This document shows, one piece after another, positions 1 through 15,672 of a stretch of 15,672 nucleotides of DNA. The stretch lies in the IMG/VR virus record IMGVR_UViG_2582580934_000010, one strand, 5' to 3'. This DNA comes from a virus. Lineage: Duplodnaviria > Heunggongvirae > Uroviricota > Caudoviricetes. The notes under the pieces were generated by a model. That model was not told where the DNA came from, did no database searches, and was given only the letters and a program-made list of their open reading frames with translations. The number at the start of each line of letters is the position of its first letter. The first letter of the stretch is position 1. Position numbers and translations under genes: made by a program.

Positions 1-22
1 TTTCAAAATATTCCGCTATTTG

Positions 23-54
23 CTCCCAATGCAAAACATATATTGCATTGGGAG
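23..54 (+). terminator. Perfect 12-bp-stem hairpin (CTCCCAATGCAA / TTGCATTGGGAG, 8-nt loop) followed by a T-rich run; candidate rho-independent terminator for a gene left of the window
   Basis: Inverted repeat read directly from the sequence; T-rich tract (CATATTTTTGTT) lies about 8 nt downstream. Confidence 0.3.
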
Positions 55-183
55 CATATTCATATTTTTGTTATTATTGTATGAAATCGTCTCATGTACA
101 CGGTCCTTTTTTCGCCGAAAACTGATATTACTTTAATCAAAAGTTGACGTGCCAGATTCGAAGTAAATTTATAAAATATCAAA

Positions 184-489
184 TCAATATACATTTTGCA
201 CCTTCGAGATAGTAATAACTGTTACTGTAACATGAGTTACAAACAGCTTCATACCCAGAGCTACTGATGTATCAACTCGATTCAACAATACCCGATATTT
301 ATTCCATGCCTCCAGCAACGATCTTTCTTCCTCCGTTGCGATTTCCAGATCTACAGCATCCTGCAGTGGCGCAATATACTCACTGAATTCCTGGATGTAG
401 AACTGTGTGGTGACGGTCTTCCAGCCATTCGGCTCCTGTTGTATCGAAGCATACCAGGCTATTTCAATATCGCTATGCTGCGGCAGCAT
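184..489 (-). pseudogene. tfaX: Tail fibre assembly protein remnant (tfaX-like); only the central ~40 aa match the Tfa C-terminal domain
   Basis: Residues [38 protein letters not shown] match the lambda Tfa C-terminal region and the paralogue at 1269..1691; the flanking N- and C-terminal residues are unrelated. ATG start at 487-489. Confidence 0.6.
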
Positions 490-545
490 TTAACCCCTTG
501 TAATTCATCGCCATAATTGATTTAATTCACAAATAAAACTATAAC

Positions 546-1214
546 ATGGTGAAATTAATGAAAAAAAACACAGATGATGGGGCTAAAATTTACACACCAC
601 TTACCCTAAAGCTTTATGACTGGTGGGTTTTGGGAGTATCAAATCGGCTTGCATGGGGATGTCCTACAAAGGAACACCTTCTTCCACACTTTCTGGAACA
701 TTTAGGTAACAACCATCTGGATATTGGTGTTGGAACTGGGTTTTACCTTACTCACGTACCTGAGAGTAGTCTGATATCTTTAATGGATTTGAACGAAGCT
801 AGCCTGAACGCGGCATCTACAAGGGCTGGGGAATCAAAAATTAAACATAAAATTAGCCATGATGTTTTTGAACCTTATCCCGCGGCGTTACATGGTCAAT
901 TTGATTCCATTTCCATGTTTTACCTTCTTCACTGCCTGCCTGGAAATATATCTACAAAAAGCTGTGTAATACGCAATGCGGCGCAGGCCTTAACTGACGA
1001 TGGAACTCTATACGGAGCCACAATTCTTGGCGATGGAGTTGTGCACAATAGCTTCGGTCAAAAACTGATGCGCATTTACAATCAGAAAGGCATCTTTTCA
1101 AACACAAAAGATTCCGAAGAAGGCTTAACACATATACTCTCAGAGCATTTCGAGAATGTTAAAACCAAGGTTCAAGGTACTGTAGTAATGTTTTCCGCTT
1201 CAGGGAAAAAATAG
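546..1214 (+). CDS. ybcY: Class I SAM-dependent methyltransferase (YbcY-like moron between the tfa remnants)
   Basis: 222-aa ORF with ATG start and a glycine-rich SAM-binding motif I (LDIGVGTGFY). Position between tfaD and tfaX matches the K-12 DLP12 arrangement as I recall it. No DNA-methyltransferase DPPY/NPPY motif seen. Confidence 0.7.
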   Translation: MVKLMKKNTDDGAKIYTPLTLKLYDWWVLGVSNRLAWGCPTKEHLLPHFLEHLGNNHLDIGVGTGFYLTHVPESSLISLMDLNEASLNAASTRAGESKIKHKISHDVFEPYPAALHGQFDSISMFYLLHCLPGNISTKSCVIRNAAQALTDDGTLYGATILGDGVVHNSFGQKLMRIYNQKGIFSNTKDSEEGLTHILSEHFENVKTKVQGTVVMFSASGKK

Positions 1215-1268
1215 CATCCAACCGCAGCACGTTCTTGCTTAAGACGTGCTGCGGCATAATCCCAATGA

Positions 1269-1691
1269 TTACTCCCTGACAGGGTTCGTAGGCCACTCAA
1301 TATCAGGTGCAGTTGATGTATCAACACGGTTCAGCAACACCCGATACTTTTTCCAGGCTTCCAGCAACAAGGTTTCTTCCTCCGTTGCGATCTCCAGATC
1401 CACAGCATCCTGAAGCGGCGCTATATGCTCACTGGCTACCTGCATCAGGCTGTTTTTTGTTTCTTCCGCCTCACGGATCCGGAACAGTTTTTCTGCTTCC
1501 GTATCCTTCACCCAAGCTGTGCCGTTCCACTTCTGAAACTCCCCTTCCGGGGATAACCAGGTGACATTTTCCGGTAATGAGCCGAGTTCAGAAATAAATA
1601 ACGCGTCGCCGGAAGCCACGTCATAAACCGTTTTACCCCGATGATCTTCAACGAGATGCCACGATGCCTCATCACTGTTGAAAACAGCCAC
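1269..1691 (-). pseudogene. tfaD: Tail fibre assembly protein Tfa, 5'-truncated (tfaD-like); the only in-frame start is a GTG that corresponds to an internal Val of lambda Tfa
   Basis: The 140 aa align with lambda Tfa from ...[18 protein letters not shown] to the C-terminus. Manual translation upstream continues in frame as [37 protein letters not shown] (Tfa-like) and then hits a stop at 1884-1886 without any ATG. Confidence 0.8.
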
Positions 1692-1896
1692 AAAGCCAGC
1701 AGGAATATCTGGTGGTGCAATATCGGTACTGTTTGCTGGCAGACCTGTATGAGGCGGAATATATGCATCACCTTCACCAATAAATTCATTAGTTCCGGCC
1801 AGGCACCAATATTTTTCGTAAAGGTGTCTTTGCCAGGGATATCCGCACCGTTCTGATCTTTCTGCAGACGTTTCTCGGCATTGTCATAGGCTGTTT

Positions 1897-4355
<2,459 letters not shown>

Positions 4356-4381
<26 letters not shown>

Positions 4382-4901
4382 TCAGCAACCCCGGTATCAG
4401 TTCATCCAGCGCGGCTGCTTTGTTCATGGCTTTGATGATATCCCGTTTCAGGAAATCAACATGTCGGTTTTCCAGTTCCGGAAAACGCCGCTGCACCGAC
4501 AGGGGGATCCCGTCGAGAATACTGGCAATTTCACCTGCGATCCGCGACAGCACGAAAGTACAGAATGCGGTTTCCACCACTTCAGCGGAGTCTCTGGCAT
4601 TTTTCAGCTCCTGTGCGTCGGCCTGCGCACGCGTAAGTCGATGGCGTTCGTACTCAATAGTCCCTGGCTGGAGATCTGTCTCGCTGGCCTGTCGCAGTTC
4701 TTCAACCTCCCGGCGCAGCTTTTCGTTCTCAATTTCAGCATCCCTTTCGGCATACCATTTTATGACGGCGGCAGAGTCATAAAGCACCTCATTACCCTTC
4801 CCACCGCCTCGCAGAACGGGCATTCCCTGCTCCTGCCAGTTCTGAATGGTACGGATACTCGCGCCGAAAATTTCAGCCAGCTGCTTTTTGTTGACTTCCA
4901 T
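4356..4901 (-). CDS. nohD: Terminase small subunit Nu1
   Basis: 181 aa MEVNKKQLAEIFGASIRTIQNWQEQGMPVLRGGGKGNEVLYD..., lambda Nu1-like with the N-terminal winged-HTH that binds cosB. Confidence 0.95.
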
Positions 4902-5090
4902 TGTTCATTCCACGGACAAAAACAGAGAAAGGAAACGACAGTGGCCAAAAAGCCCGTTTTCAGCACCTGTCGTTTCCTTTCTTTTCAGAGGGTATTTTAA
5001 ATAAAAACATTAAGTTATGACGAAGAAGAACGGAAACGCCTTAAACCGGAAAATTTTCATAAATAGCGAAAACCCGCGAGGTCGCCGCCC
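4902..5090 (-). promoter_or_regulatory. cos: cos site: cosB (Nu1/IHF-binding region) at 4902-5078 and cosN 12-nt cohesive-end sequence at 5079-5090
   Basis: Plus strand 5079-5090 is AGGTCGCCGCCC, the reverse complement of the lambda cohesive end GGGCGGCGACCT. The reverse complement of 4902-5090 reads like the lambda left end (GGGCGGCGACCTCGCGGGTTTTCGCTATTTATGAAAATTTTCCGG...), ending at the Nu1 ATG. Confidence 0.85.
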
Positions 5091-5289
5091 CGTAACCTGT
5101 CGGATCGCCGGAAAGGACCCGCAAAATGATAATAATTATCATCTACATGTCACAACGTGCATCTACGCCATCAAACCACGTCAAATAATCAATTATGACG
5201 CAGGTATCGTATTAATTGATCCGCATCAACTTAACGTAAAAACAACTTCAGACAATACAAATCAGCGACACTGAATACGGGGCAACCTC

Positions 5290-5484
5290 ATGTCAACGAA
5301 GAACAGAACCCGCAGAACAACAACCCGCAACATCCGCTTTCCTAACCAAATGATTGAACAAATTAACATCGCTCTTGATCAAAAAGGGTCCGGGAATTTC
5401 TCAGCCTGGGTCATTGAAGCCTGCCGTCGGAGGCTAACGTCAGAAAAGAGAGCATATACATCAATTAAAAGTGATGAAGAATGA
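5290..5484 (+). CDS. ylcI: Small ribbon-helix-helix-like protein (YlcI-like, DUF3950)
   Basis: 64 aa with ATG start; motif IRFPNQMIEQINIALDQKGSGNFSAWVIEACRRRL resembles RHH (CopG/Arc-type) DNA-binding folds; located between cos and bor as in DLP12. Confidence 0.55.
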   Translation: MSTKNRTRRTTTRNIRFPNQMIEQINIALDQKGSGNFSAWVIEACRRRLTSEKRAYTSIKSDEE

Positions 5485-5648
5485 ACATCCCGCGTTCTTC
5501 CCTCCGAACAGGACGATATTGTAAATTCACTTAATTACGAGGGCATTGCAGTAATTGAGTTGCAGTTTTACCACTTTCCTGACAGTGACAGACTGCGTGT
5601 TGGCTCTGTCACAGGTTAAGTAGTTTGAATGATTAGCAGTTATGGTGA

Positions 5649-5855
5649 TCAGTCAACCACCAGGGAATAATCCTTCATATTATTATCGTGCTTCACCAAC
5701 GCTGCCTCAATTGCCCTGAATGCTTCCAGAGACACCTTATGTTCTATACATGCAATTACAACATCAGGGTAACTCATAGAAATGGTGCTATTAAGCATAT
5801 TTTTTACACGAATCAGATCCACGGAGGGATCATCAGCAGATTGTTCTTTATTCAT
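5649..5855 (-). CDS. ybcW: Uncharacterised 68-aa protein (YbcW-like)
   Basis: ATG start preceded by a GGAG Shine-Dalgarno; length and position match DLP12 ybcW as recalled; convergent with ylcI. Confidence 0.5.
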
Positions 5856-6140
5856 TTTGTCGCTCCATGCGCTTGCTCTTCATCTAGCGGTTAAAATATT
5901 ACTTCAAATCTTTCTGTATGAAGATTTGAGCACGTTGGCCTTACATACATCTGTCGGTTGTATTTCCCTCCAGAATGCCAGCAGGACCGCACTTTGTTAC
6001 ACAACCAATACTATTAATTGAAAACATTCCTAATATTTGACATAAATCATCAACAAAACACAAAGAGGTCAGACCAGATTGAAACGATAAAAACGATAAT
6101 GCAAACTACGCGCCCTCGTATCACATGGAAGGTTTTACCA

Positions 6141-6551
6141 ATGGCTCAGGTTGCCATTTTTAAAGAAATATTCGATCAAGTGCGAAAAGATTTAAACTGT
6201 GAATTGTTTTATTCTGAACTAAAACGTCACAATGTCTCACATTATATTTACTATCTAGCCACAGATAATATTCACATTGTGTTAGAAAACGATAACACTG
6301 TGTTAATAAAAGGACTTAAAAAGGTTGTAAATGTTAAATTCTCAAGAAATACGCATCTTATAGAAACGTCCTTTGATAGGTTGAAATCAAGAGAAATCAC
6401 ATTTCAGCAATACAGGGAAAATCTTGCTAAAGCAGGAGTTTTCCGATGGGTTACAAATATCCACGAACATAAAAGATATTACTATACCTTTGATAATTCA
6501 TTACTATTTACTGAGAGCATTCAGAACACTACACAAATCTTTCCACGCTAA
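6141..6551 (+). CDS. ybcV: DUF1398-family protein (YbcV-like), 136 aa
   Basis: The track ORF 6018..6551 starts at a TTG. I chose the internal ATG at 6141, which has a GGAAGG Shine-Dalgarno 8 nt upstream and gives 136 aa, the length I recall for K-12 YbcV. A TTGACA -35-like hexamer lies at 6036-6041. Confidence 0.55.
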
Positions 6552-6841
6552 ATCATAACGTCCGGTTTCTTCCGTGTCAGCACCGGGGCGTTGGCATAAT
6601 GCAATACGTGTACGCGCTAAACCCTGTGTGCATCGTTTTTAATTATTCCCGGACACTCCCGCAGAGAAGTTCCCCGTCAGGGCTGTGGACATAGTTAATC
6701 CGGGAATACAATGACGATTCATCGCACCTGACATACATTAATAAATATTAACAATATGAAATTTCAACTCATTGTTTAGGGTTTGTTTAATTTTCTACAC
6801 ATACGATTCTGCGAACTTCAAAAAGCATCGGGAATAACACC

Positions 6842-7135
6842 ATGAAAAAAATGCTACTCGCTACTGCGCTGGCCCTGCTTATTACAGGATGTGCTCAACA
6901 GACGTTTACTGTTCAAAACAAACAGACAGCAGTAGCACCAAAGGAAACCATCACCCATCATTTCTTCGTTTCTGGAATTGGGCAGAAGAAAACTGTCGAT
7001 GCAGCCAAAATTTGTGGCGGCGCAGAAAATGTTGTTAAAACAGAAACCCAGCAAACATTCGTAAATGGATTGCTCGGTTTTATTACTTTAGGCATTTATA
7101 CTCCGCTGGAAGCGCGTGTGTATTGCTCAAAATAA
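6842..7135 (+). CDS. borD: Bor lipoprotein (serum-resistance outer-membrane lipoprotein), 97 aa
   Basis: MKKMLLATALALLITGCAQQ... carries a lipobox (LITGC) and is near-identical to lambda Bor as recalled; on the opposite strand to the lysis genes, as in lambda. Confidence 0.9.
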   Translation: MKKMLLATALALLITGCAQQTFTVQNKQTAVAPKETITHHFFVSGIGQKKTVDAAKICGGAENVVKTETQQTFVNGLLGFITLGIYTPLEARVYCSK

Positions 7136-7166
7136 TTGCATGAGTTGCCCATCGATATGGTCAGCT

Positions 7167-7628
7167 CTATCTGCACTGCTCATTAATATACTTCTGGGTT
7201 CCTTCCAGTTGTTTTTGCATAGTGATCAGCCTCTCTCTGAGGGTGAAATAATCCCGTTCAGCGGTGTCTGCCAGTCGGGGGGAGGCTGCATTATCCACGC
7301 CGGAGGCCGTGGTGGCTTCACGCACTGACTGACAGACTGCTTTGATGTGCAACCGACGACGACCAGCGGCAACATCATCACGCAGAGCATCATTTTCAGC
7401 TTTCGCATCAGCTAACTCCTTCGTGTATTTTGCATCGAGCGCAGCAACATCACGCTGACGCATCTGCATGTCAGTAATTGCCGCGTTCGCTAGCTTCAGT
7501 TCTCTGGCATTTTTGTCGCGCTGGGCTTTGTAGGCGATTGCGTTATCACGGTAATGATTGACCGCCCATGACAGGCTGACGATGATGCAGATAATCAGAG
7601 CGGATATAATCGCGGTTACTCTGCTCAC
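7167..7628 (-). CDS. rzpD: Spanin inner-membrane subunit Rz (i-spanin)
   Basis: Matches lambda Rz ([10 protein letters not shown]...KYINEQCR). The likely start is the GTG at 7626-7628, which corresponds to the Met of lambda Rz and overlaps the R stop; the track's upstream GTG at 7640 is the alternative. Confidence 0.8.
7226..7408 (-). CDS. rzoD: Spanin outer-membrane lipoprotein Rz1 (o-spanin), embedded in the +1 frame of Rz
   Basis: 60 aa [24 protein letters not shown]... with a lipobox (VVGC) and a proline-rich C-terminus; the embedded architecture is as in lambda Rz/Rz1. Confidence 0.8.
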
Positions 7629-8122
7629 TGTTGCCCCCACAAACAGACTTCACGCTCAATCTCACGACGAGTCATCAGGCCTTTCCATTGCTTACCGCCA
7701 GCGTATGTCCAGCGACGCAGCTGATCACATGCGCCTTTGATATCGCCCTGGTTTATTTTGCGAAGAAGCGTCGATGTTCTGAAATTGCCAGCACCCACGT
7801 TGTAAACGAATGAGTAAAGAGCGCCGCGCGTTGTTTCCGGTATATCGACTTTGATATACGGGTTAATTTGTCTGGCGACAGTGGCAAGGTCTTTATTCAA
7901 GAGTGCTTTGCATTCTGCTTTGGTATACGTTTTACCGAGCATGATGTCTTTTCCGGTGTGTCCGTGACATACAGTCCATACACCAACAATATCTTTGTAT
8001 GGTATGTAGCTGACACCTTCCAGACCATCGTTACCACTTGGGCCAGTGATTAACACTGATGCTATAGCAATTGCTCCGCCACCAATAGCAGCAGCAACGG
8101 CTTTTCGTAATGATGGAGGCAT
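7625..8122 (-). CDS. rrrD: SAR endolysin (phage 21 R / P1 Lyz type lysozyme)
   Basis: 165 aa; N-terminal Gly/Ala-rich signal-anchor-release segment ([20 protein letters not shown]) followed by an E-x8-D-x5-T catalytic triad ([16 protein letters not shown]); ATG start. Confidence 0.85.
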
Positions 8123-8337
8123 TATTCACCTCTCGCAGCCTTGCGCTTATCTTCTTTAATCTTGAAATAAAGGTTTGTCAGGTACGTCAGCAGGCCAAAT
8201 ACCAGGCTACCCAGCACACCTATTGCTGCCCACTGTGAGGGAGTGACTTTATCGAGCAGCTGTAAAAACCAGTAACCGGCACTACCTGCTGAGGTGCCAT
8301 AGGCGACTCCAGTTGTTAACTTATCCATGAATTTCAT
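8122..8337 (-). CDS. essD: Pinholin (S21-type holin/antiholin with dual start MKFM)
   Basis: The track ORF starts at a TTG at 8382. I chose the ATG at 8335-8337, which has a GAGGTGG Shine-Dalgarno 3 nt upstream and gives the 71-aa protein [14 protein letters not shown]...[11 protein letters not shown] with two transmembrane segments and a Met1/Met4 dual start. Confidence 0.85.
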
Positions 8338-8925
8338 AACCCCACCTCGCAGACAAAGCGGGTGTAAATTGAGGGAATACAACGTATCGCAAAAAAGCAG
8401 AAACGTAACTGACTCCGAGTCAGTGAATAACTCAGGTATTGAGTTATCAGCTAATATCGAGACTCAAAAAATGGAAAAACCAGCTCGACGGCGGGTTTAA
8501 GCTGTGTGACGAAGTAACCACTCTTAACAGCATAACCAATTTTTTACGTACGTAAACCACTGAATGATATTTATGAGAATGCTACCGAGTGTTCAAAACA
8601 TCACCACAAATACATAAGAAAACCTCAACAAATAACCAATAAATAATTTCCAGTGTTATTTTTAGCCGGTTTAAATTAAACAGACGAATTATAGAACCAC
8701 CATAAATAACAGCCATTAATATAAATTAGCTAATAGATTTATTTTTGTTCAAATAAGAGCCATAAATAGGTTTCGATAGAAAAAGTTCAGATAAAAATAG
8801 AGATCTACTTCACAAATTAAATGAGAAACTAAAACTTACATCTTGAAATAATCACATTGATTAGATGAATATTTATCGCGCAGTGACATCATTTTTTAAT
8901 AATAGTTCAAAAAAAAGGGCTCACG

Positions 8926-10023
8926 ATGAAAAAATTAACAGTGGCAATTTCTGCTGTAGCTGCATCAGTACTGATGGCGATGTCTGCTCAGGCAGCTGAA
9001 ATTTATAATAAAGACAGTAACAAGCTGGATCTGTACGGGAAAGTTAATGCCAAGCACTACTTTTCCTCTAACGATGCAGATGATGGTGATACTACTTATG
9101 TTCGTCTGGGCTTCAAAGGCGAAACCCAAATCAACGATCAGCTGACTGGTTTCGGTCAGTGGGAATATGAATTCAAAGGCAACCGCGCTGAATCTCAAGG
9201 TTCCTCCAAAGACAAAACCCGTCTTGCATTTGCAGGCCTGAAATTCGGTGACTACGGCTCAATCGATTACGGCCGTAACTACGGTGTAGCATACGACATC
9301 GGTGCGTGGACTGACGTTCTGCCAGAATTCGGTGGCGATACCTGGACCCAAACAGATGTGTTCATGACTGGTCGCACCACTGGTGTTGCAACCTATCGTA
9401 ACAACGACTTCTTTGGTCTGGTTGATGGTCTGAACTTTGCTGCTCAGTACCAAGGCAAAAACGATCGTAGCGATTTCGATAACTACACCGAAGGTAACGG
9501 TGATGGCTTCGGTTTCTCTGCTACCTATGAATACGAAGGATTCGGTATCGGTGCAACTTATGCGAAATCTGATCGTACCGACACTCAAGTTAATGCAGGG
9601 AAAGTTCTTCCTGAAGTATTTGCTTCCGGTAAAAATGCAGAAGTTTGGGCCGCAGGTCTGAAATATGACGCTAACAACATTTACCTGGCCACTACCTATT
9701 CTGAAACCCAGAATATGACTGTATTTGCTGATCACTTCGTTGCTAATAAAGCTCAAAACTTCGAAGCTGTTGCACAATATCAGTTCGATTTCGGTCTGCG
9801 TCCGTCCGTTGCTTACCTGCAATCTAAAGGTAAGGATCTTGGAGTATGGGGCGATCAGGACTTAGTCAAATATGTTGATGTAGGTGCAACCTATTACTTC
9901 AACAAAAATATGTCTACTTTCGTTGATTACAAAATCAACCTGCTTGACAAAAATGACTTCACTAAAGCACTCGGTGTAAGCACTGATGACATCGTTGCTG
10001 TAGGTCTGGTTTACCAGTTCTAA
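8926..10023 (+). CDS. nmpC: Outer-membrane general porin, NmpC/OmpD/OmpC family (intact, 365 aa with signal peptide)
   Basis: Signal peptide [23 protein letters not shown] followed by AEIYNKD; typical porin motifs and the C-terminal aromatic residue (...VGLVYQF); lies between Q and the lysis cassette on the opposite strand. Confidence 0.9.
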
Positions 10024-10039
10024 TCTGATTACGAAAAAG

Positions 10040-10073
10040 ATATGTTGCGGGAGGCGTTGCCTCCCCAACATAT
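10040..10073 (-). terminator. Strong hairpin (15-bp stem with one bulge, GTT loop) followed on the minus strand by CTTTTT; candidate tR'-like terminator of the late leader transcript
   Basis: ATATGTTG(C)GGGAGGC-GTT-GCCTCCC-CAACATAT read from the sequence. The U-tract follows only on the minus strand. Confidence 0.4.
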
Positions 10074-10161
10074 AAGTGGCTCCCTCAAGCCACTTCCTTT
10101 AGGAGCACAACCTTGCTTCTAACTATATAAACCTTCTGTTATATATTACCCTTTATTTTTG

Positions 10162-10190
10162 GGGGCGTTGCAACGCCCCATTTTTAATAA
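10162..10190 (+). terminator. Perfect 18-nt palindrome GGGGCGTTGCAACGCCCC followed by ATTTTTAATAA; candidate rho-independent terminator of the porin gene
   Basis: GC-rich stem plus T-tract on the plus strand, 140 nt after the porin stop codon. Confidence 0.45.
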
Positions 10191-10212
10191 CTTTCAGTAA
10201 ACAATTGGCATA

Positions 10213-10596
10213 TTAATTAGAGTTATTAACAACGATATCCATCTCTAACCGGATATCTAATGCCATTAACATCCCTTCAATTATGCCCTCAGCCTTCTGT
10301 AACCTTTTCCCGATATAACCATCAGAGCAGCAATGCTTACCTGCCAGTGACATGAATGTCATACCGACTACATAATAATCTACTAATAAATCGTGCAAAT
10401 CGCTGTTGTTCTTTTTCAGACGGGCCATGCACCCGCAAATGATCATCGCGTCATCGTCACAACATTGCGGGCGAGATTTTACTTTTGAAGGAATTAATCC
10501 CTTAAAACCGGCGGCAATGGACGACCAGGTCACATCTTCATGATTATTAGCCGCCCACGCTCCCCAACGTTCAAGAACCATCTGAATATCACGCAT
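10213..10596 (-). CDS. quuD: Late-gene antiterminator Q (phage 21/82-type, QuuD-like), 127 aa
   Basis: The track ORF starts at a TTG at 10611; the ATG at 10594-10596 gives 127 aa [22 protein letters not shown]... with Cys-rich segments ([19 protein letters not shown]). Positioned upstream of the lysis cassette on the same strand. Confidence 0.8.
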
Positions 10597-10721
10597 TAAC
10601 TTTCTCCACAAAATCAGGCCAGCACACCAATCGCCAGTGCGCGATCGATAAAACGAAATATCAGCTCCAGCTGGGAGCCATACTTCTCTTCAAATGCCAC
10701 GGTATCCACAACAGTAGTAAT

Positions 10722-11213
10722 CTACAGATTGCCGTTAAGTTTTCTGGACAACTCCTCAATGGATGGAGGCGATACGTAATCCGGATTTTTATTCATCAGA
10801 AACTTATTTTCACAGTGGAGGCACCTGCTTTTATGAAAAAGCTCATCTTCGCTAACCGGGAATGGTTGAAGTATCGATACTATCTTTTGTCCAAAACATT
10901 TTGGGCAAAGATGCATGGTTATGCTGCCACCGTTCACGATTACCTCCTTCGAGTATACAAAAGTACCCGACTCAAGTTGGTTAAGGATATAGCCTTCCGT
11001 CTGAGCCTCAAAGTTTTCGAATTCTGCAATTTTAGCTTTGAGAGAAGCATTTATTTCTTGATAAGAGCCCACCAGTTCAACGAGAGACACGCATTCGCGC
11101 TGAATAGACGCAAGCTTTGAGTTCAGCTCACCAATAGCCGCATTTACTTCAGCTTGAGTTTTTGCCTCGTTCATTAGTTTTGCAATCTGGGCTGTTTCAC
11201 GAATAGCCGTCAT
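10722..11213 (-). CDS. Hypothetical protein: N-terminal coiled-coil (~70 aa) plus C-terminal CxxC-x21-CxxC zinc-ribbon-like domain; no family recognised
   Basis: The track ORF (259 aa) begins in low-complexity sequence that reads through the upstream repeats. The plausible start is the ATG at 11211-11213 (163 aa, weak Shine-Dalgarno) or the GTG at 11235-11237 (171 aa, AAGAG 8 nt upstream). Heptad-like N-terminus (AQIAKLMNEAKTQAEVNAAIGELNSKLASIQRE...), then HLCPKCFGQKIV...SRCLHCENKF. Confidence 0.5.
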   Translation of the reverse strand: MTAIRETAQIAKLMNEAKTQAEVNAAIGELNSKLASIQRECVSLVELVGSYQEINASLKAKIAEFENFEAQTEGYILNQLESGTFVYSKEVIVNGGSITMHLCPKCFGQKIVSILQPFPVSEDELFHKSRCLHCENKFLMNKNPDYVSPPSIEELSRKLNGNL

Positions 11214-11251
11214 TGCTGCCGTTAATTCAGCGATCACATTGAATACTCTTA

Positions 11252-11297
11252 TTGTTGTTGGGGATATCCAGATTAACCGAATCCTTGTTGTTGGGGA
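11252..11297. repeat. Two direct copies of TTGTTGTTGGGGA (11252-11264 and 11285-11297), 33 bp apart, immediately upstream of the 10722..11213 gene
   Basis: Exact 13-bp match read from the sequence; on the minus strand the motif is TCCCCAACAACAA. Confidence 0.7.
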
Positions 11298-11379
11298 ATA
11301 ACCAGGTCCACCTCGCCTGATGTGGCTAAAAGCAGGCACATAACAGCTAAGTATTTTCAACCAGAGAGAATCCTTAGCG

Positions 11380-11570
11380 TTGTGGTGAATGCGGCTCAGC
11401 GCACGCGGGTTAAGGTTGAGGCTGACAGTCGACCTTCTGTGGACACCCACCCGCCTGGTGTGCAACCTTCGCCAGGCACCGGGAGGCACCCGGCACCACA
11501 ACTTTATGCTGTGTGTAGTCCTGGCGGTACCAGTTTGTACCCTTGCTTCCGGCTGGTACCGTCCTTTTTT
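11380..11570 (+). ncRNA. Candidate structured RNA or leader element: GC-rich non-coding segment with several potential stems, ending in a terminator (stem CGGTACCAG/CTGGTACCG at 11525-11561 plus CTTTTTT at 11564-11570)
   Basis: No plausible protein in any frame (translations are Pro/Arg-rich). Local GC is clearly higher than in the flanks. Helices include GCGGG/CCCGC, CCTGG/CCAGG and CCGGG/CCCGG, with a terminal hairpin plus U-tract on the plus strand. Confidence 0.25.
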
Positions 11571-11571
11571 G

Positions 11572-11658
11572 CAAAACAGAGAAGAGCATCACCGGACGAC
11601 GGGCTCATAACCCAATCCATCCGGGCGGCTGCCACCGCAGGTGTTCTTCTCTGTTTTG
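11572..11658. repeat. 14-bp perfect inverted repeat CAAAACAGAGAAGA (11572-11585) / TCTTCTCTGTTTTG (11645-11658) bracketing a 59-bp GC-rich spacer, about 50 bp upstream of the yfdP-like start
   Basis: Read directly from the sequence. Confidence 0.7.
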
Positions 11659-11707
11659 TGGAGAAACCAACCGACCTTGCAGGGTCGATATGATGAGGAG
11701 CAGCAAA

Positions 11708-12070
11708 ATGGCTAGCGAACGCAGTACTGATGTGCAGGCATTTATCGGGGAGCTGGACGGCGGCGTATTTGAAACCAAAATCGGCGCAGTTCTCAGTGAG
11801 GTCGCTTCCGGTGTGATGAACACGAAAACCAAAGGGAAGGTCTCACTCAATCTGGAAATCGAACCGTTTGATGAGAACCGTGTGAAAATCAAACACAAAC
11901 TCTCATATGTTCGCCCAACTAACCGCGGGAAAATTTCCGAAGAAGACACCACCGAAACGCCGATGTATGTCAATCGCGGTGGTCGCCTGACTATTCTGCA
12001 GGAAGACCAGGGACAATTACTGACTCTTGCCGGTGAACCTGACGGAAAACTCCGCGCAGCAGGTCGTTAA
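11708..12070 (+). CDS. yfdP: Hypothetical protein, YfdP-like (120 aa); first gene of the int-proximal plus-strand operon
   Basis: The track ORF starts at 11543; I chose the ATG at 11708, preceded by GAGGAG with 7-nt spacing, which gives 120 aa MASERSTDVQAFIGELDGG.... Length and neighbours match the K-12 CPS-53 yfdP-Q-R-S-T series as recalled. Confidence 0.55.
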   Translation: MASERSTDVQAFIGELDGGVFETKIGAVLSEVASGVMNTKTKGKVSLNLEIEPFDENRVKIKHKLSYVRPTNRGKISEEDTTETPMYVNRGGRLTILQEDQGQLLTLAGEPDGKLRAAGR

Positions 12071-12135
12071 TATCGTTCGTAATAAACTGATTATTTATCT
12101 CATCACTGAATATCTTTATATAGTGAGGACTTATT

Positions 12136-12960
12136 ATGTCTCAGAACTTAGACGCAACCGCAATTAATCAAATCCATGCCCTTATTTCTGCTCAGGGTGT
12201 TAATGAAATTATCAGTAAGATTGGTGCCGATGCTGTGGCATTGCCTGAGAATTTCCGCATTCATGATCTGGAAAAATTTAATTTAAATCGCTTCCGTTTC
12301 CGTGGTGCGCTTTCCACTGCCAGCATCGATGACTTTACCCGTTATTCTAAAGATCTTGCAGATGAAGGCACCCGCTGCTTTATCGATGCTGATAATATGC
12401 GTGCCGTCAGTGTGCTTAACCTGGGTACTATTGATGAGCCAGGTCACGCAGATAACACTGCCACTCTCAAACTGAAAAAGACAGCACCGTTCTCTGCTCT
12501 GTTGTCTGTTAACGGCGAGCGTAACTCCCAGAAGTCACTGGCAGAATGGATCGAAGACTGGGCCGACTACCTTGTGGGCTTTGATGCTAATGGTGACGCC
12601 ATTCAAGCAACAAAAGCGGCTGCGGCAGTCCGTAAAATCACGATTGAAGCAAACCAGACCGCTGATTTTGAAGATAATGACTTCAGCGGCAAACGCTCCC
12701 TGATGGAGTCTGTCGAAGCGAAGACCAAAGACATTATGCCAGTGGCATTTGAATTTAAATGCGTTCCGTTTGAAGGTCTGAAAGAACGTCCGTTTAAATT
12801 ACGCCTCAGCATTATCACTGGCGATCGTCCTGTACTGGTTCTGCGCATTATTCAGCTGGAAGCGGTGCAGGAAGAAATGGCTAACGAATTTCGTGATCTG
12901 CTTGTTGAGAAATTCAAAGACAGCAAAGTAGAAACCTTTATTGGTACTTTCACCGCCTGA
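12136..12960 (+). CDS. yfdQ: Hypothetical protein, YfdQ-like (DUF2303), 274 aa
   Basis: ATG start with a GAGGA Shine-Dalgarno; length and context match YfdQ as recalled. Confidence 0.6.
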
Positions 12961-12972
12961 TTTCATTACTGC

Positions 12973-12999
12973 AAATGCCCCTGCGGGGGCATTTATGGA
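12973..12999 (+). terminator. Hairpin AAATGCCCC-TGCG-GGGGCATTT followed by ATTTAT; possible attenuator or terminator after the yfdQ-like gene
   Basis: GC-rich 9-bp stem 13 nt after the stop codon; the U-tract is short. Confidence 0.3.
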
Positions 13000-13087
13000 A
13001 ACGTAATTAACTCAATAATCACCGGATGGTGAGGGCTTCCTTTTACCAGAATTCAGCGCGGTGCAGTGCATATACGTGGAGAACAAA

Positions 13088-13624
13088 ATGTCATTTATTA
13101 AAACTTTTTCCGGGAAGCATTTTTATTATGACAAGATAAATAAAGACGACATCGATATTAACGATATCGCGGTTTCCCTTTCAAATATCTGTCGCTTTGC
13201 CGGTCATCTTTCGCACTTCTACAGCGTCGCCCAACATGCGGTTCTTTGCAGCCAGCTGGTGCCGCAGGAATTTGCTTTTGAAGCGTTAATGCATGATGCA
13301 ACAGAAGCGTATTGCCAGGACATTCCCGCACCACTGAAACGCCTTCTTCCTGACTATAAACGGATGGAAGAAAAAATAGACGCCGTAATCCGTGAGAAAT
13401 ACGGGTTACCCCCAGTTATGAGTACACCCGTGAAATATGCCGATCTCATCATGCTGGCAACCGAACGCCGCGATCTCGGGCTTGATGATGGCTCTTTCTG
13501 GCCTGTACTGGAAGGCATCCCGGCAACAGAGATGTTCAACGTGATTCCACTGGCACCGGGTCATGCCTACGGGATGTTTATGGAACGTTTTAACGATTTA
13601 TCGGAGTTACGCAAATGCGCATGA
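13088..13624 (+). CDS. yfdR: HD-domain phosphohydrolase, YfdR-like (5'-deoxynucleotidase family), 178 aa
   Basis: The internal ATG at 13088 has a GGAG Shine-Dalgarno and gives 178 aa. His...HD metal-binding signature (FAGHLSHF...LMHDATEAY). Confidence 0.65.
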   Translation: MSFIKTFSGKHFYYDKINKDDIDINDIAVSLSNICRFAGHLSHFYSVAQHAVLCSQLVPQEFAFEALMHDATEAYCQDIPAPLKRLLPDYKRMEEKIDAVIREKYGLPPVMSTPVKYADLIMLATERRDLGLDDGSFWPVLEGIPATEMFNVIPLAPGHAYGMFMERFNDLSELRKCA

Positions 13625-13977
13625 ATGTTTTCGAAATGGAAGGGTTTCTTCGCGGGAAATGTGTACCGCGAGATCTGAAAGTGAACGAAACAAATGCTGA
13701 GTACCTGTTACGTAAATTCGACGCGCTTGAAGCTAAATGTGCGGCACTGGAAAACAAAATAATACCAGTGTCAGCTGAACTGCCACCAGCAAATGAAAGT
13801 GTTCTGTTATTTGATGCTAATGGAGAAGGCTGGCTGATTGGCTGGCGTTCTCTCTGGTACACCTGGGGACAAAAAGAAACCGGAGAATGGCAGTGGACAT
13901 TTCAGGTCGGGGACCTTGAAAACGTCAATATCACTCACTGGGCAGTAATGCCAAAAGCACCGGAGGCTGGAGCATAA
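13615..13977 (+). CDS. yfdS: Hypothetical protein, YfdS-like (DUF551-type), 120 aa
   Basis: Overlaps the yfdR stop; Trp-rich C-terminus (GEGWLIGWRSLWYTWGQKETGEWQW); length matches YfdS. Confidence 0.55.
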   Translation: MRMNVFEMEGFLRGKCVPRDLKVNETNAEYLLRKFDALEAKCAALENKIIPVSAELPPANESVLLFDANGEGWLIGWRSLWYTWGQKETGEWQWTFQVGDLENVNITHWAVMPKAPEAGA

Positions 13978-14282
13978 TGACCACATTTACCAATAAAGAA
14001 CTGATTAAAGAAATCAAAGAACGAATCAGCAGCCTAGAGGTTCGAGACGATATTGAGCGCCGTGCTTATGAAATCGCACTCGTATCTCTGGAAGTAGAGC
14101 CAGATGAACGCGAAGCCTATGAATTATTCATGGAAAAGCGTTTCGGTGACTTAGTAGATCGTCGGAGAGTAAAAAACGGCGATAACGAATACATGGCATG
14201 GGATATGACTCTCGGTTGGATCGTCTGGCAGCAACGAGCTGGTATCCATTTTTCAACAATGACACAGCAAGAGGTGAAATAA
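13977..14282 (+). CDS. yfdT: Hypothetical protein, YfdT-like, 101 aa
   Basis: TAATG overlap with the yfdS stop; length and position match YfdT. Confidence 0.55.
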   Translation: MTTFTNKELIKEIKERISSLEVRDDIERRAYEIALVSLEVEPDEREAYELFMEKRFGDLVDRRRVKNGDNEYMAWDMTLGWIVWQQRAGIHFSTMTQQEVK

Positions 14283-14653
14283 TGGAGCCATACAGCCTCA
14301 CACTCGATGAGGCCTGTCAGTTTCTTAAGATATCCAGACCAACCGCCACCAACTGGATACGAACAGGCCGCCTACAGGCAACACGTAAAGATCCAACCAA
14401 GCCAAAATCTCCTTACCTCACAACACGGCAAGCTTGCATTGCGGCGCTTCAGTCTCCGCTGCATACTGTCCAGGTGAGCGCGGGTGATGGCATAACAGAG
14501 GAAAGAAAATGTCACTCTTCCGCAGAAATGAAATATGGTATGCCTCGTATTCGCTCCCGGGCGGGAAACGAATTAAGGAATCTCTTGGCACAAAGGACAA
14601 GCGGCAAGCTCAGGAGTTGCACGACAAGCGAAAAGCAGAACTCTGGCGAGTAG
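14282..14653 (+). CDS. Excisionase-like HTH protein (Xis/AlpA/TorI family); the 3' end overlaps the int start by 145 nt, so the functional length is uncertain
   Basis: The ATG at 14282 overlaps the yfdT stop and follows a GAGGTG Shine-Dalgarno. N-terminal HTH-like segment [30 protein letters not shown]; immediately upstream of the integrase. Confidence 0.5.
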
Positions 14654-15672
14654 AAAAGCTAGGGGATTTACCTGATGTCACTTTTGAAGAGGCCTGCCTA
14701 AGATGGCTTGAGGAAAAAGCTGATAAAAAATCTCTCGATTCAGATAAAAGCCGGATTGAGTTCTGGCTTGAACATTTTGAGGGTATAAGGCTTAAAGATA
14801 TCTCGGAGGCAAAGATTTACTCTGCTGTAAGCAGAATGCATAACAGAAAGACGAAAGAAATATGGAAACAGAAAGTTCAGGCCGCCATCAGGAAAGGTAA
14901 AGAACCGCCTGTTTATGAACCAAAGCCAGTATCAACTCAGACAAAGGCAAAGCATCTTGCCATGATAAAGGCCATTCTCCGTGCTGCAGAACGCGACTGG
15001 AAGTGGCTGGAAAAAGCGCCTGTCATCAAGATACCAGCGGTCAGAAACAAGCGAGTCAGATGGCTGGAAAAGGAGGAAGCAAAACGCCTTATTGATGAGT
15101 GCCCCGAACCACTGAAATCTGTCGTCAAGTTTGCGCTGGCAACTGGTCTGAGAAAGTCGAACATCATAAATCTGGAATGGCAACAAATCGACATGCAGCG
15201 ACGAGTTGCCTGGGTGAATCCAGAAGAGAGCAAATCAAACCGCGCCATTGGTGTGGCGCTGAACGATACCGCCTGTAAAGTGTTGCGTGATCAAATAGGC
15301 AAGCATCACAAATGGGTGTTTGTACATACCAAGGCGGCTAAGCGAGCAGATGGAACATCAACGCCTGCGGTCAGGAAGATGCGCATCGACAGCAAGACAT
15401 CATGGCTATCAGCTTGTCGTCGTGCAGGAATTGAAGATTTCCGTTTCCATGACCTCAGACACACCTGGGCAAGCTGGCTGATCCAGTCAGGCGTCCCATT
15501 ATCTGTGCTTCAGGAAATGGGCGGATGGGAGTCCATAGAAATGGTTCGTAGGTATGCTCACCTTGCGCCTAATCATTTGACAGAGCATGCAAGGAAAATA
15601 GACGACATTTTTGGTGATAATGTCCCAAATATGTCCCACTGTGGAATTATGGAGGATATAAAGAAGGCGTAA
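14509..15672 (+). CDS. intD: Tyrosine integrase, P22/DLP12 IntD-like, 387 aa
   Basis: ATG with a GAGGA Shine-Dalgarno; N-terminus [34 protein letters not shown]; C-terminal catalytic signature HDLRHTWAS...MVRRYAHL (His-x-x-Arg and the Tyr nucleophile). Confidence 0.9.

Follow-up and report, generated by a model that had tools for sequence, protein, structure and literature searches.

The window, as we call the whole 15,672-nt stretch of phage DNA analysed here, holds a methyltransferase gene that is flanked on either side by oppositely oriented coding sequence of tail fibre assembly (tfa) genes. This arrangement raises the question of how the two tfa sequences came to frame the gene, and of whether they move it. 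A preliminary description of this DNA had proposed that a cargo gene was inserted into a duplicated tfa gene, and that the repeats could drive excision or gene conversion of the resulting cassette. The features involved are as follows.

184..489, minus strand: chimeric tfaX-type ORF of 101 aa, apparently a relic (ORF list; Caudo_TAP at residues 31-77)
184..264, minus strand: read-through tail of this ORF, substituting for the natural Tfa tail and terminator kept by other alleles
265..396, minus strand: repeat copy A, coding box of a Tfa C-terminal domain (repeat search, 132 nt)
397..489, minus strand: foreign start of the same ORF (first 31 codons), which together with the next ~5 codons stems from a small, unrelated phage gene, namely its 5′ end (79-aa family, phrog_3893)
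517..545, plus strand: putative sigma-70-like promoter (TTGATT-17-TATAAC) for the methyltransferase, in the AT-rich divergent spacer 490-545
546..1214, plus strand: intact ybcY-type gene for a class I SAM-dependent methyltransferase (Pfam, PHROG, AlphaFold2)
1222..1254, no strand assigned: strong hairpin in the gap where the methyltransferase and tfaD genes converge (RNA fold)
1269..1802, minus strand: tfaD, lambda-type tail fibre assembly gene (Caudo_TAP, PF02413, positions 1-130 of 131, E 2e-45; PGAP)
1314..1445, minus strand: repeat copy B, C-terminal-domain box of tfaD (repeat search, 132 nt)
1802..2256, minus strand: deletion scars, a 146-nt internal side-tail-fibre fragment and the first ~105 codons of a lambda-type portal gene (PGAP partial features)

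Identity of the prophage

The whole window was 100% identical to the argU-adjacent prophage (intD, nohD, bor) of strain 13TMH22, and its sequence identifies it as a DLP12-type defective lambdoid prophage of E. coli, integrated at argU. The region of interest is the tail-fibre-distal end of this prophage, with the genes called tfaD, ybcY and tfaX in K-12, a locus that is already known, annotated as the DLP12 end and common to most E. coli genomes. The prophage can be called defective because a side-tail-fibre fragment is fused to the start of the portal gene at 1802..2256. The portal remnant matched only positions 2-75 of the Phage_portal_2 profile (Pfam), relatives carry ~1.4 kb extra at this scar, and no side-tail-fibre gene was left in the prophage.

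DLP12 of K-12, which adjoins appY/ompT, has the same locus and gene order as the window (argU tRNA, intD, nohD, bor, rrrD), with 99.1% nucleotide identity over the methyltransferase segment and the same divergent spacer. However, ybcY is frameshifted in K-12 and intact in the window, and K-12 tfaX has an internal stop whereas the tfaX-type ORF of the window is open. The outer third of K-12 copy A, unlike that of the window, derives from a different tfa allele. On the left, K-12 carries appY versus an alpha/beta-hydrolase remnant in the window's lineage, and the window retains a full terminase gene and gpW, both of which are gone from K-12 DLP12.

The repeat and its tfa context

The direct repeat around the oppositely oriented methyltransferase gene, as the preliminary description had reported it, proved to be real. 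The repeat search returned two direct copies of 132 nt each at a spacing of 1049 and 84% identity, and alignment of copies A and B in register gave 111 matches over 132 positions (84.1%; local blastn E-value 1e-36), compared with 33 +/- 5 matches (maximum 58) among 200,000 random in-register 132-nt pairs drawn from the window. Homology ended abruptly at both edges. The initial estimate of ~80% identity between 262-375 and 1314-1427 was borne out as to identity, with 95 of 111 positions (86%) matching between 265-375 and 1314-1424, but the first copy had been started 3 nt too early, so that only 42 of 114 positions match in the literal register (262 against 1314).

Both copies lie in frame on the minus strand and match positions 75-121 of the Caudo_TAP profile, and their codons differ by 12 synonymous and 7 non-synonymous changes. 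Since the repeat ends 14 codons short of the tfaD stop codon, it represents a C-terminal-domain box rather than the extreme C-terminus. The tfaD gene itself covers the Caudo_TAP profile at full length, yet it lacks 17 codons at its 5′ end as well as a canonical start codon: homology in its translation starts at LAGTNEF, position 1802 is a CTG codon, and complete forms of 194 aa are found in O121 and PhiR26_1.

Between copies A and B of other loci, identity amounted to 84-88%, while copy A was 84.8-86.4% identical over all 132 nt to the tfa genes of phages lambda, HK630 and 2H10, and copy B shared 94.7-95.5% identity with its counterparts in other strains. Copy A is thus as near to lambda tfa as it is to copy B, which argues for ordinary paralogue divergence rather than duplication in situ. 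An identity no higher than that of diverged paralogues (84% versus 84.8-86.4%) is indeed what the preliminary description had named, next to an absence of cassette turnover across strains, as counting against its own reading. The repeat represents the conserved box for the C-terminal (oligomerisation) domain, present here in two distinct Tfa paralogues. In PMC9608196, which cites North et al. 2019, the C-terminal domain of Tfa is described as conserved and the N-terminal domain as variable and fibre-binding. By comparison with the modular Tfa chaperones (TfaMu of Mu, Tfa of lambda), the 44 repeated codons correspond to the conserved C-terminal helical domain, and the non-repeated part of tfaD to the variable fibre-binding N-terminal domain.

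The ORF carrying copy A

The ORF that contains copy A (hereafter copy-A ORF) is a chimera, in which a tfa 3′ end follows ~36 codons taken from a small phage gene that is unrelated to tfa. Unlike the Tfa chaperones it contains no fibre-binding domain, a foreign N-terminus of 36 residues standing in its place; it is not a full Tfa, as it covers only positions 75-121 of Caudo_TAP and its N-terminus belongs to another small-protein family. PGAP listed it as a pseudogene, derived from a partial tail fiber assembly gene (“incomplete; missing N-terminus”), and it matched phrog_2341 over residues 1-87 (E 5e-56) and phrog_3893 over residues 3-37. By tblastn its N-terminus shared 51-54% identity with an ORF of 79 aa in Klebsiella phage Kp4882-3, and in phage Ayreon, where the small gene is kept unfused beside a scar left by deletion of the methyltransferase, homology runs past the fusion point to residue 50. 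Matches of the N-terminus to “DinI” regions (tblastn, E 0.1-0.2) were dismissed as chance or as neighbouring annotation.

Other alleles of this ORF are 89 aa long and end in the natural Tfa tail, and at loci with such an allele A matches B over 227-233 nt at 79-89%, including stop codon, 3′ UTR and hairpin; many genomes part from the window exactly at 265. The ORF is disrupted by an internal stop in K-12, by a 7-nt deletion in 2G7b and PhiR49_1 and by an IS66 truncation in O157, and it is deleted in E2348/69, where the methyltransferase is kept. Nevertheless, it may not be a mere relic, because two diverged 89-aa alleles (84% amino acid identity to each other) both have open frames.

Comparing the window with a P2-like prophage, we obtained a dS of 0.50 for the copy-A box versus 0.02 for the adjoining methyltransferase gene. 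The box had a dN/dS of 0.13, and the N-terminal part a dN/dS of 0.4-0.6 on just 7-8 changes, which is indistinguishable from neutrality. The outer third of K-12 copy A was B-like. The gene conversion suggested at the outset therefore stands in a weaker form only, namely that the box trades sequence with other tfa genes (dS 0.50 versus 0.02; mosaic K-12 copy A).

The methyltransferase and its moron features

The annotated start of ybcY at 546 yields a protein of 222 aa, although the ATG at 558 (218 aa) is the likelier start because the phrog_2132 alignment begins at residue 5 and homologues are 218 aa long. Four Pfam profiles scored above their gathering cut-offs (in brackets): Methyltransf_12 with 37.6 (30), Methyltransf_23 with 28.8 (27), Methyltransf_25 with 27.7 (27) and Methyltransf_11 with 24.6 (21.2). 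Motif I (LDIGVGTG, residues 58-65) and the acidic residue ending strand 2, which together mark SAM binding, were both present, and D55, G57, G59, G61 and D77 were invariant in 32 homologues. The AlphaFold2 model (mean pLDDT 91.7) showed a Rossmann-like alpha/beta fold with a seven-stranded sheet. NCBIfam gave only far sub-threshold matches (CpaM, RquA; best 17 bits versus a cut-off of 175-180) and no named family.

The fold-level comparison that had been proposed as a check favoured a small-molecule or lipid class, in that the structural matches were small-molecule and lipid methyltransferases, generic class I hits at 12-21% identity. Comparators included PmtA (PDB 8ys9), Plasmodium phosphoethanolamine methyltransferase, DhpI, UbiG/Coq5 and juvenile hormone acid methyltransferase, the last being the best sequence-profile match in the PDB; at 12-21% identity, their substrates are not transferable to YbcY. 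The DNA-methylase motif IV ((D/N/S)PP(Y/F/W) or PCQ), which such enzymes combine with a target-recognition domain, was not found in YbcY, and a DNA methylase or restriction-modification system was rejected in view of its motifs and size, its fold neighbours and its context. As a defence component, YbcY returned only a PADLOC mad2 match (E 0.0033, 14 bits), which does not qualify it as one. We thus regard YbcY, from its sequence and its model, as a probable small-molecule or lipid O-, N- or C-methyltransferase rather than a DNA methylase, and its most likely target in the lysogen would be a metabolite or a component of the envelope. Its gene neighbours in the prophage are tfa remnants, and its Salmonella and Enterobacter homologues (56-70% identity) are stand-alone chromosomal genes.

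Morons such as lom and bor of lambda, in the concept of Hendrix and Juhala, are additional genes that lie between conserved phage genes and bring along a promoter and a terminator. The results support ybcY as such a moron-type cargo gene between two direct tfa-derived sequences, in agreement with the preliminary description. It lies between genes that are adjacent in relatives, many of which lack it, and its GC content is 0.408, versus 0.494 for tfaD and 0.541 for gpW and terminase. Like lom and bor, it is an extra gene of lower G+C and opposite orientation between the tail-fibre genes and att, missing in lambda and most relatives and kept in heavily decayed prophages. Unlike them, it has no evident terminator of its own, as the 1222..1254 hairpin belongs to the tfa flank. 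This hairpin, with folding energies of –23.9 kcal/mol as plus-strand RNA and –28.6 kcal/mol as minus-strand RNA, is followed by a T-run on the minus strand and by none on the plus strand, which is that of the methyltransferase. In PhiR49_2, where dinI replaces the methyltransferase, homology starts at 1215, right after the methyltransferase stop codon, and segment 1215-1388 is retained at 98.9%. The hairpin is part of the 3′ flank of tfa and likely terminates the tail operon.

The divergent spacer 490-545 has a GC content of 0.27. A generic promoter and terminator scan, whose counts were no higher than in shuffled sequence and which we did not count as evidence, did not pick the 517-545 site. 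In K-12, the same hexamers in the spacer between ybcY and tfaX have been reported by genomic SELEX to form a constitutive RpoD promoter, along with an H-NS site, and a divergent promoter on the tfaX side is listed as well (PMC3946193). Read from the sequence, the –10 element of the latter overlaps the ATG of the copy-A ORF. The methyltransferase gene, which converges on tfa, would probably use its own sigma-70 promoter, making expression from a repressed prophage possible.

Distribution and variation of the slot

The methyltransferase was detected in 3,838 of the 5,426 complete E. coli genomes (3,797 at a coverage of at least 80%) and in at least 14, by one count 17, of the 50,697 phage records. 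Both lambdoid and P2-like prophages carry it. The left and right junctions were found in 3,431 and 3,016 of these genomes, respectively. About 70% of complete E. coli genomes have an intact ybcY, which is kept even in prophage stubs such as that of E2348/69; being widespread and retained in this way, it would reasonably merit functional work. The pair of methyltransferase and copy A also occurs behind tail-fibre modules without a full Tfa in phage 2G7b, and in P2-like prophages that sit at smpB.

The proposed survey of homologous prophages revealed that the slot differs among relatives, which may have dinI there, a catalase cluster or an invertase, or else an internal deletion, but that this variation did not come about by way of the repeats. 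In O157 the methyltransferase is accompanied by a stress/catalase cluster, and in phage Turner by 1.7 kb bearing an invertase, which occurs at the slot in Turner only. In phage Ayreon the methyltransferase was lost when position 519 became joined to 1179, an internal deletion in which the repeats were not involved, and in PhiR49_2 a B-type tfa 3′ end abuts dinI. Breakpoints gather at the box, at 265 in many genomes, at ~310-320 in K-12 and at 1385-1388 in 2G7b, PhiR49_2 and E2348/69. A remnant of an invertible segment (Gin/Cin/Pin) was considered and rejected, since the repeats are direct, not inverted, and the window contains no invertase.

Origin of the arrangement

In the explanation we prefer, to which we assign a probability of roughly 80%, a DLP12-type locus carries two paralogous Tfa boxes and a moron methyltransferase, with the box as a linker. 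Copy B belongs to a lambda-type tfa gene, 5′-truncated in the window. The copy-A ORF would have arisen by illegitimate recombination between ~36 codons of a small phage gene and a second tfa 3′ end. The methyltransferase would be an orphan enterobacterial chromosomal gene of low G+C, captured just past the terminator hairpin of the tail operon. The tfa box would then act as a “linker”, a stretch of shared homology where prophages of the lambdoid and P2-like types swap flanking modules, and such exchange would leave mosaic breakpoints at the edges of the box. As a discovery this carries little weight, the locus being annotated in DLP12 and the box being common to all lambdoid and P2-like tfa genes, but it provides a clean worked example of a conserved Tfa box serving as a recombination linker and leaving chimeric scars.

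The alternative that one tfa 3′ end was duplicated in situ, with the methyltransferase cassette inserted between long target duplications, might explain why the copies are direct and in register, and why fuller alleles repeat box, tail, stop codon and terminator hairpin over the 227-233 nt mentioned above (79-89%). It could also draw on a single-copy, “empty” order of tfa, hairpin and dinI, seen in PhiR49_2 and in up to 522 genomes (a count that may take in junctions of copy A and dinI at methyltransferase-bearing loci), with the B-side homology of PhiR49_2 beginning exactly at the methyltransferase stop codon. The long repeat of the fuller alleles and this single-copy order leave some room for an old duplication with later divergence or conversion. 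We consider the duplication model unlikely, because copy A stands as far from copy B as from the tfa genes of unrelated lambdoid phages, box and methyltransferase differ in dS at the same two loci (about 0.5 versus 0.02), and the DNA directly upstream of copy A belongs to another gene family whose unfused state is kept in Ayreon. Neither a transposase or recombinase, nor an inverted repeat, nor a short target-site duplication was found in the element, so that it does not qualify as an excisable cassette. The initial view of cargo inserted into a duplicated tfa gene likewise finds no support in the similar identities of copy A to B (84-88%) and to lambda-type tfa (84.8-86.4%), in the ~36 foreign codons of the chimeric ORF in which copy A lies, or in the occurrence of the methyltransferase-copy A pair in 2G7b, without a full Tfa, and in P2-like prophages. 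That the repeats are active, turning the cassette over between strains by recA-dependent excision or gene conversion, seems highly improbable, even though cargo in or beside the copies varies (methyltransferase alone, with the O157 catalase cluster or with the Turner invertase), A-box alleles are mosaic, and copy A has a perfect match of 40 nt in common B alleles. When we joined window positions 1-330 to 1380-1800 as an A × B recombinant query (threshold of at least 80% of the query), no such recombinant with the window's left flank was found in the 5,426 genomes, the best matches being single tfa genes, while both junctions are kept in at least 3,000 genomes. Moreover, the longest perfect identity between the window's copies, within DNA that is 84% identical, is 19 nt, which falls below the minimal processing segment of ~23-27 bp for RecA-dependent recombination. 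The relatives that lack the methyltransferase arose otherwise, Ayreon by its deletion without repeats; PhiR49_2 was rejected as a recent excision product because its repeat is B-type (100% to a B copy) as far as the cargo boundary and because only 87% identity to the A-side flank was seen in its dinI flank. The excision anticipated in the preliminary description is thus not borne out: the window's copy pair does not behave as an excision device and represents ordinary phage mosaicism, not a mobile cassette.

A different kind of alternative holds that the copy-A ORF is a functional 89-aa “mini-Tfa”, with a short N-terminus followed by the conserved oligomerisation domain, forming a two-gene module with the methyltransferase, for instance as a generic helper or as a dominant-negative decoy against the tail-fibre assembly of competing phages. 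It has a PHROG family of its own (phrog_2341, E 5e-56), the methyltransferase accompanies it in 3,431 genomes, in lambdoid as well as in P2-like prophages, two alleles that differ by 16% in protein keep the 89-aa frame and the natural Tfa tail, the box has a dN/dS of 0.13, and a divergent promoter has been reported in K-12 (PMC3946193). However, the ORF is disrupted in K-12, 2G7b, PhiR49_1 and O157, its natural tail is replaced by read-through in the window, and E2348/69 deleted it while keeping the methyltransferase. The N-terminal dN/dS (0.4-0.6 on 7-8 changes) is not separable from neutrality, the low value of the box can come from functional tfa donors, and the –10 of the reported tfaX promoter overlaps the ATG of the ORF, which together make a functional mini-Tfa quite improbable. 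Still more doubtful is a selected lysogenic-conversion module, in which a mini-Tfa decoy would poison the tail fibres of competitors and the methyltransferase would modify an amine or carboxyl group of the envelope. An envelope target (e.g. a phosphoethanolamine-type head group) is hinted at by the PmtA and phosphoethanolamine-methyltransferase fold matches and by an ArnT-family neighbour in Salmonella.

Overlap of the tfa box with an Rfam family

Among the Rfam matches, those to CssrB and mir-450 were both sub-threshold and were set aside. The full model of RF02111 (“IS009”) matched the copy B region at 1312-1510 with 221.6 bits (gathering threshold 117), and copy A reached 107.4 bits, under this threshold. 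The match to copy B consists of the box plus 65 nt upstream and runs in sense orientation along the tfa coding sequence, and nothing in this analysis shows an independent RNA at that place. In published work, IS009 has been left out as lying within genes (PMC5331693). Rfam IS009 is simply the tfa coding box, which should serve as a warning for sRNA annotation.

The direct repeat and its coding content

A repeat search with in-register counting resolved, in the window, a direct repeat of 132 nt whose two copies were identical at 111 of 132 positions (84%), with a spacing of 1049 nt and a sharp loss of homology at both edges.

Features of the repeat locus in the window
184–489, minus strand: ORF holding copy A, 101 aa, with a Tfa match (Caudo_TAP) limited to residues 31–77
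265–396, minus strand: copy A of the repeat
546–1214, plus strand: methyltransferase ORF, intact
1222–1254: hairpin
1314–1445, minus strand: copy B of the repeat, inside tfaD
1802–2256: two deletion scars, the portal gene being cut at ~105 codons and running into a 146-nt internal piece of the side-tail-fibre gene, which runs in turn into tfa at codon 18

The preliminary description had placed the repeat at 262–375 and 1314–1427, which was nearly right, but its pairing of 262 with 1314 yielded only 42/114 matches, while the true register (265 with 1314) yielded 95/111 across the same span. Because 200,000 random in-register pairs of 132 nt drawn from the window averaged 33 ± 5 matches and never exceeded 58, the repeat lies far beyond chance. 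Both copies are read in frame and encode a motif of 34 residues that corresponds to positions 75–121 of the Pfam Caudo_TAP profile. A passage of PMC9608196, citing North et al. 2019, describes Tfa chaperones as having a variable, fibre-binding N-terminal domain and a highly conserved helical C-terminal domain, and the repeat is this conserved C-terminal box.

Copy A was 84.8–86.4% identical over all 132 nt to the tfa genes of phages lambda, lambda imm434, HK630, 2B8 and 2H10, and 84.1% identical to copy B (84–88% in seven other loci), with the two copies in the window differing at 12 synonymous and 7 non-synonymous codons. Their divergence is thus that of ordinary paralogues, and their identity is no higher than diverged paralogues would show.

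The same coding sequence attracted matches to the Rfam family RF02111 ('IS009', a candidate sRNA), for copy B at 221.6 bits (1312–1510, minus strand), exceeding the gathering score of 117, and for copy A at 107.4 bits (263–466, minus strand), both on the sense strand of tfa. Others have set IS009 aside as lying within genes (PMC5331693). The family appears to have been built on tfa C-terminal coding sequence, and its matches in prophages are therefore probably annotation artefacts.

A defective DLP12-type prophage

The first 2.5 kb of the window matched 12 complete E. coli chromosomes at 100% identity. In one of these, strain 13TMH22, the region belongs to a prophage that is inserted at the argU tRNA gene and carries intD, quuD, essD/rrrD/rzpD, bor, nohD, a full large-terminase gene and gpW, as well as fragments of the portal and side-tail-fibre genes and a gene for tail fibre assembly; after these come the methyltransferase and a partial pseudogene for tail fibre assembly. 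The window prophage is of the DLP12 type. In DLP12 of K-12 MG1655, the same three features (tfa, methyltransferase and outer tfa) adjoin appY and ompT, with ybcY frameshifted and tfaX interrupted by an internal stop, whereas the methyltransferase of the window is intact. The locus is the annotated tfaD–ybcY–tfaX region of DLP12, and the finding is real, ordinary and already known.

The window prophage is defective. Its lambda-type portal gene is truncated, the fibre fragment is an internal piece, and the first 17 codons of the lambda-type protein are missing from tfaD, with a CTG at the PGAP start position; among the copy-A ORF, the methyltransferase and tfaD, only the methyltransferase is intact. 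No head or tail gene is left between portal and tfa, while terminase, gpW and nohD remain intact. The prophage also carries an intact porin gene at the nmpC position (8926–10023) and early genes of the yfdP/yfdQ/yfdR/yfdT type (11708–14282), named in K-12 from prophage CPS-53, both being further evidence of mosaicism. In the AT-rich left flank (GC 0.31), a terminator-like hairpin with a 14-bp stem and a T-rich tail (21–56, plus strand) is probably the terminator of a truncated alpha/beta-hydrolase gene ending just left of the window.

A chimeric ORF around copy A

The first ~36 residues of the copy-A ORF matched another family, phrog_3893, and Klebsiella phage Kp4882-3 encodes a 79-aa protein whose start shares 51–54% identity (tblastn) with these residues. 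Beside the locus, phage Ayreon has the same small gene, interrupted by a stop codon, and there the homology to the 79-aa protein runs past the fusion point to residue 50. It follows that the ORF fuses the 5′ end of a small gene of unrelated origin to the 3′ end of a tfa.

Other alleles of this ORF encode 89 aa (mini-Tfa) and end in a natural Tfa tail of 14 residues; in the loci carrying them, the A side matches the B side over 227–233 nt, including the stop codon, the 3′UTR and the terminator hairpin. In the window, this tail has been swapped for an unrelated flank from about position 265 leftwards, resulting in the 101-aa read-through form. The ORF is disrupted by the internal stop in K-12 and by a 7-nt deletion in 2G7b and PhiR49_1, truncated by an IS66-family (ISEc8) insertion in O157, and deleted in E2348/69.

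The repeats as exchange points rather than excision sites

The segments of the locus were counted in 5,426 complete E. coli genomes, together with the A × B recombinant, a synthetic query joining window 1–330 to 1380–1800 as the predicted product of repeat-mediated deletion.

Occurrence of locus segments in complete E. coli genomes
Methyltransferase segment, any match: 3,838/5,426 (up to 4 copies, all at least 95% identical)
Methyltransferase segment, at least 80% coverage: 3,797/5,426
Left junction (copy A and methyltransferase 5′ end): 3,431/5,426
Right junction (methyltransferase 3′ end and a tfa box): 3,016/5,426
tfa 3′ end–hairpin–dinI junction: 522/5,426
A × B recombinant with the window's left flank: 0/5,426

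A survey of related prophages revealed that both the occupants of the locus and its flanks vary. Specifically, 2G7b has a different fibre and chaperone module before the methyltransferase and a B side reduced to a 75-nt tfa scar; phage Turner has about 1.7 kb with a DNA invertase gene (6813–7403) between tfa and methyltransferase (locus L005, 5757–7513); and O157:H7 strain 7636 has a four-gene cluster (a general stress protein, two ferritin-like proteins and a manganese catalase) between methyltransferase and tfa (locus L014, 4613–6826). In E2348/69 the methyltransferase directly abuts ompT and copy A is missing, in Ayreon an internal deletion that fuses window 519 to 1179 has taken out the methyltransferase, and in PhiR49_2 a dinI-like gene occupies the slot, with homology to the window resuming right behind the methyltransferase stop codon, at 1215. 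None of these variants was a product of recombination between copies A and B. PhiR49_2 is ruled out as a recent excision product, since its single tfa box matches a B copy at 100% identity as far as the cargo boundary and its dinI flank shares only 87% identity with the A-side flank of loci that carry the methyltransferase.

Efficient RecA-dependent exchange needs ~23–27 bp, more than the longest perfect match between the copies in the window (19 nt), and their 16% mismatch would lower exchange further. Along with the missing recombinant, these data speak against the proposal that the repeats drive excision of the cassette. The proposed gene conversion holds only loosely, insofar as the box swaps sequence with a wider tfa pool; there is no sign of conversion between the two local copies, or of their moving the cargo.

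Where one flank gives way to another, the breakpoint tends to fall within the tfa box or at its edge: position 265 is precisely where many genomes part from the window, the outer third of the K-12 copy A switches to B-like sequence, and 2G7b (L003), PhiR49_2 (L007) and EPEC E2348/69 (L015) lose homology at 1385–1388, inside copy B. The latter break would either go back to a single inherited event or mark a favoured crossover site in the 19-nt core, the most conserved part. Moreover, between the window and a P2-like prophage locus (L020), synonymous divergence rose from 0.02 for the methyltransferase to 0.19 for the N-terminal part of the copy-A ORF and 0.50 for the box, so the box was exchanged for that of another tfa gene while the neighbouring cargo stayed nearly identical.

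Spread and proposed history of the locus

The methyltransferase was present at a coverage of at least 99% in 14 sequenced lambdoid phage records, including 2G7b, ev243, PhiR26_1, Turner and Kati. The tfa–methyltransferase–mini-Tfa triplet, followed by dinI, also forms the end of a P2-like myovirus prophage (baseplate J, gpI and fibre gene) adjoining smpB (L019/L020, 3637–5636), indicating that the block crossed between phage types.

Most likely, the locus arose in three steps. A lambdoid phage would have carried stf, tfa and the hairpin, followed by a convergent methyltransferase and a divergent small gene, an arrangement of which Ayreon may be a decayed witness. One illegitimate exchange would then have linked the small gene, at codon ~36, with the box of a second tfa, which brought its own tail, hairpin and downstream flank, thereby creating both the direct repeat and the chimeric ORF. 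Finally, homologous exchange at tfa boxes would have carried the block into many prophages of the lambdoid type and some of the P2-like type, with repeated swaps of its outer flanks on the way. That an ancient in-situ duplication produced the two boxes would be a less likely alternative, one that nothing in these data favours.

The methyltransferase

The ORF passed four Pfam class I methyltransferase cut-offs. Its start is likely the ATG at 558 (MKKNT..., 218 aa), since the PHROG profile and the homologues begin there and E2348/69 is annotated with 218 aa. The AT-rich spacer upstream (GC 0.27) holds TTGATT-17-TATAAC at 517–545, hexamers listed for the K-12 ybcY/tfaX spacer as a constitutive sigma-70 promoter with an H-NS site (PMC3946193); a generic promoter scan did not single out this site. 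The hairpin at 1222–1254 (–24 to –29 kcal/mol) belongs to the tfa flank, as it is kept where the methyltransferase is absent. A 45-aa ORF overlapping the methyltransferase 3′ end and this hairpin (1159–1296, minus strand), named 'hypothetical protein' in RefSeq and 'nucleocapsid protein' in K-12 records, looks like a spurious gene call.

The GC content of the methyltransferase (0.41, versus 0.49–0.54 in neighbouring phage genes) and the single chromosomal homologues without phage neighbours in Salmonella and Enterobacter point to capture of a host gene; homologues of 56–70% identity are widespread in Enterobacterales. An alignment of 32 homologues retained 58 invariant columns, consistent with an active enzyme. 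Fold matches comprised phosphatidylethanolamine and phosphoethanolamine N-methyltransferases, juvenile hormone acid methyltransferase (also the best PDB sequence-profile match, E 4e-5), DhpI, natural-product O- and C-methyltransferases, Coq5 and UbiG. The top fold matches contained no DNA methylase, DNA-methylase motif IV was not present in the sequence, and PADLOC and NCBIfam returned nothing significant. On balance, the enzyme would be a methyltransferase of small molecules or lipids at work in the lysogen, a cargo that fits the moron concept. In Salmonella enterica, the chromosomal homologue (56% identity) follows immediately downstream of a 516-aa PMT_2/ArnT-family membrane glycosyltransferase in the same orientation (L009, 3987–6663), a weak hint of an envelope-related role, although the Enterobacter context differs.

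Follow-up and report, generated by a model that had tools for sequence, protein, structure and literature searches.

Can a cryptic prophage that keeps a cos site and terminase but has no capsid genes be carried out of its host in particles supplied by another phage? This question is raised by the window, the whole 15,672-nucleotide stretch of DNA that we analyzed (IMG/VR record IMGVR_UViG_2582580934_000010). A sequence-only reading had seen in it a defective prophage with an intact packaging module and had proposed that a co-resident lambdoid helper could package and transduce the locus. The first part of this interpretation, including the absence of capsid genes, survived all of the sequence tests applied; the second part did not. 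The window is in all likelihood a nearly whole DLP12-family cryptic prophage at argU of E. coli, recently derived by deletion from a lambda-type prophage. Despite its apparently working cos and terminase, the element is very probably an ordinary decaying prophage that is not mobilizable: all that is needed for excision, copying or full packaging has been lost from it. The finding is an ordinary one. The features on which the analysis turns are collected in Table 1.

Table 1. Features of the window, in order of position
Feature	Position	Strand	Basis and details
tfa, tail-fiber assembly gene	1269..1802	-	RefSeq; PHROG 105 tail fiber assembly; kept downstream of deletion 1
Side tail-fiber C-terminal remnant	1802..1946	-	RefSeq: incomplete phage tail protein
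B' remnant, first 104-105 codons of portal gene	1947..2256	-	RefSeq: incomplete portal protein; lambda B is 533 aa
W, head-completion (head-tail joining) protein	2253..2459	-	68 aa, full length; 67/68 identical to lambda
A, terminase large subunit	2456..4381	-	641 aa, full length; 640/641 identical to lambda; Pfam PF05876 and PF20454
Nu1/nohD, terminase small subunit	4356..4901	-	181 aa, full length; 178/181 identical to lambda; Pfam Phage_Nu1 PF07471
cosB	4925..5040	-	R3 5025-5040; I1/IHF spacer 4984-5024; R2 4968-4983 (inverted); R1 4925-4940
cosN, 12-nt cohesive end GGGCGGCGACCT	5079..5090	-	single exact match, 0 mismatches, unique in window
cosQ heptamer GGGTCCT, packaging-termination subsite	5114..5120	-	inside conserved block CGGGTCCTTTCCGG
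Lysis cassette essD-rrrD-rzpD	7167..8328	-	RefSeq; Pfam holin, lysozyme, Phage_lysis
quuD, Q-type late antiterminator	10213..10596	-	RefSeq; PHROG 79 anti-termination protein Q-like
Deletion junction 2	10707..10721	.	6,638 bp fewer than strain 2014C-4587 (spans 20,364 - 13,726 bp)
HTH gene stub at xis position	14282..14347	+	66 bp; RefSeq: incomplete, C terminus missing; putative xis by position only
intD integrase, intact	14509..15672	+	RefSeq; adjoins tRNA-Arg (argU), just outside the window

The cos site and the terminase genes

The match of cosN to lambda that had been noted from the letters is indeed exact, and shuffled sequences contained a mean of only 0.02 matches to GGGCGGCGACCT. Alignment showed that identity to lambda is unbroken from 16 bp upstream of cosN across cosN, R3, the I1 spacer and R2. 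R1 is identical as well, and the repeats are laid out as in lambda, with R1 and R3 direct and R2 inverted (subsite roles are from PMC4669245). Only the R2-R1 spacer departs from lambda within cosB, by three substitutions and a 1-bp deletion, and that deletion is also present in K-12 DLP12 and in the viable phage PhiR26_1. The cosB of the window is thus nearer to that of lambda than is the cosB of K-12 DLP12, which has changes in R3 and I1. The block CGGGTCCTTTCCGG is invariant across lambda, N15, phi80 and the window and lies at an equal distance from cosN; the phi80 record annotates its region as cosQ. We take the boundaries of the cosQ heptamer to be those of Wieczorek & Feiss 2001.

Search and alignment to lambda also bore out that Nu1, A and W are full length, with 98-99.8% identity to their lambda counterparts. 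The interval 4356-5090, to which the sequence-only reading was attached, spans Nu1, cosB and cosN only; A and W are outside it, at 2253-4381, as is cosQ, at 5114-5120.

Do the terminase genes carry inactivating changes? Their alignment to lambda revealed none that was clear, and four of the five amino acid changes found are present in functional relatives. The A protein retains the GpA_ATPase and GpA_nuclease domains with all catalytic motifs as in lambda, and it differs from lambda at T466I only. Although this residue sits beside the invariant D465, Ile is the family consensus at 466 and occurs in three isolated phages and in a near-complete relative, the argU prophage of strain 2014C-4587; we therefore rejected T466I as an inactivating change. 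Nu1 differs from lambda at D10E, A75T and L132I. T75 and I132 are both found in K-12 nohD, and I132 is found in PhiR26_1. E10 is absent from all deposited lambda-group phages; however, it is the native residue of phi80 TerS, which largely clears D10E. The single change in W, V40L, is private to the lineage.

The pattern of nucleotide substitution points the same way. Between the A genes of lambda and the window there are 36 synonymous changes and 1 nonsynonymous change (pN/pS 0.008), and 10 of the 12 private substitutions are synonymous; the divergence therefore arose while selection was acting on functional phages. At least 1000 contigs, complete-looking prophages among them, carry the exact gpA allele, and in four loci it stands beside complete B-to-H morphogenesis clusters. 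From its sequence, we judge that the packaging module is probably active.

Might the module be intact on paper and yet functionally dead or silent, either untranscribed or crippled by Nu1 D10E (in the HTH helix) and W V40L? We consider this rather unlikely. The private changes in Nu1 and W are both conservative, the lambda-group phages that lack E10 are answered by functional phi80, and the private substitutions are mainly synonymous, though a subtle defect due to D10E or V40L is conceivable. As for transcription, quuD heads a late operon that continues across the lysis cassette and cos to Nu1-A-W in the same gene order as in K-12, with the lysis cassette upstream of the terminase genes on a shared strand. 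A 6.6-kb deletion took the region upstream of quuD, the expected seat of pR-type promoters; a promoter/terminator consensus scan of the late region gave no convincing promoter but, with fewer promoter-like matches than in shuffles, was uninformative. Against silence, the K-12 DLP12 late region, with its QuuD-dependent lysis cassette, is reportedly expressed (Toba et al. 2011; Rueggeberg et al. 2013).

Relation to DLP12 and losses from the element

The element resembles K-12 DLP12 (qsr') in its argU site, in its intD integrase and in the order of its late genes: quuD, an nmpC-type porin gene, essD-rrrD-rzpD, bor, ybcV, ybcW, ylcI, cos, nohD, tfa, ybcY and tfaX. The cos regions of the two are nearly identical, and the K-12 cos region and nohD work in lambda recombinants (PMC3945230). 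The two part at A. The sequence-only reading had called the K-12 gene truncated, and it is: K-12 has full nohD, but 309 bp of A remain as the pseudogene aaaD, fused to tfaD. In contrast, the window element carries the whole of A, W and 104-105 codons of B. The porin gene and ybcY are intact in the window element and disrupted in K-12. Unlike K-12 DLP12, the window has a CPS-53-like early region from yfdP to yfdT; the nin/rusA segment of K-12 is missing, as are the ompT/appY end and the distal att. The window element is a different deletion allele within the DLP12 prophage family.

A more complete relative is found at argU in strain 2014C-4587. This prophage, like those in many STEC and other strains, matches window positions 1947-15672 at 99.4-99.6% by megablast, and it shares the Q-porin-lysis-cos-Nu1-A-W segment, the intD/argU junction and the I466 allele of A. 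Beyond W it continues into intact B, C, D, E, FI, FII and Z to J; it also has stf and tfa, and a 6.6-kb immunity/replication block that is absent from the window.

The first loss is that of the morphogenetic genes. The B' remnant is identical to the N terminus of lambda gpB at 101 of 105 residues, and the similarity then ends. Read directly, the open reading frame at 1897-2256 runs out of frame from B' into tail-fiber sequence, and window positions 1796-1948 are 89.5% identical to a prophage tail-fiber gene. Deletion junction 1 therefore falls at 1946/1947, where about 19 kb, with the head and tail genes, is gone. The absence of head genes claimed in the sequence-only reading is thus real: B stops at codon 104/105, and the RefSeq annotation of a 99.96%-identical genome lists neither C, D, E, FI and FII nor tail genes in the window and its flanks.

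The second loss, at deletion junction 2, comprises most of a DUF968 gene, KilA-N, RusA, a LexA-family gene, Dam and yfdN, together with a replication HTH gene, ymfL, ymfT (cro-like) and ymfK (cI-like). Neither the annotation nor PHROG scans of the remaining early open reading frames gave any immunity (cI/cro-type) or replication function, and no primase/rep and ori module gene was present in the annotation or among the PHROG matches. With head, tail, immunity and replication genes missing, we rejected the idea that the element is a functional temperate lambda-like prophage.

The third loss concerns excision. In the matching genome, intD lies 16 bp from tRNA-Arg. The att core occurs once in the 39.7-kb locus, inside argU, and a search within 12 kb left of the window gave no distal att; both K-12 and 2014C-4587 keep a distal copy, which in 2014C-4587 lies between envY and ompT. 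The presumptive xis is a stub, in a place where K-12 has the pseudogene xisD beside intD, and the element annotation contains no alpA.

Can a helper mobilize the element?

We then weighed the proposal that the element is a helper-dependent mobilizable unit, with its own cos and terminase and with capsids and tails borrowed from a co-resident lambdoid phage. The intact cos, Nu1, A and integrase gene speak for it, and a role as "proto-hitchers" has been suggested for defective prophages (PMC11389934). We nevertheless find it very unlikely, for reasons of both geometry and gene content.

A lambda-type terminase needs cosN and cosB to start and a second, downstream cosQ and cosN to finish (PMC4669245; PMC6687093). 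In the helper packaging described by Feiss, every chromosomal "passive prophage" that was packaged had one cos upstream of it and another downstream (PMC4669245). The window has one cos. No second cosN with up to one mismatch was found within about 59 kb downstream, where the only matches had two mismatches and were at chance level. Packaging proceeds from cos toward Nu1-A-W, so that the packaged side holds about 4.9 kb of the roughly 15.5-kb element; the other two thirds, with Q, the lysis genes, the porin gene, bor and int, are on the side that is not packaged. Moreover, a unit of this size amounts to roughly one third of a lambda headful.

Unlike lambda, the element has no portal, capsid, FI or tail genes, and its cos is a single chromosomal copy with no concatemer. 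With no distal att, only a stub for xis and the loss of the repressor, cro and replication genes, the element should not form a circle or concatemer containing cos. Nor would the resident terminase help: any helper with lambda-type proheads has a lambda-type terminase of its own, so Nu1 and A add nothing to mobilization.

Known cases of packaging in trans sharpen this contrast. The defective lambdoid prophages of O157 Sakai nearly always have intact terminase and are missing morphogenetic genes, as in the window (Asadulghani et al. 2009; PMC2669165), and the defective prophage Sp4 was packaged in trans via a cos common to Sp14 (PMC2669165). However, the packaged Sakai elements were first amplified and excised as circles, in the case of Sp4 by the replication of a neighboring prophage followed by circular excision (PMC2669165), and the window element has no means for either. 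Cos-type PICIs such as EcCICFT073 and the satellite P4 are also similar to it, at about 10-15 kb with an integrase, lambda-like cosQ/cosN and use of helper capsids (PMC9026076). Yet PICIs excise and replicate, rpp replaces terS in them, and the R sites of lambda cosB are missing from them (PMC9026076). The window element, in contrast, combines a lambda cosB with a TerS, a TerL and a lysis cassette of its own, and replication and induction genes are absent. Apart from the integrase, it shows none of the excision, replication and packaging-redirection features of PICIs or satellites, and we rejected its membership in either group.

Surveys of where the element occurs do not favor mobilization either. 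Among 13 genomes whose A is at least 99.9% identical to that of the window, 10 have no second lambda-type A locus. The other three, strains CPww7, F8 and CUVM3, hold a second A-homologous locus, which could, in principle, be a helper or provide a second cos elsewhere. In IMG/VR, junction 1 is found on three contigs only: two are fragments that run colinear with the integrated element and have cos in their interior, and one is a fragment of 3 kb. Judging by their identifiers, these contigs seem to be prophage calls from isolate genomes and not virome sequences.

A variant of the proposal is an analogue of lateral transduction, in which terminase, once a lambda-type helper or the late operon of the element is active, would cut the chromosomal cos, packaging would run in one direction into VgrG, cus and ent/fep, some single-cos particles would mature by nuclease trimming or a fortuitous cut and move about 45 kb of host DNA, and the resident terminase would serve helpers whose TerS ignores lambda cosB; we give this next to no credence, and cos phages perform neither generalized nor lateral transduction (PMC12829572; PMC8575938; PMC6687093).

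We conclude that the element is, with high probability, a nonmobilizable remnant. Its single cos, missing distal att, xis stub and lack of replication genes, with most of its length on the unpackaged side, argue against a locus mobilized or transduced by a helper. The case carries a caution: in cos-type systems, an intact cos and terminase in a prophage remnant do not imply mobilizability, because termination needs a second cos and because excision and replication must come first.

Distribution, origin and expected behavior

How common is this allele, and is its terminase kept for a reason? A full-length lambda-type A is present in 3,260 of 5,426 complete E. coli genomes, and deletion junction 1 in just 14 of them; 13TMH22 and AMSCJX02 are among the carrier strains. 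The 11 full-length matches listed are 99.9-100% identical across the whole window, and in many genomes the match to the window begins only at position 1947. By comparison, the K-12-type junction, in which A is destroyed, is found in 368 genomes and is about 26 times commoner. Other independently truncated remnants were seen, A is in many cases fused in frame to tail genes, and in many other lineages the deletions end inside A; such deletions evidently recur.

These counts bear on the suggestion that selection has kept terminase and cos for a benefit to host or prophage, through interference with lambda-like phages or as domesticated DNA processing. Domestication of defective prophage genes is documented (cited in PMC11389934), and the intact open reading frames and the low pN/pS of A relative to lambda would fit. 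However, a low pN/pS is expected equally from recent descent from working phages, and complete-looking prophages carry the identical allele. The variant is rare and nearly clonal, many other lineages have lost part of A, and a resident terminase facing its own chromosomal cos is a liability, able to break the chromosome that carries it. We regard selective retention as extremely improbable, and nothing indicates that the module is maintained for a purpose.

Recent decay accounts for the same features as follows. One deletion would have run from codon 104/105 of the portal gene B to the 3' part of the side tail-fiber gene, removing the head and tail genes; a second, of 6.6 kb, would have removed the repressor, cro and replication genes; and a flanking rearrangement would have removed the distal att site. 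On this account, cosQ-cosN-cosB and Nu1-A-W survive because the first deletion ended in B and not, as in K-12, in A, and because the time elapsed has been too short for decay. The ancestor is modeled here on the prophage of 2014C-4587, which is itself divergent; its A differs from that of the window at 33 nucleotides, in mosaic blocks.

What would the module do if the late operon were turned on? With its own QuuD or a helper Q of matching specificity, Nu1/A and IHF would be expected to assemble on cosB and nick the chromosomal cosN. If a helper supplied lambda-type proheads, DNA would be reeled in from cos via Nu1-A-W-tfa into the host cus and ent/fep region. Since no cos lies downstream, packaging would not terminate, and it would leave a double-strand break in the chromosome or an abortive particle without a tail; the element would not be transferred. 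The chromosomal cos and resident terminase are together a potential site of self-inflicted breakage. As background, single-cos "doc" particles (Sternberg & Weisberg 1975) and terminase lethality (Murialdo 1988) have been reported.

Realistically, the element would serve infecting lambda-like phages as a source of cos, Nu1, A, W and lysis-gene sequence, acquired through homologous recombination. K-12 DLP12 has been shown to act as such a donor: recombinants between lambda and DLP12 cluster at cos, and they are viable with nu1, R or Rz from DLP12 (PMC3945230). The value of the window is mostly one of bookkeeping, as a rare and less-decayed DLP12-family allele that has kept the lambda terminase operon whole. 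Compared with K-12 DLP12, it gives an infecting lambda-like phage about 3.4 kb of additional homology, in all of A, W and B', and with this extra homology the element can donate or rescue terminase genes in addition to cos and lysis genes.

A DLP12-family prophage and its packaging module

Many E. coli chromosomes match the 15.7-kb window essentially exactly. Strain 13TMH22 is 99.96% identical to it (7 mismatches), and the RefSeq annotation of that strain makes the window almost all of a small prophage at the argU tRNA-Arg gene. Gene order is the same as in DLP12, the cryptic prophage of K-12 at argU; there, unlike in the window, IS5 splits the porin gene and ybcY has become a pseudogene. DLP12 has a full nohD but its A is a 309-bp pseudogene, the truncation that the sequence-only reading had given for K-12. 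The element belongs to the DLP12 family and carries a different deletion allele.

Features of the window element (RefSeq annotation; minus-strand late region in reading order, window right to left) and of other loci
Feature	Sequence	Position	Strand	Remarks
intD	window		plus	far right; adjoins argU
quuD (Q antiterminator)	window		minus	first in late region
nmpC-type porin gene	window	8926-10023	plus	365 aa; intact; opposite strand to late region
essD-rrrD-rzpD (lysis), then bor, ybcV, ybcW, ylcI	window		minus	
cosN	window	5079-5090	minus	
nohD (Nu1)	window		minus	181 aa
A ("terminase large subunit")	window	2456-4381	minus	641 aa
W ("head-tail joining protein")	window		minus	68 aa
Incomplete portal gene (B'), incomplete tail gene	window	1946/1947 (junction)	minus	
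tfa	window			
ybcY-type class I SAM methyltransferase gene	window	546-1214	plus	222 aa; intact
tfa stub	window			
VgrG cluster	L001	8106-12000		left flank of window
K-like C40 peptidase gene; tail chaperone G	L006	2274-3016, 7016-7438		2014C-4587
Cargo cassette	L007	5428-7641		near-complete relative
Same deletion allele, later IS insertions	L017	3832-6134		
Same deletion allele, later IS insertions	L014	2764-3461		
Head cluster ending after D	L021	15037-21841		
Head cluster ending after D	L023	15037-18129		

The lambda cohesive-end sequence GGGCGGCGACCT occurs once in the window (0.02 chance matches in shuffles), bearing out the earlier claim of an exact lambda cosN; the interval then assigned to the module, 4356-5090, covers Nu1, cosB and cosN but nothing else of it. 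Aligned to a lambda cos reference rebuilt as the junction of both genome ends, the window shows no difference over a stretch that begins 16 bp upstream of cosN and takes in cosN, R3, the I1 spacer and R2; R1 is identical too. What differs in cosB is confined to the R2-R1 spacer, namely 3 substitutions and a 1-bp deletion, and the same deletion is present in K-12 DLP12 and the isolated phage PhiR26_1. A repeat scan found R1 and R3 direct and R2 inverted, the lambda architecture. Lambda, N15, phi80 and the window share the invariant block CGGGTCCTTTCCGG upstream of cosN; the phi80 record labels this region cosQ, and two nearby substitutions relative to lambda are phi80 and PhiR26_1 alleles.

Nu1, A and W had been called full length, and alignment to lambda agrees: 178 of 181, 640 of 641 and 67 of 68 residues are identical, respectively. 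Portal gene B retains only its first 104-105 codons, joined out of frame to tail-fibre sequence, and the RefSeq annotation of the element contains no capsid or tail genes, as claimed for the capsid. Might the sole amino-acid change in A, T466I, which adjoins invariant D465, be inactivating? An alignment of 24 gpA homologues, the most distant at 69% identity, has isoleucine as its consensus at column 466, and all invariant motif residues are unchanged in the window A. Three isolated phages (PhiR30_1, Turner and PhiR46_1) encode exactly the 50-aa peptide with I466, and I466 is also present in the near-complete argU prophage of E. coli strain 2014C-4587. The Ile consensus and the isolated phages argue against inactivation. 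Of the Nu1 changes, T75 and I132 are both in K-12 nohD, and I132 also in PhiR26_1. D10E is private to the window lineage, being absent from deposited lambda-group phages, and Glu is native at that position in phi80 TerS. W V40L is conservative.

The nucleotide differences between A and its lambda counterpart comprise 36 synonymous changes and 1 non-synonymous change (pN/pS 0.008), and 10 of the 12 private substitutions of the window lineage over Nu1-A-W are synonymous. The exact 641-aa gpA is encoded on at least 1000 public contigs and adjoins apparently complete B-C-D-E-FI-FII-Z-U-V-G-T-H clusters in several unrelated mosaic prophages (L016, L018, L019 and L022). Judged by sequence, the packaging module is probably active, since its I466 and Nu1 variants occur in relatives, its changes are biased towards synonymous ones, and the same gpA lies beside apparently complete clusters.

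Origin by deletion

At argU, 2014C-4587 carries the same Q-porin-lysis-cos-Nu1-A-W segment, followed beyond W by intact B, C, D, E, FI, FII, Z, U, V, G, T, H, M, L, K, I, J, lom, stf and tfa. A 6.6-kb block separating quuD from yfdP-yfdT holds cI-like ymfK, cro-like ymfT, and replication, Dam, RusA and KilA-N genes. Because this prophage occupies the same site and carries these extra blocks, we conclude that two deletions gave rise to the window element. In deletion 1, ~19 kb was lost between B codon 104/105 and a point ~145 bp before the tail-fibre gene end; deletion 2 removed 6,638 bp, as calculated from match spans between the window and 2014C-4587. Many genomes match the window only from 1947 onwards, exactly the B' junction. 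A survived because deletion 1 ended in B, and nothing suggests that the module was kept for a purpose.

The 2014C-4587 prophage may itself be defective. Its K-like C40 peptidase gene is frameshifted, tail chaperone G has an internal stop, and the xis position holds the same 66-bp HTH stub as in the window. The near-complete relative (L007) also has cargo between tfa and the methyltransferase gene (a general stress protein, 2 ferritin-like proteins and manganese catalase) that is absent from the window element.

The deletion-1 junction is present in 14 of 5,426 complete E. coli genomes, and an A gene at least 99.9% identical to that of the window in 13. Among the matches listed, the 11 full-length window matches are 99.9-100% identical; hence the carriers are nearly clonal. 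The K-12-type A'/tfaD junction occurs in 368 genomes and a full-length lambda-type A in 3,260, and three other loci (L020, L021 and L023) are further remnants truncated at different points. By these comparisons, deletions in the A/head region are common and have many endpoints.

A homology search also found chimeric E. coli ORFs, in many assemblies, that join the N-terminal ~70-85% of gpA in frame to domains of tail-fibre (PF07484/PF03406), gpJ (PF09327/PF12421) or portal (PF05136) type (P0014, P0019, P0025, P0037-P0043, P0046-P0047, P0056 and others); among them is P0040 (1030 aa), encoded on 59 contigs. Deletions that have an end inside A seem to be recurrent, some of them widespread. Two loci with the window's deletion allele, L017 and L014, have later insertions: an IS21-family element splits the lysozyme gene rrrD, and IS1 lies near the quuD-proximal junction. 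Decay is thus ongoing in their lysis and early regions, with A still intact. In L021 and L023, a lambda-type head cluster with the same gpA allele ends after decoration gene D. It is followed in L023 by integrase, AlpA and IS1, and in L021 by AlpA and a D5_N/DUF5906 primase, where a P4- or PICI-like element has entered the capsid genes or taken their place. Between Q and the holin gene, both prophages encode KwaA/KwaB (Kiwa defence).

A single cos and helper packaging

The sequence-only reading proposed that a lambdoid helper could in principle package and transduce the locus. gpA docks on the lambda-type portal, and a helper with such proheads comes with a lambda-specific terminase of its own, so for mobilisation nothing would be gained from the resident one. 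In lambda-like phages, packaging starts at cosN plus cosB, terminase remains on the cosB end and feeds it into the prohead, and finishing requires another cos (cosQ plus cosN) further downstream; the helper-packaged chromosomal "passive prophages" of the Feiss laboratory each had one cos upstream and another downstream (PMC4669245). According to reviews and recent papers, without the terminal cut protruding DNA blocks tail attachment, and cos phages perform no generalised or lateral transduction (PMC6687093; PMC8575938; PMC12829572).

Packaging from this cos would run from 5079 towards position 1, then into host genes: a truncated hydrolase gene, DcrB, VgrG, cusSRCFBA, pheP and fepA/ent. No second cosN with at most 1 mismatch lies in the ~59 kb downstream, where 2-mismatch matches are at chance level. 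The packaged side holds only ~4.9 kb of the element, the unpackaged side Q, the lysis genes, the porin gene, bor and int. The distal att copy, between envY and ompT in K-12 and 2014C-4587, was missing from the 12 kb searched left of the window, having been lost through a left-flank rearrangement that put a VgrG island in place of the K-12 segment. On the carrier chromosome, this cluster of VgrG, DcrB-related and frameshifted genes replaces tfaX-appY-ompT-envY-ybcH-nfrAB and abuts a 5'-truncated alpha/beta hydrolase gene. Annotation and scans of the remaining ORFs found no replication or regulatory genes. With these and the distal att gone and only the stub where xis would be, the element cannot form a cos-bearing circle or concatemer. 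The module is intact and, by sequence, probably functional, but helper mobilisation is not supported: there is one cos, most of the element would stay unpackaged, and means of excision or replication are lacking.

A PICI or satellite identity is rejected, as the element is without excision competence, a replication module, rpp or a cos lacking cosB, and has its own lysis and terminase genes. It is an example of a kind already described, the defective lambdoid prophages of O157 Sakai that retain intact terminase without morphogenetic genes (PMC2669165).

In 10 of the 13 genomes with the near-identical A, that gene is the sole lambda-type A locus, and strain AMSCJX02 has no lambda-type portal sequence other than the B' fragment. 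Three IMG/VR contigs carry the deletion-1 junction: L012 and L013 are pieces colinear with the integrated element, with cos inside them, and L011 is a 3-kb fragment. Their IDs look like isolate-genome prophage calls, not virome contigs.

Probable behaviour and recombination

The alignments establish the element's structure, sequence integrity and deletion origin. Were the late operon transcribed, Nu1 and A with IHF would be expected to nick the chromosomal cosN, and with helper proheads the nick would start abortive, one-ended packaging. What has been documented for the K-12 homologue is recombination: lambda propagated on K-12 acquires a DLP12 marker at high frequency, half of the sequenced junctions adjoin cos, and recombinants remain viable with nu1, R or Rz from DLP12 (De Paepe et al. 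2014, PMC3945230). Compared with K-12 DLP12, the window element has ~3.4 kb more sequence of 98% homology (A, W and B') available for exchange with lambda-like phages. Its A gene is a mosaic in which blocks of synonymous variants alternate between PhiR26_1 (roughly alignment columns 1245-1630) and the 2014C-4587 prophage (roughly 820-1000 and 1900-2400), a pattern that fits repeated homologous exchange between terminase genes of the lambda type.

Follow-up and report, generated by a model that had tools for sequence, protein, structure and literature searches.

A DLP12-family prophage remnant at argU with a 6.6-kb early-region deletion, a Rip1-like gene and an STnc100-like RNA

The right-hand arm of the window (the whole 15,672-nucleotide stretch of DNA that was analysed; the arm is positions 10024-15672) is very probably what one internal deletion of 6.6 kb has left of a lambdoid prophage of the DLP12 family at argU. 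It is an ordinary decayed prophage, with a conserved structured RNA and a homologue of a defence gene still in place. The ancestor would have been a PhiR49_1-like prophage with SfV/e14-type immunity, of which positions 10024-15672 would keep the integrase-proximal arm and the Q gene.

The arm comprises quuD, a 30-codon DUF968 stub, a 171-aa ORF, a 450-bp non-coding stretch, yfdP-Q-R-S-T, an excisionase ORF and intD. An earlier sequence-only reading had listed yfdP-Q-R-S-T, an excisionase-like gene, an IntD integrase and a Q/late region, and our content and coordinates agree with it. The gene for the late-gene antiterminator Q, quuD (10213-10596, minus strand; Pfam Phage_antitermQ, E = 8.5e-54; 97.9% identity to K-12 quuD), is intact, and its protein (WP_001204780.1) has the same accession in an undeleted relative. 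The stub (10614-10706, minus strand) consists of only the last 30 codons of a ydfU-like, DUF968 nin-region gene and is annotated as a pseudogene by PGAP. It is followed by the rip1-like gene (10722-11237, minus strand; 171 aa, WP_000559922.1, phrog_1244). The yfdP-yfdT block spans 11708-14282 on the plus strand: yfdP (11708-12070; phrog_204) is the first ORF 3' of the RNA element, followed by yfdQ (12136-12960; DUF2303, Pfam 2e-92; PDB 9o7m "YfdQ Protein", E = 1.2e-44), yfdR (13088-13624; HD-domain 5'-deoxynucleotidase, PHROG 318 at 5e-110), and a yfdS-like (DUF551) gene with yfdT (13615-14282). The excisionase ORF (14282-14653, plus strand) is full length, aligning with positions 1-116 of 117 of PHROG 2907 (E = 1e-45), and has an N-terminal HTH_17 domain (1.2e-8); K-12 homology in this region begins only at 14414, and K-12 xisD represents the 3' part alone. 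The tyrosine integrase gene intD (14509-15672, plus strand; 387 aa; Pfam Phage_integrase, 5.5e-47) is intact, and tRNA-Arg (argU) lies 15 nt past its stop codon, the window end, in all matching genomes. Both the IntD-type integrase and the late-region order (quuD, nmpC-type porin, essD-rrrD-rzpD, bor, ybcV/W, nohD) are as in argU-integrated lambdoid prophages of the DLP12 family.

Searches with Pfam, PHROGs, NCBIfam and PADLOC returned no repressor, Cro, N, O or P domain, either in the annotated ORFs or in ten extra antisense or overlapping ORFs of at least 60 aa. The cI/Cro immunity module is absent from the window, with no HTH/S24 or Cro match in any ORF and no tblastn hit for YmfK or YmfT. 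The libraries likewise gave no match to an O-type initiator or P-type helicase loader, and the O-like protein and YfdN of the undeleted prophage L007 (described below) have no window counterpart. When the 11 proteins from the corresponding interval of an intact relative were searched against the window by tblastn, the sole match was the last 30 aa of DUF968 (aa 300-329, 100% identity at 10706-10617); this stub is the only trace in the window of any deleted gene. The profile and tblastn searches thus confirm that the window has no homologue of cI, cro, N, O or P, as the sequence-only reading had it, and no divergent repressor or replication protein was recognised among the ORFs by profile search. 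The same reading had offered, as one of two alternatives, that these modules were lost, which holds for the repressor and replication genes but not for N: annotation shows no N gene in the intact relatives PhiR49_1, SfV and ST64B, and so N was not lost by the deletion. N-family profiles (Pfam, PHROGs) had no match in the window, and the N terminus of YfdP is not arginine-rich, unlike the small N protein of a first pL gene.

Whole-region comparison with yfdPQRST-bearing prophages and with DLP12, a check proposed earlier, located a single junction at 10703-10707, where overlapping blastn HSPs and a three-way sequence display revealed a 5-bp microhomology, TATCC. The undeleted reference was the prophage at the argU locus of E. 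coli 2014C-4587 (L007; NZ_CP027342.1). Window 3341-10707 corresponds to L007 1-7367 at 99.4% identity and window 10703-15672 to L007 14001-18970 at 99.92% (blastn); both alignments are ungapped, and they share the five nucleotides TATCC. At the junction, 6,638 bp are missing by comparison with L007 and 6,792 bp by comparison with PhiR49_1 (PV340568.1, a phage genome record of 45.3 kb). That record aligns colinearly with all of the window, and two of its segments, phage coordinates 4985-11776 and 20556-40791, have no counterpart there. QuuD, porin, EssD, RrrD, RzpD, the 171-aa protein, YfdP, YfdQ, YfdR and IntD of 2014C-4587 are identical to the window proteins, with the same WP accessions. Between the flanks, 2014C-4587 carries cI/ymfK, pL, cro/ymfT, ymfL, an O-like gene, yfdN, dam, rusA, kilA-N and DUF968, and the early-region layout of PhiR49_1 is the same. 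Among 5,426 complete E. coli genomes, the junction was found in 12 and the right arm without the junction in about 172. Strain EC261 has a different, smaller deletion, from cro to rusA, and therefore represents independent decay at the same locus. The ancestor is deduced from present-day relatives, and the Q-side flank is 99.4%, not 100%, identical to L007, which indicates that the true parent was slightly different.

The deletion would have run between two copies of TATCC, and the short shared sequence suggests that microhomology-mediated illegitimate recombination produced it. It would have removed cI (ymfK type) and its terminator, the pL promoter/operator, cro (ymfT), ymfL, a DUF4222 gene and the O-like initiator gene, as well as yfdN, dam, a LexA-like gene, rusA, kilA-N and DUF968 except for its last 30 codons. 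In L007, the deleted interval contains the cI terminator, a pL-like promoter (11/12 consensus positions) and the terminator of the rip1-like gene (L007 13981-13962), which would also have been taken. With pL gone, the early-left genes are probably poorly expressed or silent, and transcription of the rip1-like gene may now continue into quuD. Genes for the head and tail, about 20 kb in all, are gone as well. The 47-bp argU-derived att repeat is found at the far end of both K-12 DLP12 and PhiR49_1 but is absent from 30 kb around the matching locus of strain 13TMH22; the att loss was examined in this near-identical genome (100.0% and 99.9% over the window halves), as the window itself stops at the intD stop codon. 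Lacking the distal att as well as the head and tail genes, the element is a locked-in remnant. Together, these losses would leave it unable to be induced, replicate, package or excise, and the prophage is predicted to be non-inducible. The first of two alternatives offered by the sequence-only reading, that the modules were deleted to leave a locked-in cryptic element, is supported by the clean 6,638-bp junction and the missing distal att. The retained cargo (the Rip1-type gene, the STnc100-like RNA, yfdPQRST, xis/int, quuD, and the porin and lysis genes) would be useful to the host or neutral.

The opposite course of events, with the short form as ancestor and a later insertion of the 6.6-kb segment into the long forms, is unlikely in view of the truncated DUF968 gene of the short form. 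Recombination between a CPS-53-like and a DLP12-like prophage, in place of an internal deletion, is highly improbable. In K-12 the relevant blocks do lie in separate prophages, CPS-53 at argW and DLP12 at argU; however, PhiR49_1, 2014C-4587 and about 170 genomes have both arms in one argU element with a full early region between them, both window flanks match the single element L007 (99.4-99.9%), and homology at the joint is just 5 bp. The label "mosaic" given to this region earlier is apt only relative to K-12: the same blocks are contiguous in PhiR49_1 and about 170 other E. coli genomes. What had been taken for a join of yfdPQRST to DLP12 is a combination native to the phage lineage, not a recombination joint.

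Beyond the deletion, the non-coding stretch holds a structured RNA of the STnc100/PasD kind (11346-11570, plus strand), whose fold is supported by covariation. A 5' hairpin, P0 (11346-11378; MFE fold), precedes a core (11379-11502) in which a closing helix, P1, surrounds four helices in a multi-helix junction. The strands of P0 co-vary between phage lineages in a by-eye comparison of the window, variants L097 and L121, and phiES15. The RNAalifold consensus has 27 pairs, five with compensatory changes; cells of the core were paired in 99.5% of cases and the covariation score was 0.189, as compared with 35-51% and 0.017-0.068, respectively, in slid controls. Rfam model RF02076 was matched over its full length (1-206) at 11349-11572 with 40.2 bits (E = 1e-6). 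This is short of the gathering score of 47, which the close variant L108 reaches (47.8 bits); the window copy thus counts as a divergent relative, not as a member at the curated threshold. Directly 3' of the core and 5' of yfdP is an intrinsic-terminator-like hairpin (11523-11570, plus strand; GGCGGTACCAG...CTGGTACCGTC followed by T6), which was read from the sequence and fold, its loop exceeding the limit of a simple scanner. ST64B and phiES15 have a hairpin and T-run at the same position with a different sequence, so that in the three lineages compared (this prophage/SfV, ST64B and phiES15) the order of RNA then terminator is kept in position while the sequence differs. In relatives, the RNA lies between the cI repressor gene, upstream, and the early-left operon, downstream: in 48/60 non-redundant contexts, the closest same-strand ORF of at least 120 aa on the upstream side is an S24-type cI gene, and these repressors are of at least five sequence types. 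The cargo 3' of the RNA is unrelated between phages (yfdPQ in some, kil and gam in another). Variant L108 has a consensus pL promoter, flanked by operators, about 10 nt before the start of the core. Several variants have a boxA-like (A/G)TGCTCTTT just 5' of the core, paired with the upstream strand in hairpin P0; the window has AATCCTTAG in its place.

The 171-aa ORF and the structured RNA sit where immunity genes would, and the RNA is conserved, which could suggest a functional minimal regulatory module in place of cI, cro and N; the second alternative of the sequence-only reading was similar, with regulation provided by an unknown protein and non-coding elements. Such a module is more improbable still than inter-prophage recombination. 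A profile of 30 homologues of the protein matched Rip1 among PDB sequences (9oox_L, E = 9.9e-20; positions 5-152 aligned with chain residues 15-160), and its AF2 model (pLDDT 89.6) matched 9oox_M in Foldseek (E = 1e-6, probability 1.00, target-normalised TM 0.72, 28% identity). Judged from profile and predicted fold, the protein is a homologue of Rip1 (ring interacting pore 1), not a regulator. PMC13434031 describes Rip1 as a prophage abortive-infection pore protein, with pore formation and abortive infection triggered by phage ring proteins, portal or small terminase. The rip1-like gene is thus a homologue of an anti-phage defence gene, with a putative defence role by homology. Moreover, intact relatives carry both the protein and the RNA beside canonical cI/cro, and so the RNA is not a substitute immunity system; in addition, the DUF968 gene is visibly cut at the junction. 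The least credible alternative, an assembly or sequencing artefact at the junction, has nothing specific in its favour, and its likelihood is close to negligible given that an identical 201-bp junction segment occurs in 12 complete genomes, each assembled independently, whose sources were pig, human, panda, chicken and wastewater, and also in IMG/VR contig L038, where Q and the RNA are equally spaced.

An internally deleted DLP12-family prophage thus remains the preferred reading, and its parts can be set against known systems. The put RNAs of the N-less lambdoid phages HK022 and HK639 are antiterminator RNAs that act in cis on downstream terminators via the zinc-binding domain of the RNAP beta' subunit. 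Like put, the RNA described here is a structured RNA that opens the pL transcript of an N-less lambdoid phage and is followed by a terminator. In contrast to put (about 70 nt, two stems), its core has 124 nt and several helices. Local alignment detected no similarity to HK639 putL, with a score equal to the shuffle mean, and a marginal score for HK022 (16 and 22, respectively, compared with a shuffle mean of 15.7, sd 2.1-2.2; HK022 against HK639 scores 55). Neither put-type sequence similarity, with these near-shuffle scores, nor the two-stem form was found. As a tentative and rather unlikely proposal, the STnc100-like RNA might serve N-less SfV/ST64B/DLP12-type phages as a cis-acting leader for terminator readthrough before the early-left operon. 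If true, it would be a third route to early antitermination or attenuation beside N/nut and HK022 put, and the "sRNA" of RNA-seq would be a terminated leader and not primarily trans-acting. With the RF02076 STnc100/PasD prophage sRNAs it shares the closing helix, the invariant CCGGGAGGCACCCGG hairpin, the 3' terminator and a prophage location; its P2 region departs from the Rfam consensus, and P2 invariance among our RNA sequences follows from the method, as they were gathered by exact match to a 26-nt motif. Late-region positions, either downstream of stx2B or close to Q, are reported for canonical STnc100 and PasD copies, whereas the window RNA is ahead of the early-left operon.

The 171-aa protein resembles Rip1 of phage HK446 (164 aa; PDB 9oox; Patel et al. 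2026, summarised by PMC13434031) in length, in being encoded in a prophage, and in its long N-terminal helices and C-terminal beta domain with CxxC...CxxC motifs. The genes differ in location: the present one is between pL and the early-left operon, and the Pseudomonas example in that review is between terminase genes.

Of the closest relatives, PhiR49_1 and the prophage of 2014C-4587 share the integrase, att and a yfdT-S-R-Q-P arm that is 99.8-99.9% identical, with the rip1-like gene, STnc100-like RNA, Q, porin, lysis and terminase genes in the same order. Unlike the window, both keep 6.6-6.8 kb with cI, pL, cro, O, nin genes and DUF968, and PhiR49_1 also keeps about 20 kb of head/tail genes and the distal att repeat. 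DLP12, a cryptic prophage of K-12 (Lindsey et al. 1989, cited by PMC6379469), has the same argU site, 99.4% identity over window 14414-15672 (intD/xisD) and about 98% (97.8-97.9%) from quuD through nohD in the same order; both elements are defective and have no cI, cro, O or P. Its early region is different (xisD fragment, exoD, peaD, renD::IS3, emrE, ybcK-L-M-N, ninE, ybcO, rusA), without the yfdPQRST, rip1-like gene and STnc100-like RNA of the window, and its nmpC is broken by IS5, whereas the window porin gene is intact. K-12 CPS-53 (KpLE1) differs in its argW site, with IntS and TorI, and in having neither the STnc100-like leader nor the rip1-like gene, because homology starts only at the yfdP start. 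It has also lost its immunity region, leaving an O-family remnant, yfdO, divergent from yfdP, and it matches window 11689-14335 at 98.0% over 2,647 nt, the block in which, according to PMC4776307, yfdQRST overexpression inhibits oriC initiation and K-12 YfdR binds DnaA.

Chromosomal DNA of several complete Escherichia coli genomes matches the window at 100.0% identity over bases 1–10023 and at 99.9% over 10024–15672, the region considered here. In the near-identical genome 13TMH22, the window end coincides with the intD stop codon and argU (tRNA-Arg) lies 15 nt further on; therefore, the window is part of a prophage at the DLP12 attachment site. Annotation and profile matches place quuD (10213–10596) with the late genes on the minus strand in window orientation and the early-left genes yfdP to yfdT (11708–14282), an excisionase ORF (14282–14653), and intD (14509–15672) on the plus strand. 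This divergent arrangement of late and early-left genes is the usual lambdoid layout. Compared with K-12, 11689–14335 is 98.0% identical to the yfdP–yfdT block of CPS-53, 14414–15672 is 99.4% identical to DLP12 intD/xisD, 4074–10631 is ∼98% identical to the DLP12 nohD-to-quuD stretch, and 10632–11688 has no K-12 counterpart. Coordinates, annotation, and profile searches recovered every block named in the sequence-only reading at the place it had been given; the label "mosaic" applied there is an artifact of using K-12 as the reference.

Comparison of the whole region with prophages carrying yfdPQRST and with DLP12 loci, as that reading had proposed, found two intact relatives and exposed a deletion. 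PhiR49_1 (PV340568.1), a complete phage genome record of 45,270 bp with E. coli ECOR13 in its host field, is 99.8% identical to window 10703–15672. The genes directly past the match are cI, cro, ymfL, ymfM, replication protein O, yfdN, dam, a LexA-like gene, and rusA, followed by a "hypothetical" ORF (the counterpart of KilA-N in the second relative), YdfU/DUF968, Q, the porin gene, and S-R-Rz. The second relative, the argU-locus prophage of E. coli 2014C-4587 (NZ_CP027342.1; hereafter L007), is the better comparator. It has a complete early region between the two arms, and its QuuD, porin, EssD, RrrD, RzpD, 171-aa protein, YfdP, YfdQ, YfdR, and IntD have the same WP accessions as those of the window's genome. 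In gapless blastn alignments, window 3341–10707 corresponds to L007 1–7367 (99.4%) and window 10703–15672 to L007 14001–18970 (99.92%), and the two alignments share five bases, TATCC (10703–10707). The junction reads ...GCCACGG-TATCC-ACAACAG... in the window, ...GCCACGG-TATCC-GCATGCA... on the Q side of L007, and ...ATCTGGA-TATCC-ACAACAG... on its int side. This three-sequence comparison and the gapless flanks indicate that 6,638 bp were cleanly deleted from the window between two TATCC pentamers (6,792 bp relative to PhiR49_1), and the 5-bp overlap suggests to us that the deletion arose by microhomology-mediated illegitimate recombination. The lost genes are DUF968 (299 of 329 codons), kilA-N, rusA, the LexA-like gene, an N6-adenine methyltransferase, yfdN (PerC family), an O-like HTH protein of 313 aa, DUF4222, ymfL, ymfT (cro), and ymfK (cI). 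Also lost are the cI terminator, a pL-like promoter (TTGACA-16-CATAAT) with palindromes on either side, and the terminator of the gene for the 171-aa protein.

No divergent copies of the missing genes were found elsewhere in the window. Sensitive profile searches with Pfam, PHROGs, NCBIfam, and PADLOC returned no repressor, Cro, N, O, or P match in any window ORF, including ten antisense or overlapping ORFs of at least 60 aa, which agrees with the earlier failure to recognize these homologs from the sequence. When the eleven proteins lost from the L007 interval were compared with the window by tblastn, the sole match was to the last 30 residues of DUF968. The proposal that regulatory and replication modules had been deleted holds for cI, cro, and the O-like gene but not for N. 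No N gene is annotated in the intact relatives PhiR49_1, SfV, and ST64B, and L007 has no annotated gene between cI and the gene for the 171-aa protein; the missing N is thus a trait of the phage group rather than an effect of the deletion.

The sequence-only reading had offered two explanations for the missing regulators: deletion, leaving a locked-in cryptic element, or regulation by the non-coding elements and an unknown protein. Deletion stands, and the second explanation was not upheld for either of its parts. The protein is WP_000559922.1, annotated as 171 aa (10722–11237, minus strand; phrog_1244); the N-terminal extension in a mechanically called 259-aa ORF looks non-coding. It belongs to an Enterobacterales-wide family of unnamed 150- to 175-aa proteins without a Pfam domain, PADLOC and NCBIfam gave no match for it, and its identity emerged only from structure prediction followed by a PDB search. 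The AlphaFold2 model, built from 30 homologs (mean pLDDT 89.6), begins with two long N-terminal helices and continues into a beta domain that holds two invariant CxxC motifs. Foldseek returned a single significant PDB entry, 9oox (chains L and M; E 6e-7 to 1e-6, probability 1.00, 28% identity, TM 0.72), titled "phage HK446 Rip1 in complex with T6 small terminase," and the family profile matched the "ring interacting pore 1 (Rip1)" chain of that entry over nearly its full length (E 9.9e-20). Rip1 is described as a single-protein abortive-infection system encoded by prophages, which surrounds the portal or small-terminase rings of the infecting phage and makes a membrane pore (PMC13434031). Because of this resemblance, the 171-aa protein is a candidate defense "moron" rather than a substitute regulator. 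We regard the Rip1-family identification as a modestly interesting lead: a "hypothetical protein" common in E. coli prophages can be named as a Rip1-family defense candidate, and the fact that a dead prophage has kept it is consistent with selection for defense cargo.

The deletion also changed the surroundings of this gene. Intact relatives have the rip1-like gene, with a terminator of its own, in the interval from pL to the early-left genes, where it is oriented against pL transcription. After the deletion, that terminator is gone, and quuD, which has the same orientation, starts 125 nt downstream of the rip1-like stop codon, with only two weak terminator-like hairpins in between; this layout makes it plausible that transcription runs on from the rip1-like gene into quuD. 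Deleted strains have the same QuuD and lysis proteins as the undeleted relative, and the new proximity offers a possible path to constitutive low-level expression of Q, and thus of the lysis cassette, in a domesticated prophage. Just upstream of the start of the rip1-like gene, which is itself on the opposite strand, and adjoining a GGATATCC palindrome, is a 13-nt direct repeat, TTGTTGTTGGGGA (11252–11264 and 11285–11297, copies 33 nt apart), which could be a regulatory site for the rip1-like gene. The site between pL and the RNA described below is, in relatives, a hotspot for varied small genes oriented against pL, with the rip1-like gene present here and ORFs of ∼77–95 and ∼160 aa in other cases (for example, SfV locus 5800–5965, ∼2700–2960 of the further relative L011, and IMG/VR loci).

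The non-coding stretch holds a full-length, sub-threshold match to Rfam STnc100 (RF02076) at 11349–11572 on the plus strand (40.2 bits against a gathering threshold of 47, E 1e-6); a close variant (locus L108) reaches the threshold at 47.8 bits. Homologs were taken from an exact-motif scan of IMG/VR (120 loci, 37 distinct core sequences) and from the SfV, ST64B, and phiES15 loci. The consensus from 16 diverse cores has five helices, with a 9-bp closing helix around the four others. Five base pairs show compensatory changes in these cores, 99.5% of cells are paired (35%–51% with the partners slid), and the covariation score is 0.189 (0.017–0.068 in slid controls), although this covariation comes from three or four lineages only, and the invariance of helix P2 follows automatically from the exact motif used for collecting sequences. 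By eye, a 5′ hairpin (11346–11378) also co-varies between lineages. On the 3′ side of the core is a terminator-like hairpin with a T-run (11523–11570); ST64B and phiES15 have a hairpin and T-run of different sequence in the same place, and some lineages have an ORF there directly 3′ of the core instead. We conclude that the element is a real, conserved, structured RNA.

A segment of ∼40 nt, CCACCTCGCCTGATGTGGCTAAAAGCAGGCACATAACA (11306–11345, plus strand), has a near-identical counterpart in Cronobacter phage phiES15 and stays beside the RNA despite differing neighbor genes. It may be the RNA's promoter or a processing signal; no sigma-70 consensus was found in it, and a consensus scan of 10600–11700 found no sigma-70 promoter for the RNA, yfdP, or the rip1-like gene. 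A sigma-54-like GG-N10-GC seen by eye within the 45 conserved nt that precede the RNA was rejected because a 1-nt insertion in SfV breaks the spacing. The sequence (A/G)TGCTCTTT 5′ of the core, considered as a boxA/nut site, was discarded as a conserved feature: it is one strand of the co-varying hairpin and is missing from the window copy. Neither HK022 putL nor the annotated HK639 putL-like RNA has meaningful similarity to the window RNA.

The RNA has a consistent genomic position. Of 60 non-redundant loci, 48 have an S24-type cI repressor gene as the closest ORF of at least 120 aa upstream on the same strand, and the repressors are of at least five sequence types; in phiES15 the upstream repressor is HTH-only (134 aa). 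Downstream cargo differs, with yfdP and yfdQ in some phages and kil and gam in phiES15. In the L108 variant, a consensus promoter (TTGACA-N18-TACATT) lies between inverted operator copies and ends ∼10 nt before the core. The RNA is thus part of this phage group's early-left transcription unit, and the window no longer has pL, the promoter naturally upstream of it. Intact phages have the RNA alongside cI and cro, so it does not account for the missing regulators, contrary to the suggestion that non-coding elements provide the regulation. As to its role, action in trans as an Hfq-type sRNA, the role proposed for PasD, has about an even chance of being correct, and a cis-acting antitermination or attenuation leader is unlikely. 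STnc100 and PasD are treated in the literature as prophage sRNAs of unknown role, and their canonical copies are in late regions, near Q or downstream of stx2B. The conserved placement downstream of a repressor gene and ahead of an N-less lambdoid early-left operon is a modestly interesting lead, as it suggests a way to test the function of what is now treated as an orphan sRNA family. Adjacent matches to C4 antisense RNA (RF01695) and isrK (RF01394) occur within the rightward (pR) early operon of SfV (locus 3226–3414) and ST64B (locus 909–1097); both are absent from L007, including the deleted interval, and so are not among the losses.

Of the retained early-left genes, yfdR encodes an HD-domain 5′-deoxynucleotidase, and YfdQ (DUF2303; 12136–12960, plus strand) has a recently solved homolog, PDB 9o7m, whose deposition comprises 36 chains and so suggests a large assembly; a literature search found no paper describing it. 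YfdP, YfdS, and YfdT had no match in PADLOC, NCBIfam, or PDB sequence searches. K-12 YfdR is a DnaA-binding protein, and initiation at oriC is inhibited when yfdQRST are overexpressed (PMC4776307). The retained yfd genes are host-modulating early genes rather than genes for phage replication. The yfdP 5′ UTR (11563–11690, plus strand), 3′ of the terminator, is conserved in many phages irrespective of the RNA core, including mEp460, cdtI, Stx2c phages, 2H10, and part of LLS. PGAP annotates this segment as a "frameshifted hypothetical protein," phrog_33599 matches one frame, and in phage Kati the segment is annotated as fused with yfdP.

Further losses affect the rest of the prophage. The window lacks PhiR49_1 coordinates 20556–40791 (∼20 kb), a stretch that takes in the head, tail, and tail-fiber genes and the greater part of the portal gene. 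This deletion fuses a 5′ portal fragment to tail/tail-fiber remnants at ∼1389–1946 and 1947–2260, where PGAP annotates partial portal and tail genes. In the tail-fiber-assembly (tfa) gene region, an Rfam IS009 match (RF02111, 221.6 bits; 1312–1510, minus strand) is probably a conserved coding segment, not an independent RNA. A 47-bp argU-derived att repeat marks the distal end of K-12 DLP12 and PhiR49_1; the window stops at intD, and no second copy was found in 30 kb around the locus of 13TMH22. Int and Xis are intact in that near-identical genome with a single att site, so "locked-in cryptic element" is a fair description, and the deletion that reading had envisaged is borne out.

Among 5,426 complete E. 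coli genomes, 12 contain the full length of a 201-bp junction probe; the remaining matches all end at the junction, and about 172 genomes have the int-proximal arm without it. At the same locus, EC261 carries a smaller deletion of its own, which begins just beyond cro and ends within rusA, keeps cro and cI, truncates rusA, and is accompanied by IS100 between yfdQ and yfdR (EC261 locus 3905–5045 and 7701–9502), and other strains carrying this locus have IS1 or IS3 insertions. These differences indicate that decay at the locus is ongoing and independent between lineages.

The region is a decayed prophage of an ordinary, already annotated kind, and the deletion finding is in itself of little weight, with its by-products being more useful. 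It is a textbook case of prophage "grounding" by deletion, for which both an exact breakpoint and an intact parent-like phage are at hand. Two genes of the window differ in state from their K-12 DLP12 copies: its NmpC/OmpD-type porin gene (365 aa; 8926–10023, plus strand; own terminator at 10162–10179) is intact, whereas the K-12 copy is split by IS5, and its excisionase ORF is full length, whereas K-12 xisD is the 3′ part only. Independent decay at this locus agrees with a published picture in which no other "grounded" prophage of E. coli is as prevalent as DLP12 (PMC6379469).

What the first reader, a model, noticed from the sequence alone, without database searches (positions are those of the whole stretch)
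10722..11213. Unrecognised coiled-coil plus zinc-ribbon protein in the slot upstream of Q
In lambda and DLP12 the genes immediately upstream of Q are nin-region genes (rusA, ninE, ylcG and the like). Here there is a single 163-171 aa ORF with a heptad-rich N-terminal half and a C-terminal CxxC-x21-CxxC motif that I cannot place in any of those families. Its promoter region carries two 13-bp direct repeats. It could be a small zinc-finger regulator, an anti-repressor, or a single-gene defence or superinfection-exclusion moron.
Basis: partly seen in the sequence, partly recalled or inferred. Interest (0 to 1): 0.6.

Follow-up and report, generated by a model that had tools for sequence, protein, structure and literature searches.

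The report
Prophage Rip1-type antiphage pore gene
The ORF is a real 171-residue prophage gene of the recently described Rip1 family, single proteins that kill phage-infected cells by forming a membrane pore around phage terminase or portal rings. It lies next to Q only because a 6.8-kb deletion removed the genes that normally separate them.

Summary
The ORF is real (window 10722-11237, minus strand). Its true start is the GTG at 11237, giving 171 aa. It has two long N-terminal helices and a C-terminal four-cysteine domain; the motif is CxxC-x24-CxxC, not x21.

It belongs to the Rip1 family ("ring interacting pore 1", Patel et al. 2026). A profile of 38 homologs matches HK446 Rip1 (PDB 9oox) at E=6e-20 over the full length, and that structure is the only significant fold match of the AlphaFold model. 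Rip1 proteins assemble around oligomeric phage small-terminase or portal rings into a membrane pore and abort infection.

The position "upstream of Q" is an artefact. The window is collinear with the intact phage PhiR49_1 except for a 6.8-kb deletion (cI to ydfU). Normally the gene sits in the immunity region, antisense to the early-left (pL) operon, in the slot that sieB occupies in lambda, P22 and Rac.

The two 13-bp repeats are real. They belong to a promoter region homologous to the annotated P22 sieB promoter. Its conserved 31-nt upstream block precedes at least 28 unrelated small gene families in phage contigs.

Verdict: a new member of a known kind. The defence-moron reading is supported. 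The shared promoter block is the more novel lead.

The parts
10722..11237 (-). CDS of the Rip1-family protein, 171 aa, GTG start, stop codon included
   Evidence: ORF list. N-terminus conserved in 38 homologs. PGAP CDS WP_000559922.1. Profile match to PDB 9oox_L at E=6.4e-20.
11001..11237 (-). N-terminal helical half (residues 1-79; helices 2-24 and 28-79). By homology this is the amphipathic pore-forming part.
   Evidence: AF2 model. Hydrophobic moment up to 0.44 and no transmembrane segment, similar to HK446 Rip1 and JBD30 gp30. The role is taken from the Rip1 summary in PMC13434031.
10788..10988 (-). C-terminal beta-rich domain (residues 84-150), containing the four-cysteine CxxC-x24-CxxC motif at 10812-10907. 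By homology this part contacts the phage protein ring.
   Evidence: AF2 strands 84-150. Cysteines invariant and aligned with those of HK446 Rip1.
11246..11250 (-). Shine-Dalgarno sequence AAGAG, 8 nt before the GTG start
   Evidence: Sequence. Conserved as (A/G)AGAG or GAG in relatives.
11252..11264 (-). Direct repeat 2 (TCCCCAACAACAA on the coding strand). Predicted to begin at or next to the transcription start (about 11264-11265).
   Evidence: Repeats. Alignment A5 to the P22 sieB promoter, where the second repeat ACCCCTACAG begins at the annotated sieB RNA start 29727.
11270..11277 (-). Predicted -10 region (GTTAATCT), homologous to GGATAAACT of the P22 sieB promoter
   Evidence: Alignment A5. 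P22 promoter feature 29690-29720. The strict consensus scan found no sigma-70 site, so this rests on homology only.
11285..11297 (-). Direct repeat 1 (TCCCCAACAACAA), overlapping the predicted -35 region. It lies in the loop of a possible hairpin GGAUCCU...AGGAUUC.
   Evidence: One pair of the flanking stem shows a compensatory AU to UA change in 3 sequences.
11308..11338 (-). Conserved 31-nt upstream block ('module 1', TGCCTG(T)CTTTTnACCACnTCAGGCTCGGTGG). It corresponds to -75..-41 of the P22 sieB promoter.
   Evidence: Nearly invariant in 19 loci, while sequence further upstream is unrelated. Present in lambda, P22, HK620 and HK446. Found in at least 120 IMG/VR contigs ahead of 28 different gene families.
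10703..10710 (.). Deletion junction (8-bp overlap TATCCACA), 12-19 bp after the stop codon. It joins the gene to the last ~90 bp of a ydfU/DUF968 gene and to quuD.
   Evidence: blastn of the window against PhiR49_1: window 7359-10710 matches phage 15083-11769 and window 10703-15672 matches phage 4984-15. PGAP annotates a partial DUF968 CDS there.

Best explanation
The ORF encodes a member of the Rip1 ('ring interacting pore 1') family of single-protein, prophage-encoded anti-phage defences.

Proposed mechanism, shown for relatives and inferred here:
1. The protein is made at a low level from its own sieB-type promoter (GTG start) and is harmless on its own.
2. When another phage infects and reaches late gene expression, a ring-shaped oligomer of that phage (small terminase or portal) is bound by the C-terminal four-cysteine domains.
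3. The phage ring templates a Rip1 ring. In the solved complex, 12 Rip1 subunits surround an 11-mer of T6 small terminase.
4. The N-terminal amphipathic helices then form a pore in the inner membrane.
5. The cell is permeabilised before progeny mature, which is abortive infection.

What is shown here: family membership by sequence and fold, invariant cysteines, the helical N-terminal half, the moron-type context, and homology of the promoter to P22 P(sieB).

What is inferred: expression, the trigger, pore formation and protection.

The gene normally sits in the immunity region, antisense to the early lytic operon. In this defective DLP12-like prophage, a 6.8-kb deletion has placed it next to quuD.
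For: Sequence: the profile of 38 homologs hits PDB 9oox_L ('ring interacting pore 1 (Rip1)', 164 aa) at E=6.4e-20 over profile positions 5-156 of 170; the next hit has E=0.11. Pairwise identity is 27-29% over essentially the full length to HK446 Rip1, HK620 HkaP and JBD30 gp30, which are only 27-31% identical to one another.

Fold: the AF2 model has pLDDT 88.7. The only Foldseek PDB hits with E<=1e-3 are 9oox_L and 9oox_M, 'HK446 Rip1 in complex with T6 small terminase', probability 1.00 and TM 0.53-0.73 on the target. The HK446_037 translation equals the PDB chain.

Conserved features: the four cysteines are invariant. The N-terminal helices are amphipathic with no transmembrane segment, as in the relatives.

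Mechanism of the family: PMC13434031 section 5, summarising Patel et al. 2026, Nature 651:1060; also PMC12908700 and PMC13601566.

Context: in seven independent contexts the gene lies antisense to a lytic operon. In PhiR49_1, Citrobacter, Klebsiella, Edwardsiella and Enterobacter prophages and in HK446 and HK620 it lies in the immunity region facing pL. In a Salmonella prophage it faces pR. In JBD30 it lies between the small and large terminase genes, as described for the Pseudomonas Rip1.

Integrity and spread: the window protein is 100% identical to that of plaque-forming ECOR phages PhiR49_1 and PhiR29_1. The gene is present in 650 of 5426 complete E. coli genomes. The family has 2653 clusters at 50% identity with E<=1e-3.

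Promoter: the upstream region is homologous to the upstream region of HK446 Rip1 and to the annotated P22 sieB promoter.
Against: Identity to any experimentally studied Rip1 is only about 27%. The segment between the two CxxC knuckles and the C-terminal tail (extra helix 160-168) differ from HK446 Rip1, so the trigger, and conceivably the activity, could differ.

No expression, toxicity or protection data exist for this protein. All database names are 'hypothetical'.

PADLOC (2023), Pfam (2025) and NCBIfam have no model that matches, so membership rests on one solved structure and PHROG 1244 (function unknown).

I could not read the primary paper. The mechanism is taken from a review, a meeting report and PDB titles.

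The strict sigma-70 scan finds no promoter upstream. The prophage is defective and has lost its downstream flank.
Confidence: 0.8

Rival explanations
1. It has the Rip1 fold, but in this locus it is silent or does something else. It could be a relic carried by a decaying prophage, or a paralogue that recognises a different oligomeric target or acts other than by pore formation.
For: The prophage is defective, with cI through ydfU deleted and portal and tail genes truncated. Identity to studied Rip1 proteins is only 27%. The inter-knuckle insert and C-terminal tail vary between subgroups. No consensus sigma-70 promoter was found.
Against: The ORF is intact and 100% identical to that of active phages. 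The promoter region is intact and nearly invariant across genera. All family-wide invariant residues are kept. Eleven genomes carry the same deletion junction with the gene unchanged.
Confidence: 0.13
2. It is a small zinc-ribbon regulator: a transcription factor, an anti-repressor, or a DksA/TraR-like RNA-polymerase-binding protein (coiled coil plus C4 zinc finger). On this reading it acts on the phage lysis-lysogeny circuit and the upstream repeats are its operators.
For: The overall shape, a long coiled coil plus a C4 motif, resembles DksA/TraR. Direct repeats overlap the predicted -35 and +1 positions. The gene lies in the immunity region.
Against: No Pfam or NCBIfam hit to zf-dskA_traR or to any DNA-binding family. 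The cysteine spacing is x24 with a beta-rich domain. Apart from Rip1, no structure reaches significance in Foldseek. The same promoter block and the same repeat architecture precede unrelated proteins such as SieB, so the repeats do not belong to this protein in particular.
Confidence: 0.04
3. It is a SieB-like superinfection-exclusion protein that acts as an integral membrane protein to stop macromolecular synthesis, as described for P22 SieB.
For: It occupies the same genomic slot and has a homologous promoter to sieB of P22, lambda and Rac. HK620 hkaP was annotated 'putative superinfection exclusion protein'.
Against: No match to Pfam SieB PF14163, which the true SieB proteins behind the same block do match. 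No hydrophobic transmembrane segment: the maximum Kyte-Doolittle 19-residue mean is 0.85. The fold matches Rip1.
Confidence: 0.03

Closest known systems
Rip1 of Escherichia phage HK446 (HK446_037; PDB 9oox, complex with T6 small terminase)
   Same: Similar length (164 vs 171 aa). Same architecture of N-terminal helices plus a C-terminal 2xCxxC beta domain. Full-length homology and a fold match. Same slot, antisense to pL between the early-left genes and N/cI. Same 31-nt upstream block.
   Different: Only 27% identity. HK446 has the CCCCTACAG type of promoter repeat, the window has CCCCAACAACAA. The window protein has a longer C-terminal tail with a predicted extra helix and a different insert between the knuckles. 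Its trigger specificity is unknown.
Pseudomonas aeruginosa prophage Rip1 (JBD30 gp30 / DMS3-type orthologues)
   Same: 29% identity over 153 residues. A single gene antisense to the flanking lytic genes. The family founder is described as lying between the small and large terminase genes.
   Different: It sits in the late (packaging) region of Mu-like phages, not the immunity region. It lacks the enterobacterial promoter block. Pseudomonas phage escapers map to portal, while E. coli phage escapers map to small terminase.
HkaP of phages HK620, HK629 and HK630 (PHROG 1244)
   Same: 28% identity over the full length. Same slot and same promoter block.
   Different: Untested as far as I could find. 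It was annotated only as a 'putative superinfection exclusion protein' from its position.
SieB of P22, lambda and Rac
   Same: Same genomic slot, same orientation, homologous promoter region including module 1 and two repeats. Also an abortive-infection type exclusion expressed from the prophage (PMC10883804).
   Different: An unrelated protein: Pfam PF14163, a hydrophobic membrane protein. No sequence or fold similarity to the window protein.

Membership tests
Rip1 (ring interacting pore 1) anti-phage defence | Full-length sequence homology to an experimentally characterised Rip1 | tested here: met
   Profile against PDB 9oox_L: E=6.4e-20, positions 5-156 of 170. BLASTP 27% identity, E=4e-11. 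The HK446_037 translation equals the PDB chain.
Rip1 (ring interacting pore 1) anti-phage defence | Fold: N-terminal long helices plus a C-terminal beta-rich domain as in the solved structure | tested here: met
   AF2 pLDDT 88.7. In Foldseek PDB, only 9oox_L and 9oox_M are significant (E=4e-7, probability 1.0, TM on target 0.53-0.73).
Rip1 (ring interacting pore 1) anti-phage defence | Two conserved CxxC pairs in the C-terminal domain | tested here: met
   C111, C114, C139 and C142 are invariant in 38 homologs and align with the cysteines of HK446 Rip1, HkaP and JBD30 gp30. Metal binding itself was not tested.
Rip1 (ring interacting pore 1) anti-phage defence | Amphipathic N-terminal helix and no transmembrane segment (soluble until triggered) | tested here: met
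   Hydrophobic moment up to 0.44 in residues 7-54; maximum Kyte-Doolittle 19-residue mean 0.85. The profiles resemble those of HK446 Rip1 and JBD30 gp30. This is a crude calculation only.
Rip1 (ring interacting pore 1) anti-phage defence | Single-gene system carried by prophages | tested here: met
   No conserved partner gene across seven contexts, all prophage or phage.
Rip1 (ring interacting pore 1) anti-phage defence | Assembles around oligomeric phage small-terminase or portal rings into a pore | not testable with these tools
   Needs co-expression, cryo-EM or liposome assays.
Rip1 (ring interacting pore 1) anti-phage defence | Protects against phage by abortive infection and is non-toxic alone | not testable with these tools
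   No experimental data found for this protein. All source names are 'hypothetical protein'.
SieB superinfection exclusion (Pfam PF14163) | Match to the SieB family model and hydrophobic membrane segments | tested here: not met
   No PF14163 hit for the ORF, while the SieB protein behind the same promoter block scores E=3e-25. No transmembrane segment.
DksA/TraR C4 zinc-finger proteins | Match to zf-dskA_traR (PF01258), with CxxC-x17-CxxC at the end of a coiled coil | tested here: not met
   No Pfam or NCBIfam hit. Spacing is x24 inside a beta domain. No DksA-like structure among the fold hits.
nin-region genes upstream of Q (rusA, ninE, ylcG and the like) | Native position between the replication genes and Q, transcribed from pR | tested here: not met
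   In the intact relative PhiR49_1 the gene lies between yfdP and cI. rusA, ydfU and Q lie 5-7 kb away, and the adjacency in the window is a deletion junction.

The most novel reading that the evidence does not exclude
The most novel reading concerns the gene's upstream region, not the protein. The 31-nt block TGCCTGTCTTTTnACCACnTCAGGCTCGGTGG, together with the hairpin or repeat unit that follows it, may be a portable and strongly conserved control cassette of the 'sieB slot' of lambdoid phages.

It precedes at least 28 unrelated small gene families. Only two of them, SieB and Rip1, have a known function, and both are abortive-infection defences. The block would therefore flag a hotspot of mostly uncharacterised, prophage-expressed and probably anti-phage genes.

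Its near-invariance, and the compensatory changes in the adjoining hairpin, would then reflect a shared regulatory mechanism. One possibility is an RNA element or an antisense target that silences these toxic genes during the prophage's own lytic growth, as I recall for the sas RNA of P22 sieB. Another is a compact divergent promoter that also drives ral or an STnc100-like sRNA.
Probability: 0.4. Interest if true: 0.65.

Novelty: new member of a known kind. Interest (0 to 1): 0.35.

Why it matters
About 12% of complete E. coli genomes, including O157:H7 lineages, carry this gene labelled 'hypothetical protein'. Placing it in the Rip1 family gives it a testable function and predicts which phage proteins it senses, which bears on phage-host range and on phage therapy.

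It belongs to a clade only about 27% identical to the solved Rip1. Comparing its variable inter-knuckle insert and tail with HK446 Rip1 could show how trigger specificity is encoded.

The result also corrects a context error. The gene belongs to the immunity-region 'sieB slot', and a deletion mimics nin-region cargo.

The conserved promoter block offers a simple sequence handle for collecting other prophage-expressed genes from the same slot, most of them of unknown function.

Tried and rejected
**Library searches.** Pfam, NCBIfam and PADLOC scans of the ORF gave only sub-threshold coiled-coil noise.

**Literature searches.**
- 'hkaP' returned only unrelated papers.
- 'JBD30 gp30' gave one structural paper with no function for the gene.
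- 'sieB' plus 'sas RNA', and 'sieB' plus hotspot, found nothing usable.
- The primary Rip1 paper is not held.

**A structured 5'-UTR RNA covering the whole 105-nt conserved leader.**
- RNAalifold gave only -8 kcal/mol and no compensatory pairs.
- My hand-drawn four-helix model had 2 pairs with double changes, no better than the slid controls.
- The P22 record places the sieB RNA start downstream of most of this region.
- I therefore dropped the riboswitch-like reading for the window-type leader. Whether the hairpin is transcribed stays open.

**A CCAC/GUGG pseudoknot inside module 1.** Targeted scans for CCGC and CCTC variants gave 3 related compensated cases and 3 uncompensated ones. This is inconclusive.

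**Which strand carries the hairpin.** A G-U wobble test gave 6 versus 4. This is inconclusive.

**A small peptide encoded in the leader.** The 22-codon ORF in the window is broken by indels in relatives, so I rejected it.

**Other ideas not pursued.** CsrA, GcvB or Hfq binding to the CA-rich repeats was considered from motif resemblance only. I did not pursue it because HK620, HK446, P22 and lambda carry a different repeat (CCCCTACAG) in the same architecture.

Full report
**1. The observation**

The minus strand carries an ORF ending at 10722. The GTG is the real start, for three reasons:
- The first eight residues (MIAELTAA) are conserved in 38 homologs from many Enterobacterales.
- Most relatives also start at GTG, 7-9 nt after AAGAG/GAGAG.
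- PGAP calls the same CDS (WP_000559922.1, 'hypothetical protein').

AlphaFold2 with the 38-sequence alignment gives a confident model (pLDDT 88.7). It has helices 2-24 and 28-79, a beta-rich domain at 84-150 and a short C-terminal helix. The cysteines C111, C114, C139 and C142 are invariant. Their spacing is CxxC-x24-CxxC, not x21. The two exact 13-nt direct repeats exist at 11252-11264 and 11285-11297.

**2. What the protein is**

Pfam, NCBIfam and PADLOC give nothing significant. PHROGs gives family 1244, 'unknown function', at E=2e-58.

A profile of the 38 homologs searched against all PDB chains hits one entry far above the noise. It is 9oox_L, 'ring interacting pore 1 (Rip1)', 164 aa, E=6.4e-20, aligned over profile positions 5-156 including both CxxC pairs. 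The next hit has E=0.11.

Foldseek of the model against the PDB returns 9oox_L and 9oox_M as the only hits with E<=1e-3. The entry title is 'Cryo-EM structure of the Escherichia phage HK446 Rip1 in complex with the Enterobacteria phage T6 small terminase', probability 1.00, TM 0.53-0.73 on the target. The translation of HK446_037 equals the PDB chain.

Pairwise, the window protein is 27-29% identical over nearly the full length to HK446 Rip1, HK620 HkaP and Pseudomonas phage JBD30 gp30. These are 27-31% identical to each other. The window protein is therefore as much a member as they are.

The family is large. There are 2653 clusters at 50% identity with E<=1e-3, almost all 145-180 aa and matched end to end. 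The window gene, at 90% nucleotide identity or more, is in 650 of 5426 complete E. coli genomes. It is annotated 'hypothetical protein' in every record listed.

**3. How the family works (from the literature, not tested here)**

The primary paper is Patel et al. 2026, Nature 651:1060. It is not in the held library. A 2026 review summarises it (PMC13434031) as follows:
- Rip1 is a prophage protein of P. aeruginosa lying between the small and large terminase genes.
- It is not toxic alone.
- Superinfection turns cells spherical.
- Escapers map to portal in Pseudomonas phages and to small terminase in E. coli phages.
- Cryo-EM shows 12 Rip1 subunits around an 11-mer small-terminase ring.
- The N-terminal part is an amphipathic helix and the C-terminal half contacts the ring.
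- The complexes release dye from liposomes and make holes in cells.
- Homologs are widespread in Proteobacteria, mostly in prophages.

A meeting report and a 2026 paper agree with this. The window protein has moderately amphipathic N-terminal helices and no transmembrane segment, like its relatives. I infer the same mechanism with about 0.8 confidence. The trigger is unknown. The most variable parts among close homologs are the insert between the knuckles and the C-terminal tail. If the C-terminal half contacts the phage ring, these are candidates for specificity.

**4. Where the gene really belongs**

The window is a DLP12-like defective prophage at tRNA-Arg. Its order is intD, yfdT, yfdS, yfdR, yfdQ and yfdP on one strand, then the ORF, a DUF968 fragment, quuD, a porin gene, lysis genes and terminase.

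blastn against the intact phage PhiR49_1 shows collinearity except that phage coordinates 4985-11768 are missing. The junction is window 10703-10710, an 8-bp overlap 12-19 bp after the stop codon. The lost 6.8 kb holds cI, cro, ymfL/M, O, yfdN, a methyltransferase, a LexA-like gene, rusA and most of ydfU. 'Upstream of Q' is therefore a deletion artefact. Eleven complete genomes share this exact junction.

In PhiR49_1 the gene lies between yfdP (the early-left operon) and cI, antisense to both. The same arrangement holds for more distant homologs:
- Citrobacter (62% identity): xis | gene | cI.
- Klebsiella (49%) and Edwardsiella (45%).
- A Rac-like Enterobacter prophage (53%): recT, recE, ydaE | gene | ... 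racR-like. This is the slot that I recall sieB holding in Rac.
- HK620 and HK446: between cIII and N.
- A Salmonella homolog (75%) sits just after cro, antisense to pR.
- JBD30 gp30 sits antisense between the terminase genes.

The common theme is a single gene with its own promoter embedded antisense in a lytic operon.

**5. The upstream region and the repeats**

About 105 nt upstream of the start are nearly invariant in 19 loci from about ten genera, although the proteins are only 45-75% identical. Conservation begins abruptly at TGCCTG(T)CTTTT, and sequence further upstream is unrelated.

The first 31 nt ('module 1', window 11338 down to 11308) are identical or nearly so upstream of four other genes: HK620 hkaP, HK446 Rip1, lambda sieB (J02459 34396-34430) and P22 sieB (BK000583 29652-29686).

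The P22 record annotates the sieB promoter at 29690-29720 and the sieB RNA start at 29727. Module 1 is therefore at -75..-41. In P22, lambda, HK620 and HK446 a 10-nt repeat ACCCCTACAG occurs twice, over the -35 region and starting at +1.

Alignment A5 puts the window's two TCCCCAACAACAA repeats at the same two places. It also aligns the window's GTTAATCT (11277-11270) with P22's -10 region. By homology the transcript should start near 11265, leaving a leader of about 27 nt. The strict sigma-70 scan finds no site, so this rests on homology to an annotated promoter.

**6. A wider pattern**

The first ORF downstream was Rip1-like in only 10 of 113 cases. In all, 28 unrelated protein families follow the block.

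One of them is true SieB (Pfam PF14163, E=3e-25). The others that I scanned match only PHROGs of unknown function or nothing, and none matches PADLOC convincingly.

Two architectures exist:
- Class A has about 100-105 nt from the block to the start codon and two repeats. It includes sieB, the Rip1 types and a few others.
- Class B has 63-72 nt and a single inverted repeat followed directly by the Shine-Dalgarno sequence. Annotated examples (Rac-SA53 rac10, SfII gene 36) are again in the slot between the early-left genes and the repressor.

The inverted repeat keeps its complementarity through at least eight different stem sequences, among them TGCTGG/CCAGCA, TACTGG/CCAGTA, TTCTTGG/CCAAGAA, TCCTTTTA/TAAAAGGA and TCCTCT/GGAGGA. 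Native stems of 5 bp or more occur in 97% of sequences, against 59% of chimeras. That argues for selection on pairing. A wobble-pair test could not tell which strand is folded.

This is in tension with a transcription start downstream of the hairpin position in P22, and I leave it unresolved. Candidate roles for module 1:
- An upstream element of the rightward promoter.
- A compact divergent promoter, which would also drive ral in lambda and P22 and the sRNA-like gene here.
- Part of an RNA that controls these genes. From memory only, P22 sieB is controlled by an antisense RNA, sas (Ranade and Poteete 1993). I could not check this.

**7. Comparison and verdict**

The protein meets every Rip1 criterion that can be tested in silico: homology, fold, cysteines, amphipathic N-terminus, single-gene prophage context. 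It fails the tests for SieB, for DksA/TraR and for nin-region cargo.

It is a new, divergent and very common member of a family described in 2026. Its regulator and anti-repressor options, and the nin-region framing, were not.

I score interest as modest for the protein itself. The conserved promoter block shared by at least 28 cargo families is the part that could lead somewhere new.

Noticed in passing
window 11308-11338 (minus strand); loci L033-L152, L153-L157: The 31-nt block upstream of the ORF is shared with lambda and P22 sieB and with HK446 and HK620 Rip1-type genes. In at least 120 IMG/VR contigs it precedes 28 unrelated small protein families, and only SieB and Rip1 have a known function. 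It looks like a marker of a cargo hotspot (the 'sieB slot') in lambdoid phages.
   Followed up: partly
loci L033-L157, directly after the block (class B leaders): An inverted repeat between the block and the Shine-Dalgarno sequence keeps its complementarity through at least eight different stem sequences. In some variants the Shine-Dalgarno sequence lies inside the 3' arm. Which strand folds, and whether the region is transcribed, is unresolved. It conflicts with the P22-annotated RNA start if that start is the only one.
   Followed up: partly
window 11349-11572, plus strand: A sub-threshold but full-length match to the prophage sRNA family STnc100 (RF02076; 40.2 bits against a gathering score of 47; E=2.5e-7). 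It ends in a GGCGGUACCAG...CUGGUACCGUC hairpin followed by CUUUUUUG, a terminator-like end. It starts 11 nt beyond the conserved block and points away from the ORF. PGAP annotates a 'frameshifted hypothetical protein' over it (11382-11693). The stretch is conserved in a Citrobacter prophage next to xis (L009 4640-4840).
   Followed up: partly
window 11572-11658: A long inverted repeat (24-nt arms, 83% complementary, 39 nt apart), preceded on the minus strand by a terminator-like hairpin at 11689-11660. The 201-nt minus-strand RNA folds at -77 kcal/mol (z = -3.9). Its function is unknown.
   Followed up: no
window 10611-10722: After the deletion, the ORF and quuD are co-oriented and only about 110 bp apart, with two weak terminator-like hairpins between them (10680-10662 and 10637-10619). 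Read-through from the moron promoter could feed the Q antiterminator in this repressor-less prophage.
   Followed up: no
window 10703-10710: The 6.8-kb deletion (cI through ydfU) has an 8-bp overlap, TATCCACA, at its junction. Eleven complete E. coli genomes from pigs, humans, a panda and wastewater share exactly this junction.
   Followed up: partly
window 1312-1510, minus strand: A full-length Rfam match to the sRNA IS009 (RF02111, 221.6 bits) in the tail-fibre remnant region of the prophage.
   Followed up: no
PhiR49_1 (PV340568) 4237-4965; protein P0003: Public records over-extend this gene's start (242-aa and 186-aa versions) into the promoter region. The conserved N-terminus shows that the 171-aa GTG start is right.
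   Followed up: yes
alignment A1, columns about 130-186: Close homologs fall into several discrete variants of the insert between the two CxxC knuckles and of the C-terminal tail, while the N-terminal helices stay similar. This modular variation could reflect different phage triggers.
   Followed up: no

Follow-up and report, generated by a model that had tools for sequence, protein, structure and literature searches.

Within the window, by which we mean the whole 15,672-nucleotide stretch of DNA analysed here (IMG/VR record IMGVR_UViG_2582580934_000010), the plus strand carries a conserved pseudoknotted RNA that recurs at an early-left operon position in related phages and whose terminator functions in vivo in an orthologue. 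Judged from its sequence, this RNA is a divergent relative of STnc100 that scores below the family threshold and is missed by standard annotation. We hold with moderate confidence that 11346-11570 (+) is an STnc100/PasD-family RNA acting as a small RNA (sRNA), and that its terminator both frees it from the early-left transcript and gates yfdP-int.

Layout and fold of the locus

An earlier note on this DNA had described 11214-11707 as about 490 bp of non-coding, GC-rich and highly structured sequence with a stem and U-run terminator on the plus strand. Composition and structure were both borne out, with a G+C of 0.58-0.585 over 11300-11599 against 0.42-0.46 in the flanks, and a plus-strand fold of 11340-11575 at -93.1 kcal/mol (z -3.19; 0 of 200 shuffles as good), whereas the minus strand folds unremarkably (z -1.11). 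This fold resolves into a hairpin (P0), a multi-helix domain at 11379-11502 closed by GUUGUGGUG/CACCACAAC, a 20-nt tail and a 13-bp stem followed by U6, the last of these being the terminator that the earlier note had recognised, ending at 11570. A simple terminator scan did not report it because its loop is 15 nt long. The non-coding claim stands for 11238-11707, where we found no Pfam match and no conserved ORF, but not for 11214-11237, which may be coding, and the structure placed at 11380-11570 is confirmed there but continues into a further conserved domain at 11571-11668. The features of the locus are as follows.

10722-11237, minus strand: 171-aa moron gene, with a GTG start at 11237 according to PGAP on an identical locus (L001)
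11214-11237, minus strand: probable first codons of the moron gene under the PGAP GTG start (alternative ATG at 11213)
11238-11345, no strand assigned: spacer holding repeats and the 'box' hairpin (repeat search and sequence comparison)
11308-11339, within the spacer: conserved 'box' hairpin, GCCUG...CAGGC
11346-11378, plus strand: P0 hairpin adjoining the core, GCUAAG (11346-11351) pairing with CUUAGC (11373-11378) in the minimum free energy fold
11379-11502, plus strand: STnc100-type core of 124 nt (full-length RF02076 match, model R1, pair counts and pseudoknot tests)
11503-11522, plus strand: single-stranded tail of about 20 nt, UUUAUGCUGUGUGUAGUCCU
11523-11570, plus strand: intrinsic terminator, a 13-bp stem (11523-11535/11551-11564) and then U6 (11565-11570), from folds
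11571-11668, plus strand: domain 2, a long hairpin with arms at 11572-11593 and 11640-11658 enclosing a small junction
11672-11687, plus strand: small hairpin upstream of yfdP, read from the sequence
11695-11700, plus strand: Shine-Dalgarno GAGGAG of yfdP, read from the sequence
11708, plus strand: ATG start of yfdP (annotation and a phrog_204 match for YfdP), with further in-frame ATGs at 11690 and 11693

The product of the moron gene matches phrog_1244 (E 9e-60), and a repeat search showed that its cassette is bracketed by a 19-nt inverted repeat whose right arm is 11256-11274. The spacer also holds two TTGTTGTTGGGGA direct repeats, which we rejected as operators: they are the moron-cassette boundary, and the true oL/pL lie further upstream in the related phage PhiR49_1. 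The conserved box was likewise set aside as a nut site, being more likely a moron promoter on the opposite strand; in the K-12 element e14 it reads on that strand as a moron promoter/5'UTR.

When the locus was compared with ST64B and phiES15, structure was retained at several places where sequence had changed. Both phages have a hairpin of different sequence at the place of P0, and in both the sequence of the terminator stem is replaced wholesale, with its structure and U-run kept; both phages also share the motif GCUGUGUG(U/A)AGUC in the tail. Domain 2 folds with a z of -4.38 and covaries with ST64B, whose own region we folded and in whose alignment a compensatory G>A/C>U change was seen, and it occurs elsewhere as an independent module, with separate matches in Kp4866-6, F1055 and LLS. 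It may serve as an RNase III-type processing element or as a translation-control element of the yfdP leader.

A divergent, pseudoknotted relative of STnc100

A scan of Rfam at gathering score matched no family at 11214-11707. The model of STnc100 (RF02076), an sRNA of gammaproteobacterial prophages, nevertheless matched 11349-11572 (+) over its full length at 40.2 bits, with an E-value of 3.1e-7 on 701 nt and 6.9e-6 when the whole window was the search space, so that the covariance-model scan against RNA families proposed in the earlier note does return a family, at a score short of the 47-bit gathering threshold. Orthologues in PhiR49_1, SfV, ST64B and phiES15 score 35-41 bits against the same model, and the copies that Rfam calls STnc100 at gathering score reach 48-138 bits. 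The subfamily with a GCGGC-type P2, the window copy included, thus goes uncalled. Within the core we assigned the following elements, all on the plus strand.

11379-11387 with 11494-11502: P1
11388-11390: junction AAU
11391-11406: P2, with the loop CUcaGCG
11407-11409 with 11450-11452: P3, GGG with CCC
11412-11418 with 11463-11469: pseudoknot, AAGGUUG with CAACCUU
11453-11460 with 11470-11477: P4
11479-11493: P5, CCGGG-AGGCA-CCCGG

Helices P1, P2, P4 and P5 are common to STnc100 and the window RNA, and all four are aligned in the window copy and supported by covariation; the motifs GGUGAAU and CACCGGGAGGCACCCGGCACCA, a terminator 3' of the core and a prophage location are also shared. As in STnc100-type RNAs of about 170-210 nt, the terminator (11523-11570) follows shortly after the core, and a hairpin with a T-run was found 28-113 nt after P1 in 66 of 150 copies. 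The two differ in the P2 stem, which is GCGGC/GC-CGC in the window RNA and CCCCC/GGGG in STnc100, and in an extra inner hairpin carried by the window RNA. They also differ in setting, since the window RNA belongs to the pL early-left operon, has a P0 hairpin and has no -10 of its own, whereas typical STnc100 copies are found on their own or downstream of Q, tRNAs or stx.

To follow the family more widely we scanned one genome per species for the 19-mer CCGGGAGGCACCCGGCACC, which spans the P5/P1 motif. At least 120 loci were returned; among the loci listed, about 110 belong to Enterobacteriaceae, Erwiniaceae and Yersiniaceae, and in these about 110 GGUGAAU sits 64-109 nt upstream of the 19-mer. 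A covariance model, R1, was built from 64 diverse copies and yielded 150 instances at 100 loci, some of them tandem-array copies without the motif; the 86 bits it gives the window copy are circular, as that copy belonged to the seed alignment. The core is conserved across dozens of genera. Stand-alone copies precede genes as unrelated as those for a KdgM porin, MarR, a holin and TolA-C, and other copies lie in tandem arrays or directly beside phage tRNA genes. The tRNA-like traits of the family are confined to this adjacency and to the geometry in which P5 abuts P1; ARAGORN recognised no tRNA in the window, and RF00005 gave no match at E<=10 in 11100-11800.

In the R1 alignment of 145 distinct enterobacterial copies, 97.7% of cells are paired, compared with 41-48% when partners are slid, and the covariation score is 0.455 against at most 0.088 in controls, figures to be read with the caveat that the alignment was fitted to its own structure. 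Compensatory base changes among homologues, which the earlier note had named as a check, were observed as two-sided changes in 20 of the 24 pairs. The pseudoknot, in which 6-7 nt following P2/P3 pair with the P4 loop, was evaluated by permuting loops among sequences: the mean best helix is 6.46, as opposed to 4.86 +/- 0.10 after permutation (0/2000). P5 and the AAU junction persist in 33 copies that do not contain the 19-mer, and P1 covaries widely among them. Three blocks, the G-AAU junction, the CUnnGCG loop and CACCGGGAGGCACCCGGCACC, are present in the window at 11387-11390, 11395-11401 and 11477-11497 and are also conserved in these 33 copies.

A recurrent early-left position and the K-12 orthologue

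The earlier note had placed the segment in an immunity region that lacked a repressor. At the RNA locus, however, the window is about 99.8% identical to the inducible phage PhiR49_1, and blastn aligned window 10703-15672 with PhiR49_1 4984-15 (99.84%) and window 7512-10710 with PhiR49_1 14951-11769. Because the two halves map apart on PhiR49_1, about 6.8 kb has been deleted at the junction (10703-10710), including pL/oL, cI, cro, O and more. By this alignment the window is a decayed, deleted PhiR49_1-like prophage, and the repressor is absent because of the deletion rather than because immunity is RNA-based.

In PhiR49_1, pL (TTGACA-16-CATAAT) directly follows the cI terminator and is overlapped by operator repeats that are found between cI and cro as well. 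Intact relatives carry cI/cro about 0.9-1.2 kb upstream of the RNA, and in eight elements (PhiR49_1, SfV, SfIV, ST64B, phiES15, mEp460, Stx2a_WGPS2 and e14) the RNA lies between cI, with variable morons, and the first early-left gene. The RNA is therefore a leader element of the pL operon and not an immunity determinant. Within the K-12 genome, prophage CPS-53 lacks the RNA. No sigma-70-like promoter was found upstream of the RNA in the window, and the only family-wide promoter signal is a weak TAnnnT at -12..-7 before P1. Given that no nearby promoter was detected, expression in the window prophage is uncertain.

The arrangement resembles the lambda pL leader (nutL-N-tL1), in that a non-coding leader with a first terminator gates the delayed-early left genes; it differs from it in that we identified no N gene and no boxB. 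A consensus boxA, GCUCUUUAACAA, is present in the pL leaders of PhiR49_1 and SfIV; it was not found in e14 or SfV, and the corresponding part is deleted from the window. The ST64B pL leader has two terminators.

The same element occurs in K-12 as e14 'ymfH' (b1142; R1 68.6 bits), where it is annotated as a protein. It shares about 92-95% identity with the window from the box through P0, core, tail and terminator to domain 2, and like that of the relatives it is the leader of the early-left operon. It differs from the window copy in a 1-nt deletion and a G>A change in P5, and in directly preceding xisE-intE without the yfdP-yfdT genes, whereas yfdP comes next in the window. Among 5,426 complete E. 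coli genomes, about 2,080 (~38%) carry the element.

Published Term-seq data for K-12 place three minus-strand 3' ends at the e14 element (PMC7815308 supplement). One, at 1201195, is the last U of the e14 terminator (about 11570 in the window); a second, at 1201257, lies 4 nt after P1 (about 11506); and a strong third, at 1201423, follows the box hairpin (about 11339) (PMC7815308). Moreover, ymfH, xisE and intE are induced together by DNA damage/SOS (PMC11228462). Since xisE and intE lie beyond the e14 terminator, their induction indicates that read-through occurs. SfV, ST64B and e14-type phages would read through the terminators of their pL leaders with no annotated N gene. The proposal in the earlier note of a small regulatory RNA is upheld by the STnc100 match (E 3e-7), the strong covariation and the K-12 Term-seq end at the homologous U-tract.

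Candidate functions of the RNA

Several relatives have been characterised as transcripts. EDL933 transcribes 11 STnc100 copies, one of them Northern-verified (PMC5331693), and EcOnc27/sRNA103 overlaps an STnc100 copy downstream of stx2B and binds Hfq (PMC12711010). PasD1/2 of EPEC E2348/69 are Hfq-stabilised RNAs of about 172 nt, with PasD1 verified by Northern blot (PMC8550237); a structural link between PasD1/2 and STnc100 was made in a 2026 preprint. PasD1 matches R1 at 28.4 bits, and its RIL-seq chimeras map to the tail and terminator. PasD1/PasD2 (EcOnc13 homologues) and EcOnc27 share the architecture of the window RNA, including the pseudoknot, with a tail and terminator after the core; PasD and EcOnc27 are Hfq-dependent with a seed in the tail, and the window tail (11503-11522) occupies the place of the PasD RIL-seq seed region. 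The PasD and window tails, UGUGAGUUCUGGC against UGUGUAGUCCUGGC, are alike by eye only. PasD differs in being transcribed from a promoter of its own (TTGACT-17-TATTAA), which sets the 5' end at P1, whereas the window subfamily has no -10 before P1, in lying between Q and the lysis genes, and in a divergent P5.

By analogy with these relatives, a trans function of the STnc100/PasD type may be assigned to the window RNA. In intact relatives the early-left (pL) operon has the element as its initial long non-coding stretch, flanked on one side by the immunity region, together with an opposite-strand moron inserted there, and on the other by the first delayed-early gene. A transcript terminated at 11570 would be released as a discrete RNA of about 170-230 nt, and the same terminator would act as a tL1-like gate before yfdP-yfdQ-yfdR-...-int. 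On the model of PasD1/2 and EcOnc27/sRNA103, Hfq would most likely attach to the terminator and U-tail of the freed RNA, and the tail would most likely base-pair with mRNAs, with the conserved core presumably acting as a stabilising or partner-binding scaffold. Set against this model, the RNA has a sub-threshold Rfam score and no promoter in the window, and a search for tail-complementary sites gave none above chance in the window or PhiR49_1. The invariant AAU, CUnnGCG and AGGCA residues, together with the pseudoknot, are moreover unusual for a mere scaffold and hint at a specific partner.

We weighed several other explanations. We give almost no credence to RNA-based immunity in the manner of P4 CI or P1 C4, replacing a protein repressor. 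The P1/P7 C4, P4 CI and Gifsy-1 IsrK RNAs do resemble the window RNA in being structured phage RNAs processed or terminated from operon leaders, but what spoke for this reading was a positional impression in a deleted prophage, and it is refuted by sequence comparison with intact phages, which keep cI/cro and operators where the window has lost its repressor region. C4 (RF01695), isrK (RF01394) and c4-a1b1 (RF03163) were sought in the window both at gathering score and at E<=1, and neither cut-off gave a match; SfV, ST64B and mEp460 carry all three as a module elsewhere, in the right operon, a region deleted from the window; and no target repeats of the tail were found. A decayed protein gene of the YmfH family, the outcome that the earlier note had said would count against it, is very improbable. 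PGAP calls a 'frameshifted hypothetical protein' at the locus, the K-12 annotation gives ymfH as a putative protein of 103 aa, and PHROG families match translations of the region, yet those families are of unknown function and derive from ORF calls over the same DNA, and Pfam matched nothing. Core lengths are evenly spread modulo 3 (52/37/49), just 52 of 138 copies keep the YmfH frame open, and the ORFs of the segment are not conserved in ST64B and phiES15. The supposed ORF contains an intrinsic terminator, its GTG start coincides with the first base of P1 and lacks a Shine-Dalgarno, and its substitutions follow RNA-type covariation. There is a small chance that the importance of the segment lies in its DNA or its terminator alone, shielding yfdP-int from transcription that arrives from upstream, with the RNA a functionless by-product. 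The terminator is indeed strong and conserved as a structure, and the window lacks a promoter; this reading, however, leaves the 124-nt core, its compensated pairs and its covarying pseudoknot unexplained.

About equally improbable is a cis-acting leader that makes RNA polymerase terminator-resistant in the manner of HK022 put, or that serves as an antiterminator recognition site, letting pL transcripts reach xis/int. In its favour, the element lies between pL and the first early-left terminator in at least eight phages with no annotated N, genes past the e14 terminator are SOS-induced, and the ST64B leader holds two terminators. HK022 putL/putR are likewise downstream of pL and upstream of terminators, with no annotated N gene, and the put analogy offered by the earlier note holds for this leader position in intact relatives; in the window, pL is deleted. 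It does not extend to the RNA itself, and we rejected homology to put: across the entire HK022 genome R1 scores no higher than 5.8 bits (E 8), and putL/putR read directly show no resemblance. The put element is about 70 nt with two stem-loops, compared with a 124-nt core of five helices and a pseudoknot here. In contrast to put, moreover, the terminator of this RNA works in vivo in the e14 orthologue; the core thus fails to suppress it in uninduced cells. The RNAs of the family build up in terminated form at about 170-210 nt, many copies stand alone before porins, holins or regulators, and the boxA in the PhiR49_1 and SfIV leaders suggests a Nus-type system instead. We also rejected a riboswitch-like terminator/antiterminator switch, for which the window offers a 7-9-bp pairing of the P4 3' strand with CCUGGCG at 11520-11526: the pairing is not conserved in ST64B, phiES15 and mEp460, constrained folds leave the core intact, and no alternative antiterminator fold is conserved in four homologues. 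An unlikely but somewhat more credible alternative is that function resides in the pseudoknotted core, which would bind a protein or defence component as decoy, sensor ligand or trigger, the tail and terminator serving just to complete the transcript. Across Enterobacterales families, loops and junctions hardly change, in contrast to covarying helices and variable inserts; some copies form tandem arrays or directly neighbour phage tRNA genes; and P5 abuts the P1 3' strand in the way that a T-arm meets the acceptor stem. The retron-Sen2 toxin RcaT is triggered when K-12 ymfH is over-expressed (bioRxiv 10.1101/2020.06.22.160242), and since the ymfH clone begins with the opening base of P1 and includes the terminator, it should mainly make this RNA. 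However, neither the Rfam tRNA model nor ARAGORN recognises the core, the trigger effect could be peptide-borne or indirect, and PasD interactions map to the tail rather than the core. That the core is a dedicated pseudoknotted fold of acceptor/T-arm-like geometry, present in phages in many copies and often joined to tRNA arrays, that engages a conserved host or defence factor, with retron-Sen2 triggering as an RNA effect, we regard as a slightly slimmer possibility again; if true, the phage RNA would be sensed by, or counter, defence systems and would not be an ordinary base-pairing sRNA.

Returning to the STnc100/PasD-family sRNA that we favour, the analysis removes a false lead, in that a deletion and not an RNA-only immunity region accounts for this prophage. 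It re-assigns a widespread locus, K-12 ymfH included, from a 'hypothetical/frameshifted protein' to a structured RNA, and indicates that the Rfam STnc100 threshold misses the whole early-left-leader subfamily. The family description is extended by the covarying pseudoknot and by a set of invariant loop residues, and the triggering of a retron toxin-antitoxin system by 'ymfH' acquires an RNA-based hypothesis.

Deletion, rearrangement and the putative moron slot of the pL operon

Comparison with PhiR49_1 places the deletion junction of the prophage at window 10703-10710, where PhiR49_1 positions 4985-11768 are absent and a DUF968/YdfU-family gene fragment is fused to the end of the 171-aa putative moron region. 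Relative to PhiR49_1, a big block of structural genes has also been lost and rearranged in the window.

Window 1-1388: corresponds to PhiR49_1 42172-40792
Window 1947-5452: corresponds to PhiR49_1 20555-17051
Window 263-466, minus strand: match to Rfam IS009 (RF02111), 107.4 bits, just below the gathering score
Window 1312-1510, minus strand: match to the same family, 221.6 bits, above the gathering score
Window 10722-11237, minus strand: 171-aa gene of unknown function (phrog_1244; weak coiled-coil-like Pfam matches)
Window 11256-11274: inverted-repeat arm beside the 171-aa gene

The 171-aa gene lies antisense within the early-left (pL) operon, and in PhiR49_1 (L002 in our locus numbering) it is flanked by 19-nt inverted repeats that are 95% complementary (L002 3546-3564 and 4107-4125). 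Together, gene and flanking repeats look like an inserted moron cassette; the same slot holds other opposite-strand genes in SfIV, mEp460, e14 (ymfI) and SfV.

Elements of the pL leader and downstream hairpins

Approximately 105 nt 3' of pL, PhiR49_1 (L002 3536-3547), SfIV (L005 2816-2827) and one E. coli prophage (L009 2369-2378, minus strand) have a boxA that fits the rrn/lambda type perfectly, GCTCTTTAACAA, with a hairpin in front of it; this boxA was not present when looked for in e14 and SfV. After its boxA, SfIV has a plus-strand ORF missing from the annotation, with its ATG at L005 2874 and a strong Shine-Dalgarno sequence. The ST64B leader (L004) holds an additional non-coding, GC-rich segment some 280 nt long (L004 3166-3450), which yielded zero Rfam matches and is closed by its own terminator, GCGGAAACCGCCAGCUUUUU, upstream of the STnc100-type unit; the 12-mer AGCAACAGATAA occurs twice in this locus, at 3273 and 3455.

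Window 11571-11668 (in ST64B, L004 3726-3830): domain 2, a long hairpin with almost perfect pairing
Window 12960-13077, plus strand: weak full-length match to the STnc100-type family model in the yfdQ-yfdR spacer, 18.7 bits

In domain 2 the U-tract of the terminator base-pairs with a GGAGAAA motif; the hairpin may therefore serve as a target of RNase III or act in the control of translation. It is also present without the STnc100-type core in Klebsiella Kp4866-6, Salmonella F1055 and the Escherichia LLS, Flotzy and Eeyore phages. The yfdQ-yfdR spacer match, which includes the hairpin AAAUGCCCCUGCGGGGGCAUUU, is kept in K-12 CPS-53, SfV, SfIV, mEp460 and PhiR49_1 and may represent a degenerate STnc100-type copy or just a terminator.

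Genomic neighbors of STnc100-type copies

Some loci are tandem arrays, each of three to five STnc100-type copies with a spacing of approximately 220-270 bp; some of these arrays are on a 400-kb plasmid. Phage tRNA genes often lie directly 5' of such copies or alternate with them, with a gap of 11 nt from tRNA gene to copy in L058 and a tRNA start 7-10 nt past the closing helix P1 in L095 and L107. One subfamily, from Kosakonia, Klebsiella, Raoultella, Citrobacter and Enterobacter, has a -10-like hexamer 5 nt upstream of P1, and at least four of its loci have a KdgM-family porin gene 80-145 nt downstream.

Pantoea arrays: L039/L050 (plasmid pAPP145_2); L080/L090/L096
Superficieibacter arrays: L048/L049/L067/L077/L120
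tRNA-adjoining copies: L058 6655-6909; L095 3717-5512; L087, L011, L105, L111
Hexamer subfamily: L018, L032, L038, L041, L043, L051, L056, L065, L082, L092, L110, L124

A C4/isrK module in relatives

In SfV, ST64B and mEp460 alike, C4 antisense RNA scores 80-84 bits and isrK scores 64-67 bits, each exceeding its Rfam gathering score; c4-a1b1 target sites also match, weakly (approximately 21-23 bits, below the gathering score of 46.7).

SfV, L003 726-927, minus strand: C4/isrK/c4-a1b1 region
ST64B, L004 909-1110, minus strand: the same region
mEp460, L128 823-1024, minus strand: the same region

All of these matches fall within a gene of the right operon annotated as 'transcriptional regulator/antirepressor'. 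The region is a P1-type RNA-controlled antirepressor module, carried in cI/cro phages.

What the first reader, a model, noticed from the sequence alone, without database searches (positions are those of the whole stretch)
11252..11297. Two 13-bp direct repeats spaced three helical turns apart in the promoter region of the unknown gene
TTGTTGTTGGGGA occurs exactly twice, 33 bp apart, ending about 20-40 bp upstream of the candidate starts of the 10722..11213 gene. Same-face direct repeats are typical of activator or repressor operators (lambda cII sites are direct repeats, for example) and of iterons. The downstream halves of the two 33-bp units are only weakly similar.
Basis: seen in the sequence. 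Interest (0 to 1): 0.4.

Follow-up and report, generated by a model that had tools for sequence, protein, structure and literature searches.

The report
Repeat inside sieB-type promoter/antisense cassette
The two 13-base repeats are real and belong to a conserved prophage control cassette, the one that drives the sieB exclusion gene and its antisense RNA in phages lambda and P22; here it drives a Rip1-like anti-phage gene, and the repeat probably lets an antisense RNA grab the start of that gene's message rather than serving as a protein operator.

Summary
Observation confirmed. TTGTTGTTGGGGA occurs exactly twice (11252-11264 and 11285-11297), 33 bp apart; a close 13-mer repeat like this arose in 12 of 2000 simulated windows.

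It is not an orphan operator. The segment 11250-11340 is homologous to the region just upstream of sieB in lambda, P22 and Rac. Those phages carry an equivalent pair, CTGTAGGGGT twice, 34 bp apart. In the P22 record the sieB RNA start is the first base of the gene-proximal copy. The distal copy lies over the -35 region. Both copies lie inside the published sas antisense RNA.

In about 90 distinct cassettes from viral contigs, five repeat alleles occur. The two copies always match each other, while the flanks do not.

On the + strand (PL direction), the distal copy forms the 5' arm and GGGG loop of a hairpin with compensatory changes. This hairpin abuts an invariant core that is probably a pseudoknot.

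The minus-strand gene (10722-11237, GTG start) is a homologue of the Rip1 defence protein. About 30 other gene families occupy the same slot.

Best reading: the repeat keeps the mRNA 5' end complementary to the antisense hairpin. The cassette identity is well supported; this pairing mechanism is inferred. The operator and iteron readings are not supported.

The parts
11252..11264 (.). Proximal repeat copy. It reads TTGTTGTTGGGGA on the + strand and TCCCCAACAACAA on the - strand. It is the predicted first ~13 nt of the cargo mRNA and the last conserved element before the swappable gene and its SD.
   Evidence: Exact match. The P22 record places the sieB RNA start on the first base of the equivalent copy. 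Homology with SfIV/Kati-type phages, which carry a different gene, starts at 11254.
11285..11297 (.). Distal repeat copy. On DNA it covers the -35 region of the cargo promoter. On + strand RNA it is the 5' arm plus GGGG loop of the conserved hairpin.
11283..11306 (+). Conserved hairpin of the PL-direction (sas-like) RNA: CCUUGUUGUU-GGGG-AAUAACCAGG, with the loop at 11293-11296.
   Evidence: dG is -7.2 on the + strand against -2.2 kcal/mol on the - strand. The + strand is the more stable in 41 of 42 two-repeat cassettes. Of 11 pairs, 7 show changes on both sides; 86% of cells are paired against about 40% when partners are slid; 0 of 500 shuffles reach the covariation score.
11308..11337 (+). 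Invariant core CCACC-UC-GCCUG-AU-GUGG-CUAAAAG-CAGGC. It is probably an H-type pseudoknot, with helix CCAC/GUGG interleaved with helix GCCUG/CAGGC and an A-rich third loop.
   Evidence: Found in at least 120 viral contigs. The Rac-type variant GCCCGG/CCGGGC is a compensatory change. The wobble variants GCUUG/CAGGC, GCCCGG/CUGGGC and GCCUG/CGGGC pair only on the + strand. The helices are almost invariant in alignment A3, so the covariation support is limited.
11270..11275 (-). Candidate -10 hexamer TAATCT of the cargo promoter. It is positionally equivalent to TAAACT of the mapped P22 sieB promoter.
   Evidence: A TAnnnT hexamer lies 4-8 nt upstream of the proximal copy in 41 of 42 two-repeat cassettes; it is TATAAT in 7 of them. 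The P22 promoter feature ends with TAAACT. The hexamer is too weak for the consensus scan.
11293..11298 (-). Candidate -35 hexamer TTCCCC (17-bp spacer), lying within or next to the distal copy. It matches the consensus poorly.
   Evidence: Position derived from the P22 alignment. This is inference.
11263..11265 (-). Predicted transcription start of the cargo mRNA, 5-7 nt after TAATCT.
   Evidence: By analogy with the P22 sieB RNA start. Not measured for this allele.
11246..11250 (-). Shine-Dalgarno AAGAG, 8 nt before GTG 11237.
   Evidence: Read directly from the sequence.
10722..11237 (-). Cargo gene of 171 aa: an N-terminal coiled coil plus a C-terminal CxxC...CxxC zinc ribbon. It is a homologue of the prophage defence protein Rip1 and belongs to phrog_1244.
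   Evidence: PGAP annotation. phmmer against PDB 9oox_L 'ring interacting pore 1' gives E 2.7e-7 over residues 14-150. phrog_1244 matches at E 9e-60. The start codon is conserved.

Best explanation
The two 13-mers are the two copies of a short motif that is built into the sieB-promoter/sas-antisense cassette of lambdoid phages. Here the cassette drives a Rip1-like defence gene instead of sieB.

Minus strand (gene sense). The proximal copy (11264 to 11252, TCCCCAACAACAA) is the first ~13 nt of the mRNA. A -10 element (TAATCT, 11275-11270) lies 5 nt upstream of it. The distal copy (11297 to 11285) lies over the -35 region.

Plus strand. This is the strand transcribed from PL in intact relatives, and the strand that yields sas RNA in P22. 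On it, the distal copy is the 5' arm and GGGG loop of a conserved hairpin (11283-11306). The hairpin abuts an invariant 30-nt core (11308-11337) that is probably a pseudoknot.

Consequence. The proximal copy repeats that arm-plus-loop. The 5' end of the mRNA is therefore complementary to the loop and 5' arm of the hairpin in the opposite-strand RNA. This is the geometry by which IS10 RNA-IN meets RNA-OUT.

Inferred mechanism. When PL fires, on induction or on superinfection by a related phage, the PL-direction RNA captures the mRNA 5' end through this loop contact. It then pairs across the leader and Shine-Dalgarno sequence and shuts off synthesis of the defence protein. That would give the phage self-immunity, as sas does for SieB in P22.

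Shown here: the homology, the repeat co-variation, the hairpin covariation and strand bias, the conserved -10 position, and the gene's identity.
Taken from records and literature: the P22 RNA start and the sas reads.
Inferred: the start site in this allele, the loop-to-5'-end contact, and its regulatory consequence.

The confidence of 0.6 is for the whole statement. That the repeats belong to a sieB/sas-type cassette I put at about 0.85; the specific loop-to-5'-end contact at about 0.35-0.4.
For: Homology.
- Window 11270-11340 matches lambda 34394-34464 at 76%. That stretch lies immediately upstream of lambda sieB.
- Lambda, P22 and Rac carry CTGTAGGGGT (Rac proximal copy CTGTAAGGGT) twice, 34 bp apart, at the same place.

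P22 anchor.
- The annotated sieB promoter ends in TAAACT. The annotated sieB RNA start, A1728, is the first base of the proximal copy; the distal copy overlaps the -35 region.
- Published P22 small-RNA reads assigned to sas span both copies, the hairpin and the core on the PL-direction strand (PMC13397905 Table 2).

Survey.
- Viral-contig cassettes with the core gave 92 distinct 135-nt modules. With the criteria, 42 of 91 have two repeats, spaced 32-35 bp, ending 8-12 nt from the core.
- Five alleles occur: TGTTGGGGA, CTGTAGGGGT, TTGACTGTGGAA, TTGCATTGGGG and TTGTGGGGG. Both copies carry the same allele in nearly every cassette, with at most one base different (for example L179). Identity of the flanks is near random.

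RNA structure.
- The distal hairpin averages -8.6 kcal/mol on the + strand and -5.0 on the - strand; the + strand is better in 41 of 42.
- 7 of 11 pairs change on both sides, and 0 of 500 shuffles reach the covariation score.

Promoter geometry.
- A TAnnnT hexamer lies 4-8 nt upstream of the proximal copy in 41 of 42 two-repeat cassettes.
- Single-hairpin cassettes have an extended -10 (TGGTATnCT) that would start the mRNA at the loop boundary, which is the same geometry in cis.

Context.
- In the intact relative PhiR49_1, PL (TTGACA-16-CATAAT) lies upstream and reads antisense through the gene and the repeats.
- The gene is a homologue of Rip1, a defence protein triggered by phage portal or small-terminase rings. 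A prophage carrying it would need to silence it on induction.
Against: - No transcription start or + strand RNA has been measured for this allele.
- The promoter is weak: the sigma-70 scan finds nothing in 10600-11800.
- The 126-nt + strand segment as a whole is no more stable than shuffles (z = 0.5). The structural case rests on comparison, not on energy.
- The differences that exist between the two copies do not favour mRNA-to-hairpin pairing over alternatives: 12 of 56 are tolerated, against 18 of 48 for the rival pairing.
- The cis-encoded antisense region already pairs perfectly with the mRNA, so the extra loop contact is not strictly required.
- In this window the immunity region and PL are deleted; a truncated DUF968 gene is joined next to the gene's 3' end. 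The antisense arm may therefore be inactive here.
- The primary sas papers could not be read.
Confidence: 0.6

Rival explanations
1. Protein operator pair. A repressor or activator binds the two same-face direct repeats at -35 and +1 and controls the promoter of the Rip1-like gene.
For: The spacing of 33-34 bp is conserved. The positions over -35 and +1 would suit repression. Identity of the two copies is what one protein recognising both would require.
Against: Five different alleles exist, and they do not track the cargo family. Rip1-like genes sit behind TGTTGGGGA, CTGTAGGGGT and TTGTGGGGG alleles. They do not track immunity type either: lambda and P22 share an allele. The alleles differ from the cI operators of relatives. 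Variation in the distal copy is matched by its 3' arm, and only on the + strand. An operator does not predict that.
Confidence: 0.12
2. Alternative-pairing switch within the PL-direction RNA. The proximal copy competes with the distal 5' arm for the single 3' arm, toggling the hairpin and core between two folds. This could affect processing or stability of the early-left transcript.
For: The proximal copy repeats the arm and loop but has no 3' arm of its own in the window allele: 4 of 11 pairs against 9 of 11 for the distal copy. Differences between the copies are tolerated about as often under this model (18 of 48) as under the best one.
Against: The local hairpin would form first and is far more stable than a stem closing a loop of more than 33 nt. 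In P22-type cassettes the proximal copy has its own partial hairpin. No effector is known.
Confidence: 0.1
3. Relic of a short tandem duplication that moved the promoter 33 bp closer to the gene, with the identity of the copies having no present function.
For: Single-hairpin cassettes look like the ancestral form. The distal unit keeps a relic AAGGA where a Shine-Dalgarno sequence would sit.
Against: Identity is confined to 10-13 nt and is near random in the flanks. The same pattern recurs in five alleles that differ from each other. This indicates maintenance rather than recency.
Confidence: 0.1
4. The repeats are coding: they would give SPTT twice in a longer 243-259 aa ORF, as annotated in the PhiR49_1 phage record.
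For: The frame is open from 11501 and both copies are in frame. The phage record calls a 243-aa ORF.
Against: The start at 11237 is conserved as GTG or ATG. The upstream frame closes after 3 codons in L100 and L005 and after 12 in L112. PHROG and Rip1 alignments begin at the 171-aa N-terminus. The same repeats precede unrelated genes.
Confidence: 0.02

Closest known systems
sieB promoter and sas antisense RNA of phage P22 (also lambda sieB and Rac sieB)
   Same: Homologous DNA: 76% identity to the lambda upstream region, and alignable with P22 across the core, hairpin, -10 and repeats. The arrangement is the same: two short direct repeats 33-34 bp apart, at -35 and +1. In intact relatives the gene is likewise opposite to PL, between the immunity region and the early-left genes.
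   Different: The repeat allele differs (TTGTTGTTGGGGA, not CTGTAGGGGT). The gene is a Rip1-like protein with no SieB domain. No Esc-type second product is established. The + strand RNA has not been observed for this allele, and PL is deleted in this window.
IS10 RNA-IN / RNA-OUT antisense pairing (from my own knowledge of Kittle et al. 1989, not re-read here)
   Same: It works alike on paper. The 5' end of the mRNA is complementary to the loop and then one side of the stem of a hairpin in the opposite-strand RNA.
   Different: There is no homology. Here the hairpin is not the cis-complement of the mRNA end but a second copy 33 nt away. The contact has not been tested.
Direct-repeat operators (lambda CII TTGCN6TTGC) and iterons
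   Same: Short direct repeats in a promoter region on the same helical face.
   Different: The repeats are 33 bp apart, not flanking a -35 hexamer. There are only two copies, with no origin context and no cognate protein. The repeats co-vary with an RNA stem.
Rip1 (ring interacting pore 1), a prophage defence protein of Pseudomonas aeruginosa, PDB 9oox
   Same: The window protein aligns over 137 residues, with the coiled-coil N-terminal half and the CxxC...SILQ...CxxC C-terminal half. Both occur in prophages.
   Different: The relationship is distant (33.8 bits). The Pseudomonas gene lies between the terminase genes, not in the sieB slot. Activity is untested.

Membership tests
sieB-promoter / sas-antisense cassette (P22, lambda, Rac) | Sequence homology with the region upstream of sieB | tested here: met
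   blastn gives 76.4% identity over 71 nt to lambda 34394-34464. A global alignment with P22 runs across the core, hairpin, -10 and repeats.
sieB-promoter / sas-antisense cassette (P22, lambda, Rac) | Two short direct repeats about 33-34 bp apart, the distal one at -35 and the proximal one beginning at the RNA start | tested here: met
   The repeats and their spacing are met. The position relative to the -10 is met by alignment. The RNA start itself was mapped only in P22.
sieB-promoter / sas-antisense cassette (P22, lambda, Rac) | Gene lies opposite to PL, between the repressor/PL and the early-left genes, so PL transcription is antisense to it | tested here: met
   Met in the intact relative PhiR49_1, which is 99.8% identical over window 10703-11800. 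In the window itself the repressor and PL are deleted.
sieB-promoter / sas-antisense cassette (P22, lambda, Rac) | An antisense RNA (sas) accumulates from the PL-direction strand across the leader | not testable with these tools
   Only P22 read data are available. No expression data exist for this allele.
sieB-promoter / sas-antisense cassette (P22, lambda, Rac) | The controlled gene is sieB, with an internal esc start | tested here: not met
   The gene has no SieB domain (PF14163 hits only the lambda protein). It is Rip1-like. I therefore file it as a variant of the cassette, not as a sieB locus.
Transcription-factor operator pair | A cognate DNA-binding protein whose specificity tracks the repeat sequence | tested here: inconclusive
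   No phage protein co-varies with the five alleles. The cargo and immunity types are mixed. Binding cannot be tested here.
Iterons / replication origin | Three or more copies next to an AT-rich or DnaA-box region and a rep gene | tested here: not met
   There are only two copies in the window. The replication genes are absent from this defective prophage.
cI operators (OL) of the parent phage | Similarity to the OR operators between cI and cro | tested here: not met
   The OR and OL sites of PhiR49_1 are of the TGTACC...GGTACA type and lie at L001 3040-3130 and 3845-3885, not at the repeats.
Rip1 defence proteins (for the controlled gene) | Sequence homology to Rip1, including the C-terminal zinc ribbon | tested here: met
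   phmmer gives E 2.7e-7 to 9oox_L, residues 14-150 against 28-159. Defence activity was not tested.
Rfam STnc100 (RNA downstream of the cassette) | Score at or above the family's gathering threshold | tested here: not met
   40.2 bits against a threshold of 47, E 2e-7, over the full model length. It is a probable distant member.

The most novel reading that the evidence does not exclude
The sieB/sas cassette may be a general, portable self-immunity switch for prophage defence genes. In this reading, one conserved hairpin-plus-pseudoknot antisense RNA made from PL silences whichever gene sits in the slot. About 30 families sit there, including Rip1-like and SieB. The co-varying repeat alleles would be specificity determinants of the loop-to-5'-end contact. 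They would decide which superinfecting relatives can switch off a resident prophage's defence.
Probability: 0.3. Interest if true: 0.75.

Novelty: new variant of a known kind. Interest (0 to 1): 0.5.

Why it matters
Prophage abortive-infection genes such as Rip1 respond to phage assembly proteins. The prophage makes such proteins itself when induced, so it needs a way to disarm its own weapon.

In P22, the sas RNA does this for SieB. That has remained an isolated 1993 example.

The present analysis suggests the same cassette serves many unrelated genes and is common: 1423 of 5426 complete E. coli genomes carry this allele. It also points to a specific RNA contact that is directly testable.

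The analysis corrects annotation as well. The 243-aa ORF in the phage records is probably over-extended. The 'frameshifted hypothetical protein' downstream is probably a structured sRNA.

Tried and rejected
- cI operators: the OR/OL sites of the intact relative are unrelated to the repeats.
- Coding repeat (SPTT twice): rejected by start-codon conservation and closed upstream frames.
- Cargo flanked by inverted copies of the motif, as seen in SfIV (L002 2333-2345) and weakly in PhiR49_1: not general. None of 75 cassettes had an 11-of-13 or better match.
- HK022 put-type antiterminator: the core is absent from HK022 20-29 kb.
- Degenerate 33-bp tandem duplication as the whole story: flank identity is near random.
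- Consensus promoter scan of 10600-11800: nothing found.
- Thermodynamic test of the whole 126-nt segment: not better than shuffles on either strand.
- Using differences between the copies to separate the two RNA models: inconclusive.
- Primary sas/sieB papers and the Rip1 paper: not held in the library.
- Pfam, NCBIfam and PADLOC: no hit for the gene.
- PDB search for two other cargo families: no hit.

Full report
**Observation.** TTGTTGTTGGGGA occurs exactly twice on the + strand, at 11252-11264 and 11285-11297, 33 bp apart. There is no third copy at up to 2 mismatches. It is the only exact 13-mer direct repeat within 50 nt in the window. Only 12 of 2000 Markov-simulated windows had one.

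**Setting.** The window is a DLP12-like defective prophage next to tRNA-Arg. It is 100% identical in about a hundred E. coli chromosomes.

PGAP annotates the following, in window coordinates:
- quuD, 10213-10596 (-)
- a truncated DUF968 gene, 10614-10706 (-)
- a hypothetical protein, 10722-11237 (-)
- a 'frameshifted' pseudogene, 11382-11693 (+)
- yfdP, 11708-12070 (+), followed by yfdQRST and intD

Window 10703-11800 is 99.8% identical to the intact phage PhiR49_1. In that phage the order is cro (-), cI (+), this gene (-), then yfdP and onward to int (+).

In PhiR49_1 the cI terminator is followed by a strong PL, TTGACA-16-CATAAT, at L001 3845-3872 on the + strand, with TGTACC-type operators like those at OR. 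PL transcription therefore runs antisense through the gene, then through the repeats, and on to yfdP. The repeats are not cI operators. In the window, cI, cro and PL have been deleted.

**The gene and its start.** The long ORF from 11501 would translate both repeats as SPTT, and the phage records call a 243-aa version. Several results argue against that:
- The codon at 11237 is GTG or ATG in all close homologues.
- The upstream frame closes after 3 codons in L100 and L005.
- phrog_1244 aligns from residue 5 of the 171-aa product.
- An AAGAG Shine-Dalgarno sequence sits 8 nt upstream.

The repeats are therefore non-coding, and the proximal one ends 15 nt from the start codon.

The protein has no Pfam, NCBIfam or PADLOC match. 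It does match the solved structure of Rip1 ('ring interacting pore 1', PDB 9oox_L) at E 2.7e-7 over residues 14-150, including the CxxC...SILQ...CxxC ribbon. A review (PMC13434031) summarises Rip1 as follows. It is a single-protein prophage defence. It assembles around portal or small-terminase rings of an infecting phage and forms a membrane pore.

**Homology with sieB/sas.** A sensitive blastn of 11225-11345 hit lambda 34394-34464, which lies immediately upstream of lambda sieB. Lambda has CTGTAGGGGT twice, 34 bp apart, at the corresponding place. P22 and the Rac prophage of K-12 have the same arrangement.

The P22 record annotates the sieB promoter, which ends in TAAACT. It annotates the sieB RNA start at A1728, and sieB and esc after it. 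A1728 is the first base of the proximal copy read in the gene's sense. The distal copy overlaps the -35 region.

A 2026 small-RNA survey of P22 lists reads assigned to sas, the antisense RNA of sieB. Its 127-nt sequence runs on the PL-direction strand through both copies and 50 nt beyond (PMC13397905). Reviews state that sas switches translation of sieB. I could not read the 1993 primary papers.

**Survey of related cassettes.** The 30 nt beyond the distal copy (CCACC..GCCTGA.GTGG..AAAAG.CAGGC) is nearly invariant. Scanning viral contigs with it returned at least 120 loci and 92 distinct cassettes.

Two-repeat cassettes:
- About half (42 of 91 by the criteria) have two repeats 32-35 bp apart, ending 8-12 nt from the core.
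- Five alleles occur: (T)TGTTGTTGGGGA, CTGTAGGGGT, TTGACTGTGGAA, TTGCATTGGGG and TTGTGGGGG.
- In nearly every cassette both copies carry the same allele, differing by at most one base.
- Identity of the sequence on either side of the motif is near random on the 3' side and 17-67% on the 5' side.

The other half have one hairpin in place of the two-repeat unit.

The gene to the left is highly variable: about 34 protein clusters in 108 loci. These include SieB, the Rip1-like family, SfIV gp36 and many small proteins of unknown function.

Homology between phages with different genes begins at 11254, the edge of the proximal copy. The copy is therefore the last fixed element of the cassette. This allele is present in 1423 of 5426 complete E. 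coli genomes.

**RNA structure.** On the + strand the distal copy folds with the following 10-12 nt into a 9-11 bp hairpin capped by GGGG. In the window this is CCUUGUUGUU-GGGG-AAUAACCAGG (11283-11306), with dG -7.2 kcal/mol against -2.2 for the complementary strand. The + strand is the more stable in 41 of 42 two-repeat cassettes, because of G-U pairs.

The differences between repeat alleles are matched by the 3' arm. For example, the innermost pair is U-A, A-U or G-C, and the third pair is G-U, G-C or A-U. On an alignment of 34 distinct sequences:
- 7 of 11 pairs change on both sides;
- 86% of cells pair, against about 40% when partners are slid;
- none of 500 shuffles reaches the covariation score.

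The proximal copy repeats the arm and loop but lacks a 3' arm in this allele (4 of 11 pairs).

The core can form an H-type pseudoknot, with helix CCAC/GUGG interleaved with helix GCCUG/CAGGC and an A-rich third loop. Both helices are almost invariant in the first set. The Rac-type variant, however, has GCCCGG/CCGGGC. Rare variants (GCUUG/CAGGC, GCCCGG/CUGGGC, GCCUG/CGGGC) keep pairing through G-U on the + strand only. I regard the pseudoknot as probable, not shown.

The 126-nt segment as a whole is not more stable than shuffles.

**Promoter geometry.** In 41 of 42 two-repeat cassettes a TAnnnT hexamer lies 4-8 nt upstream of the proximal copy. It is TATAAT in seven, TAAACT in P22, and TAATCT in the window at 11275-11270. 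The predicted RNA start in the window is 11263-11265, so the mRNA begins (A)UCCCCAACAACAA.

Single-hairpin cassettes have an extended -10 (TGGTATnCT) overlapping the CCACC of the core. In most of them it lies 5-8 nt from the loop complement, so their mRNA would start at the loop boundary.

In both forms, the first nucleotides of the mRNA are complementary to the loop and then the 5' arm of the hairpin in the opposite-strand RNA. In the single-hairpin form this follows automatically. In the two-repeat form it holds only because the proximal copy is kept identical to the distal one.

**Mechanism.** I conclude that the repeats are part of a sieB/sas-type cassette. I propose that their identity is maintained so that the PL-direction RNA can contact the mRNA 5' end through the hairpin loop, as IS10 RNA-OUT does with RNA-IN. 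It would then pair across the leader and Shine-Dalgarno sequence and switch off the Rip1-like gene when PL fires.

For a defence protein triggered by portal or terminase rings, this self-immunity makes biological sense.

How firm each step is:
- Solid: homology with the sieB region and the cassette architecture.
- Inferred by alignment: the RNA start in this allele.
- Hypotheses: the loop contact and its regulatory effect.

An attempt to separate this model from an intramolecular alternative-pairing model, using natural differences between the copies, was inconclusive. In this particular prophage PL is gone, so the gene is probably expressed without the antisense arm.

**Rivals.**
- A protein operator pair is not excluded. 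It does not explain the stem covariation or the strand bias, and no co-varying protein is apparent.
- A functionless duplication relic does not explain identity restricted to 10-13 nt in five alleles.
- Iterons, cI operators and a coding repeat are rejected.

**Novelty.** The kind is known (P22 sieB promoter and sas RNA). This is a variant with a different repeat allele and a different, Rip1-like gene. I did not find the following described in the searchable literature:
- the co-variation of the two copies;
- the conserved GGGG hairpin;
- the candidate pseudoknot;
- the breadth of genes served by the cassette.

That search is incomplete, and the primary papers were unavailable.

Noticed in passing
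window 11349-11572 (+): A structured sRNA-like element lies directly downstream of the cassette. It gives a full-length but sub-threshold match to Rfam STnc100 (40.2 bits against a threshold of 47, E 2e-7). Its closing stem 11379-11387/11494-11502 changes compensatorily in the Klebsiella and Rac relatives. Its 3' part, with terminator hairpin 11525-11533/11553-11561 plus a T-run, is homologous to the K-12 Rac sRNA KilS. PGAP's 'frameshifted hypothetical protein' (11382-11693) overlaps it and is probably not a gene.
   Followed up: partly
window 11572-11658 (+): A long hairpin with 24-nt arms (83% complementary, 39-nt loop) lies just upstream of yfdP. It is also present in SfIV and Salmonella phage F1055. 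Its function is unknown.
   Followed up: no
window 10690-10721: This is the deletion junction of the defective prophage. A truncated DUF968 gene (10614-10706) is joined about 15 nt from the stop codon of the Rip1-like gene. Homology with PhiR49_1 starts at 10703. The repressor, cro, PL and the replication genes are missing.
   Followed up: partly
It is conserved as Met in most close homologues (AAM motif) but is Ile in L061 and L179. It recalls the internal esc start of sieB. A shorter product that escapes antisense control is conceivable but untested.
   Followed up: no
window 11252-11297, both strands: In this allele only, the + strand motif UGUUGUUG resembles the GU-rich seed of the host sRNA GcvB (from memory). 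The mRNA leader CAACAACAA resembles a GcvB target. Other alleles lack this, so it is probably incidental.
   Followed up: no
L002 (SfIV) 2333-2345: There is a third, inverted copy of the motif (TCCCCATCAACAA) on the far side of the cargo region, in front of a small + strand ORF with a strong Shine-Dalgarno sequence. It is not a general feature (none of 75 cassettes).
   Followed up: yes
window 1312-1510 (-): The only Rfam match above threshold in the window is IS009 (RF02111, 221.6 bits), in the tail-fibre-assembly remnant region.
   Followed up: no
L001 (PhiR49_1) 4020-4748 and L002 (SfIV) gp35: Some phage-record ORFs across the cassette are probably over-calls. These are the 243-aa version of the Rip1-like gene and SfIV gp35/gp34, which overlap the repeats and the sRNA region.
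   Followed up: partly

Follow-up and report, generated by a model that had tools for sequence, protein, structure and literature searches.

The window analysed here, a stretch of 15,672 nucleotides, is a defective DLP12-type prophage at argU. Its left part carries late genes (terminase, nohD, ybcV, bor, rzpD, rrrD, essD, a porin and quuD, the last at 10213–10596), and a DUF968 pseudogene stub (10614–10706) joins quuD and the late genes to a hypothetical gene on the minus strand (10722–11237) that lies beside a small RNA (sRNA). A 470-nt non-coding stretch follows, which begins with the sRNA; after it the genes yfdP, yfdQ and yfdR open a block that continues through intD and fills the rest of the window. 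In IHE3034 (locus L001) these two blocks are separated by an immunity and replication region, which is deleted in the window, and PL is lost. We place yfdP, the first gene of the downstream operon, at 11708–12070 on the plus strand, as annotated in identical DNA of other genomes. Two in-frame ATGs (11690 and 11693) precede this start and the resulting MMRSSKM... extension is kept in many relatives; the true yfdP start is uncertain. A sigma-70 promoter scan of 10500–12300 found none, and no own promoter is evident. A search for operators near the sRNA gave no result, the window being a deletion derivative without cI or cro. Elsewhere in the window, a full-length IS009 RNA (RF02111, 221.6 bits) lies at 1312–1510 on the minus strand, overlapping the tail-fibre-assembly gene region.

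The sRNA belongs to the STnc100 family (Rfam RF02076) and occupies 11349–11572 on the plus strand, where it abuts the inverted repeat that is the subject of this study but is not part of it. The match covers the full length of the model with 40.2 bits (gathering score 47) and E = 2.5e-7, ends at 11572, which is the first base of the repeat, and includes a terminator hairpin (11525–11561) and U-tract (11564–11570). Primers published for sRNA-17 (PMC7719688) match the 5′ stem at 11378, the terminator and the region upstream of yfdP, and delimit a 193-nt RNA at 11378–11570. Judged by this primer match, the window sRNA and sRNA-17 of E. coli K1 share one locus type. Deletion of sRNA-17 in E. coli K1 raised yfdP reads from 0.5 to 47, about 100-fold, and the same study states that sRNA-17 is without an Rfam homologue and calls it novel (PMC7719688). 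The rise in yfdP may reflect altered read-through in cis and not regulation in trans. STnc100 copies are expressed in EHEC lysogens, and one of them has been verified by Northern blotting (PMC5331693).

The repeat follows the terminator directly, as a preliminary description of this DNA had proposed (hairpin 11525–11533 with 11553–11561, T-run 11564–11570). We found that CAAAACAGAGAAGA at 11572–11585 is the exact reverse complement of TCTTCTCTGTTTTG at 11645–11658, that the spacer between these 14-bp arms is 59 nt long with a counted G+C content of 66%, and that the repeat lies upstream of the yfdP operon, which starts at 11708; the perfect repeat, its GC-rich core and its position had all been described correctly. 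A dinucleotide shuffle of the window contains on average 0.035 perfect inverted repeats that reach 14 bp and have a spacer of up to 100 nt, against 3 such loci in the window itself, this one included; the 14-bp repeat is not chance. The two further perfect repeats of at least 14 bp, also with short spacers, lie at 4926–4984, just past nohD, and at 21–56, at the left edge of the window.

With G·U pairs allowed, the arms extend into a helix of 19 bp, hereafter P1, in which 11572–11590 pairs with 11640–11658 on the plus strand. The first 14 nt of its 19-nt 5′ strand are the left repeat arm and the last 14 nt of its 3′ strand are the right one; both strands were located by inverted-repeat search, folding and covariation. 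Minimum free energy (MFE) folds add seven pairs between the terminator U-tract (UUUUUUG, 11565–11571) and UGGAGAA at 11659–11665, giving about 26 bp. The 3′ strand of this extension is part of UGGAGAAACCA (11659–11669, plus strand), which the alignment of copies marks as the conserved right edge of the module. P1 of the window is followed by UGGAGAAAC, and a CCA is absent. Folded as RNA, the 87-nt element reaches −43.8 kcal/mol against a shuffle mean of −21.4 (z = −8.2), and none of 200 shuffles folded as well. RNase III substrates are near-perfect duplexes of at least 20 bp, about two turns, a length that P1 attains in the window when its 19 bp are extended to 26 bp, and with 21–27 bp in nearly all other copies of this long-stem form. 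No U-run follows P1 on the plus strand and the terminator scan does not list it, so P1 lacks the features of an intrinsic terminator.

The inverted repeat closes a conserved, previously unannotated RNA structure with three arms, which lies in the early-left operon leader of lambdoid prophages. Every variant, when folded, independently reached the same three-way junction of P1, P2 and P3. P2 is a conserved arm of 33 nt (11592–11624, plus strand), supported by sequence conservation and by covariation in its basal stem. It consists of that basal stem (11592–11596 with 11620–11624), two middle pairs (11598–11599 with 11616–11617), an apical GGG/CCC stem (11601–11603 with 11611–11613) and a 7-nt loop, CUCAUAA (11604–11610). 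An exact-pattern scan found the 23-mer at 11599–11621 to be identical in at least 120 viral contig stretches; within the window, a search on both strands with up to 3 mismatches for a cis target of this 23-mer returned the element itself only. The basal stem covaries, with one pair being A-U in 30 copies, G-C in 20 and G-U in 6, and with C-G/U-A and G-C/A-U exchanges elsewhere. The apical stem of three G-C pairs is nearly invariant and is assigned from sequence conservation alone. P3 (11625–11638, plus strand) is a variable hairpin, GCGG-CUGCCA-CCGC in the window, and is formed as a hairpin in nearly all variants. Its length among variants is 15, 16, 17, 19, 20, 21, 23, 36, 38 or 40 nt and its sequences are unrelated; compensatory changes occur at three of its four basal pairs. 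The preliminary description had envisaged an RNA stem enclosing a structured loop in the leader of the plus-strand operon. This reading stands, and what was called a loop is in fact a conserved three-way junction, one arm of which is tRNA-like.

Between the module and the yfdP ribosome-binding site lies a small hairpin, P4 (CGACC-UUGCAG-GGUCG, 11672–11687, plus strand), identified by its recurrence in relatives. Most of the different first genes are preceded at this site by a hairpin whose loop is of the U(U/G)GCAG type and whose stem sequence differs. It is uncertain whether P4 is part of the module. Read on the minus strand, P4 is terminator-like in the scan. The P3 hairpin of some phages has the same U(U/G)GCAG-type loop as P4.

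We built a covariance model (R1) from a MAFFT alignment of 15 diverse long-stem copies and used it to align 59 plus-strand copies, 56 of them distinct. In the seed alignment 95.5% of cells are paired and 10 pairs are changed on both sides. The 56 distinct copies come from enterobacterial prophages and are related by descent, and their alignment is derived from the model and fitted to it; here, too, 95.5% of cells are paired, and 20 of 40 pairs show compensatory changes (115 cells). None of 500 shuffles matched the observed pairing and compensatory values, and sliding the 3′ partner by 1–3 columns left 43–55% of cells paired and only 2–7 pairs with changes on both sides. The fold is kept by compensatory change, and the independent MAFFT seed alignment agrees with this. 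P1, the base of P2 and P3 each covary, and P1 including the seven-pair extension (26 pairs) has changes on both sides at 13 pairs. In the columns of the U-tract extension, U faces A or G in most of the 56 copies, and support there is weaker than for P1 proper because the variation is mainly one-sided. G·U cells number 272 and A·C cells 44 (116 and 11 without the U-tract extension). Since G·U outnumber A·C six to one, we conclude that the folding strand is the yfdP-sense RNA and not duplex DNA.

The same data bear on two readings that would place the element outside the realm of structured RNA. The repeat had also been proposed to mark the termini of a miniature inverted-repeat element (MITE) or paired operator half-sites, to which recombinase half-sites may be added. 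The 14-bp arms are indeed perfect in the window, and mosaic joints occur near both ends. However, the arms differ between phages and yet remain complementary, covarying instead of keeping their sequence; the prevalence of G·U over A·C would be meaningless for duplex DNA, in which G·U amounts to an A·C mismatch; and neither arm is a palindrome in itself. The copy number across 2,809 E. coli genomes (median 1, at most 5 places in a genome), with the same few prophage contexts recurring in the 155 copies examined, also speaks against a mobile element, and direct reading of the flanks (U-tract on the left, UGGAGAAAC on the right) showed no target-site duplication. Of the three earlier readings, only the RNA structure survives, and we give a DNA-level element very little credence. 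Even less can be given to the view that the element is part of a YmfH-like protein-coding gene, the open reading frame (ORF) at 11322–11693 that PGAP calls a frameshifted hypothetical protein. An ORF does span the element in e14 (ymfH, 103 aa) and in several phage annotations, but the overlapping ORF matches no Pfam or NCBIfam family, is frameshifted in the window and covers both a Northern-verified sRNA family and a terminator. Insertions and deletions in P3 break the reading frame, whereas the substitutions are compensatory for pairing.

We detected the element by BLAST in 2,809 of 5,426 complete E. coli genomes (median 1, maximum 5 places per genome) and in 71 phage records, including SfV, SfII, SfIV, mEp460, cdtI, Stx2a and Stx2c phages, ST64B and Klebsiella phages. 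The K-12 copy, 83% identical, lies in e14 under the ORF ymfH. A related 19-mer has 24 true copies in data with one genome per species, all in Enterobacterales (Escherichia, Shigella, Citrobacter, Enterobacter, Kosakonia, Mixta, Leclercia, Phytobacter, Pseudescherichia, Raoultella, Pseudocitrobacter, Erwinia, Klebsiella, Buttiauxella and Pantoea); one extra copy is in a record labelled Chryseobacterium. Nine non-enterobacterial matches to the 19-mer lie inside unstructured sequence and were dismissed as chance. The 23-nt core is invariant across at least 15 Enterobacterales genera. None of the phage records annotates the element as RNA, the entries being either nothing or a hypothetical protein (YmfH), no family in Rfam 15 matches it and the core sequence was not found printed in the literature searched. 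Rfam searches at the gathering threshold and at E ≤ 10 returned the sub-threshold STnc100 neighbour and chance matches to MIR1094, the hairpin ribozyme and DicF (over the terminator). No description of this RNA family was found in Rfam 15, in the annotations that accompany three genome collections or in the searched literature.

Nearly all long-stem copies (119 of 120) abut a hairpin and U-tract, the exception (L136) being without the U-tract. The RNA upstream of these 120 copies is full-length and STnc100-like in 71 and the terminator part only in 43, and is different or unrelated in the rest (6 partial matches among these); adjacency to a terminator holds even where terminator and upstream RNA are unrelated in sequence. 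The 155 copies examined always lie in a few prophage contexts, and mostly the left flank is a terminator U-tract and the right flank GGAGAAAC. The first gene after the long-stem module is interchangeable: at least six different genes occur there, and mosaic joints fall just after GGAGAAAC. In the intact relatives ST64B, phiNP and LLS, the order is cI, a terminator, OL operators matching OR, PL, a leader, the sRNA with its terminator, the junction and a yfdP-type gene. The junction thus lies in the PL leader behind a terminator and would be transcribed only on read-through. In the Pantoea phage PA-1 (L129 2560–2600), a junction follows a terminator downstream of a holin gene and is itself followed by CCGUUGUGGUGAAUCG, which resembles the 5′ stem of an STnc100-type sRNA, an order reversed relative to E. 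coli.

The PL leaders contain two further conserved sequences. A ~62-nt element begins about 10 nt after PL in 54 of 164 loci and has the form CGAACAGGCAGGACGCCCACGAAGUAGCCGCC-(covarying stem-loop)-GAUGAUUCG; 5 of its 15 pairs are compensatory, and the PLs that it follows are of different immunity types. It always lies 320–1,310 nt upstream of the junction on the same strand (for example, L125 1940–2005 and L127 1790–1855). In position and size it is like HK022 putL, but it has no sequence match in HK022. In 29 PL leaders, upstream of sRNA and junction, we also found a boxA-like sequence of rrn type, GCUCUUUAA(A/C)AAU, that follows a hairpin (for example, L001 7386–7398). Both are candidates for making PL transcripts resistant to the terminator, and the window has neither. 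The e14 genes ymfH, xisE and intE are treated as one operon in a prophage-induction iModulon (PMC12132413), which is consistent with transcription through the element on the yfdP-sense strand.

The tip of P2 resembles part of a tRNA. The 14 nt of CGGGCUCAUAACCC (11600–11613) are identical to the anticodon stem-loop of the E. coli initiator tRNA (tRNA-fMet), for which our reference was a 100% match to annotated tRNA-Met genes in 5,426 genomes. Among canonical tRNAs, tRNA-fMet (and tRNA-Ile2, with its CAU anticodon) is the nearest comparison, through the 7-nt CUCAUAA loop closed by three G-C pairs and an overall size of about 70 nt. The likeness has clear bounds. The GGG/CCC stem has three continuous pairs, which never vary, against the 5-bp anticodon stem of a tRNA. 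The anticodon-type arm is 33 nt long with internal loops, a D arm and a T-loop motif are absent, and the window form has a helix of 19–26 bp and no CCA. Run on the window and 45 loci, ARAGORN called neither a tRNA nor a tmRNA at the element, and at E ≤ 10 the Rfam model for tRNA matched neither this form nor the short-stem form described below. In the e14 copy of K-12 the P2 loop is altered to UUAAUAA, so the CAU triplet is not universal. We conclude that the junction element is not a tRNA and that the resemblance is partial.

A second genomic context emerged from the weakest BLAST matches, in which the core directly follows tRNA genes downstream of Q in lambdoid phages of Klebsiella and E. 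coli. We examined 17 such short-stem copies, which follow tRNA-Asn, tRNA-Arg or tRNA-Phe genes after Q and whose P1 is GGCCUG/CAGGCC only. All 17 have a CCA and a five-base spacer (GATAA in 15) in front of them, the short-stem form beginning 5–6 nt past the CCA of the tRNA gene before it, and 16 of 17 are directly followed by NCCA, though the sequence beyond differs; with its terminal helix of 6–7 bp and NCCA, the end of this form is like that of a tRNA. It is the last member of a tRNA gene array that itself follows a terminator, and the next gene is 200–300 nt away with a terminator between. The long and short forms differ by compensatory changes in P1, in the base of P2 (CCGGA/UCCGG versus CCUGA/UCAGG) and in P3, whereas the 23-nt core is the same, and one viral contig (L099) carries both forms. 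When the short-stem form was used as a BLAST query, no intermediate carrying a tRNA-Met or tRNA-Ile annotation came up.

What is new here is the architecture and the dual placement; the kind is known, that of viral tRNA-like structured RNAs and of processing hairpins in phage leaders. The T4 species 1 and 2 RNAs are small stable RNAs of unknown function encoded in phage tRNA clusters. By description, they are similar to the present family in being non-tRNA RNAs in a phage tRNA array with a tRNA-like end, but the present family has a second form, outside arrays, within an mRNA leader. The lambda N leader and the T7 early R sites contain RNase III processing hairpins in early phage transcripts, and the long-stem form shares with them a long near-perfect duplex in an early-operon leader just upstream of the first gene, whereas those hairpins are without a conserved three-way-junction core or a tRNA-like arm. 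YrlA, a bacterial Y-RNA-like molecule, also bears a tRNA-like module on a long terminal stem; unlike in YrlA, the tRNA-like part here is the anticodon arm and not the acceptor and T arms, no rsr or rtcB neighbourhood exists and the Rfam YrlA model had no match at E ≤ 10. The STnc100/sRNA-17/PasD family is the immediate 5′ neighbour, and the U-tract of its terminator supplies the outer P1 pairs, but it is a separate RNA whose model ends at 11572, and the junction is also found behind unrelated terminators and behind tRNA genes.

Taken together, the element is most likely a tRNA-like RNA module that arises only when transcription continues past the adjacent terminator of STnc100/sRNA-17 type. 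The structural and homology part of this explanation, a structured yfdP-sense RNA module of about 100 nt, is highly probable; the processing and trans-acting steps set out below are much less secure, and we consider the package of module, read-through, processing and action of the CAU arm to be only somewhat more probable than its negation. Only polymerases that pass the upstream terminator would make the RNA, which in intact relatives would be those on antiterminated PL transcripts, and in lysogens leaky read-through from the sRNA promoter would supply it. The window copy is probably expressed only by read-through, if at all, because the prophage is defective and its immunity region and PL are deleted. 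The P1 duplex of 19–26 bp would then be cut by a double-strand-specific nuclease, to judge from helix length alone probably RNase III. Such a cut would leave the STnc100-type sRNA and the yfdP mRNA as separate molecules and free the tRNA-like core as a small RNA, and the short-stem form would yield the same product through tRNA-processing enzymes. The text of a paper on E. coli RNase III targets (PMC6212723) names neither e14 nor ymfH. The CAU-anticodon-like arm would be the working surface, probably binding a protein or ribosomal site that reads the anticodon arms of tRNA-Met or tRNA-Ile2.

Three other explanations were weighed. The module could be purely a cis element of the leader, serving as an RNase III or mRNA-stability site or as a translational operator for the first early-left gene; a repressor would dock on the tRNA-like core, much as at the thrS operator, and no free RNA would be produced. 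Its location 50 nt upstream of the yfdP start, the long P1 duplex, the conserved P4 between module and ribosome-binding site and the strong response of yfdP and yfdR levels to manipulation of the adjacent sRNA locus all fit this proposal. We nevertheless think it unlikely, given that tRNA arrays contain the same junction, there ending in NCCA and lying 200–300 nt and a terminator away from the next gene, and that the gene downstream of the long form is interchangeable, with a mosaic joint right after GGAGAAAC. Decay offers another account, in which a functionless tRNA pseudogene (tRNA-Met or tRNA-Ile2, CAU) is carried along by phage mosaicism and the long stem is accidental. The identity of 14 nt with a tRNA anticodon arm, the short form adjoining real tRNA genes and ending in NCCA, and the diverged e14 loop are what one would then expect, but neutral decay would not hold pairing at 95%, nor would it leave a 23-nt core invariant in at least 15 Enterobacterales genera while the surrounding stems change by compensatory substitution and the junction is kept in two unrelated contexts. 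This makes decay very unlikely.

Antitermination is the remaining proposal and, by a little, the least probable of these three. HK022 put is a cis-encoded RNA of ~70 nt with two adjacent stem-loops, lying directly after the promoter and before the terminators (PMC9378689). By analogy, P2 and P3 would bind polymerase and confer resistance to the downstream terminators of the early-left or late operon. Each of the two contexts heads a long operon, the P2 and P3 hairpins lie next to each other like the pair in put (PMC9378689), the head of an early operon in an N-less lambdoid phage is a shared setting, and the ST64B repressor is annotated as HK022-cI-like. However, the element sits after, not before, a strong terminator, and put has neither a closing helix nor a CCA end. 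R1 had no match in the HK022 genome at E ≤ 10, a comparison made in that direction only, and an inverted-repeat search did not find putL in the HK022 record. In intact relatives, moreover, the conserved 62-nt element right after PL is the better-placed candidate.

A bolder extension of the preferred read-through module, which we regard as speculative and rather unlikely, is that the family is a new class of tRNA mimic in lambdoid phages of Enterobacterales, without a D arm but with a CAU anticodon arm of initiator/Ile2 type, that occupies two genomic slots, depends on antitermination and acts in trans on the host machinery by which such an arm is read. The RNA would be excised from the early-left leader via the long stem or matured like a tRNA from the tRNA array of the late operon. 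It could be a decoy that draws off an anticodon nuclease, for example enteric VapC, whose substrate is initiator tRNA, or it could bind MetRS, TilS or the P site of the 30S subunit. Over-expressed e14 ymfH has been reported to trigger the RcaT toxin of retron-Sen2 (bioRxiv 10.1101/2020.06.22.160242). We found that the e14 ymfH ORF (L124 3320–3631) consists of an STnc100-like sRNA and the junction, and the triggering might be an effect of RNA and not of protein.

Recognition of this element corrects annotation in about half of E. coli genomes, e14 of K-12 included. For the widely studied STnc100/sRNA-17/PasD sRNAs, the element also defines where the 3′ boundary lies and what becomes of read-through. 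It brings out an early-left layout in N-less phages that consists of PL, a conserved leader RNA, an sRNA with its terminator, the junction and the genes. Finally, with tRNA-targeting defence and the counter-measures of phages now being actively studied, it provides a concrete candidate phage tRNA mimic that can be tested; if the tRNA-mimic reading is true, triggering of retron-Sen2 by e14 ymfH would be an RNA effect.
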